DNA from: a virus
DNA: 32,569 nt
Strand: one strand, 5' to 3'
Virus record (IMG/VR): IMGVR_UViG_3300045988_173836
Location: 1 to 32,569 of that record
The translations under genes and the position numbers were made by a program. Below are positions 1-32,569 of the stretch, one piece after another; position 1 is the stretch's first letter, and every line of letters begins with the position of its first letter. The notes under the pieces are model-generated. The model searched no databases. It saw nothing but the letters and a program-made list of their open reading frames with translations, and was not told where the DNA came from.

Positions 1-119
1 AGTTCTCCTTATGTTCTTGTTGTAACCATTTTGCCGTACCGTCAATACAGCAGTTTTAGTCAAACGAAACGATGCCGCTAAGGTTGTCACAAAACCCTTG
101 TTCGGGGTTATGCGCACAC
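1..119. repeat. Terminal direct repeat, copy 1 (exact duplicate of 32451..32569)
   Basis: Read directly: agttctccttatgttcttgttgtaacc...ggggttatgcgcacac occurs at both ends of the window, 119/119 identical. It contains the RBS of gene 32243..32446 and the 3' end of gene 56..193, so it is ordinary coding sequence duplicated by circular closure. Confidence 0.95.
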
Positions 120-193
120 ATCCCACATATCTTAAAAGTCAGCTTTGCCAACTCTTCGTTAGTCAGCGTTTCAAGCCATTGTCTATTTGTCAT
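56..193 (-). CDS. Small Cys-containing hypothetical protein (45 aa)
   Basis: Below the ORF-track cutoff and translated by hand: MTNRQWLETLTNEELAKLTFKICGMCAHNPEQGFCDNLSGIVSFD. GAGAGGT RBS lies 5 nt upstream of the ATG at 193. It shares the R-x-WLETLT-x-EE motif with ORF 787..1176. Confidence 0.45.
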   Translation of the reverse strand: MTNRQWLETLTNEELAKLTFKICGMCAHNPEQGFCDNLSGIVSFD

Positions 194-207
194 AATGTAC
201 CTCTCAT

Positions 208-750
208 TTACATCACCGCTTTCACATATTCAATTGCGCCGCGGTATTCTTTCAAAAACTGCGCATTATCGTGATGGGTTATTTCAACTTTTTTCGCAAA
301 TTGTTCAATTGTGCCAAAAAAACAACCGCACCGCACATATATTCCGCTCAACGTCTTAAAAAAGTATGTACAGCCTTTTCGGCTTCCTATACAGTCAATC
401 TTCATAACACGGTCAGCAACTTCGGACATATCCTCAATTTTGTGCTGATTTTCTAACGAACAACACTCACCGAACGAGCACCACTCACCGAACGAGCACC
501 ACTCACCGAACGAGCACCACTCACCGAACGAGCACCACTCACCGAACGAGCACCACTTACCGAACGAGCACCACTCACCGAACGAGCACCACTCACCGAA
601 CGAGCACCACTCACCGAACGAGCACCCTTTACCGAACGAGCAACACTCACCGAACGACTGTATATTGGTGTAATCGCCACTTGGACAAATTAGTCGCCCG
701 TTCTCAGCCCTTTCAAAAGTCTCTAAATCTTCAATTGTGTACTTTTTCAT
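208..750 (-). CDS. Hexapeptide-repeat protein, (SFGEWC)x11 core flanked by unique N- and C-terminal domains
   Basis: 180-aa ORF with AGGTGG RBS before the ATG at 750. The core is 11 consecutive C-S-F-G-E/K-W/C/G units. The C-terminal domain has further Cys pairs (DCIGSRKGCTYF...VRCGCFFGT). Function unknown. Confidence 0.75.
   Translation of the reverse strand: MKKYTIEDLETFERAENGRLICPSGDYTNIQSFGECCSFGKGCSFGEWCSFGEWCSFGEWCSFGKWCSFGEWCSFGEWCSFGEWCSFGEWCSFGECCSLENQHKIEDMSEVADRVMKIDCIGSRKGCTYFFKTLSGIYVRCGCFFGTIEQFAKKVEITHHDNAQFLKEYRGAIEYVKAVM
455..660. repeat. 18-bp tandem repeat array (unit tcaccgaacgagcaccac), about 10 full units plus partial ends
   Basis: Units start at 467, 485, 503, 521, 539, 557, 575, 593, 611 and 629. 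Most are identical; variants are ttac at 557, ccct at 625 and aacac at 641. The array is in frame and encodes the SFGEWC hexapeptides. Confidence 0.95.
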
Positions 751-786
751 AGTTCCACCTTTGCCCTTCTTTCGGGCTTTTATTTC

Positions 787-1176
787 TCATTTTGTCGCTT
801 CTTCCTTATGTTTTTGTTTAAGCCATTTAAGCCGCCCGTCACGACAGGACGGTTGCTTATGACATTTTTTTAGGTCGCCCTGTCCTACGCAACAATCGCA
901 GGAATACCACATCATACGTGTAAATTCTTCGTCAGTTAGTGTTTCGAGCCATTCTCTATTGGTAATTCTTCCGTCATCAGTCTCCTCATCACCGTGTGCT
1001 ATTAGCCATTCATGTATTGTTTCGCAGCAGCCTTTTATATGGTCACAATTCGTAAAAGCGGGACATTCATCGCAATTTAATGCTGTTTCCGCAAAACACG
1101 AAAGGCTGCTGTCCGTCCATTTTGTATTAACTATCGTTGTTTTAACCTTTTTCCAAAGTCGTTCTCTTTTAGTCAT
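787..1176 (-). CDS. Cys-rich hypothetical protein (129 aa)
   Basis: GGAGAG RBS. Many CxxC-like clusters (NCDECPAFTNCDHIKGCC, YSCDCCVGQG, KKCHKQPSC). Internal NREWLETLTDEEF motif is paralogous to ORF 56..193. Confidence 0.65.
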   Translation of the reverse strand: MTKRERLWKKVKTTIVNTKWTDSSLSCFAETALNCDECPAFTNCDHIKGCCETIHEWLIAHGDEETDDGRITNREWLETLTDEEFTRMMWYSCDCCVGQGDLKKCHKQPSCRDGRLKWLKQKHKEEATK

Positions 1177-1319
1177 TATGTCTCACTCTCCAAAAACTTC
1201 TGTGCCATTGCGTCAATATCCAGCTTCTTGTTTCATTTCATTTTCGTCGGCAGTGTAGGTAAAATTTGCCACTTCAAACTTGAATACTTTTACTTTTTTT
1301 CATTTTCATTACTCCCTGT

Positions 1320-1664
1320 TTAATTTTCTTGAAGAATTTTATCAATTGATTTTTTGTAAAACTCTAAAATTGCTTTAATTTTGTTTATGCAAGCTTCCCA
1401 CCCATCGGCGGTATATTCAAAGTTGTAAGCGTATTTATTACCTGCAAGCTCGAAACAAAAGCCTTTTCTTTCGTGTCGCCGATTGCGCACAATGAATATA
1501 CCGTTTATAAGTTCGGCATAAGCGTCGTGGAAAATAACAATTTTGAGGTTTAATCTTTCACCAAATTTAGCTTCGCCATCGTCATTTACTCCGTTATACC
1601 GAGTCTGCGCAAAAACGCAGTAGCCTTTTTCAATTTCCTCGAATGTCGGAAACAAACCGTTCAT
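1320..1664 (-). CDS. Hypothetical protein (114 aa)
   Basis: The track ORF 1320..1736 is trimmed to the ATG at 1664, which forms an ATGA overlap with the stop of the upstream gene and follows a GGAGGAAAG RBS. Starts MNGLFPTFEEIEKGY. Confidence 0.6.
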   Translation of the reverse strand: MNGLFPTFEEIEKGYCVFAQTRYNGVNDDGEAKFGERLNLKIVIFHDAYAELINGIFIVRNRRHERKGFCFELAGNKYAYNFEYTADGWEACINKIKAILEFYKKSIDKILQEN

Positions 1665-2035
1665 TTTCTTTCCTCCAACTCCTCCAACGCTTTTTTGGCG
1701 GCTTCTTTTGTAAAGTAAATCTCGTTCAAATACCACCCTGCGCCGTCACAGTCTATGATATAAAAACCATAATCGCAAATTCTTATTTGTTTGACTTTTT
1801 CTTCCACAATCTCATCACCGGAGTGTTTATTCAATATCCACCAAAATTCGTCGCCGACCTTACAAGGCAGAAAAGCCAATGTGCCGTTTTCGATTGCATT
1901 TTCTAACTCGTATAAACGGTCAACGTGTCTCATTACAATGTCTACCGTCTGTTCATTACTGCTATCAGTACTCATACACGGTCTTTGTAGTTCTTCGCCC
2001 CATACTGTCAACCGCTTGTAGTCTTTATTTGTCAT
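1661..2035 (-). CDS. Hypothetical protein (124 aa)
   Basis: AGGAGG RBS 6 nt before the ATG at 2035. No recognisable motifs. Confidence 0.65.
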   Translation of the reverse strand: MTNKDYKRLTVWGEELQRPCMSTDSSNEQTVDIVMRHVDRLYELENAIENGTLAFLPCKVGDEFWWILNKHSGDEIVEEKVKQIRICDYGFYIIDCDGAGWYLNEIYFTKEAAKKALEELEERK

Positions 2036-2074
2036 ATTTGCCCTCCTACAATATAATCAATATTCCTGTTACTA

Positions 2075-2272
2075 CTATTTTTCCAACGCTAAATACGTTG
2101 TTTGTCCGTACTTATCGGTTGCCACCACCGCCACGGCATTTTCGCACATATACTCGTCGCACATACACGTTCCGTCAGAAGCAAGACTTCGGCAATATAC
2201 CACATTTCCGTCGTGTTTGCATATTACCCTCAGTTTCTTGTATTGCCAGCCCCTAAAGATGTATTTTTTCAT
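2075..2272 (-). CDS. Hypothetical protein (65 aa)
   Basis: The track ORF is trimmed to MKKYIFRGWQ, which is preceded by GGAGGAAG. Cys-containing (CRSLASDGTCMCDEYMC). Confidence 0.55.
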   Translation of the reverse strand: MKKYIFRGWQYKKLRVICKHDGNVVYCRSLASDGTCMCDEYMCENAVAVVATDKYGQTTYLALEK

Positions 2273-2293
2273 CGTTTCGCTTCCTCCCAAACT

Positions 2294-2479
2294 TCATAGA
2301 GTTTGCCCTTTCTTTGCAAGCACTTTTTCGCAAAATTCCTTTTCTTTTTCGTTGATGTCGTACACGATTTCTGTGTGTAGTTTGTCAATTCGTTCTTGGC
2401 TGACGATTTTGTCTGTCGGCGTTGATTTGACCTTTGCACCCAGTGCGTAGTTGTTTACGATAAACTTCACTTTACTCAT
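2294..2479 (-). CDS. Hypothetical protein (61 aa)
   Basis: Minus-strand ORF in the operon context. The start overlaps the end region of the upstream gene. Confidence 0.5.
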   Translation of the reverse strand: MSKVKFIVNNYALGAKVKSTPTDKIVSQERIDKLHTEIVYDINEKEKEFCEKVLAKKGQTL

Positions 2480-2483
2480 ACTT

Positions 2484-2651
2484 CTACCCCTGCACTTCCG
2501 CCGCTTCCGTGAAGTCCTTGTAGTCTTTCAGTTCGCCGTCCACCGTGATAAGTACGTATTTGCCGTATGCGCTCACAGGCTCAAAGCCTTGCGCTTCAAG
2601 CCAGTCGTGTGCCGCATTGTGTCTTTTAAGCCTTTCCAAAAGTTTGCTCAT
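2484..2651 (-). CDS. Hypothetical protein (55 aa)
   Basis: Trimmed to the ATG at 2651, which forms an ATGA overlap with the stop of 2648..2833. Starts MSKLLERLKRHNAAHDWLEAQG. Confidence 0.5.
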   Translation of the reverse strand: MSKLLERLKRHNAAHDWLEAQGFEPVSAYGKYVLITVDGELKDYKDFTEAAEVQG

Positions 2652-2833
2652 TCCCACTCCCCCTTGTCGTCGCAATCGTCGCCGGCGTCGCCGATTTCCG
2701 TACAGTCAACATCTTCAACGTTTGCGCACAGCTCGTCCATTGTTATTTCGTCGAATTTGTCCAACGCTTCCGTTTCGTCGGAGGCTTCGACAAAAACAAC
2801 GCCCGTCATTTGGTACTTCATTTCAAATTTCAT
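2648..2833 (-). CDS. Acidic hypothetical protein (61 aa)
   Basis: AGGAAG RBS. Strongly acidic (DETEALDKFDEITMDEL...DAGDDCDDKGEWE). Confidence 0.55.
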   Translation of the reverse strand: MKFEMKYQMTGVVFVEASDETEALDKFDEITMDELCANVEDVDCTEIGDAGDDCDDKGEWE

Positions 2834-2847
2834 AATACACTTCCTTT

Positions 2848-2869
2848 GCCTACGTTTAGCCGCGTAGGC
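2848..2869 (-). promoter_or_regulatory. Intergenic stem-loop (7-bp perfect stem GCCTACG/CGTAGGC, 8-nt loop)
   Basis: Read directly in the 42-nt gap between the genes at 2876 and 2833. No U-run follows on the coding strand, so a processing or stability element is more likely than a terminator. Confidence 0.35.
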
Positions 2870-2875
2870 GCGGTT

Positions 2876-3076
2876 TTAATCGTTTTCGTGTGCGTGTTCG
2901 TAAAAGGCTTCCGCCACGGCTTGTTGCACCGCCTTGTAGTACTCAGGGTCGTTAAATAGCCTGCGCAAACCGATTTGCAACTCTATGACTTTACGCTGTT
3001 CAGGCGTAAATGCCGATTTGCTTTCTTCGCTCATTGTTTCGTAAACATCCAAAAACTGCTCACGTTCGTTTTTCAT
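2876..3076 (-). CDS. Hypothetical protein (66 aa), first gene after promoter P3
   Basis: GGAGGGAG RBS. It is the first ORF downstream of the consensus promoter at 3122..3150. Confidence 0.6.
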   Translation of the reverse strand: MKNEREQFLDVYETMSEESKSAFTPEQRKVIELQIGLRRLFNDPEYYKAVQQAVAEAFYEHAHEND

Positions 3077-3121
3077 AGTTATTCTCCCTCCGGGTGTTCC
3101 CCGTTCCTTGATTACACCCTT

Positions 3122-3150
3122 ATTATACTACGCTTGTTGGCTGTTGTCAA
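3122..3150 (-). promoter_or_regulatory. Sigma70-type promoter P3: TTGACA-17 nt-TATAAT (perfect consensus)
   Basis: The minus strand reads cagTTGACAacagccaacaagcgtagTATAATaaggg in the 102-nt intergenic gap. An A/T-rich tract lies upstream (aaaaaactcaaaaaaacttctttcaaa). Confidence 0.7.
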
Positions 3151-3178
3151 CTGTTTGAAAGAAGTTTTTTTGAGTTTT

Positions 3179-3478
3179 TTAGACAGTCAAAGATGGGAAT
3201 ATTACTATCGGCTTTTCACCGTCGCACACCGTACAATTGACCGCCGTCATAGTTCCGTTTTTGAATTTCACTCCGATGTCAACGATTACGTCGTATAAAG
3301 CGTCAAATCTTATAATTTTGTAGTCGTCGGTATATTCTCGTCCGACAAAATCTCGACCTATCTTTTCTATTCTTAGCCCGATAGCGGTTGTCGCTTCGGT
3401 AGAATAGCCGCCTTTGGCAAGCGTGGCGGTGGTCTTAAACGCCAAGTCTGTAAATTTTTTCGTTGCTTTAATCTCCAT
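3179..3478 (-). CDS. Hypothetical protein (99 aa)
   Basis: The track ORF 3179..3544 is trimmed to MEIKATKKFTD, giving an 11-nt overlap with the upstream gene. Confidence 0.5.
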   Translation of the reverse strand: MEIKATKKFTDLAFKTTATLAKGGYSTEATTAIGLRIEKIGRDFVGREYTDDYKIIRFDALYDVIVDIGVKFKNGTMTAVNCTVCDGEKPIVIFPSLTV

Positions 3479-3845
3479 AAATACGCCCCGCCTCTTCCCA
3501 AACTTTGTCCGCCAGGATAAGCAACACGTCTGTAATTGCCGCACTTTTTTGCGGATAATAAGGTCGCCAAACGCCTATTTTAATGCTGTAACCAAGGTTT
3601 TGAACGTTTTTCCCGACAACTGCATTTTTCGCATATTCCACAAATGCCAAGTAAACGACAGCCGTCGTGGCTTTGAAACAAAAGTAACAAAGCCCCAAAC
3701 ACAAAACGAGTATTTGCCACCATTCGCAGCCACAATCTGCAAGACAGCACATAATAAAAATTATAACGCCGCACATAATTAAGCTGAACACCAACTGGGC
3801 TATCGCCAGCCATACGCTTGTTTTTGTTATTTCGATTTCAATCAT
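3468..3845 (-). CDS. Membrane protein, about 3 TM segments (125 aa), Cys-rich
   Basis: Hydrophobic stretches WLAIAQLVFSLIMCGVIIFIMCCL, WWQILVLCLGLCYFCF and AVVYLAFV. ATGA overlap with the upstream small ORF. Confidence 0.6.
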   Translation of the reverse strand: MIEIEITKTSVWLAIAQLVFSLIMCGVIIFIMCCLADCGCEWWQILVLCLGLCYFCFKATTAVVYLAFVEYAKNAVVGKNVQNLGYSIKIGVWRPYYPQKSAAITDVLLILADKVWEEAGRIYGD

Positions 3846-4000
3846 TGCTCGTCATTTTCCTTTTTAATTTCTATTTTCCATTTTCGCCCGTAAGTATCTG
3901 TCCATTCGGGCATTCTGACTTCTTCGACTTTTGCTGTTTTCTTTCCTTTCGCAATGGTCAATAATCCGTATTCAATAGCGTCTAAATAGTCTTGTGTCAT
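3842..4000 (-). CDS. Small hypothetical protein (52 aa)
   Basis: Below the track cutoff and translated by hand: MTQDYLDAIEYGLLTIAKGKKTAKVEEVRMPEWTDTYGRKWKIEIKKENDEQ. ATGA overlaps at both ends. GGTGGTGA RBS. Confidence 0.5.
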   Translation of the reverse strand: MTQDYLDAIEYGLLTIAKGKKTAKVEEVRMPEWTDTYGRKWKIEIKKENDEQ

Positions 4001-4203
4001 TCTTCCGTCACCACCTTTTCCAAAACTTTATACCAACATTCGGTCGGGTTGCACAAATCGTTGCAATATTCTTCCGCCGTGCAAAAGTCCGCAACCTCGT
4101 CAATAAAGTGGCAACTATCGCAAGGCGGTTCGCCTTGTCCGAGCCGTTTTGCTATTTTACGCAACATTTCGTCTTTTGCTACCATAATTTCATTTTCTGT
4201 CAT
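3997..4203 (-). CDS. Cys-rich hypothetical protein (68 aa)
   Basis: Trimmed to the ATG at 4203, 6 nt after GAGGTG. Contains PPCDSCHF...FCTAEEYCNDLCNPTEC. Confidence 0.55.
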   Translation of the reverse strand: MTENEIMVAKDEMLRKIAKRLGQGEPPCDSCHFIDEVADFCTAEEYCNDLCNPTECWYKVLEKVVTEE

Positions 4204-4213
4204 TTTGTTCACC

Positions 4214-4435
4214 TCACTTATTTTTAACTGTTTGCGGTATTTGCTTTAACGATGTATGCCTTATACTTTCTCCGCAACAAGGGCAAATAACATATTGACA
4301 TATGCCGCGGCTTCCATCGGGAGGAATTATGACTTCTTTATTTTCGACTTCTTGTTCGTCATACACAAACTCACAGTCACACACGTTGCAAGTTGTTTTG
4401 TATACAAATTTTCCCGTTTTGATTATTTTCTTCAT
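4214..4435 (-). CDS. Putative zinc-ribbon protein (73 aa)
   Basis: Trimmed to MKKIIKTGKF (ATGA overlap with the MTase stop). Two Cys pairs, CNVCDC...CPCCG, are typical of a zinc ribbon. Confidence 0.55.
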   Translation of the reverse strand: MKKIIKTGKFVYKTTCNVCDCEFVYDEQEVENKEVIIPPDGSRGICQYVICPCCGESIRHTSLKQIPQTVKNK

Positions 4436-4857
4436 TTTGTCACCTCTCTTATCTTTTCTTCCCAATCTACATCGAGCATTTGTCCGAACAATGCCATTAA
4501 GCACGTTGTTACAATGCTGTCGCCGGCGAGATGATACAACTTGCTTTTAGACTGATTGGGACTTATTTTGTCAAAATCTTCGTCTTTTACACCCATAAGT
4601 CGGAAACATTCGCGTTCAGTGAGTTTACGTATATGATAATTCGATAAATCCTGATTTTGTGCAAGTTGCATATTTTCTTCCATTGCAGGACATATATAAT
4701 CGCTCGTATCAGCTCGTGAACATCCCTCACGTGTTGTTTTTGAACACGCTATCGTTCGGTTGATTTTAAGATTTTCGACACTTACTTTGTACTTGTCGTT
4801 TGCCGAAACTATGTATCGTTTCATCGTATTCGATAGTTCATATATCTTTGTTTCCAA
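4432..4857 (-). CDS. C5-MTase C-terminal fragment (motifs IX and X)
   Basis: RKLTERECFRLMGV (motif IX) and YHLAGDSIVTTCL (motif X). The track start is a TTG just after the G9 tract. The frame is closed by a TAG immediately upstream of the tract. Confidence 0.8.
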   Translation of the reverse strand: METKIYELSNTMKRYIVSANDKYKVSVENLKINRTIACSKTTREGCSRADTSDYICPAMEENMQLAQNQDLSNYHIRKLTERECFRLMGVKDEDFDKISPNQSKSKLYHLAGDSIVTTCLMALFGQMLDVDWEEKIREVTK

Positions 4858-4861
4858 GTTG

Positions 4862-4870
4862 CCCCCCCCC
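4862..4870. repeat. C9 homopolymer (G9 on coding strand), downstream tract
   Basis: Read directly: g ccccccccc tacgg. Confidence 0.95.
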
Positions 4871-4996
4871 TACGGTATGTTGCGTTGGCGCACACCCCTC
4901 AATGTCGTAAACTCGCCTTGTTTGGTCGTGCAACGTTTCGTACTTGCCGCCCAACATTCCTACGCATATACAGCGTTTTGTTTGTTCTATCACAGC
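4871..4996 (-). CDS. C5-MTase TRD-core segment, open only in the -1 frame relative to the flanking fragments
   Basis: Hand translation: AVIEQTKRCICVGMLGGKYETLHDQTRRVYDIEGCAPTQHTV followed by GGG. The RVY..G..PT pattern is typical of Dcm-family target-recognition domains. Confidence 0.65.
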
Positions 4997-5925
4997 CCCC
5001 CCCCGTCGTTAGGAATAAACGCAAAGCCTTGCCCTTTTTCCTTACATTCTTCCGTGTGTTTAATAAAGTACTGCAATATTTTTTCGGACAAATAATAGTT
5101 TTCAGACACGTTATCTTCAAGCAAATCACGCAACTTACGGGTATTGCCAATTTTTTTCGGAAAATTATAAAAGTGGTCGCCGAGAACGCTTACCATAAAA
5201 CAACGCTGACGATTTTGCGGAACGGCGTAATCTGTTGCGTTTATAACTTCCCATTTAGAGTGATAGCCTAAACTGTCGAGAAACGCTATCCACTCGGCGA
5301 AAGCACCGATGTTCTTCTTGCCAATAACTTGCGAAACGTTTTCCATTAGCAACACTTGTGGCAGTTCTGTGGTTTCTTTAAGCAATCTCTCAACTTCCCA
5401 AAGCAACCCACTACGTGTGCCGCTGCCCTTTTCCATCCCCTTTTGCAGTCCGGCATTGCTCAAATCTTGGCAAGGGAACGAGTATGTCATAATGTAACAG
5501 TACTTGTCCGTATCAACCACGCCAAGGTCTTTGCCTTTCGCATTTACGATTGACACCAAATTGTGCGCCGACTTTATGTTGTTGTAAATTGTCCGCAACT
5601 TTTGCTCACCGTATCGGTTGATTTTGTCCGCAGACAACGGCTCGTTATAATCTGCGCTTATTCCCAATTTCGCAAGTTCCGCAACAACTTCTTGTTTGCC
5701 CATACCGTCCGAGTAGTCCGTCGTATCTTCCGCAAAATGCAAATCGTGCAACGCCTGAATTGACGGTATCGCCCATTCGCAAGTACGGTAATGCTCAAAC
5801 GGAACACCGAGATACTTTAACGCCAACGCCTGGCTGTCATAGCCGCTAAAAAGCGTTATCAGACGTATAGGCTTGTCGATTTTGAACGGCTGTTCGCCGT
5901 CAAATATGCTCATTTGGTAAGTCAT
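4990..5925 (-). CDS. C5-MTase N-terminal fragment (motifs I-VIII)
   Basis: LFSGYDSQ (I), SFPCQDLSNAG (IV), LLMENV (VI), QNRQRCFMV (VIII). Start moved to the ATG at 5925 after GAGGGG. Ends NDGGGL-stop right after the G9 tract. Confidence 0.85.
   Translation of the reverse strand: MTYQMSIFDGEQPFKIDKPIRLITLFSGYDSQALALKYLGVPFEHYRTCEWAIPSIQALHDLHFAEDTTDYSDGMGKQEVVAELAKLGISADYNEPLSADKINRYGEQKLRTIYNNIKSAHNLVSIVNAKGKDLGVVDTDKYCYIMTYSFPCQDLSNAGLQKGMEKGSGTRSGLLWEVERLLKETTELPQVLLMENVSQVIGKKNIGAFAEWIAFLDSLGYHSKWEVINATDYAVPQNRQRCFMVSVLGDHFYNFPKKIGNTRKLRDLLEDNVSENYYLSEKILQYFIKHTEECKEKGQGFAFIPNDGGGL
4996..5004. repeat. C9 homopolymer (G9 on coding strand), upstream tract
   Basis: Read directly: cacag ccccccccc gtcg. 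Confidence 0.95.
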
Positions 5926-5933
5926 TTTTCCCC

Positions 5934-6707
5934 TCAATCTAATTTTGTAAATAAGCCGTTCAATTCCTCGTTGCTGTACTCTTGCCGCTCAATCTCTACG
6001 CCGCCGATTGCGTTTGTTTCAGGCTTTTTTCTTTTGCGTATCGGTGCATTTAGGTAACTGTCAAACTTCGTTCCAAACAGCGTTTGCGGACGCAAATAAG
6101 CCGCAAATTCCGTTTCGCTCCATTCTTCGCACTTCTTGTCAATCACCGTCTTGAAGTCCGCCACCGTGTAGCCGTCTTTAAGTCTTGCTGTTATTAGTCG
6201 AACATTAACCGCCGATTTTGCCGAGTACTTTGTGTGCAATTTGTCGTTCAAATACGCAACGATTTCCGCAACTTGACCTATATATATATTATTATTTGAT
6301 GTTTTAGTATTTGATGTATTAGTATATTGTTGTTTTTGTTGTGCGTGATTTTCTACCGATAGAATTTCAACCCCTTGATTTTCTACCCCTTGTTTTTCAC
6401 CCTGCTGTATTTGCGGCAATTCGTAAATGTCGTATTCGTAGGATATCCGTCCCCCGTTGTTTTTGTCGGGTAAATTTTTCCGCACCACTAAATAGCCACA
6501 ATCTTTGAGTTCCGACAACGCTGTTTTTATTGCCGTTTCATTTTCTTGGCATATACCACACAAGCCTTTTATTGAGTACTTCCAGTCGTCGTCTAATGCC
6601 AACATCAACGACAGCAGCCCTTTTGCTTTTAGGCTCATATCCTTACGTTTTAAGTGCAACGTACTCATTGTGGTATAGTTTGTGTCTTTATGTACTATAA
6701 ATCTCAT
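5934..6707 (-). CDS. Replisome organizer / replication initiation protein (N-terminal wHTH, DnaD-like, conserved phage C-terminus)
   Basis: The N-terminus LKAKGLLSLMLALDDDWKYSIKGLCGICQENETAIKTALSELKDCGYLV is typical of phage replication-organizer wHTH domains. The C-terminus YLNDKLHTKYSAKSAVNVRLITARLKDGYTVADFKTVIDKKCEEW...LRPQTLFGTKFDSYLN matches the Phg_2220_C-type domain from memory. GAGGTG RBS. Confidence 0.75.
   Translation of the reverse strand: MRFIVHKDTNYTTMSTLHLKRKDMSLKAKGLLSLMLALDDDWKYSIKGLCGICQENETAIKTALSELKDCGYLVVRKNLPDKNNGGRISYEYDIYELPQIQQGEKQGVENQGVEILSVENHAQQKQQYTNTSNTKTSNNNIYIGQVAEIVAYLNDKLHTKYSAKSAVNVRLITARLKDGYTVADFKTVIDKKCEEWSETEFAAYLRPQTLFGTKFDSYLNAPIRKRKKPETNAIGGVEIERQEYSNEELNGLFTKLD
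6279..6402. other. Putative origin of replication inside the organizer gene: AT-rich repeats plus GATTTTCTACC iterons
   Basis: 6279..6345 is nearly pure A/T, with TATTTGATGT at 6293 and 6309 and TAGTAT at 6305 and 6321. GATTTTCTACC occurs at 6347 and 6377, with a degenerate GTTTTTCACCC at 6392. The region maps to the low-complexity interdomain linker (GVENQGVEILSVEN...TNTSNTKTSNNN). Confidence 0.5.
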
Positions 6708-6729
6708 TCCACATCACCTCGCTTAGGTA

Positions 6730-6778
6730 ACAAAAAGCGACTTGCTACTCGGTAGGGCAGTACCTTTCGCAAATCGCT
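6730..6778 (-). terminator. Intrinsic-terminator-like hairpin in the leader of the replication gene
   Basis: The minus strand reads AGCGATTTGC gaaa GGTA ctgccc TACC gagta GCAAGTCGCT TTTTTG. That is a 10-bp outer stem (one G.U), a 4-bp inner stem and a U-run. It lies about 55-105 nt downstream of P2 and 24 nt upstream of the RBS of 5934..6707. Confidence 0.6.
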
Positions 6779-6841
6779 GAATGTTAAAGATTAAGTTCGC
6801 GCCGACCGAATTTGTCTGCCCACAAACTCAATCTTCCCTAT

Positions 6842-6870
6842 CATTATATGCCTATTCTTCGCCGATGTCA
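6842..6870 (-). promoter_or_regulatory. Sigma70-type promoter P2: TTGACA-17 nt-TATAAT (perfect consensus)
   Basis: The minus strand reads ggtaTTGACAtcggcgaagaataggcaTATAATgatagg. The -35 lies in the last codons of the GIY-YIG gene and the -10 just after its stop. Confidence 0.7.
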
Positions 6871-7421
6871 ATACCTTTCGGCGAAAAAAGCGCAATAAAT
6901 TTTTGATACATCCGTTCCGACAGCCTGCCGCCCTTGGGGACAACGTCAACGTACTTCAACAGTCGTTGCACTTCCTTGATTAGGTCGTCACGCCCTTGTT
7001 GCTTTCCGTCGTAGTACCCACGGCTCGGTTTTGCGTCTATGCCGCGTTTGCCCACGCCCTGGCTGCCCGTCGTGTGATTCCGCAACTGATAGCCGGCGTT
7101 TGCGTACTTTTTGATGTAAAACTGTTCCTTTTCGTCCAGTTTGTCCTTGGCGCAAAAAATCTGCCATACGTTGTACCCCGTCGGGTTGCCAACGCCGTAA
7201 AAGCCGTGTTTTTTAAGCGACAAATCGATGTGTTGATACCCTGCCAGGTGTTCGGCAAGGCGCGTCCATACGTGCAAACTTTGCCCGATGTATGCGTATT
7301 TTATGCCGTCCTCTTCGCGCGTCAGAATGTAAATTCCGCAATCGTCCGTAATGGTCGGAAACGCTTTGCGTATTTTTGTCTTGTTGCTTGCCAGGATAGC
7401 GTAACGTTGTTTGTAGTCCAT
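6852..7421 (-). CDS. GIY-YIG nuclease domain protein (free-standing homing-endonuclease-like)
   Basis: CGIYILTREEDGIKYAYIGQSLHVWTRLAEH...EKEQFYIKKY carries the GIY...YIG, Arg and Glu landmarks of the GIY-YIG fold. Start moved to the ATG at 7421, 6 nt after GAGGTGG. Confidence 0.75.
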   Translation of the reverse strand: MDYKQRYAILASNKTKIRKAFPTITDDCGIYILTREEDGIKYAYIGQSLHVWTRLAEHLAGYQHIDLSLKKHGFYGVGNPTGYNVWQIFCAKDKLDEKEQFYIKKYANAGYQLRNHTTGSQGVGKRGIDAKPSRGYYDGKQQGRDDLIKEVQRLLKYVDVVPKGGRLSERMYQKFIALFSPKGIDIGEE

Positions 7422-7432
7422 TTCCGCCACCT

Positions 7433-7816
7433 CTAAAACGGGATGTCCTCGTCGTCAATCGGTTTAAGTCGGTTGATGTCGCTGTCCGCGCCGTTGTTTG
7501 CGTTTTGCGCCGCATTTTCCTTACTTCCGACAAACTCTACGCGGTCAACCCTTACGTCCGCCTTGGTGCGTTTCACGCCGTCACGCTCGTAAGTGTCGAT
7601 GTACAGCGAGCCTTGGACAATGACCTGTCTGCCCTTTACAAGGTAGCGGTTCACGAGTTCCGCCGTCTTGCCCCAGGCGGTGCAGTCTATGAAGTCGGTT
7701 TTTTCTTGCCCTACGCGGTCAACTGCAAGGGAAAATTTAGCGTAGTTTTGACCGCCCTGCGTTATCGCGAACGACGGGTCTTTCGTGAGCCTGCCACAAA
7801 GTATAATAGTGTTCAT
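7433..7816 (-). CDS. ssb: Single-stranded DNA-binding protein
   Basis: MNTIILCGRLTKDP...AKFSLAV...FIDCTAWGKTAE...YLVKGRQVIVQGSL is a canonical OB-fold SSB, with the acidic tail DDEDIPF. GGAGA RBS. The track ORF is trimmed from 7876. Confidence 0.9.
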   Translation of the reverse strand: MNTIILCGRLTKDPSFAITQGGQNYAKFSLAVDRVGQEKTDFIDCTAWGKTAELVNRYLVKGRQVIVQGSLYIDTYERDGVKRTKADVRVDRVEFVGSKENAAQNANNGADSDINRLKPIDDEDIPF

Positions 7817-7818
7817 TC

Positions 7819-8130
7819 TTAAATCTCCTTTAATTCGTTTAGTTCGATGTAGTTTCGTCCGACAAGCGACATCCACTCGTCGAACGTGTGTGTTTGTAAA
7901 AATTTGCGCTGACAGTCCGCTTTTAGTCGGCGGTCAACTTCTCGGTTAAAATGTACGCCGTTTGGGCGTTCGTTGTGGCAATCGTGGCACAACATTACGG
8001 TAAAGCCTTGTTCGGTGGACATCTTGCGCTGATATTTGCCGAAGATGTGGTGACATTCCAACGCCACCGACCGACCGCACAAGTAGCAATGTGCGGTGTC
8101 GGCTTGCAATATGCTTTGTTTGTACTTCAT
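7819..8130 (-). CDS. HNH-fold nuclease (NinG/DUF968-like small protein)
   Basis: CYLCGRSVALECHHIFGK...LCHDCHNERPNGVH has the CxxC...HH...CxxCH metal-binding HNH pattern. Confidence 0.65.
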   Translation of the reverse strand: MKYKQSILQADTAHCYLCGRSVALECHHIFGKYQRKMSTEQGFTVMLCHDCHNERPNGVHFNREVDRRLKADCQRKFLQTHTFDEWMSLVGRNYIELNELKEI

Positions 8131-8351
8131 TTTACTGCCAGCCGGTACTCGGCAAAGTTTACTTCGTTACCGTAGCGGTTAACGCTCGTGCGCATTATAG
8201 TTACAATTGCGTATTCGCGGCGCAAAATGTAAATCATCGCCGATAAACGCGTTATGCCGTACTTCTCAAACGCTTCCATACTCGTGATTGAGCCGTATCT
8301 CTTGATGTGTCGCAGCACTTCTTGCTTTTGATTAGTTATCTTTTCTCCCAT
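8127..8351 (-). CDS. Small winged-helix DNA-binding protein (74 aa)
   Basis: QKQEVLRHIKRYGSITSMEAFEKYGITRLSAMIYILRREY is a typical wHTH pattern. GGAGG RBS. Confidence 0.55.
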   Translation of the reverse strand: MGEKITNQKQEVLRHIKRYGSITSMEAFEKYGITRLSAMIYILRREYAIVTIMRTSVNRYGNEVNFAEYRLAVK

Positions 8352-8883
8352 TTTCTGCCTCCCATTTTGCCGTCATTTCGGCGATTTCTTTCGGCGTTGC
8401 CGTTTCAATGCCGAGTTGCTTTGCCTCGTCAATCGTGCCCTCAATCAGGCGCGACATCTCTTTGCTGTCCATTGTGTGCGTTTGCTTGTAAAGCAAGTAT
8501 GTTGACGTTCCGTCCGATGTGTTAAGCCACAGGTAGTAACGCCAAAAGTTCTCGATGTTTGCCGTTTCGGGAATTGTTACCGCGTACAACGGTGTTCCAT
8601 ACCGTGTAACAAGTTGCGTTTTCATTTCGTCCATAGTGCCACCAAGTGCGGCGGCAATCTTGTCGCACAATACGTGAAAATAAGCGTTTGCGTCTAAACT
8701 GCGGTGTTTTTTCAACCTGTCAACAACTATTCCAACGTCCTTGCCGTTTGTAAGCCGTTCTTTTGCGTTTTCTACGGCGTTTTGCACTTTGGTGGTAAAT
8801 TGCCCGTCAATTAGTATTGACATCTGCAACGTACCGTCAAAGCCCTTAAACAAGTTGATGTCTTTAATCTTGATTTGTTCCAT
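8332..8883 (-). CDS. NinB/Orf-like recombination mediator (183 aa)
   Basis: KHRSLDANAYFHVLCDKIA and HTMDSKEMSRLIEGTIDEAKQLGIE parallel lambda NinB RNRSLDQNRKLWACLGDVS and STSRMRVGEFAELLELIQAFG (from memory). It sits between the nuclease and SSB in a recombination module. Confidence 0.5.
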   Translation of the reverse strand: MEQIKIKDINLFKGFDGTLQMSILIDGQFTTKVQNAVENAKERLTNGKDVGIVVDRLKKHRSLDANAYFHVLCDKIAAALGGTMDEMKTQLVTRYGTPLYAVTIPETANIENFWRYYLWLNTSDGTSTYLLYKQTHTMDSKEMSRLIEGTIDEAKQLGIETATPKEIAEMTAKWEAENGRKDN

Positions 8884-9778
8884 TGTCTTTTACCGTTACT
8901 CTGACGCTTGCCTTTGTCGTTGTTGTTTTCAAACAATTAGCGTAAACGTCGGGGTATTCCGCTTTTAACCGCGCCGTGTCTACTCGGTCGGTCTCGTGCG
9001 CCGCCACGTAGGCAATGCGGACGTGCTTGCCGTTGTAGTTTACAATGCCTTGTTTTTGCATTTCGTCACACATCTTTTGCCTGAACGCTTTTACTTGTTC
9101 TTCCTGCGCCTTTATCTGCGCTTGTAAGGAACAAAGCGCGAGTTCGGCACTTTCCCATTGTTGCGGTAGATTTTCATCCTGTGTCGCAAGCGTTGGCGCG
9201 AGATAGTAGTCACCGTTGCACTCGCAATCAAGCAACTTCTGTACTTCGCTCATAGGTTTGTGTTCGAGTTCGACCACCGTCATTTTGCCCTTGTTGAAGT
9301 GCAAACAATACAAGTGCGCTTCGCCCCAGCTCCTGTACGTTCCATCAATCATAGCGTCGTAAACGCTTGTTTGCCACGTCACGTAGTCTTTCGGGCATTT
9401 CGATGTGAACTTATAGTCAACGATAAACGGTTCTAACGTGCCTTTTAACGTGCCGTGTAGGTCAACGCTTCCGCATATAGTGTAGCCGTTCTTACGGTAG
9501 GCAAACGCCTTTTCTGCAATTGCCGTTTGTACGTGCGCATCAAACCATTCCTTGAATTGCCGACCATAGTCGCTTTCAGACTCACCGCCGTTCACTATGC
9601 GCTCCATTTCTTCGTGAAACTTTGTCCCGGCGTCCGCTTTTGCGTTTAACACGGCTTTGGACACCCCCGAAAGGTCGGGGGCAAGTCCTTGGTCGTGCAA
9701 CATTGCCGTGACGCTTGTTTGTGCAATGTCGCCGTCAACGAAGTAGGCGTGCGTGTCTTTGTCTAACGAGATAATCAC
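8864..9778 (-). CDS. PD-(D/E)XK (RecB/Cas4-like) exonuclease
   Basis: N-terminal DKDTHAYFVDGDIAQTSVTAML, then GSVDLHG...EPFIVDYKFTSK (D...D/E-x-K). GTG start with GGAGGTG RBS and a GTGA overlap with erf. It partners with an ERF annealase. Confidence 0.65.
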   Translation of the reverse strand: MIISLDKDTHAYFVDGDIAQTSVTAMLHDQGLAPDLSGVSKAVLNAKADAGTKFHEEMERIVNGGESESDYGRQFKEWFDAHVQTAIAEKAFAYRKNGYTICGSVDLHGTLKGTLEPFIVDYKFTSKCPKDYVTWQTSVYDAMIDGTYRSWGEAHLYCLHFNKGKMTVVELEHKPMSEVQKLLDCECNGDYYLAPTLATQDENLPQQWESAELALCSLQAQIKAQEEQVKAFRQKMCDEMQKQGIVNYNGKHVRIAYVAAHETDRVDTARLKAEYPDVYANCLKTTTTKASVRVTVKDNGTNQD

Positions 9779-10410
9779 GCAAACACCTCCTGCGCTTCCG
9801 CTTTGGCAAGTGCTTCCTTTTTCTTCGTAATAGCCGTCTGAACGACATCATACGGCAACTGCGCCGAGATTAAAACCGTGCCCATTTTCTTGTTATACCA
9901 GGCGGTTGTTTGTTCAAGGTTCACGCCAAGTGCGGCTGCTTCGGCAAGTTGTTCCTTTGTCGCAACCAAAGGCGTTTGTTTGCCTTTTACGGCGGTTTTA
10001 TCTGTGCCGGTAGTGTTTGTTGTGTCGCTGTCTTTCGTGTCGTCAATTGCAAACAAACCGTTCAAAGCGTACTTTCTTGCGTAACTACTGCTTGCGCCTG
10101 TAACCTGGCTGCCGTCCATTCCTTTCTTCTCTTCTTCTTCGCGTGCATAGGCTGACACGGTGAGTTGCGTTTGCGTTTCCGCGTCAATCAGCGCAGCAGT
10201 CGCTTTTACATAAAATCTGTTGCCGATGTTCATTATCTCGTCGGACAGCAATACAAGCGTGCCCGTTTCTGCGCACAACGGCTTGACCGCTTCAAGTATG
10301 TCCTCGGCGTTGCGGTAAGCGTACTTGCCGAATGAGTTGTACTGACCTTTCGGTGCTTTGAGTTTTTGCTGAATTGTTGCAAGTTTTTGCGTAATTGTTT
10401 GTTGTTCCAT
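9775..10410 (-). CDS. erf: ERF-family single-strand annealing protein
   Basis: KLATIQQKLKAPKGQYNSFGKYAYRNAEDILEAVKPLCAETG...GASSSYARKYALNGLFAIDD is the hallmark ERF N-terminal core. GGAGG RBS. Confidence 0.85.
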   Translation of the reverse strand: MEQQTITQKLATIQQKLKAPKGQYNSFGKYAYRNAEDILEAVKPLCAETGTLVLLSDEIMNIGNRFYVKATAALIDAETQTQLTVSAYAREEEEKKGMDGSQVTGASSSYARKYALNGLFAIDDTKDSDTTNTTGTDKTAVKGKQTPLVATKEQLAEAAALGVNLEQTTAWYNKKMGTVLISAQLPYDVVQTAITKKKEALAKAEAQEVFA

Positions 10411-10431
10411 TTTTTGCCTCCGTTTTTTTGA

Positions 10432-10785
10432 TTACATATTGAAACCGAACAGTCCGGACAGTGCTATTCTGCGCGCTGTCTCGACCGCTTCTTCTGTGTT
10501 GCCGTCGTAGCAGTCTTTCTTGCCGTCTTTGTAACTTCCCAGGTGTTCCGCCTCGCCCGTCGTGGCGATTACTCTGTCGCAGTTCGGATCGATAAGTCTT
10601 GCCACCGTTTTGTTGTAGTAACGTCCGCCTTTGCACTCTATCGTGTCATTCAACAACAACGCAAGGTTGTATCGGCGACAAATTTCCGCCAAGTTTTCCG
10701 CGGTTAGTGTCGTGCAAGTGTTTGCCACGTAGCCTTGAATTGCTATGAGTTTTTCTTCGATTGTCAACGTTTGTTCTTGTTCCAT
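10432..10785 (-). CDS. Hypothetical protein (117 aa)
   Basis: AGGAGC RBS. No motifs recognised. Lies between the HTH gene and erf. Confidence 0.6.
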   Translation of the reverse strand: MEQEQTLTIEEKLIAIQGYVANTCTTLTAENLAEICRRYNLALLLNDTIECKGGRYYNKTVARLIDPNCDRVIATTGEAEHLGSYKDGKKDCYDGNTEEAVETARRIALSGLFGFNM

Positions 10786-10797
10786 TTTTTTGCTCCT

Positions 10798-10974
10798 TTA
10801 CTTTTTATTTACAACGGCTAAAATTTTTGCCGCGGTAAGCCTGCTCGGTTTTTGCTTTCCGCTTTCCACGCGCGCAACCGTCACGTAGTTCAGGTCGCAC
10901 AGTTTCGCCAATTCAACCAGCGTAATGTTGTGCGCCGCTCTGTAAGCGGTCATTTTTACTCTTAGTTCGTCCAT
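10798..10974 (-). CDS. XRE/Cro-type helix-turn-helix transcriptional regulator (58 aa)
   Basis: Below the track cutoff and translated by hand: MDELRVKMTAYRAAHNITLVELAKLCDLNYVTVARVESGKQKPSRLTAAKILAVVNKK. Classic HTH_XRE pattern. GGAGGA RBS. Confidence 0.7.
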   Translation of the reverse strand: MDELRVKMTAYRAAHNITLVELAKLCDLNYVTVARVESGKQKPSRLTAAKILAVVNKK

Positions 10975-10984
10975 CTGTTCCTCC

Positions 10985-11338
10985 TTATCTGTCTACATTT
11001 AGCGCGGTTCTGCCGCTCCCACACGATACGCGGTAACATCCTCCGTCGCTCGCTGTCGATTGCAAACTACCGCACGAGTACTTGCCCGTGTACTTCGTCG
11101 CAACGTGTTTCTTCACGTCCGACATTTCGTTAACTATGATGTCGAAAACGTGCGGAGCGTTATTGCAGCAACACGTCACGACTTGTCCCTCAGCCTCGCA
11201 AAAGGCGAATGCGTCTTTGAGTATCAATAGTTCATTTTCCAGGCGGTGCTGTTTCGCACCGTCGCCCGCTTTCTTCGCAATTGTCAGATTTCTCTTGACC
11301 GACTTTATCCGCACATACACGTCATTGATGTTAAGCAT
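10985..11338 (-). CDS. Hypothetical protein (117 aa)
   Basis: TAATG overlap with the upstream small ORF. Cys-containing (VVTCCCNNAPH). No family recognised. Confidence 0.6.
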   Translation of the reverse strand: MLNINDVYVRIKSVKRNLTIAKKAGDGAKQHRLENELLILKDAFAFCEAEGQVVTCCCNNAPHVFDIIVNEMSDVKKHVATKYTGKYSCGSLQSTASDGGCYRVSCGSGRTALNVDR

Positions 11339-11502
11339 TACAACAACCCCCTCAAAGTGTCCATAACGTCAAGGTCTTGCGCTTTTTTCACGAGGTTGTC
11401 CTTGCCGTAGAAGTGACAGCCGATGTTCCAAAATGCAACGACTGCGTTCGTGTTCATTCCTTGTTCTCGCATAAAGCCTAACTGCCCCAAAAATGCCGAC
11501 AT
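11338..11502 (-). CDS. Small hypothetical protein (54 aa)
   Basis: Below the track cutoff and translated by hand: MSAFLGQLGFMREQGMNTNAVVAFWNIGCHFYGKDNLVKKAQDLDVMDTLRGLL. GTGAGGTGAAAAG-ATG RBS. Confidence 0.5.
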   Translation of the reverse strand: MSAFLGQLGFMREQGMNTNAVVAFWNIGCHFYGKDNLVKKAQDLDVMDTLRGLL

Positions 11503-11511
11503 CTTTTCACC

Positions 11512-11637
11512 TCACAAACAAAGAAAATCGCCGTTTTGCCAAACGATTTGACCGTAGCCTTTGCGTTTCAGGTTTTCAAGCGTTGAATTTCTTGGATAAC
11601 GCCACATCTTCTTGCCTCTTGCATAGTAAGTTTTCAT
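11512..11637 (-). CDS. Small basic hypothetical protein (41 aa), first ORF after the early promoter
   Basis: The track ORF 11512..11742 would run through the promoter itself. It is trimmed to the ATG at 11637, preceded by AAGGAGA: MKTYYARGKKMWRYPRNSTLENLKRKGYGQIVWQNGDFLCL. Confidence 0.4.
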   Translation of the reverse strand: MKTYYARGKKMWRYPRNSTLENLKRKGYGQIVWQNGDFLCL

Positions 11638-11680
11638 TTTCCGTTTTCTCCTTTGGGGTTTTCCCCTATCGTCTGCCTTT

Positions 11681-11709
11681 ATTATACGCCCCGTTTTCGG
11701 TTTTGTCAA
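11681..11709 (-). promoter_or_regulatory. Sigma70-type early promoter P1: TTGACA-17 nt-TATAAT (perfect consensus)
   Basis: The minus strand reads cagTTGACAaaaccgaaaacggggcgTATAATaaagg. The leader contains a GGGGaaaaCCCC hairpin just before the RBS. Confidence 0.75.
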
Positions 11710-11720
11710 CTGTTTTTTGC

Positions 11721-11754
11721 AACATTTTTCAATAATTTTCAATAATTTTCAACA
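11721..11754. repeat. Phased 10-bp direct repeats (TTGAAAATTA x2, TTGAAAAATG, then TTGCAAAAAA) upstream of P1
   Basis: The minus strand reads gTTGAAAATTATTGAAAATTATTGAAAAATGTTGCAAAAAACAGTTGACA. TTGnAAAA motifs are spaced 10, 10, 10 and 12 nt apart and end in the -35 hexamer. Confidence 0.8.
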
Positions 11755-11788
11755 CGAAAAACAACCGCCTGCAAGCGCAAACGGTTGT
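11755..11788 (-). terminator. Rho-independent terminator closing the late operon
   Basis: The minus strand reads ACAACCGTTTGC gctt GCAGGCGGTTGT TTTTCG, a 12-bp stem (two G.U), a tetraloop and a U-run. It begins 10 nt after the stop of 11799..12614. Confidence 0.75.
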
Positions 11789-11798
11789 CGTAGTGTAT

Positions 11799-12614
11799 TT
11801 AATTTTGTTTACCGAGCCACGCTTCGTAACGGTCGAGGAAGTCTATCAGACGCAATAAGTAGTCTTTATGCGCGCCCGAGATAAGGCTGCGCCCGGTTCG
11901 AATAGAGTAGAAAATCGTCATTCCGATAATTGCTACCCAGTATACAAACTTCATAAGTCCGTTGAGCGTAAACTGCGCGTTCTCAAATAAAAAGAACGAG
12001 CCGACAAGCGATGTGACGACAGAAGTCAGTATTTTTGCAAACAATCGCCAAAATTCTTCCTGCCCCGTGTGATTTTTGATGTCGTAGGCGAGTTTAACGG
12101 ACGTTACGGCGGTAATTTCGGTGTCCTTGATAACTTCTACCGCACTGCGCGAACGCCGCTCTATGCGCAAAATACGGCGTTGTATGCGGTCAGGCTTTTC
12201 AAACTTGTCGCGGTATTCTTCCGACTTTTGCCACAACTCGTAATCTACGCCAAGCCTGGCGCACCTGTTTACGATGTAGGCGTGTCTGTTTTCGTCGGTG
12301 GCAAATTTGCAAAACTTTGCCAATTCTTCATACTTTGTCTTGTCTTTGGCAATTTCCATACGCTTGTTTGCCGCCTCGGTCGTTTGCATAACTTCGGGCA
12401 TTTTGTAGCCGTCCGTTTTGCCTTGCGGTATCCACGTTGCAATCATAATTATTTGCAAAACCAGCCCAAAGCCTAACTCGGCGTAAAATTTTGGCGATTT
12501 TAAGTCTATCGTGATGTTGAGCACGACAAACATCATTACCGCCAACAGCAATATAACCGCCGATGTTATCAGATACGGCAATTTATCCGATAATTTGCCG
12601 AAACTTTTAATCAT
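11799..12614 (-). CDS. Membrane protein, 2+2 TM segments around a charged about 130-aa loop (271 aa)
   Basis: TMs: LPYLITSAVILLLAVMMFVVL, GFGLVLQIIMIATWI, FWRLFAKILTSVVTSLVGSFFLF, FVYWVAIIGMTIFYSI. It is the last gene of the late operon. Confidence 0.7.
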   Translation of the reverse strand: MIKSFGKLSDKLPYLITSAVILLLAVMMFVVLNITIDLKSPKFYAELGFGLVLQIIMIATWIPQGKTDGYKMPEVMQTTEAANKRMEIAKDKTKYEELAKFCKFATDENRHAYIVNRCARLGVDYELWQKSEEYRDKFEKPDRIQRRILRIERRSRSAVEVIKDTEITAVTSVKLAYDIKNHTGQEEFWRLFAKILTSVVTSLVGSFFLFENAQFTLNGLMKFVYWVAIIGMTIFYSIRTGRSLISGAHKDYLLRLIDFLDRYEAWLGKQN

Positions 12615-13045
12615 TATTCTTTACTCCCGTTTACGTTTTTTTGTACCTGCGCTTTAAGTTCTTCTTCTTTAACGAGTTTCGCCAGTTCGGCGTTGTTGTC
12701 GCCCAACTTAAACAGCGGCATCGCCCCGATGTTCGCGCCAAGTCCGACAAGCGCGATTGTAAGCATCTCCGAAAAGAAGTTGACCGCCACTACCGATATA
12801 ACGGCAATGACTGCGTAAGTCATTATGACGGAATAGTTGCTAAACAACTCGGCAAGTTTTTTGCGGAACGCCGATATGCCGATAATCAGCGTAAGTATTA
12901 CCGTCGCGCTGATTGACATCGATGTGCTTTCGACAATTTCGGGCGGAAACATTATCGCCGCTGTTCCAATAGGCACTCCGATACTCGCCAAATATCCGAG
13001 TATCTTGTATATAAGTGCCTTTTGTCCGTAGGTCAAATTTTTCAT
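12614..13045 (-). CDS. Membrane protein, about 4 TM segments with charged C-terminal tail (holin-like, 143 aa)
   Basis: TMs: ILGYLASIGVPIGTAAIMF, ATVILTLIIGISAF, IMTYAVIAVISVVAVNFF, LTIALVGLGANIGAMPLF. Tail is KLVKEEELKAQVQKNVNGSKE. AGGAGG RBS. Confidence 0.7.
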   Translation of the reverse strand: MKNLTYGQKALIYKILGYLASIGVPIGTAAIMFPPEIVESTSMSISATVILTLIIGISAFRKKLAELFSNYSVIMTYAVIAVISVVAVNFFSEMLTIALVGLGANIGAMPLFKLGDNNAELAKLVKEEELKAQVQKNVNGSKE

Positions 13046-13059
13046 AATTACCTCCTAAA

Positions 13060-13638
13060 TTAGAAGTAACTCGGCGCGGTCGGCTTTTCTTCGACTGTTT
13101 CGGTCGGTTTGACGGGCACATTTACGTTCTGCGCCGTGTTTGTGGTCGGCGCGGTAACTTGTTCGTGTTCGACCGTTTGCGCCGTGAGAGCGTCGTATGC
13201 GCCTTTCATATTGTTAATTTTCTCGCGTACCGACACGGGTAAGTCGCTCAATAGTAGTGTGTCGGACAAAATCGCCATTAAAATGTCAACCTTTTCAGCC
13301 GTTACCGTGTTGCTTGCAATGCTTTGTTCCATTGCTTTGCGTAAATCGTCGATTTTTCCGTTCGTCAAAACGCCCTCGGCTATCAGTTTAGTAGTGTTGT
13401 CGCCGGTGACGGTAGATGTTTTTTGTATTACAACCATAAGGAAGCCGACAATTGCCGAAGTGGTAGTACCGAGCGCACCTGCAATCAGGTTGACGTTCGC
13501 CTTGATGTCAAGCAACAGTTGTTGCGCCTTGGTCGGCTCTTGTCCCTCAGGTATTTCGACGTTGACAGCGTTGACTACCAACAGCAACAACATCAGTACA
13601 AGCGCGACTACGCCGATTATCTTTGCAAATGCTTTCAT
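13060..13638 (-). CDS. Membrane protein, 2 TM segments plus C-terminal soluble region (192 aa)
   Basis: TMs: IIGVVALVLMLLLLVVNAV and LIAGALGTTTSAIVGFLMVVI. ATGA overlap with the upstream gene. Confidence 0.7.
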   Translation of the reverse strand: MKAFAKIIGVVALVLMLLLLVVNAVNVEIPEGQEPTKAQQLLLDIKANVNLIAGALGTTTSAIVGFLMVVIQKTSTVTGDNTTKLIAEGVLTNGKIDDLRKAMEQSIASNTVTAEKVDILMAILSDTLLLSDLPVSVREKINNMKGAYDALTAQTVEHEQVTAPTTNTAQNVNVPVKPTETVEEKPTAPSYF

Positions 13639-14102
13639 TCTTCGTTACCTCCGAAGTTTAAGATTTTGTATTTGCCGCTTTCGAGTGCGGCTACTCTATT
13701 TGTCAAGTCGGCGACTTGTTCTTGTAGCATTTCGATTGCCGCGCTTTGCCGCGTGCAAAGTTCAGCGTAAAATTCGCGCTCCGTGACAAGGCGGTCGTTC
13801 GCGTAGTCCGTGGACATCGGCGCGGTGTAAAGGCTTTCTGTTACCCACCGTTGCAGCACCTTGCCGTCCGTGTCGCGCGCTTGCAACTCGAACACGTTCG
13901 CGGCCGTAAGCGTTTGGCGGTCAATATGCACAACTTTGTTTTCGTCGGCAAAAAATGACTTGCCGTTACACAACAGCACAACGCGCCCCGTCAGTCGCCC
14001 TTTGTCGGACACTTGCACTTCTAACGTTTCATCGTCGGCAAGCGTGACAGACTTCTCGACAAAATACGCCGACAGTTGGCGCAACTTCAATGTTACTTTC
14101 AT
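13635..14102 (-). CDS. Hypothetical protein with C-terminal coiled coil (155 aa)
   Basis: ATGA overlaps at both ends. The C-terminus AAIEMLQEQVADLTNRVAALESG is heptad-like. Confidence 0.65.
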   Translation of the reverse strand: MKVTLKLRQLSAYFVEKSVTLADDETLEVQVSDKGRLTGRVVLLCNGKSFFADENKVVHIDRQTLTAANVFELQARDTDGKVLQRWVTESLYTAPMSTDYANDRLVTEREFYAELCTRQSAAIEMLQEQVADLTNRVAALESGKYKILNFGGNEE

Positions 14103-14335
14103 TCTTCGCCGTCCCCCTCAAAGATTTCGTCGATATCGTCCAATTCGTCCGTCGGGACTTTCAGTCCCAACGCCTTACAAGCCGCTGTAAGGGCAATCAG
14201 AGCGTGATTTACTTCGTCGCCCATAATCTCACGCAACTTGTCTTTTTCGTCCACGTTGTCCAGTTTGGCGGCATAATCGCGCAATGTTTCGCACTCGTCT
14301 TTTGCAACGTCAAACCATTCAATTACTTGTTCCAT
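14099..14335 (-). CDS. Acidic hypothetical protein (78 aa)
   Basis: AAGGAG RBS. Highly acidic termini (DELDDIDEIFEGDGEE). Confidence 0.6.
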   Translation of the reverse strand: MEQVIEWFDVAKDECETLRDYAAKLDNVDEKDKLREIMGDEVNHALIALTAACKALGLKVPTDELDDIDEIFEGDGEE

Positions 14336-14489
14336 TTTGCAACTCCTTAATTAGTTTTTGCAATTCTTCGTCGGTCATTTCGCCGACGTCAATGCCGTGT
14401 TGTTTCAAAATTTCCCGATAGTCGGGCAATGATTTAAGTTCAAAGGCGTCGGTCAGTAAGCCTTGTAAGTTATTGTGGAAGGTTGACAA
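14319..14489 (-). CDS. Candidate small ORF (56 aa from TTG) filling the fibre-downstream gap
   Basis: Hand translation: (M)STFHNNLQGLLTDAFELKSLPDYREILKQHGIDVGEMTDEELQKLIKELQNGTSN. It is protein-like, but has no SD and only a TTG start inside the last 20 nt of the fibre gene. Confidence 0.3.
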   Translation of the reverse strand: MSTFHNNLQGLLTDAFELKSLPDYREILKQHGIDVGEMTDEELQKLIKELQNGTSN

Positions 14490-17412
14490 AGTCAGGTGTT
14501 ATAGAGTCAATATAGTATGCTGCCCCGTTTTCGTTTTGAGTAGTATAGAGATAGATAGAGCCAGTTGCAGGGTCAAATTGTTCTGCATAAAGAATAGCTT
14601 GGTTAGTACCACCAACTGTAACATAACCAGCACACATTACGTAACTTATATTACCAACCTCTGTTATATACGCGTCTATATCTCCGCTGTAAGCACAAGG
14701 GATGTTAATTACTAAGTTACCAATTATATCGGTTTTGTCTGTGTCAGAATAAACACTTACATTAGCAACTGCCATATGTGTTGCAGGTTTAATTACACTT
14801 AACACCCAACCTCTTGTGGCAAGAATTATCGTGATAGTCTTGACAATGAGCTGACCGCTTTCATACCCAACGTGACTAAATACCAATGTGCCAGTAGTAT
14901 GTTCATCATCAGCAAGTTGATAGAACTCTTTATTGAACTTTATGCGCAGTTTATTAGGATAAGCTTTAAGATAGTTCCAACTTTGGTTATCAAGAAAGGT
15001 TCCTGATGACGAACTTGGAGGCACACCACCAATGGCGTAATAAGCATTTACATATTGCCAATTTGTGACTTCGCCGCCACTACCAACAACAGCATCACAA
15101 AATATTGATGTTCCACATTCCTGTTCTATTGCTTGCGTGTCGCTATTTCCATTGATAGTTATCCAAGTGTTGCCACTACCATCAAGGTCAGTTTTGTTTT
15201 CAGAGAGTTTTACATAAGCAACGCCATCTGGTGTTTCGATTGCTAAGCGTTGATTTTCGAGTTTAATTGTGTCACTAACTCGTGCTTCAAGCGATTTGCC
15301 ATCTTCTGCTGTATCAACAATAATACCATTGCCACCTTTGATTTCAGTCATTACTTGACTGCCGTCGGGTGCTTTCGCGTAGACTTGCGGGTTTGTTGTT
15401 GCTGCGGTGACTTTCGTCAATTTGCAACTCGTGATGTCGGTAAATGACATTATTTTCGCCGTGCAGGTCGTGTCGCCAACGGTCAATACTTCCATATTGT
15501 TATAGTAGGTGTCGTTTACGTTTACAACTTCCATAAGCGCAAAGACATCACCGACAACTGGCGTGCGGCTAAAATTAGCGTTCGTCAGCGTAAGCACCTG
15601 CCCAACGGTCGGAACGGTCGCACTTTCGTAGTTGATTTTGTAAATGAAGTTGTCCACTTTGCCAAGGTCGGACTTTTTCGCGACATCGCCTGCCGCTATG
15701 CCCGTATCTTCGAGGCGCAACTTATCGCCGTTCCACTTTACGATGTTGCCGTTAACAAGCGTTCCGCGCGTTGCAAGCGGCTGTAAATCGGACTTAGCAA
15801 CGTCAATGTCGCCGTCAGCCGTCAATACCACGTCGCCGACATATGCCGTGCCTGTGCCGTCAAACACCAACGCGCCGCTGTTTGTGCCGTCGTATTTCGG
15901 CGCAAGCAAGCCTGCGGGACTTGTCAGCGTGACCGTGTTGCCCTCTGCAACTACGATAAGTTTATTTTTTACTTTCAAATTTTCCGCGCTAACGCTCGTG
16001 ACCGCGCCTTTGACCGTAACGTTTCCGCTAATAGTAACGTTTCCGTTAATAGTCTGATTTGCCTTGTTTGTGCGCACTACGGTTTCGTCGGTTTTGATTA
16101 CTGCCTTTTTGCCGTCTGCGGTTGCGTCCTGGGTCAATCCGTCGTCTGCAACTTGCGGAATTTCAAGGTCAAGCGGAATGTCGTTCGTTACGCCGTTAAC
16201 CACAACGCGCAAGTCGGCGTGAACGTGCAAGCCGTCCGTCGTGTCGTAAGTCACTACGGGGTCGCCGTAAGGGAATTCCAAAGACTGCACATTGCTTACA
16301 TCGCCATTAGACACGATAAACGAAGTGCTTGTGCCATTGGTAAGTGTAATTGTAATTTGCGTGCCGCCGTCAACGACTTTCTGCGTTACGCTTGCAATGC
16401 CAACGCCCGTGTCGCCCTTTTCGCCTTGTTCGCCCTGTATACCTTGTTCGCCTTGTGCGCCGCGCGTATTGCCTACATACAAGTACCTGGACAAATTTTG
16501 ACCTTCGTCTGTGTACTTCATAAGGCAAATATACATGTTGCCTCGACTTGATAACACTACCGTAAACGTTTCACCGATAATAGGAACGCGATTGAATTTT
16601 GCCGGGCGTGTAGTAATTCCGTCGCCAACCTGAGGCGGTATTACGTCGCTTAGCGTGTCCAAGTACAAAAGCGAACTTGCCGCCTCGCCCGAATTCACAA
16701 AGCCTTTTGTGCCGCTGTTCCAAACGTACCAGTAGCCGTTTACAATTTTCGGCAAGTAGTCGGACAAATTGTTGAGTACGCCGACAACGAAACTGTACAG
16801 CACCTGTATATCTAAGTCCGTTGCCGTGCCGCCAATGTCGCCTGCTACGCTCGCGTTGACCGTAATCGTGCCGACATCGGAAGTAGAGATTGCAACGATG
16901 TTAAGCACCGCCCACGCACTGCCGTTCCAGTACTCGTATTGACTTGTTCCGCTCACCCAGTAGGTATCGCCCAATAAGCCGCCTGACGGAAGTGCCGCCA
17001 CGGTGGCAACCGTGCCTTTATACGTAACATCAACGGGCAATTCGCTGATAGTCAACGAAAACGACCATTGCCCTACGTTCTGCAACACAACATCGGGCAT
17101 TGTAAGGTAGTACTCGTAGCCCGTGTCGGGGGTTTGTTCGATTGTGCTTTCCGTGCCGTCTACAACCTGGCGCGTGCTGTTTTCAACCGTCGTCTTGCGC
17201 TGGACAAGCATAAGCGGCTTTGTGGACACGTCGCCCTTTGTAAACGTTACCCACATTGTCTCGCTTGCCCCCAAAAGGAAGTTGGGGCGCACAACAAACT
17301 CGTTATTCAGGTGCGAGTTTAGATACATTGTATTGATGTTCTTGCCGTAACTGATGTCAAGTCCGCTGACACCGTCCGCGGCAAGCACAACAACAATTCT
17401 GTTTGATTGCAT
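14470..17412 (-). CDS. Tail fibre / receptor-binding protein with collagen-like segment (980 aa)
   Basis: AGGAGG RBS. G-X-Y x7 (GAQGEQGIQGEQGEKGDTGVG). It is the largest protein and lies distal in the tail module. The C-terminal about 297 codons are compositionally distinct. Confidence 0.8.
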   Translation of the reverse strand: MQSNRIVVVLAADGVSGLDISYGKNINTMYLNSHLNNEFVVRPNFLLGASETMWVTFTKGDVSTKPLMLVQRKTTVENSTRQVVDGTESTIEQTPDTGYEYYLTMPDVVLQNVGQWSFSLTISELPVDVTYKGTVATVAALPSGGLLGDTYWVSGTSQYEYWNGSAWAVLNIVAISTSDVGTITVNASVAGDIGGTATDLDIQVLYSFVVGVLNNLSDYLPKIVNGYWYVWNSGTKGFVNSGEAASSLLYLDTLSDVIPPQVGDGITTRPAKFNRVPIIGETFTVVLSSRGNMYICLMKYTDEGQNLSRYLYVGNTRGAQGEQGIQGEQGEKGDTGVGIASVTQKVVDGGTQITITLTNGTSTSFIVSNGDVSNVQSLEFPYGDPVVTYDTTDGLHVHADLRVVVNGVTNDIPLDLEIPQVADDGLTQDATADGKKAVIKTDETVVRTNKANQTINGNVTISGNVTVKGAVTSVSAENLKVKNKLIVVAEGNTVTLTSPAGLLAPKYDGTNSGALVFDGTGTAYVGDVVLTADGDIDVAKSDLQPLATRGTLVNGNIVKWNGDKLRLEDTGIAAGDVAKKSDLGKVDNFIYKINYESATVPTVGQVLTLTNANFSRTPVVGDVFALMEVVNVNDTYYNNMEVLTVGDTTCTAKIMSFTDITSCKLTKVTAATTNPQVYAKAPDGSQVMTEIKGGNGIIVDTAEDGKSLEARVSDTIKLENQRLAIETPDGVAYVKLSENKTDLDGSGNTWITINGNSDTQAIEQECGTSIFCDAVVGSGGEVTNWQYVNAYYAIGGVPPSSSSGTFLDNQSWNYLKAYPNKLRIKFNKEFYQLADDEHTTGTLVFSHVGYESGQLIVKTITIILATRGWVLSVIKPATHMAVANVSVYSDTDKTDIIGNLVINIPCAYSGDIDAYITEVGNISYVMCAGYVTVGGTNQAILYAEQFDPATGSIYLYTTQNENGAAYYIDSITPDFVNLPQ
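16399..16461 (-). repeat. Collagen-like G-X-Y repeat (7 triplets) within the fibre gene
   Basis: ggc gca caa ggc gaa caa ggt ata cag ggc gaa caa ggc gaa aag ggc gac acg ggc gtt ggc, read on the minus strand. Confidence 0.85.
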
Positions 17413-17426
17413 TTTAAGCCTCCTGT

Positions 17427-19274
17427 TTAGCCTGTAATGGCTTTTTTAATCGCCTCATAGTCGTGTGTGTAGTACATATAAAACGTCGCCCCAAAACCCG
17501 AATTGTGCGCCACGATTATGTTGTTTTCGTCGTCCGTCACACAATAGCCGCCTTTGTTCGTCGGCGTACTGCCAAACGTGAAACTGTTGCCCGAAACGGT
17601 CAAAAACGTGCTACTGCTGAGCAACCGTCCGTATGCCGTTGACATCGTTTGCGCTCCCTGGGGCAATTTCTTGTCCAATATCCAGTACTTGCGTGTCGGG
17701 TTTGTCGCGTACTGATGTACAAGGGGGTTTCGCCCTGCCCACGCGCTACCAATAATCAAGTCGGGACAGTCCGTCAGCATATGCAACTGATACGTGAAGT
17801 TTAGTTGTTCGGACGGGTCTTTGTCAACGCTCTTCACAAGGTCGCTGCCAAACAGCGGCGTTCCCGTTGGTACGTTGTAGTTGGTCGTGCTACTCAACTT
17901 GCCATAAACGGGATAACTCAAACTTACGTTGATTCCGATGTCCGCCGCGCCGTTTATCCGCAATGTAGCAAGCGTTCCATCGGCGTTGCAATAGTAAACA
18001 TCGATGTTTTGTTGCCAGTTGGCGTCGCCGTCTTTGAGCGGTTTACGCTTTATGCCCGCGCTTAGATTATCTTTTGTTCGACCGCTAAACACAAGCGAAT
18101 TGCCAAAGCCGAACGCCGTACAACTTATAATTACCCCGTTGTTGTCGTCTGACTTTATCCAAAAACTTGTAATTTCCGTTTTGTCCGTCCACGTCGTGGC
18201 GGTCAAATACCCTATCAACAACGCTTTTGCTTGTGCGCTCAACACGCTGTCCATAGCCAGGTTTAACGGCGACTTCTTCGTTATAAAGCAGTAATCTTGA
18301 TACAATAGGTTACGCTGTGTTATTTCGCTCGGAATGTTCCACGAACGGAACTCGCGGTTTATGCCCGTAAATTGCGACCGCAAATTCCAACCTTTTGCCC
18401 ACGTTTCATTGCAAATTATGCGATTTGGCGCGGCGGTCATTGCAACTTCCGTCAAACGCCACGTTTCGCCGTTTTCTACGTAGTAAGAACCGACTTCACG
18501 CACTTGTTCGATACTTCTTACTACTCGCGCAACATTGCGCGTCTCAACGCCCGTGCGGTTCGTTACGCTTTGCATATTGCGTCCAAGTCCGACCGACGAA
18601 ACAATTTGTTGTTGTTGACTGTACGGTGTTACGAACTCAATATCTGCGGGGTTTGTTTTCGGCACATTGACTTTTGCGCTTTCACCGAGCGGAATGTAGT
18701 GCACTCGGAATTCCCACAACAGCGAAGAATCGTTTTCGCCGATATCGGTAATAGCGGAGATAACGCCGCCACCGTAATACAACTGCGTGCCTGCTTCTCG
18801 CATACTGTCAAGCGCGGCAACAATTGCAAGCCACAACGGCGGGTCTTTCCAAAACGTTTGCGTTAAAATAAGACGGATGTTTGTGTCGTACCTGTTGTAA
18901 TAACAAGTGTTGTTTGTAACCTTGGCGGTCGGCATTGCGATGTCAAACACACTTGCCGTTTCAAGCGTCCTGTATTCGTCGTATTCGACAAAGTACTTCG
19001 TCAAGTCCAAATATTCAAGGTTGTGCAACACGCCGTTTTCGTCGCGCGTCTGCACCTCATTCAGATTGATTGTCGCCGACCTTGTTTGTTGCGATGTTGC
19101 ATTATAGTAAGTAACGGCAATACGCGCCGAATTTTCCGCGTTTAGCAATACCTTTTCAAGGCTTGCAATCGGTTTCGGCAAAATCAGCATTGCGTTGTCC
19201 GTCGTTAATTCTATGCTCGTTGTTCTCGGCGTTATCCACGCGCTTGCACTCGGGTATATCGATACGTTTTTCAT
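17427..19274 (-). CDS. Tail/baseplate structural protein (Tal-like position, 615 aa)
   Basis: CAGGAGGAG RBS and a TAAATG junction with the upstream gene. Its size and its position between the Dit-like protein and the fibre support the call. No catalytic motif recognised. Confidence 0.55.
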   Translation of the reverse strand: MKNVSIYPSASAWITPRTTSIELTTDNAMLILPKPIASLEKVLLNAENSARIAVTYYNATSQQTRSATINLNEVQTRDENGVLHNLEYLDLTKYFVEYDEYRTLETASVFDIAMPTAKVTNNTCYYNRYDTNIRLILTQTFWKDPPLWLAIVAALDSMREAGTQLYYGGGVISAITDIGENDSSLLWEFRVHYIPLGESAKVNVPKTNPADIEFVTPYSQQQQIVSSVGLGRNMQSVTNRTGVETRNVARVVRSIEQVREVGSYYVENGETWRLTEVAMTAAPNRIICNETWAKGWNLRSQFTGINREFRSWNIPSEITQRNLLYQDYCFITKKSPLNLAMDSVLSAQAKALLIGYLTATTWTDKTEITSFWIKSDDNNGVIISCTAFGFGNSLVFSGRTKDNLSAGIKRKPLKDGDANWQQNIDVYYCNADGTLATLRINGAADIGINVSLSYPVYGKLSSTTNYNVPTGTPLFGSDLVKSVDKDPSEQLNFTYQLHMLTDCPDLIIGSAWAGRNPLVHQYATNPTRKYWILDKKLPQGAQTMSTAYGRLLSSSTFLTVSGNSFTFGSTPTNKGGYCVTDDENNIIVAHNSGFGATFYMYYTHDYEAIKKAITG

Positions 19275-19976
19275 TTACTCCTCCTGCAAGTTTTCCACAA
19301 CGGCAGACAATGCCGTGTTGTACTGCGTTTCTTCCACCGTCGCGCCGTACTCCGTCGCTTCGTCCAGCACTTCAACCTGCGCACCGTTCTCGTTGACAAA
19401 ATCAAACGTAACTGTGTTAAAATTGCCGTCAGCGTCTGCAACCAAACGCGGAATAGCGTCTATAACCGCGCCTACGTCGCACAGCACTTCAAACAGCGTC
19501 GTTTGCGTATTCCATTTGAATTGCGGCGACATCGTATTTTCGAGTATTCCGACAACCGTCGTGTCGGTGGTAAGGTAGTACAGCCGAAGCCCCCACGGCG
19601 TATTCGCAAGCACTCGATTTACAACGTCTTTCAACGTCTTTGTCGGTGGGTCGGGCTGTGTAACGGCGAAACCGTCTACCAACATTCCCTGTAACAGTTT
19701 CGTCGGCTCCGTCAACTTCACCGTGTGCTTGTACACAGCCGTTGTCGCCGTCTTTTTGCGCACAAATGCGCGTTGGTCGAAGCCTACAAAATCATACGAC
19801 TTGTCGCCGATTGTGACCGTGTACTTGTCGAGCGGCTTGTTAACAGATTTGTTAATCAACTCGGTGACGTAATAACTCGCCGTGCCGCTGTCCAACTGCT
19901 CGTTGAGCCGCAATTGAATGTCAACAGGCACAACCGCGTCAAGCTGTGCCGTGCCCCTTTTAACAATTATATTCAT
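19275..19976 (-). CDS. Distal-tail-protein-like structural protein (233 aa)
   Basis: Lies directly after the TMP-like gene (TAATG overlap). The size is typical of siphovirus Dit. Assignment is by synteny only. Confidence 0.45.
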   Translation of the reverse strand: MNIIVKRGTAQLDAVVPVDIQLRLNEQLDSGTASYYVTELINKSVNKPLDKYTVTIGDKSYDFVGFDQRAFVRKKTATTAVYKHTVKLTEPTKLLQGMLVDGFAVTQPDPPTKTLKDVVNRVLANTPWGLRLYYLTTDTTVVGILENTMSPQFKWNTQTTLFEVLCDVGAVIDAIPRLVADADGNFNTVTFDFVNENGAQVEVLDEATEYGATVEETQYNTALSAVVENLQEE

Positions 19977-20419
19977 TACCGCCCCCTGTTTGCGTCGGAC
20001 AAATAGCCTGCTCTACGCCGCAATTCTGCCGCTTCGGTGTTTTGCCACAGCCTTTGCCGCTCCATTTTTGCGATTTGAAACCCCACGTTGATTGCTTCGC
20101 CAGCCAGGGCGACCGCGCCAAGTACGGGGTTTGCAATAAACGATACGCCGATACCAACAATCTTTTGACCAAATGCAAGTCCGTTTTCAACACGCGTTTG
20201 CAACACGTTATTGCCGCTGAACGTGCCAATACTGCCTATAAGGTTTGTTGCCACTTGCGTGCCAAGCCGTTGCGCCACTCGCATTGCCTGATTGACCGTA
20301 AACGCCGTTTTTGCGTTGCTTTGCGCTACGTCGGTATTGTTTCCTGCGACTTGCGCCGCTTCGCCGCCGCCGTCGCCTGCGCCACCGCTTAGGGTTATGT
20401 TAATGTCTAAGTCTGCCAT
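19976..20419 (-). CDS. Gly-rich hydrophobic protein, tape-measure-like but only 147 aa
   Basis: GAGGTGAG RBS. LSGGAGDGGGEAAQVAG...LIGSIGTFSG...IVGIGVSFIANPVLGAVALAGEAINVGF resembles the Gly/hydrophobic segments of TMPs or internal virion proteins. Confidence 0.4.
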   Translation of the reverse strand: MADLDINITLSGGAGDGGGEAAQVAGNNTDVAQSNAKTAFTVNQAMRVAQRLGTQVATNLIGSIGTFSGNNVLQTRVENGLAFGQKIVGIGVSFIANPVLGAVALAGEAINVGFQIAKMERQRLWQNTEAAELRRRAGYLSDANRGR

Positions 20420-20427
20420 AACTCACC

Positions 20428-21267
20428 TCACACCGGACGCATTGCCGCGGACAGCGTAAACGACAGCACAACCGCCTGTCCGTTCTCATTACTGAATGTC
20501 ACGTCGTGCACATAGCACACGCGGCTTGTCGCCAACTCGTCACCCATTTGGTAATTGACCGTTATGGGCGTTTCAGGCGCGTTTCTCGCCGTGTTTTTGA
20601 TTTTTACGTCTATTGCCTCGTCGGGGCGGTAAAGTTTGATTACGCGCAAACTCCACCCTTTGGCAATAGGCAAACTTTCGGTTTCGCCGCCCTTGTAAGT
20701 CACGTTGTCAACGGTCTTGTCATTAACAAAAACCGCGGTTTCCAACTGTACACTCGGCACTTCGACAATTGAAACAACCGACTTCAAAAACGCCGTTATT
20801 GTGCCGATAGTCAATTGCGCTTTCGCGTTGTTTGTAAGCAATACGCCGCTCGCCACAACCGCGGTAATCGGTATTTCATACGTAATAAACTGCGCACCGT
20901 CTGCCCCGGCGTTCAATACGCCGTCACTGTATGGCAAGCCCACGTTCAACACGTACTTCCACTCTACACCCTCGGCGTAAAGTTTGCCCGTCATTTCCTT
21001 TGACAACGCCGCCAACGGGTCAACCGTCGAATCGGACGTGTTCTGCCCCTGCGGCACGCGCATTGCCAAAAAAAGCGTGTAGTAAAGCGTCATACTCGCA
21101 CCGTCGGGAATAAAATTCGGGTTGCCGTTGTTCAAATACAGCGCACCAATGTGCTTGTATCTTGCCAACAGCTCGTCGCTGTACAGGCTTTTCGGGTTAA
21201 ATTCCCGAAACAGTCCGTAGTCTGCCCCTAATATTTCTTGAATTTCCCTAAACATTGCATTTAGCAT
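20428..21267 (-). CDS. Putative major tail (tube) protein (279 aa)
   Basis: Lies after three connector-sized genes and before the TMP-like gene. Assignment is by synteny only. Confidence 0.4.
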   Translation of the reverse strand: MLNAMFREIQEILGADYGLFREFNPKSLYSDELLARYKHIGALYLNNGNPNFIPDGASMTLYYTLFLAMRVPQGQNTSDSTVDPLAALSKEMTGKLYAEGVEWKYVLNVGLPYSDGVLNAGADGAQFITYEIPITAVVASGVLLTNNAKAQLTIGTITAFLKSVVSIVEVPSVQLETAVFVNDKTVDNVTYKGGETESLPIAKGWSLRVIKLYRPDEAIDVKIKNTARNAPETPITVNYQMGDELATSRVCYVHDVTFSNENGQAVVLSFTLSAAMRPV

Positions 21268-21273
21268 TTCACT

Positions 21274-21618
21274 TTACCCCACGCTTTTTAGTGTTACTCG
21301 AAAAACTTTGTCCGCCTTTTCCCAAGGCACCCAACGCAATTGATTTTCGTCAATCGGCTTTTCGTCGTAACTCATTACTGTGTACTTCTTGCCGTCTGAC
21401 AACTCTACCACGTCGCTGTTATGCACAAACGCGATGTCAACGCTTTCAATTTCCGCGTTGTTGTCGCTTGCCATAAAGCCGTGCAACAACTGCGTGCGCG
21501 TGCTTCTGTTCGCAACAATCGCGTATTTGAAAATTGCCTTGATGTCGCCGTGCGATATGGTAGCGGTCAAAAAGTGCTTATGTTCCAACTGATACCGCCT
21601 TAGCGTTTGACTTGTCAT
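21274..21618 (-). CDS. Head-tail joining / neck protein (114 aa)
   Basis: The track ORF is trimmed to the ATG at 21618 (ATGA overlap, GTGAGGA RBS). Connector-module position. Confidence 0.5.
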   Translation of the reverse strand: MTSQTLRRYQLEHKHFLTATISHGDIKAIFKYAIVANRSTRTQLLHGFMASDNNAEIESVDIAFVHNSDVVELSDGKKYTVMSYDEKPIDENQLRWVPWEKADKVFRVTLKSVG

Positions 21619-21977
21619 TGTATCCTCACTTCTTTGAATTGCCGCTGCAACTCGCGTATAAATTCGTTTTTGGCAAACTTTTGCAAAAAGTTGCGGTGAC
21701 TGTTCGGCACATGACTCCTCCCGACGTTCAAACAATACTGTAAGTACACCGCATAGGGCGAAGTTTCGCCGTTAAACCGCACCGTGCAACTTGTCGGCGC
21801 AACTCTTGATAAATACACACTGCGTTGCGTTCTGCCCGTGTCGTACGGAATGTTGCCGTACCCCGTGGCGTTTATCAGAAACGGGTTGTCTTTGTCCACG
21901 TGATAACTCACACGCGAACTCGGACGTTGCGCCACTTCGACAAACAGATTGCCAAAATAAGCCGCATTGTAACTCAT
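21615..21977 (-). CDS. Head-tail joining / head-closure protein (120 aa)
   Basis: The track ORF is trimmed to the ATG at 21977 (ATGA overlap with the upstream stop). Connector-module position. Confidence 0.45.
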   Translation of the reverse strand: MSYNAAYFGNLFVEVAQRPSSRVSYHVDKDNPFLINATGYGNIPYDTGRTQRSVYLSRVAPTSCTVRFNGETSPYAVYLQYCLNVGRSHVPNSHRNFLQKFAKNEFIRELQRQFKEVRIQ

Positions 21978-22348
21978 AGGCAAACTATATTGCCCGTGTA
22001 CAGCAAACCGTGCGTAAGCAACAGTTTTGCCGCCCTGGGCGCGATAAACGGCGTTAACTCCGCACCTGGCACCGCCGACAGCATATCGGGTTCGACCCAC
22101 TTATTAGCCGCCAAATATGCAATCTGTTTGACGATTGCTTGTTTAATAACAGCGGCATATTCGGGGACATTCAGGTAGCGTTGCACTTGCGACATTCCGT
22201 TGTACGCATATCCCGCGATGTACGTCAACACGTTGTCTTGTTGGTCTTCAAGCCAGTTGTTAACGGCTCTCGGCGACAGTCCTAATTCTTTGCCGATGTC
22301 TATGTCAAGTTCGTTTTTGATGTCTTCAAAAGTTACAAGTAGTTCCAT
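21974..22348 (-). CDS. Head-tail connector (gp6-like adaptor, 124 aa)
   Basis: It is the first gene after the MCP. AAGGAG RBS. The N-terminus LVTFEDIKNELDIDIGKE...NNWLEDQQDNVLTYIAGY resembles Phage_connect_1-type adaptors. Confidence 0.55.
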   Translation of the reverse strand: MELLVTFEDIKNELDIDIGKELGLSPRAVNNWLEDQQDNVLTYIAGYAYNGMSQVQRYLNVPEYAAVIKQAIVKQIAYLAANKWVEPDMLSAVPGAELTPFIAPRAAKLLLTHGLLYTGNIVCL

Positions 22349-22360
22349 TTTACGCTCCTT

Positions 22361-22420
22361 GGCGGAGTTGCACCGCCTTAAACTCTTAGTAGCATATCAA
22401 GGGGCGGTTGCCCACCCCTT
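22361..22420 (-). promoter_or_regulatory. Two stem-loops in the MCP-connector gap (possible partial terminator / mRNA stabiliser)
   Basis: AAGGGGU [GGGCAACC] GCCCCUU lies 10 nt after the MCP stop. GGCGG [ugcaacu] CCGCC lies just before the next RBS. Neither has a U-run. Confidence 0.4.
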
Positions 22421-22429
22421 TTATTTGTT

Positions 22430-23938
22430 TTAGCCAAGTACCACGTTGGTCGCGTACTTCGACAGCTCGGATTGCTTCTTGGTGATAGTAATCGTCTTTG
22501 TGTCGGAGCCTTTGGTGACTTTGACGGTAGCTGCTTCGCCGCTCAAAATATTGAACGAATAGAAACCGTTTCCGACTTCTGTTACAGTCGTATCCATTGC
22601 GCCTGCGGTAACTTCGATTGTAGCACCGGTTACAGCCGCGCCCGCTTTCGTCACATACAGACTTACGTCGCAAAGTCCGCTTACGTTCACGCCGCCGTTA
22701 GGTTGCGGAATCTTCGCGATTTCTTTGTAACCGACAACTTCGCCGCTTGCGTTAAGGATAGGCAGCAATACGCCGTCAGTTTTCGCCTGCTTGGACGGAG
22801 CAACGGGATATTTACGTTCGTCAGCCGTAAAGCCAGCAGTTGTAAACACACCTGCGTTCAGGTTTGCGTCGCCGATAAGCTGAGACAGACGGAATGCTTC
22901 GTGACCCCAGCAGTTGAGCGGTTGAGCTTTCATACCGCGCGTTTCCTGTGCGTCAATGATTTTAACGCCAACATCGACAGCTTCGGCAGCGGCGGTTGCT
23001 TCAAAGCTCACGGCGATACCAATTACATGGTCGAGTGCGCCCTTAGCCAAGCCGAGGTATTCTTCCGCGCGGCTCCAAATGAAGTCTACGCATTCGCAGA
23101 AGTCAAACTGCATTGCGTAACCACGGTAAGCGTTGCCCTTGAAGTCGCGGTTTTCCCACTTGTCGTCAAGGTTGTACTTTCTCAGCATGTTCTGTGCGAT
23201 GTCAGAGCCGCTTACGATAATGCCGCTCTTCGTGTTGAACATGTTGTTAATGAACGCGCTACGTGCGACAATGCAACGTCCCTGAGTGCCGTAGGTGTGT
23301 GCACCGGTGATAGCGTCGCCGTTCGACAGTTTAGTGTTCAAACTGTTCAACAGGGTTGCGTATGCACCGTCAGCGGTGATGTCAATCGTGTTGATGTTGT
23401 CTGCGCCGTTTTGGTAACGGTAGATGTTGTATGCCAAAATTTCAGCCAGTGTGCTTGCGCTTTCGTCTTCAACTACACTCTCGGTAAAGCTCGCAATTCT
23501 GCGGCTGATGTCGCGCAGGGGGGCGGCAGTAGCCAATGTCGCCAGTTCGGGGAACAGCAAAGGCTGGTCGTTCAACTGATTGAGTACAACGATAAACTCG
23601 TCGTCAGCGGGCATCAACGCAGGGTTGCGGTTGATAAGTCCCTCGTTGCCGGGTGTGCCAGCGCGTGCGCCGACCTTTACCGTACGGCTTGTTGCGGGGT
23701 ACGGAGTTGCCAGGGGTACGCGAATACTGTCGAGGAATTTCGCGCCTGCGCTGTATCTCTTTGTAACGTTCATGCCGTCGCGGAAAATTTCGCCGACATA
23801 CTTCGCCTCCGCGATAGCCTCGGAGATGTTAGCTTGGAGCATTGTGCCTTCGAGCATAAGTCTTTCCCCGTTGTTATCAGGGGTAGCACCCGTCAACAGC
23901 ACATCTTTTACGATTTGCTCGTAACTTGTGATTGCCAT
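22430..23938 (-). CDS. Major capsid protein with C-terminal beta-sandwich-like extension (502 aa)
   Basis: Follows the scaffold gene. Start moved to MAITSYEQ, 8 nt after GGAGGA. The C-terminal about 90 aa (VSLYVTKAGAAVTGATIEVTAGAMDTTVTEVGNGFYSFNILSGEAATVKVTKGSDTKTITI) looks like an Ig/CarboxypepD_reg-type domain. Confidence 0.75.
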   Translation of the reverse strand: MAITSYEQIVKDVLLTGATPDNNGERLMLEGTMLQANISEAIAEAKYVGEIFRDGMNVTKRYSAGAKFLDSIRVPLATPYPATSRTVKVGARAGTPGNEGLINRNPALMPADDEFIVVLNQLNDQPLLFPELATLATAAPLRDISRRIASFTESVVEDESASTLAEILAYNIYRYQNGADNINTIDITADGAYATLLNSLNTKLSNGDAITGAHTYGTQGRCIVARSAFINNMFNTKSGIIVSGSDIAQNMLRKYNLDDKWENRDFKGNAYRGYAMQFDFCECVDFIWSRAEEYLGLAKGALDHVIGIAVSFEATAAAEAVDVGVKIIDAQETRGMKAQPLNCWGHEAFRLSQLIGDANLNAGVFTTAGFTADERKYPVAPSKQAKTDGVLLPILNASGEVVGYKEIAKIPQPNGGVNVSGLCDVSLYVTKAGAAVTGATIEVTAGAMDTTVTEVGNGFYSFNILSGEAATVKVTKGSDTKTITITKKQSELSKYATNVVLG

Positions 23939-23983
23939 AAATGTTTCCTCCATAAAAAATTTTTGTTTTTTTTAGACTTTCGG

Positions 23984-24466
23984 TTAATTGAATTTAGCCG
24001 CCAGTTTGTCAAGTTTTGTCGCCGTGCTTTCGTCCGCCTCGGCAGGTTTGTGTTGCATTGCTTCAAACTTTGTTTCGAGTTCGACAATGCGGTCTTTCAA
24101 CGCCTTTATAGCGTCGTCATAGTTGTTGTCGTTCGTTTCAGTTGCGGGTTCTTCGCCTGCAACAGCGGGAACTTCTTTTCCGTCGTCGCCTTTGTTTTCG
24201 TCGCCGTCGGCGTTTCCGTCGTCTCCGTCCGCCTTTCCCTCGCCCTTGTCGGCAAGCGCGTTTTCTTCGCCCACGCTCTCGTCAATGCGGTCTTTCGCAC
24301 TCTGTTTGTCCGTTTCGCCCGCGTCGTTTTCTTGTGCGGCTACGCTTTCGTCCAGGTGCGTCTTGATGTGTTCCATAAACTTGCCCTTTTCGTCTTCGGG
24401 CAAGTCTTCAACCGCTTTCAGTATTTCCTCGGCGGTTGTGGGTTTCTTTTTTCCAAAGATTGCCAT
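23984..24466 (-). CDS. Scaffolding protein (160 aa)
   Basis: AGGAGG RBS. Very acidic and low-complexity, with a C-terminal helix (IKALKDRIVELETKFEAMQ). Lies immediately upstream of the MCP. Confidence 0.7.
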   Translation of the reverse strand: MAIFGKKKPTTAEEILKAVEDLPEDEKGKFMEHIKTHLDESVAAQENDAGETDKQSAKDRIDESVGEENALADKGEGKADGDDGNADGDENKGDDGKEVPAVAGEEPATETNDNNYDDAIKALKDRIVELETKFEAMQHKPAEADESTATKLDKLAAKFN

Positions 24467-24480
24467 ATTAGCCTCCTATT

Positions 24481-25215
24481 TTACTTTATTTTTACGCCGA
24501 AAATGTTTTCAAAATCACGAATACTCTCGGCGGAGTAGTTTTCCCGAATATACTCGTTGTCCCAATCTATCAAATCGGAAGCAATGTCGCATATATCGGC
24601 AATGTCGTAATAGTAAGTCACATTATACAATGCGCCCGTGTGGTGCCATTCGGACGGGGACAGATGTTGTTTTATCTTTATCGTCGTAACGCCGAGTATT
24701 TGCGCCGCCTTGCTAAGCGGAAACTTACCCTCGCTTTCGGCACTTTCTGCACGAATACTTTTTGATTTGCCCGCATAGCCGCTTTGACCACGGTTTTGAT
24801 TTGCTGTTCTTATTGCTTCGTCTCTCGCGACCCTTGCGCGCACTGCGGCACTTTCTATTCTTTTTGCCGCTGATAACGTAGCATTCGTCGCTTGACGAAT
24901 TTCTTTCATGCCGTCTGTTTCGCGAAGCGTATTTGTTTGAGATTGTCCTTTGTTGGCGAGACTTTCTTTGCCGTCTTCGATACGTTGCCGCAAGTCCTTT
25001 GGACTTCCTGGGTTGCCCGTAAAATAAACCCTCGGCAAATATTCCAGCCCCTCGTCAGTTCCCAGCAAACGCGTGTAAATGTCGTATTTCCTTTCGGGCA
25101 CCGCTTCGCCGTCTGTCCACCCAACCGATTTGCGCTTTTCCAAAAAACTTTGGTAGCCGCCTTTCGTTGTGAATTTTCCTTCGTCGTCGCGCGGATGTTT
25201 ACTTTCTTCCCACAT
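24481..25215 (-). CDS. Hypothetical virion-module protein (244 aa) with N-terminal KHPRDDEGKF motif
   Basis: Start moved to the ATG at 25215, 7 nt after GAGGAA. The HPRD-x2-GKF motif is common at the termini of phage head-associated proteins (from memory). The C-terminal region is LSKAAQILGVTTIKIKQHLSPSEWHHTG. Confidence 0.6.
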   Translation of the reverse strand: MWEESKHPRDDEGKFTTKGGYQSFLEKRKSVGWTDGEAVPERKYDIYTRLLGTDEGLEYLPRVYFTGNPGSPKDLRQRIEDGKESLANKGQSQTNTLRETDGMKEIRQATNATLSAAKRIESAAVRARVARDEAIRTANQNRGQSGYAGKSKSIRAESAESEGKFPLSKAAQILGVTTIKIKQHLSPSEWHHTGALYNVTYYYDIADICDIASDLIDWDNEYIRENYSAESIRDFENIFGVKIK

Positions 25216-26287
25216 TTTGCATTTCCTCAATCATTACTTGCGTCCGATACGGCAATGCCACGAGATTGTTCTTTCGACAAAACTCGCGGTACCTTTGTTC
25301 GTCGCGTTTGGCGGCGTCAAATAGTTTCTGCGCCGCTTTCTTGTCTTGGTGGATTAGTTCCCACGCCAAAGATTTTTGACGGCGTATGTTGCGCTCGGCG
25401 GCTCGTTGCCGTTCGTTGAGCACTCTGTGCCGTTCCATTTCCTTTTCGCTAAATGACTTTGGCGGCATTTGATGTTCGTCGTACGGAATTAAACGGTGTC
25501 GGCAGTTGAAACCCAACAGTCCGTTCTTCCAAACGCGCCCCGTGTTCGTTGTTACATAAACGTTTACGGCGTTTTCAAGTGGCTGATACTTATGTCCGTT
25601 GACTTCACCGTAAGTGCCGTCAAGCGAATATAGCCGCCCCTGCCACGGAGCACACCGCGTACTACAATTGGCGTGAGTGCTTGCCCACACTAATTTTACG
25701 CGTTGCCGCCGCATTTCGTCAATGCTTTGCTGTTGTGCTTCGTGTCTTACGTACATCTCGGCGCGGTTTCTCAAATTATGCCCGTCGCCCTTTTCTGTCT
25801 CGGCGGCACTTAGTTCACGTATTTTTGTCTTGACTTTCTTGCGGACATCGGCAACATCAATGCGGTCAGGGTAAATATACTCCGTATAGTCTTCATTGCC
25901 GCCCTCAGTTCGCCTACGCTCGTAGTTTGCTTGCGTTTCGATAACTTGTTCAGCAACGGGTTTTCCGCTTCTCTGTGCCGTTTCTACGGCTTTGTTTTCG
26001 CCGCGAAACAATGCGCCCAAAAACAATAGCGACAAACCGAAGTCTTGCGCTGTGTTTTCGACTTCTGCGCGGAATTGCCCATACAGCCGCAAAGCACCGT
26101 TTGTCAACGTGCGTACAAAGTCCACACGCAACAACTGCGGCACTCTCTCGGCGTACTTGTTTATCGTCGCTTTTATGCGTTTCCACGTCGCTTGCCGCGG
26201 CTCGCCACTAAGCACACCGTCAACTATCAACTGTTTGATTTTAACCTGTACGGCTTCCGTCCAAACGGTCAATTCGCCTTTTTTCAA
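25199..26287 (-). CDS. Head morphogenesis protein, SPP1 gp7 / Mu F-like
   Basis: Lies directly after the portal gene (TTG start, TTGA overlap). Conserved core WASTHANCSTRCAPWQGRLYS...GFNCRHRLIPY. Confidence 0.8.
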   Translation of the reverse strand: MKKGELTVWTEAVQVKIKQLIVDGVLSGEPRQATWKRIKATINKYAERVPQLLRVDFVRTLTNGALRLYGQFRAEVENTAQDFGLSLLFLGALFRGENKAVETAQRSGKPVAEQVIETQANYERRRTEGGNEDYTEYIYPDRIDVADVRKKVKTKIRELSAAETEKGDGHNLRNRAEMYVRHEAQQQSIDEMRRQRVKLVWASTHANCSTRCAPWQGRLYSLDGTYGEVNGHKYQPLENAVNVYVTTNTGRVWKNGLLGFNCRHRLIPYDEHQMPPKSFSEKEMERHRVLNERQRAAERNIRRQKSLAWELIHQDKKAAQKLFDAAKRDEQRYREFCRKNNLVALPYRTQVMIEEMQNVGRK

Positions 26288-27837
26288 TACTCGTCACCCA
26301 ACTCAAAGTCAAACCCTTCGTCCGCTTGCTGTTGCGGTTGCTGTACTTTCAGCTTTTCCACCCACTCGGCAACTTCTTCGGCGGTCAATTCGGGGTGCAA
26401 ACGTTTAACGCACTCGTCCAACGGCATTACGCCGCGACTGTATTCGTCCATTACGTCCGACTTGCGTTTATCGCCGTTCTTGTTCCACGTAATTGTCGCT
26501 GTGCCGCCAAGTCCGTAGTAGTGCGCAACTTCTGCCAACAGTCCGTTAATCGCCTCGTTTGCAAGCTGTCGCTTTTCATAAACAGTCTTGTCGGTAGTGT
26601 CTTCTTCTGTGTCAACTTCCGTCGCCGTCTTAGCCTTGTTGTAAGTCAAGTGATTTGCCAGCGTCGTCGCGCTTAGCCCGACTTTGCTTGCCAAAATCTG
26701 CAAGTAATGGTCGTGCAAACTCTTCCGCGCTTCTTGCCGCAAGTCAGGCTGCATAAACATAGGCTGTTGCGGCTTGTCGGCAATTACGCCCGCGCCCGGT
26801 GCTTCCGTGAAAATATCGGATTCCAACGGTGACAACTGAATGTCTTCGTAGGCTTCGCCGTAATCTTGTCCTTGATATACAACGTGCTTTGGCGTTTGGA
26901 ATGTCTTCGGTACAATTACGCGCGTGCGCCCGTAGTACTGGTCGAGCTGCCCCATTGTGTAATTGTAGTCAATGGCATACAAAATATCAAGGCTTGTATG
27001 CAATGCGCTTTCGGAATAACCCGTCATTGCCGTTATCGCCTGATTGTATGCTTTCGCTTTCCAGTTCCATACGCCCAAAGTCTTAAACGGCAACTCGTAC
27101 CATTTCCCTGGCACTATGTCGCCGTACAAGTCCGCCCAAACGTCGCGCACAAACTCGTCTATTTGTTCAATGCCACAATTGCCGCTCATTTGTGCTTGCG
27201 TCGCTTGTCCCGTAAACCTTTGCGCCCTTATGCGGTAGTACGGTTTCCCGCCGTGCATAACGCGCTCTTCGACGGCAAACCACTGCTCGTTCTTAGCCGT
27301 GCCGTCGCTTATCATGTCCTTAAACCGCGCAACAACAACTTCGCCTTTGCGGTTAACGGTCATGTACGCCTGATTGACAGGGTGAACGGTCGGGTAAACT
27401 TCGCCCGCACCGCTCACGATATTGAGCCGTACAAGCGCGTTTCCGACACTTGACGACCCGGCGAATCCGTCGGATATGCTCTTGTCAAGTCCCGTTTCCG
27501 TGCGCCACCTTTCAAGGAACGCCGTTGTTTTAGGGTCGTCACCGTCAATTCGATACCCGCCGTCGATACACTCGCGCGTCAGTATGTCTATTACAGTTTT
27601 GCCCATGCCGGTTGCAAAGAAGTCGCCACGGTGCAACGCCGGCACAAAGCCGCGCGCCCATTCGTCCCACTGCTTTACATAGGTTTGTTGATAGGTTAAC
27701 CACGCGGACGGCATATCCGCGTAAAACTCCGAGCGGTTAACCGTGTTTTGGAAGTTCTGCCACCTTGCGCGGAAGTAACTTGCAAATATTCGTCTGGACG
27801 GGTTATTCACCGGTCCCGTCGTGCGTTCAGATGCCAT
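26284..27837 (-). CDS. Portal protein (517 aa)
   Basis: Size and position fit, between TerL and the MuF-like gene. GAGGT RBS. Confidence 0.8.
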   Translation of the reverse strand: MASERTTGPVNNPSRRIFASYFRARWQNFQNTVNRSEFYADMPSAWLTYQQTYVKQWDEWARGFVPALHRGDFFATGMGKTVIDILTRECIDGGYRIDGDDPKTTAFLERWRTETGLDKSISDGFAGSSSVGNALVRLNIVSGAGEVYPTVHPVNQAYMTVNRKGEVVVARFKDMISDGTAKNEQWFAVEERVMHGGKPYYRIRAQRFTGQATQAQMSGNCGIEQIDEFVRDVWADLYGDIVPGKWYELPFKTLGVWNWKAKAYNQAITAMTGYSESALHTSLDILYAIDYNYTMGQLDQYYGRTRVIVPKTFQTPKHVVYQGQDYGEAYEDIQLSPLESDIFTEAPGAGVIADKPQQPMFMQPDLRQEARKSLHDHYLQILASKVGLSATTLANHLTYNKAKTATEVDTEEDTTDKTVYEKRQLANEAINGLLAEVAHYYGLGGTATITWNKNGDKRKSDVMDEYSRGVMPLDECVKRLHPELTAEEVAEWVEKLKVQQPQQQADEGFDFELGDEY

Positions 27838-27845
27838 ATTTTACC

Positions 27846-29258
27846 TCATAACGGGCGGTCATAGTACAGTTTTGTCATATACTCCATACTGTCTATGCTG
27901 TCCTCTCGTTGGTCTTTCTTGATATCGTTTGTCTTTTCGTCGATTACGTAGTTCTCAATGTCTTTACACAGCGTGTCGGTGTTGACGTTAGGCGCAACGT
28001 GGAAGTACAACACGCCCTCGCTCAACATATTGCGCACACGCTTCACATCGCCCCAAATGCTTTTTTTTGTCACCAAGCAAGTGTTTTCGCCGAAGTCGTC
28101 CACAAATTGATTGCGCAAAATCTGTCCGCCCTCTGCGCTCTCGAATATCCACATGCGCGGAACAAGTCGCAACTGCGGGAAAATTCCCATAAGCCGATTG
28201 AGCCAAATATACAACTCGCGCGATTGTTCGCTCGCGCTGTACTGTCCGACCGTGCCTTGCTGTCCTGTTCTGTCCGTCGGGCTATGCTCGTACAAGTCAA
28301 GCACAACACACTTGCCGCTTTGCATGACCGCGCCAGCCGTTACGCACGTACTGTCGTTCACCGTGCCTTCGTCAAGCCCAAGTATCAACTCGCTTATTTT
28401 GTCGCCCTGTGCCAATAGGTTGTAGATGTTTACTACATGCTTTTTTCGGTCAAACTGCGGATACACCATACCCGACAAGTTGACAACTTCGCCCAAATAC
28501 CAGTATCGATACATCAAGGGGTCTGTTTTCTTGACCGCCAGTATCTCAGCGATTGCGCCAGGCGTTAACATTCCCGCCCGCGCCAGGTCTTCCCATGTCG
28601 TGTATATCCGCCGCGCGCCTTTCCGCACTTTCTTGTCGAAGTACTCGAAGCACCAGTGCTGCCGCGTCATAGGCGGGTTATAGCGATACTCTATGTGTGC
28701 GCCAGTGTCCATAAAACGAATTGCCGTTGACACCACTGCGTCAATAAACATTCCGCTGTCGCACTCGTTCGCTTCTTCGATTATAAGCCGCTGTAATTTG
28801 CCGCTCGGAGCAACGCGTCCCTTTGTGCGGTTGATGTCTTTGTTTATGCCGAAGAACTGCACTTTGTTGCCGTTGCGATTGCAAGTTATCTCAAACGGCG
28901 AATAACTAACCTTAAAATCGGCTGTAATTCGATTTGAGTAACTATATCCCATTTCGGTAATTGTAGACAGCAACCCCGTGAATATACTCGTTCTGATGTC
29001 GCCGTCTTCACTTCGACAATACCACACATCGCCTACGCCGTCGTATAAGTCTTTGACCGTCGCAATGTCGCCGTGATGTGTCTTTCCGCTCACACGCCCG
29101 CTTGTGCATATGATTTCGTCTATTCCGATTTCCTGCGGGTCTACGTCTTCCCCCGCAAGTAACCTTTGAGTTATCTCGGCTCTTGTGTAGCGGCTCGAAT
29201 GTTGCTTGTGTATCAGTACGGGCAAGTACTGTTTTAGAAACTTAATTTGCGTCGGCAT
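27846..29258 (-). CDS. terL: Terminase large subunit
   Basis: Walker A-like SGRVSGKTHH, Walker B-like LQRLIIEEANE, and a C-terminal nuclease region. Start chosen at ATG 29258 (MPTQIKF); the track GTG at 29267 is also possible. Confidence 0.9.
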   Translation of the reverse strand: MPTQIKFLKQYLPVLIHKQHSSRYTRAEITQRLLAGEDVDPQEIGIDEIICTSGRVSGKTHHGDIATVKDLYDGVGDVWYCRSEDGDIRTSIFTGLLSTITEMGYSYSNRITADFKVSYSPFEITCNRNGNKVQFFGINKDINRTKGRVAPSGKLQRLIIEEANECDSGMFIDAVVSTAIRFMDTGAHIEYRYNPPMTRQHWCFEYFDKKVRKGARRIYTTWEDLARAGMLTPGAIAEILAVKKTDPLMYRYWYLGEVVNLSGMVYPQFDRKKHVVNIYNLLAQGDKISELILGLDEGTVNDSTCVTAGAVMQSGKCVVLDLYEHSPTDRTGQQGTVGQYSASEQSRELYIWLNRLMGIFPQLRLVPRMWIFESAEGGQILRNQFVDDFGENTCLVTKKSIWGDVKRVRNMLSEGVLYFHVAPNVNTDTLCKDIENYVIDEKTNDIKKDQREDSIDSMEYMTKLYYDRPL

Positions 29259-29634
29259 CGTCTTCACCGCCGATTATAGTTATCTCGCAACCATTATCAG
29301 GTCGCGTGTCTCTGCCTTTCGTTCCGTCCCACAACGACCGATAGTCGCCCATCATTCCGATTGCTTTCAGCCTGTCCGCCGTCTTCTCCCTGGGGTTGTT
29401 GATTATATCGGTCAACGCTCGGAGTAATTCTTCCGCTGTTGCAATGCGCCTATCCTTGGCGGGACGGGCTAATTCAGCAATGTAGTCTTTTATGTAAGGT
29501 TTGGTTAGGTTCTCGTAACCTATTACCTTTGCGGTGTTAGGCGAGTACCCTGCTTTGATTGCCGCCGCGGTTGCGTTGCCCCCGTTAGCGACATATTCTT
29601 CGCAGAATGCTTGTTGCTTCGGGGTTAGTTTCAT
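29242..29634 (-). CDS. terS: Terminase small subunit (Terminase_2 / P27-type)
   Basis: MKLTPKQQAFCEEYVANGGNATAAAIKAGYSPNTAKVIGYENLTKPYI is the canonical N-terminal HTH of this family. GGAGAAG RBS. Confidence 0.9.
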   Translation of the reverse strand: MKLTPKQQAFCEEYVANGGNATAAAIKAGYSPNTAKVIGYENLTKPYIKDYIAELARPAKDRRIATAEELLRALTDIINNPREKTADRLKAIGMMGDYRSLWDGTKGRDTRPDNGCEITIIGGEDDADAN

Positions 29635-29648
29635 TGTTCGTTCTTCTC

Positions 29649-29837
29649 CTAATAAATCACTCTCGTTTTATACGTCGGGTTTTCCTTCAATACTTCTCGC
29701 CACGTCTTGCCGACTTTCAAACAGTACTCATATACTTCGTCGGGGTTTCCGTGAAACTTGGTCATCAATATCTCGTTGCCCATAACTTCCATAAGCGGTA
29801 TAGGCTCACCAAACTGCTTCATATACTCTTCTATCAT
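29649..29837 (-). CDS. Hypothetical protein (62 aa)
   Basis: The track ORF 29649..29963 is trimmed to the ATG at 29837, which forms an ATGA overlap with the metalloprotease stop. Starts MIEEYMKQFGEPIPL. Confidence 0.55.
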   Translation of the reverse strand: MIEEYMKQFGEPIPLMEVMGNEILMTKFHGNPDEVYEYCLKVGKTWREVLKENPTYKTRVIY

Positions 29838-31033
29838 TTCAGTATTTCCCCCATTTTTGCGTATTGCTCCGAAAAGATTTTGTAGGTTCTCGGCATATAT
29901 TTCCGGTACGCTTCTTCGCCTTTCTTGTCTTTCATCATCTTTATTGCTACAAATTCCGCCCACGCTTCTACGCCGTTTGTCGTTTTCCGCGAGTATGTTG
30001 CGGAGTGTGCGCTGAATCCGTGCTTGTAACTGTCGTATCTTCCGCTTGTAGCAATGGATATACTGTCGGATAAAAATGACATTCTATGAAAATTTGCTTT
30101 GCCTGCCATTATTTCCTCGTCGCCGTATTCGTTCCACAAACGTACTCTTTCTTCGTTCTTCGCTTTTCCTTTGTCCGTCCATTCTTTTGCTTTTGCTTGC
30201 GCTTTTTCTTCTTCATAATACTGTCGGAGCAACTCCAAATTTTCTTGATATGTTTTATCGTAGTCAAATTCGGTCGGTTTCGATAAGTTGTAGAAGTCTT
30301 TGTTCGCTATTTTGCCCAAACGTTCCCACACGTCTTTACCGTCTCCGATAAAATCTTTTATATCGTCCGACACAGCCTCCGACAAATTCGGTATATTTAC
30401 CGTAAAGTCCCAATTAAAATTGATTGCGCCACTCGGTGCGCCTTGCTTTTTCCACAGCATATGCCCCAAAAAGTGTCCGTATTCGTGGAAAAATGTTTCG
30501 GCGGGAAAACTATAACCCAACTCTTTGTCATACTCGCTCGCACTGTCTTTTGCTGGTATATGAATTACGTTAATTCCCGGATAGAAAACACCGCTCCCAT
30601 TTTTCATTTGTGTTAAATTGTCAACAGTCGCCGAAAACGCCGTAATCTCGTTATCATCAAGGTTTTCAAGCGCATTTTCTAATGCTTCCTGATATTCCTT
30701 TGAGAAACGCCCTTTGAGTTTTCCGCGCAACTTTTTGCCGATTTCAACAGCAGTTTGCTGTCTTTGCTCGTCATCGGACTTGTCCTTGTCCTCACCGTTA
30801 TCTTCGTCGGAGTATTGTCCCTCGCCCTTTTCCGTCCACGGTGGATACATCCCCTTATGTTCTTTTAACGCGTTCCACGCCATTCGCGGTGTAGCGTTTT
30901 CGGGCAACGGTATCCCGTATTTCGCGCACAAGCCAAACGGCAAACCCAAATTACCGTGCTTATCGCTTTTACTGTCGTCGTCCTGATTTTCGTCGCCGCC
31001 CTCATTTGGCGCAACATCTTTCTTATAAGCCAT
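29834..31033 (-). CDS. Putative zinc metalloprotease (HExxH; anthrax-lethal-factor-like/ATLF-type zincin), acidic N-terminal region
   Basis: FFHEYGHFLGHML (HExxH), plus downstream TTNGVEAWAEFVAIKM resembling the TNEAEFFAEAF third-ligand segment of the LF family (from memory). Start at the ATG at 31033 after GAGGTG. It is the first gene of the late operon. Confidence 0.6.
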   Translation of the reverse strand: MAYKKDVAPNEGGDENQDDDSKSDKHGNLGLPFGLCAKYGIPLPENATPRMAWNALKEHKGMYPPWTEKGEGQYSDEDNGEDKDKSDDEQRQQTAVEIGKKLRGKLKGRFSKEYQEALENALENLDDNEITAFSATVDNLTQMKNGSGVFYPGINVIHIPAKDSASEYDKELGYSFPAETFFHEYGHFLGHMLWKKQGAPSGAINFNWDFTVNIPNLSEAVSDDIKDFIGDGKDVWERLGKIANKDFYNLSKPTEFDYDKTYQENLELLRQYYEEEKAQAKAKEWTDKGKAKNEERVRLWNEYGDEEIMAGKANFHRMSFLSDSISIATSGRYDSYKHGFSAHSATYSRKTTNGVEAWAEFVAIKMMKDKKGEEAYRKYMPRTYKIFSEQYAKMGEILK

Positions 31034-31074
31034 AATCACCTCGCGCCCACGGTGGGGCTTGTTTTAGTAATGGT

Positions 31075-31099
31075 GCGGCGTTTTTGCACGGAACGCCGC
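31075..31099 (-). promoter_or_regulatory. Perfect 8-bp inverted repeat (GCGGCGTT-9 nt-AACGCCGC) in the late-operon leader
   Basis: Read directly. It lies about 40-65 nt upstream of the late-operon start codon. No U-run follows. Confidence 0.4.
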
Positions 31100-31204
31100 A
31101 AACCGCTTTTGAGGAAGTGTTTCAAGAATAGCGACAGGGACAGCCAAGTTTGCACAAGACCGGAGAGAATTGTTAGAGGGAGAAACGGCGCGCAGGCAAA
31201 AAAC

Positions 31205-31236
31205 GGTAAAAAAGAACGCACCGTAATCGGCACGTC
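31205..31236 (-). terminator. Rho-independent terminator after the late-regulator gene
   Basis: The minus strand reads CGTGCCG atta CGGTGCG TTCTTTTTTaccgTTTTTTg, a 7-bp stem (two G.U) with two U-runs, about 40 nt after the stop at 31273. Confidence 0.6.
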
Positions 31237-31272
31237 CTTTGTCGCTACTTTTGATATTATCATTTTACTACA

Positions 31273-31698
31273 CTAATTGTGCCTTTTTGTGTCTATTTTA
31301 GCGTATTGTTCAACGCCTTTGTCGTGAACCTTGTAAAGGTATCTGCGCTCATAGTGCATAAGTTGTGCGATTACCTTTATCGGCTCGCCGCTTACGTATC
31401 GCCGCGCCAAAACCTCGCAGTACGGGTAAGGTAGTACTTCGATTTTTGTCACGATTTCAGCCTTTAACGCTTCCAATCTTGGAATGTCTCGCAATAGTTG
31501 CTCTTCGATTTCTTTCAGACTGTCCAAACACCGCTCCACCCTGTCTTTGTCTGTCGAGCCGACACTTTCGCCATAACGGGCAATTCTCACGCTTTGCGTA
31601 CTATTTCGCAAAGACAGCAAACGCCGCTTACGCTCGTTTATACGGCTTTGTAGGGCGCGTATTGATTGCAATTCCGCTTTTGCTTCGTCAATTGTCAC
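31273..31698 (-). CDS. Late-gene transcriptional regulator, DUF1492 / RinA-ArpU-like (sigma70 region-4-like C-terminus)
   Basis: The architecture matches DUF1492 phage regulators: N-terminal helix AKAELQSIRALQSRINERKRRLLSLR, central DSLKEIEEQLLRDIPRLEALKAEI, C-terminal HTH YCEVLARRYVSGEPIKVIAQLMHYERRYLYKVHDKGVEQY. It lies immediately upstream of the packaging genes. GTG start after GAGGT. Confidence 0.6.
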   Translation of the reverse strand: MTIDEAKAELQSIRALQSRINERKRRLLSLRNSTQSVRIARYGESVGSTDKDRVERCLDSLKEIEEQLLRDIPRLEALKAEIVTKIEVLPYPYCEVLARRYVSGEPIKVIAQLMHYERRYLYKVHDKGVEQYAKIDTKRHN

Positions 31699-31996
31699 CG
31701 CGTATTACCTCGACTAAGTAATTTTGCGCCGCGGTGATTTCTTGGCGACCGCTTTCGTAAGTTATAGTTAGCAACGTGCCGTTGTGCGTCCATTTCACTG
31801 CAACTACCGTGTCGGGTGAACGCCAGCCGTTATACGTGTATGACTGCACTTTGATTGTTGTGTGTTCGTCGGATTTGATTTCGTATGCGTTCTCAACTAC
31901 TGCCGTTGCCGTTGCGCTTTGATAGCAGGCGGCAAGCACCACTGCCGCGACCAACATCAACAAAATCAAACAACTAATCGCCGCTCTTTTCTTCAT
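31688..31996 (-). CDS. Lipoprotein (102 aa)
   Basis: The signal peptide MKKRAAISCLILLMLVAAVVLAAC has a lipobox (L-A-A-C). AAGGAGGA RBS. Confidence 0.7.
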   Translation of the reverse strand: MKKRAAISCLILLMLVAAVVLAACYQSATATAVVENAYEIKSDEHTTIKVQSYTYNGWRSPDTVVAVKWTHNGTLLTITYESGRQEITAAQNYLVEVIRGDN

Positions 31997-32246
31997 TGTT
32001 TTCGTCCTCCTTTTTGATTTCTGCCAGCACTTGGTCGATAAGTGCGGTTATTTCTTCTTGCACTTCCTCAACGGGTATACCGTCGTTTATCAAATGTTGC
32101 CTGAACGCCAACAGCACGATTTTGAGGTCTTGCTCGCGATGTAAAGCAAGTTGTTCCAACCGCCCGCACCGGGCGGTCAACATTCTTGTCTTTATGCTCA
32201 TTTGCGCGTTTTCGTTCTTCATTGTTTCCGATTTTGACTTGTTCAT
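31974..32246 (-). CDS. Hypothetical coiled-coil protein (90 aa)
   Basis: Trimmed to the ATG at 32246 (ATGA overlap with the upstream stop). Charged and helical. Confidence 0.5.
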   Translation of the reverse strand: MNKSKSETMKNENAQMSIKTRMLTARCGRLEQLALHREQDLKIVLLAFRQHLINDGIPVEEVQEEITALIDQVLAEIKKEDENNEEKSGD

Positions 32247-32446
32247 TTCGTCTCTCCTTTGTTTCCTTTCTTTTGGCACCTGCCGTGTTTCTTAAACTTT
32301 CTTTCGCGCTCTTCCACTTCTGCTACGCTGTACATAAACGCGCCGTCGTCAGCAAAGTAACGCGTAAGTTTCCCCGCCGACATCAGGCGGTATATCCACT
32401 GTTGGCGCGAACGTTCCTCGCGCCGGACTTCTTTTAGTTCAATCAT
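32243..32446 (-). CDS. Small DNA-binding protein, excisionase/MerR-like HTH (67 aa)
   Basis: QQWIYRLMSAGKLTRYFADDGAFMYSVAEVEE resembles HTH_17-type domains. Basic tail. The AAGGAGA RBS lies inside the terminal repeat. Confidence 0.45.
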   Translation of the reverse strand: MIELKEVRREERSRQQWIYRLMSAGKLTRYFADDGAFMYSVAEVEERERKFKKHGRCQKKGNKGETK

Positions 32447-32450
32447 AATC

Positions 32451-32569
32451 AGTTCTCCTTATGTTCTTGTTGTAACCATTTTGCCGTACCGTCAATACAG
32501 CAGTTTTAGTCAAACGAAACGATGCCGCTAAGGTTGTCACAAAACCCTTGTTCGGGGTTATGCGCACAC
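32451..32569. repeat. Terminal direct repeat, copy 2 (exact duplicate of 1..119)
   Basis: See copy 1. Confidence 0.95.

Follow-up and report, generated by a model that had tools for sequence, protein, structure and literature searches.

Why does a gut phage carry a cytosine-5 methyltransferase (C5-MTase) gene that two runs of nine guanines break into three reading frames? The gene lies on the minus strand of the window, by which we mean the whole 32,569-nt stretch of DNA that was analysed. An earlier note on this DNA had reported the breakage, the G9 pair with its coordinates and the 125-nt gap between the runs, and all of these sequence facts were confirmed in the window. On the coding strand, the first run (tract 1) occupies positions 5004..4996 and the downstream run (tract 2, the orthologue of a tract C found in relatives) positions 4870..4862. 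An interval of exactly 125 nt separates the two, which places the tracts 134 nt apart. The first open reading frame (ORF), designated alpha' (5925..4990, minus strand, 311 aa), starts at ATG 5925 behind a Shine-Dalgarno-like GAGGGG at 5935-5930 and is identical to P0241, a protein named DNA (cytosine-5)-methyltransferase 1 by JGI. After its motif VIII, alpha' continues through YYLSEK (5080-5097) and then ...GFAFIPNDGGG, ending in a leucine and a TGA stop (4992..4990) just past tract 1.

Between the tracts the frame of the flanking ORFs is closed, by CTG TGA right after tract 1 and by TAG right before tract 2, as had been stated. The middle frame is open throughout and translates as (A)VIEQTKRCICVGMLGGKYETLHDQTRRVYDIEGCAPTQHTVGGG. 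This segment, previously described as fully open in a shifted frame, reads as a target-recognition-domain (TRD) module, M3 (4871..4990, minus strand), which is HhaI/MpeI-like (IEQTKRCICVGMLGGKYETLHDQTRRVYDIEGCAPTQHTV) and out of frame with both neighbours. The middle ORF ends in a tail, QLGNKDI-stop (4838..4861, minus strand), that is out of frame at G9. The third ORF, beta' (4857..4432, minus strand, 141 aa), is read from TTG 4857, with an in-frame ATG at 4824, and holds a NLETKIYELSNT linker, the M4' TRD (4633-4824), motif IX (4588-4629) and motif X (4510-4527). Homologous 141-aa proteins have been called in relatives (P0123; a cluster of nine). It is true that the first and third ORFs share one frame, as had been claimed, although this equality may be a coincidence.

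The identity of the enzyme is clear. Every motif that the earlier note had assigned was located: motifs I (5830-5853), IV (5458-5481), VI (5335-5352) and VIII (5197-5217) in alpha' on the minus strand, and IX and X in beta'. The window gene hence carries the PF00145 set in canonical order, namely motifs I (FxGxG-like), IV (PCQ), VI (ENV), VIII (QxRxR), IX and X. Tract 1 at G10 or G7 fuses alpha' to M3, and tract 2, which codes for a conserved Gly-Gly-Gly at the TRD end, is in frame at G8 or G11. The proposal that length changes restore one enzyme holds for G10/G8, G10/G11, G7/G8 and G7/G11, each of which yields an ORF of 497-499 aa. The G10/G8 protein gives a single continuous match to PF00145 (residues 108-483, E 3e-49), and the solved structures closest to it are those of M.MpeI (4dkj, E 1.7e-33) and M.HhaI, with M3 aligning to the TRD core of M.MpeI.

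The tracts are not what the composition of this DNA would produce. On the plus strand of the window, C runs of 5 nt number 11 and those of 9 nt number two, with nothing in between, and the longest G run has 6 nt, which bears out the earlier count of no other G/C runs above 6 nt. Dinucleotide-preserving shuffles gave 0.10 expected G9/C9 runs per window, against the two G9 runs observed in this coding sequence, and at least two runs in 3 of 100 shuffles; two same-strand runs 134 nt apart within one gene are far rarer than that figure. Homopolymers of at least 7 nt in a coding sequence, above chance expectation, are a property of contingency loci.

The same excess was found across the family. Close relatives were drawn from Logan, ENA and metagenome contigs; a nucleotide search of phage GenBank returned only one distant match (Dulem virus 39, 68% over 17% of the query), and the relatives in IMG/VR were all at 55% identity or less. 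Our census of runs of at least 7 nt in 64 non-redundant loci counted 46 G runs (7-14 nt) in 41.2 kb of variable (TRD) region, or 1.12/kb, compared with 0.069/kb in the conserved MTase parts and 0.025/kb in 243 kb of flanks, an enrichment of about 45-fold. Only two C runs occurred in this census, indicating a coding-strand G bias. G runs of this length were absent from the variable region of all 33 single-ORF relatives, and each of the 27 loci that have them is split. Tract lengths were distributed evenly (16/20/12) over the three phases, and about 4 of 16 tracts were tallied in phase in the close clade. A shortage of in-phase tracts, suspected from 0 of 6 at tract C, vanished once L102, L104, P0130 and P0297 were added. 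Split MTase annotations in cultured phages were also inspected: that of Streptococcus phage Javan141 is a plain frameshift without G tracts, and in Bacillus phage Deep Blue two MTases lie side by side, each of them complete, so that neither case informs on the tracts.

Comparison of tract lengths in relatives, which the earlier note had proposed as a check, revealed that orthologous tracts vary in length between identical flanks. With 60-nt flanks identical, L037 has G9 where L032 has G10, and L099 has G7 where L104 has G8. Over 1675 nt, 68 substitutions and one indel separate L104 from L099, in which tract C is G8 and G7, respectively, and M3 of the window is one substitution away from that of L032, with G9 and G7. 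Length polymorphism accompanied by little other change is thus present at orthologous tracts. Tract C is G7 in L032, L037 and L099, G8 and in frame in L102 and L104, G9 in the window and L034, and G10 in L100; P0130 reads GGGG there, consistent with G11. None of the tract C lengths (7, 7, 7, 8, 8, 9, 9, 10) is more than 1 nt away from one that is in frame, a pattern that consensus errors alone would also fit.

The lengths predicted to restore the frame exist in nature. A hybrid tract of the same kind as tract 1 is G10 in L106, which encodes the 433-aa P0268, and the G8 alleles of L102 and L104 give intact beta proteins of 206 and 186 aa. In-frame (ON) alleles are found in L102, L104, L106, P0128, P0130 and P0297, and out-of-frame (OFF) alleles in the window, L032, L034, L037, L099 and L100. 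Both kinds occur inside protein clusters of 90% identity, where lengths of 141 vs 186, 206 vs 141 and 340 vs 369 aa are met. Interrupted, and hence stabilised, versions of tract C are all in frame, which indicates that the functional state is an in-frame length translated in the normal way.

What the functional enzyme looks like differs from what had been assumed. The earlier note took it to be one chain of about 500 aa, but most close relatives are translationally coupled alpha/beta gene pairs, and the family usually takes a two-subunit form like that of M.AquI, with several TRD modules in tandem. Repair of the tract-bearing relatives into single ORFs by changing tract lengths is impossible for 26 of the 27 loci, the window being the only exception; this led to the alpha/beta reading, under which the other 26 loci would be functional only through the split. 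The coupled genes are conserved across 45% to 98% identity, tract-free loci included. At the junction, alpha ends in ...NGVIEWKK-stop and an overlapping ATG begins beta (MEE..), and this WKK-stop/ATG arrangement is kept in L049, L073, L016 and the close clade. The alpha (373 aa) and beta (186 aa) genes of L104 share an 8-nt overlap, and a reading of the frames gives GTGATTGA as the L099-type junction. Stand-alone beta proteins are abundant. Single-chain fused forms also exist (P0268, 433 aa; P0001, 412 aa), and the window gene would be single-chain only in the repaired G10/G8 state.

In M.AquI, motifs I-VIII and a portion of the variable region belong to the large subunit, and the rest of that region with motifs IX and X to the small one (PMC3404938). 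Relatives such as L104, L101, L049 and L073 have the same layout. M.AquI and M.EcoHK31I differ from them in being cellular restriction-modification (R-M) methylases with one specificity and without repeats. The window has lost the natural junction to a deletion. There, alpha' ends at a GTGA (4990..4993, minus strand) in which its stop overlaps a GTG from which gene callers began the beta of relatives P0122, P0142, P0297 and P0300 (all MIEQTK...), and in the window the beta so begun is broken by tract 2. A canonical beta subunit in the window needs a change at the downstream tract only. These data expose a large natural family of two-subunit C5-MTases with a conserved, translationally coupled junction, many of whose genes are now annotated as fragments. 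Homologs of the enzyme number about 8,000.

The loss of the natural junction is explained by the history of tract 1. This tract had been taken as a plain switch tract, but the alignment shows a hybrid, with the 5' flank of the relatives' tract A and, in CTGTGATAGAACAAAC, the 3' flank of their tract B. Upstream, there are 0 mismatches to tract A of L037/L032, and downstream there are 4 to the tract of L106, which displays the same type of hybrid junction at G10 and in frame. On this alignment, tract 1 is evidently the scar of a deletion between the separate tracts A and B, which took out TRD modules M1 and M2, the natural alpha stop/beta start and the module Mx.

The number of TRDs likewise required correction. 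The tracts were said to bracket 'the' TRD core, but M3, the segment they enclose, is accompanied by a second TRD module, M4'. The 412-aa relatives (P0001-P0004) have no TRD other than M4', P0268 has M3 alone, and the two occur together in the window and in P0297; M1, M2 and Mx are further modules of the TRD region in relatives. The variable region thus holds at least two tandem, separable TRDs, as in multispecific MTases. All modules are under purifying selection, each in its own frame, which speaks against a pseudogene. Pooled pN/pS of M3 was 0.16 in its own frame vs 1.19 and 1.98 in the other frames. The own-frame values were about 0.1 for M1, 0.1-0.4 for M2 and 0.14 for Mx, with the same DNA above 1 in other frames, and dN/dS of the C-terminus was about 0.03-0.1. 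An 'MDK...' leader upstream of tract B was considered as a second selected frame and rejected (pN/pS 1.9 vs 0.14 for the MW.IDYNQTGEEW frame). True decay was seen in some relatives, for example as an internal nonsense codon in the alpha gene of L103.

Based on these findings, we consider it probable that this is a slipped-strand contingency locus, and that the window represents an allele with M3 out of phase. The earlier suggestion of a contingency locus stands insofar as the tracts are real, non-random and length-polymorphic like contingency tracts, with both ON and OFF alleles and selective retention of the modules; the anatomy differs in the number of TRDs, the hybrid tract and the subunits. 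We propose that the phage orphan C5-MTase is built from a catalytic alpha part (motifs I-VIII), TRD modules M1, M2, Mx, M3 and M4, and a beta part (motifs IX-X), with coding-strand G runs at the module joins, on conserved Gly-Gly-Gly sites. These runs would be hypermutable through slipped-strand mispairing in replication, the gain or loss of one G bringing the next module into or out of frame. In the window, the A-B deletion removed M1, M2 and Mx together with the alpha stop/beta start and left the hybrid G9. At G9/G9, alpha' stops past tract 1, M3 occupies its own frame, and M4' with motifs IX-X forms a third ORF, leaving M3 unjoined. A change to G10 at tract 1 and G8 at tract 2 would create a single-chain enzyme with two TRDs, and G8 at tract 2 alone would create the canonical beta subunit. 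If the locus works in this manner, switching would be frequent within the phage population and would alter methylation specificity, which may be adaptive against host restriction; the resulting heterogeneous methylation would amount to bet-hedging.

A more far-reaching version of this proposal, which we put forward tentatively, is that the tracts act both as independent module switches and as cassette joints, in a multi-state epigenetic bet-hedging system widespread in phages of gut Clostridia. Tract A would choose M1 or M2 at the alpha end, tract B would link Mx to M3, and tract C would link M3 to M4 and the catalytic C-terminus, such that one genotype would continually yield progeny with differing 5mC sets. 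The same tracts would double as joints for the deletion or exchange of TRD cassettes and for conversion of two-subunit into single-chain enzymes. Such a device would act against classical and methylation-dependent restriction. PolyG switches are already known in phage receptor-binding genes, and if the tracts described here switch in populations, gut phages would diversify their anti-restriction methylation per burst, with a bearing on host range, on the Type IV restriction arms race and on the annotation of metagenomic 'pseudogenes'.

The alternative that survives best, although we regard it as doubtful, is that the enzyme is already active at G9/G9. Alpha' (311 aa) and beta' (141 aa) may associate like the subunits of M.AquI and methylate with the specificity of M4', the G run serving as a Shine-Dalgarno mimic for a putative TTG start 4 nt past the tract; the tracts would then tune which TRDs are present and not turn the enzyme ON or OFF. 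The coupled alpha/beta genes, conserved also at tract-free loci, and the abundant stand-alone betas are consistent with this, as is the fact that alpha' and beta' hold every part of the 412-aa chains that have M4' only. The gene itself is preceded by a G-rich ribosome-binding site (GAGGGG). Two-chain C5-MTases exist in nature, namely M.AquI and M.EcoHK31I, and fragment complementation is known for M.BspRI, M.BsuRI, M.HhaI and M.SssI (PMC3404938). However, the conserved alpha end and its coupled ATG have been lost from the window.

We judge it improbable that one or both G9 runs are consensus errors and that the true lengths are G10/G8 or G9/G8, with the gene intact. Homopolymers this long are error-prone on some platforms, and G9 is one nucleotide off an in-frame length at each tract. 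Nevertheless, the other genes of the window are long and uninterrupted even though it contains A/T runs of 7-8 nt. Two compensating miscalls, which the earlier note had offered as one explanation, are unlikely since independent short-read (Illumina) assemblies show out-of-frame lengths at the same sites, some of them reproduced across records and assemblers. One run processed by two assemblers gave the same G8 allele (L104, L105), and records from different sources agree, one pair on G10/G7 and another on G8/G9. A miscall in this contig would, moreover, leave the tracts of the relatives and their polymorphism standing.

Slippage of the polymerase or ribosome on the G runs, yielding some full-length protein without heritable switching, has a small probability in our estimation. 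Slippage may occur on runs of 9-14 identical bases, and the modules are selected even where the consensus of a lineage is out of frame. Yet the shift needed differs by allele (+1 base at G7, -1 base at G9 or G10), in-frame homopolymer alleles occur, and the stabilised interrupted tracts are all in frame, which is unexpected if the frameshift is programmed. No stable RNA structure was found after the tracts (z = 0.29 and -1.79). Programmed ribosomal frameshifting was hence rejected, given shifts in both directions, the lack of downstream structure and the in-frame interrupted tracts. Equally slim is the chance that the A-B deletion and an out-of-phase tract have left a dead remnant with nothing adaptive in this phage: the deletion cost the gene its natural junction and two TRD modules, neither tract is in phase in this allele and decay exists in the family (L103), but the three pieces are open, free of further lesions and near-identical in protein to functional-looking relatives, P0268 is wholly in frame after the same type of deletion, and the uninterrupted tracts could revert by one-step slippage.

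In bacterial pathogens, much of the epigenetic heterogeneity stems from phase-variable MTases. In the phase-variable mod genes of Type III R-M systems of Haemophilus, Neisseria and Helicobacter, a repeat within the MTase ORF shifts the frame, and ON and OFF states coexist. These phasevarions resemble the window in having a simple-sequence repeat inside a methyltransferase ORF. They differ in being chromosomal N6-adenine Mod genes with one repeat near the 5' end and plain ON/OFF control, whereas the phage C5 family has up to four tracts at TRD module borders and a split two-gene enzyme. Homopolymer-bearing MTases are found in H. pylori (PMC3936762).

Among phages, Sorensen et al. (2021, Cell Rep 35:109214) described hypermutable polyG tracts in Fletchervirus phages of Campylobacter, and a preprint (PMC12633550) described contingency loci in T2/T4. 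As in the window, these are G7-11 runs in phage coding sequences, and there they generate frameshift subpopulations that were read as bet-hedging; the genes concerned are receptor-binding and other genes, not MTases, without modular TRD logic or tract-to-tract deletions. The phage methylase of Liu et al. 2004, cited as an adenine methylase in PMC4791379 and as a 'thymine methylase' in PMC12633550, differs in having a single tract in one phage group. In the literature searched we found no family-wide multi-tract arrangement at the recognition-module borders of phage C5-MTases.

Sequence identity with the phage records of GenBank stays below 50%. The temperate Bacillus phages SPR, phi3T, rho11s and H2 carry orphan multispecific C5-MTases with an enlarged variable region, whose tandem TRDs can be lost or swapped independently. 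Those enzymes are single chains without homopolymer tracts, and the enzymes described here are candidates for multispecificity. The likeness lies in the modules, which in this family occur as M3 only (P0268), M4' only (P0001) or both (P0297 and the window).

The observation made in the earlier note was fully confirmed by reading the minus strand and listing its ORFs. The methyltransferase of the window lies in three minus-strand ORFs: an N-terminal one (alpha', 5925..4990, 311 aa from its ATG) with motifs I, IV, VI and VIII, a middle one (4993..4838, 51 aa), and a C-terminal one (beta', 4857..4432) with motifs IX and X. Two G9 runs, at 5004..4996 (tract 1) and 4870..4862 (tract 2), are separated by 125 nt. 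CTG TGA follows the first and, in the flanking frame, a TAG precedes the second; between them the middle frame is open, as claimed, and reads AVIEQTKRCICVGMLGGKYETLHDQTRRVYDIEGCAPTQHTVGGG. The proposed repair by tract length also works: G10/G8, G10/G11, G7/G8 or G7/G11 each give a single ORF of 497-499 aa, and the repaired protein matched PF00145 in a single stretch (Pfam, E 3e-49). The G9 pair was said to be unique, and the plus strand indeed has eleven C runs of 5 nt, none of 6-8 nt and two of 9 nt, with a longest G run of 6; shuffling predicts 0.10 G9/C9 runs per window. The N-terminal ORF (4990-5925) is present in a public protein collection as P0241, on 2 contigs, under the JGI/IMG name 'DNA (cytosine-5)-methyltransferase 1'.

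Relatives were found by protein search with the repaired window sequence, and DNA was then fetched for them and for further relatives. The close ones (82-97% identity in the protein search) were of three kinds: 412-aa single chains without the entire segment between YYLSEK and MK.YIVSAN, many N-terminal fragments (313-373 aa) ending directly past ...GF.F.P..GGG, and intein-bearing forms. The intein (P0014, P0029, P0093, P0111), about 370 aa long, contains Hint and homing-endonuclease domains; it interrupts motif IV precisely at its catalytic cysteine (TYSFP/C...HN/CQDLS; window counterpart 5458-5481) and is absent from the window.

The DNA of the relatives displayed coding-strand G runs of differing length at homologous sites: tract A, after GF.F.P.. 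(G8, G9, G10); tract B, before (A)VIEQTK (G9, G10, G14); and tract C, orthologous to tract 2, after QHTV (G7, G8, G9, G10, with GGGG in P0130, consistent with G11). These loci come from short-read assemblies (MEGAHIT k141/k127 contigs, SPAdes nodes, Logan). One run processed by two assembly pipelines (L104 and L105) gave the same G8 allele, G10/G7 is common to two records of different sources, and G8/G9 to two others. Tract lengths differed between loci with identical 60-nt flanks on both sides (L037 G9 vs L032 G10; L099 G7 vs L104 G8). Over 1675 nt, 68 substitutions and one indel separate L104 (tract C G8) from L099 (tract C G7). The target-recognition domain (TRD) module M3 differs by a single substitution between the window and L032, which nevertheless have G9 vs G7.

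The lengths predicted to be in frame occur naturally, namely G10 at the likewise hybrid upstream tract of L106, which encodes the 433-aa single chain P0268, and G8 at tract C of L102 and L104, whose beta proteins are thereby intact (206 and 186 aa). Both phases are found within 90%-identity clusters, with beta forms of 141 vs 186 aa or 141 vs 206 aa and alpha forms of 340 vs 369 aa. Wherever tract C is interrupted (GGTGGAGG, GGAGGGGG), it is in frame.

The single-chain, one-TRD anatomy of the earlier note had to be replaced: the locus has two TRDs, carries the scar of a deletion and belongs to a family naturally divided into alpha and beta. Comparison of the loci indicates that the family is naturally two-subunit, with alpha carrying motifs I-VIII and beta motifs IX-X. 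In relatives from 45% up to 98% identity, alpha ends in ...ARDYKGFGNQATNGV(I/V)(E/V)WKK-stop, and an ATG overlapping this end opens beta (MEE(I/V)K...), also in the tract-free loci L049, L073 and L016. Stand-alone beta proteins (128-230 aa) are abundant, and the arrangement matches the subunit layout of M.AquI (PMC3404938). Modules in series make up the variable region; M1 (GIARSVTTLAGNRMDDNF) and M2 (..CLMARDYKGFGNQ.TNGVIVWKK) belong to alpha and Mx, M3 and M4 to beta. P0268 has M3 only, the 412-aa forms M4' only, and the window M3 and M4'. M3 aligns to the TRD core of M.MpeI (4dkj), the best homolog of solved structure.

Tract 1 of the window is a hybrid: on the 5' side it has exactly the flank of tract A in L032/L037, and on the 3' side the flank of tract B. 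It is the remnant of a deletion between these two G tracts that took out M1 and M2, Mx and the alpha stop/beta start. The same type of deletion occurs in L106 in another background (L100-like, 83% nucleotide identity to the window). Among tract-bearing loci, only the window yields a single ORF by tract changes alone. Start codons lie downstream of both its tracts; in GTGA (4993..4990) the stop of alpha' shares bases with a GTG from which gene callers begin beta in P0122, P0142, P0297 and P0300. Tract 2 at G8 alone would give the canonical layout of alpha plus a 186-aa beta. In P0001-P0004, which are 412-aa single chains, MK.YIVSAN comes straight after YYLSEK; in the window, YYLSEK lies upstream (5080-5097) and the similar YELSNT immediately precedes MKRYIVSAN (4825-4842). 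This suggests that modules may also be lost via recombination between these repeated linker motifs.

Family-wide, we counted G runs of 7-14 nt across 64 non-redundant loci with identities as low as about 44%. The variable region held 46 runs in 41.2 kb (1.12/kb), the conserved methyltransferase parts 4 in 57.8 kb (0.069/kb) and the flanks 6 in 242.7 kb (0.025/kb); C runs numbered only 2. The modal length was 9, and the three phases were evenly filled (16/20/12). None of the 33 loci with a single open methyltransferase frame has such a run in the variable region, and all 27 loci with such runs there are split. Many tracts encode a conserved Gly-Gly-Gly closing an HhaI-like TRD (...PT..T.GGG..EPKI). 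Among in-frame relatives, 13 write this tri-glycine with mixed codons and 4 as G8/G9; therefore, the homopolymer is not required by the protein.

Nei-Gojobori counts, made per piece and per frame, placed every piece of the methyltransferase under strong purifying selection in its own frame. Own-frame ratios (pN/pS or dN/dS) were 0.02-0.09 for the N-terminus, about 0.03-0.1 for the C-terminus (at pS 0.5-0.8), about 0.1 for M1, 0.1-0.4 for M2, 0.14 for Mx and 0.16 pooled for M3 (L034 vs L099: 11 synonymous, 0 non-synonymous changes); the other two frames of the same DNA gave 1.2-2.0. The Mx leader of beta follows M2 and precedes tract B (L032, L036, L100, L101, L040, L102) and is deleted in the window at 4996-5004. 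It is selected in its MW.IDYNQTGEEW.. frame, and no selection was found on its second frame, which offers an ATG (MDK.A.ERKS..). Together with a GTG downstream of tract B, this ATG provides a beta start codon in all three tract B phases.

The two-G9 locus is a real feature, and its interpretation as a contingency locus has strong comparative support. The reading with the best support is slipped-strand mispairing at module-border G tracts, which would shift the frame heritably and reversibly and thereby link TRD modules or cut them off. Where tract A is homopolymeric, M1 and M2 lie in different frames, and its phase would select an alpha of 340 aa (M1) or 369 aa (M2), both of which are common; where it is interrupted (L099, L104, L040), M1 and M2 share one frame. 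This pattern may simply reflect two clades and was not counted as independent evidence. The tracts also serve as short direct repeats at which deletions arise, and they coincide with mosaic breakpoints, many pairs of loci having a common flank on one side only.

The G9/G9 allele of the window may be silent, or it may be active by association of alpha' with beta', with M4' specificity. A consensus error may affect the window contig alone, which would leave the nature of the locus unchanged. Programmed ribosomal frameshifting at the tracts is unlikely, because the shift needed is in opposite directions between alleles, no RNA structure was found downstream of the tracts, and the stabilised, interrupted tracts are all in frame. 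Decay of the gene was rejected, since each of its pieces is under purifying selection in the frame that encodes it. The alpha of L103 (1296-2240) has an internal nonsense codon (..NNIKS-stop-KNIVS..), and its beta is intact and in phase; this may be real decay or a sequencing error within the family.

Among the closest precedents for slippage at such tracts and for the enzymes themselves are bacterial phasevarions, polyG in receptor-binding genes of Campylobacter phages, a T2/T4 contingency-locus preprint and the multispecific C5-MTases of Bacillus phages. The two-chain M.AquI and M.EcoHK31I (PMC3404938) belong here too, as do Bordetella phages, for which a variable G stretch in a methylase ORF is cited in PMC4791379 and PMC12633550. 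Our literature searches returned no account of phage C5-MTases with several G tracts at their TRD borders, nor of this split alpha/beta C5-MTase family.

The window is a compact phage genome with genes for the terminase large subunit, portal, tail fibre, Erf-like annealing protein, exonuclease and replication initiator, all on the minus strand, and the methyltransferase gene is located in the replication module. Its close relatives come from gut metagenomes, pig gut among them, and distant ones from metagenome-assembled genomes of Christensenellales and other gut Clostridia. In several relatives (L099 4398-5935; L104 3058-3906; L103 3064-3933) beta is followed by a PAPS-reductase-family gene, and L099 also has an N6/N4 methyltransferase 3' of beta, so that the neighbourhood in these relatives is a DNA-modification cluster. 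The neighbours of beta' in the window are small ORFs instead, such as a Cys-rich 96-aa ORF at 4214-4504.

The window ORFs other than the methyltransferase are long and unbroken. A/T homopolymers comprise T8 at 23966 and 28061, A7 at 316 and 21068, and seven T7, and the large ORFs at these 7-8-nt runs appear unbroken. A 688-aa ORF on the plus strand (22472-24538), without a Pfam match, overlaps ORFs 22430-23953 and 23984-24466 of the gene-dense minus strand in antisense. The plus strand has few stop codons because it is pyrimidine-rich (T 10203 and C 8582 vs A 6917 and G 6867), and this ORF is probably a composition artefact.
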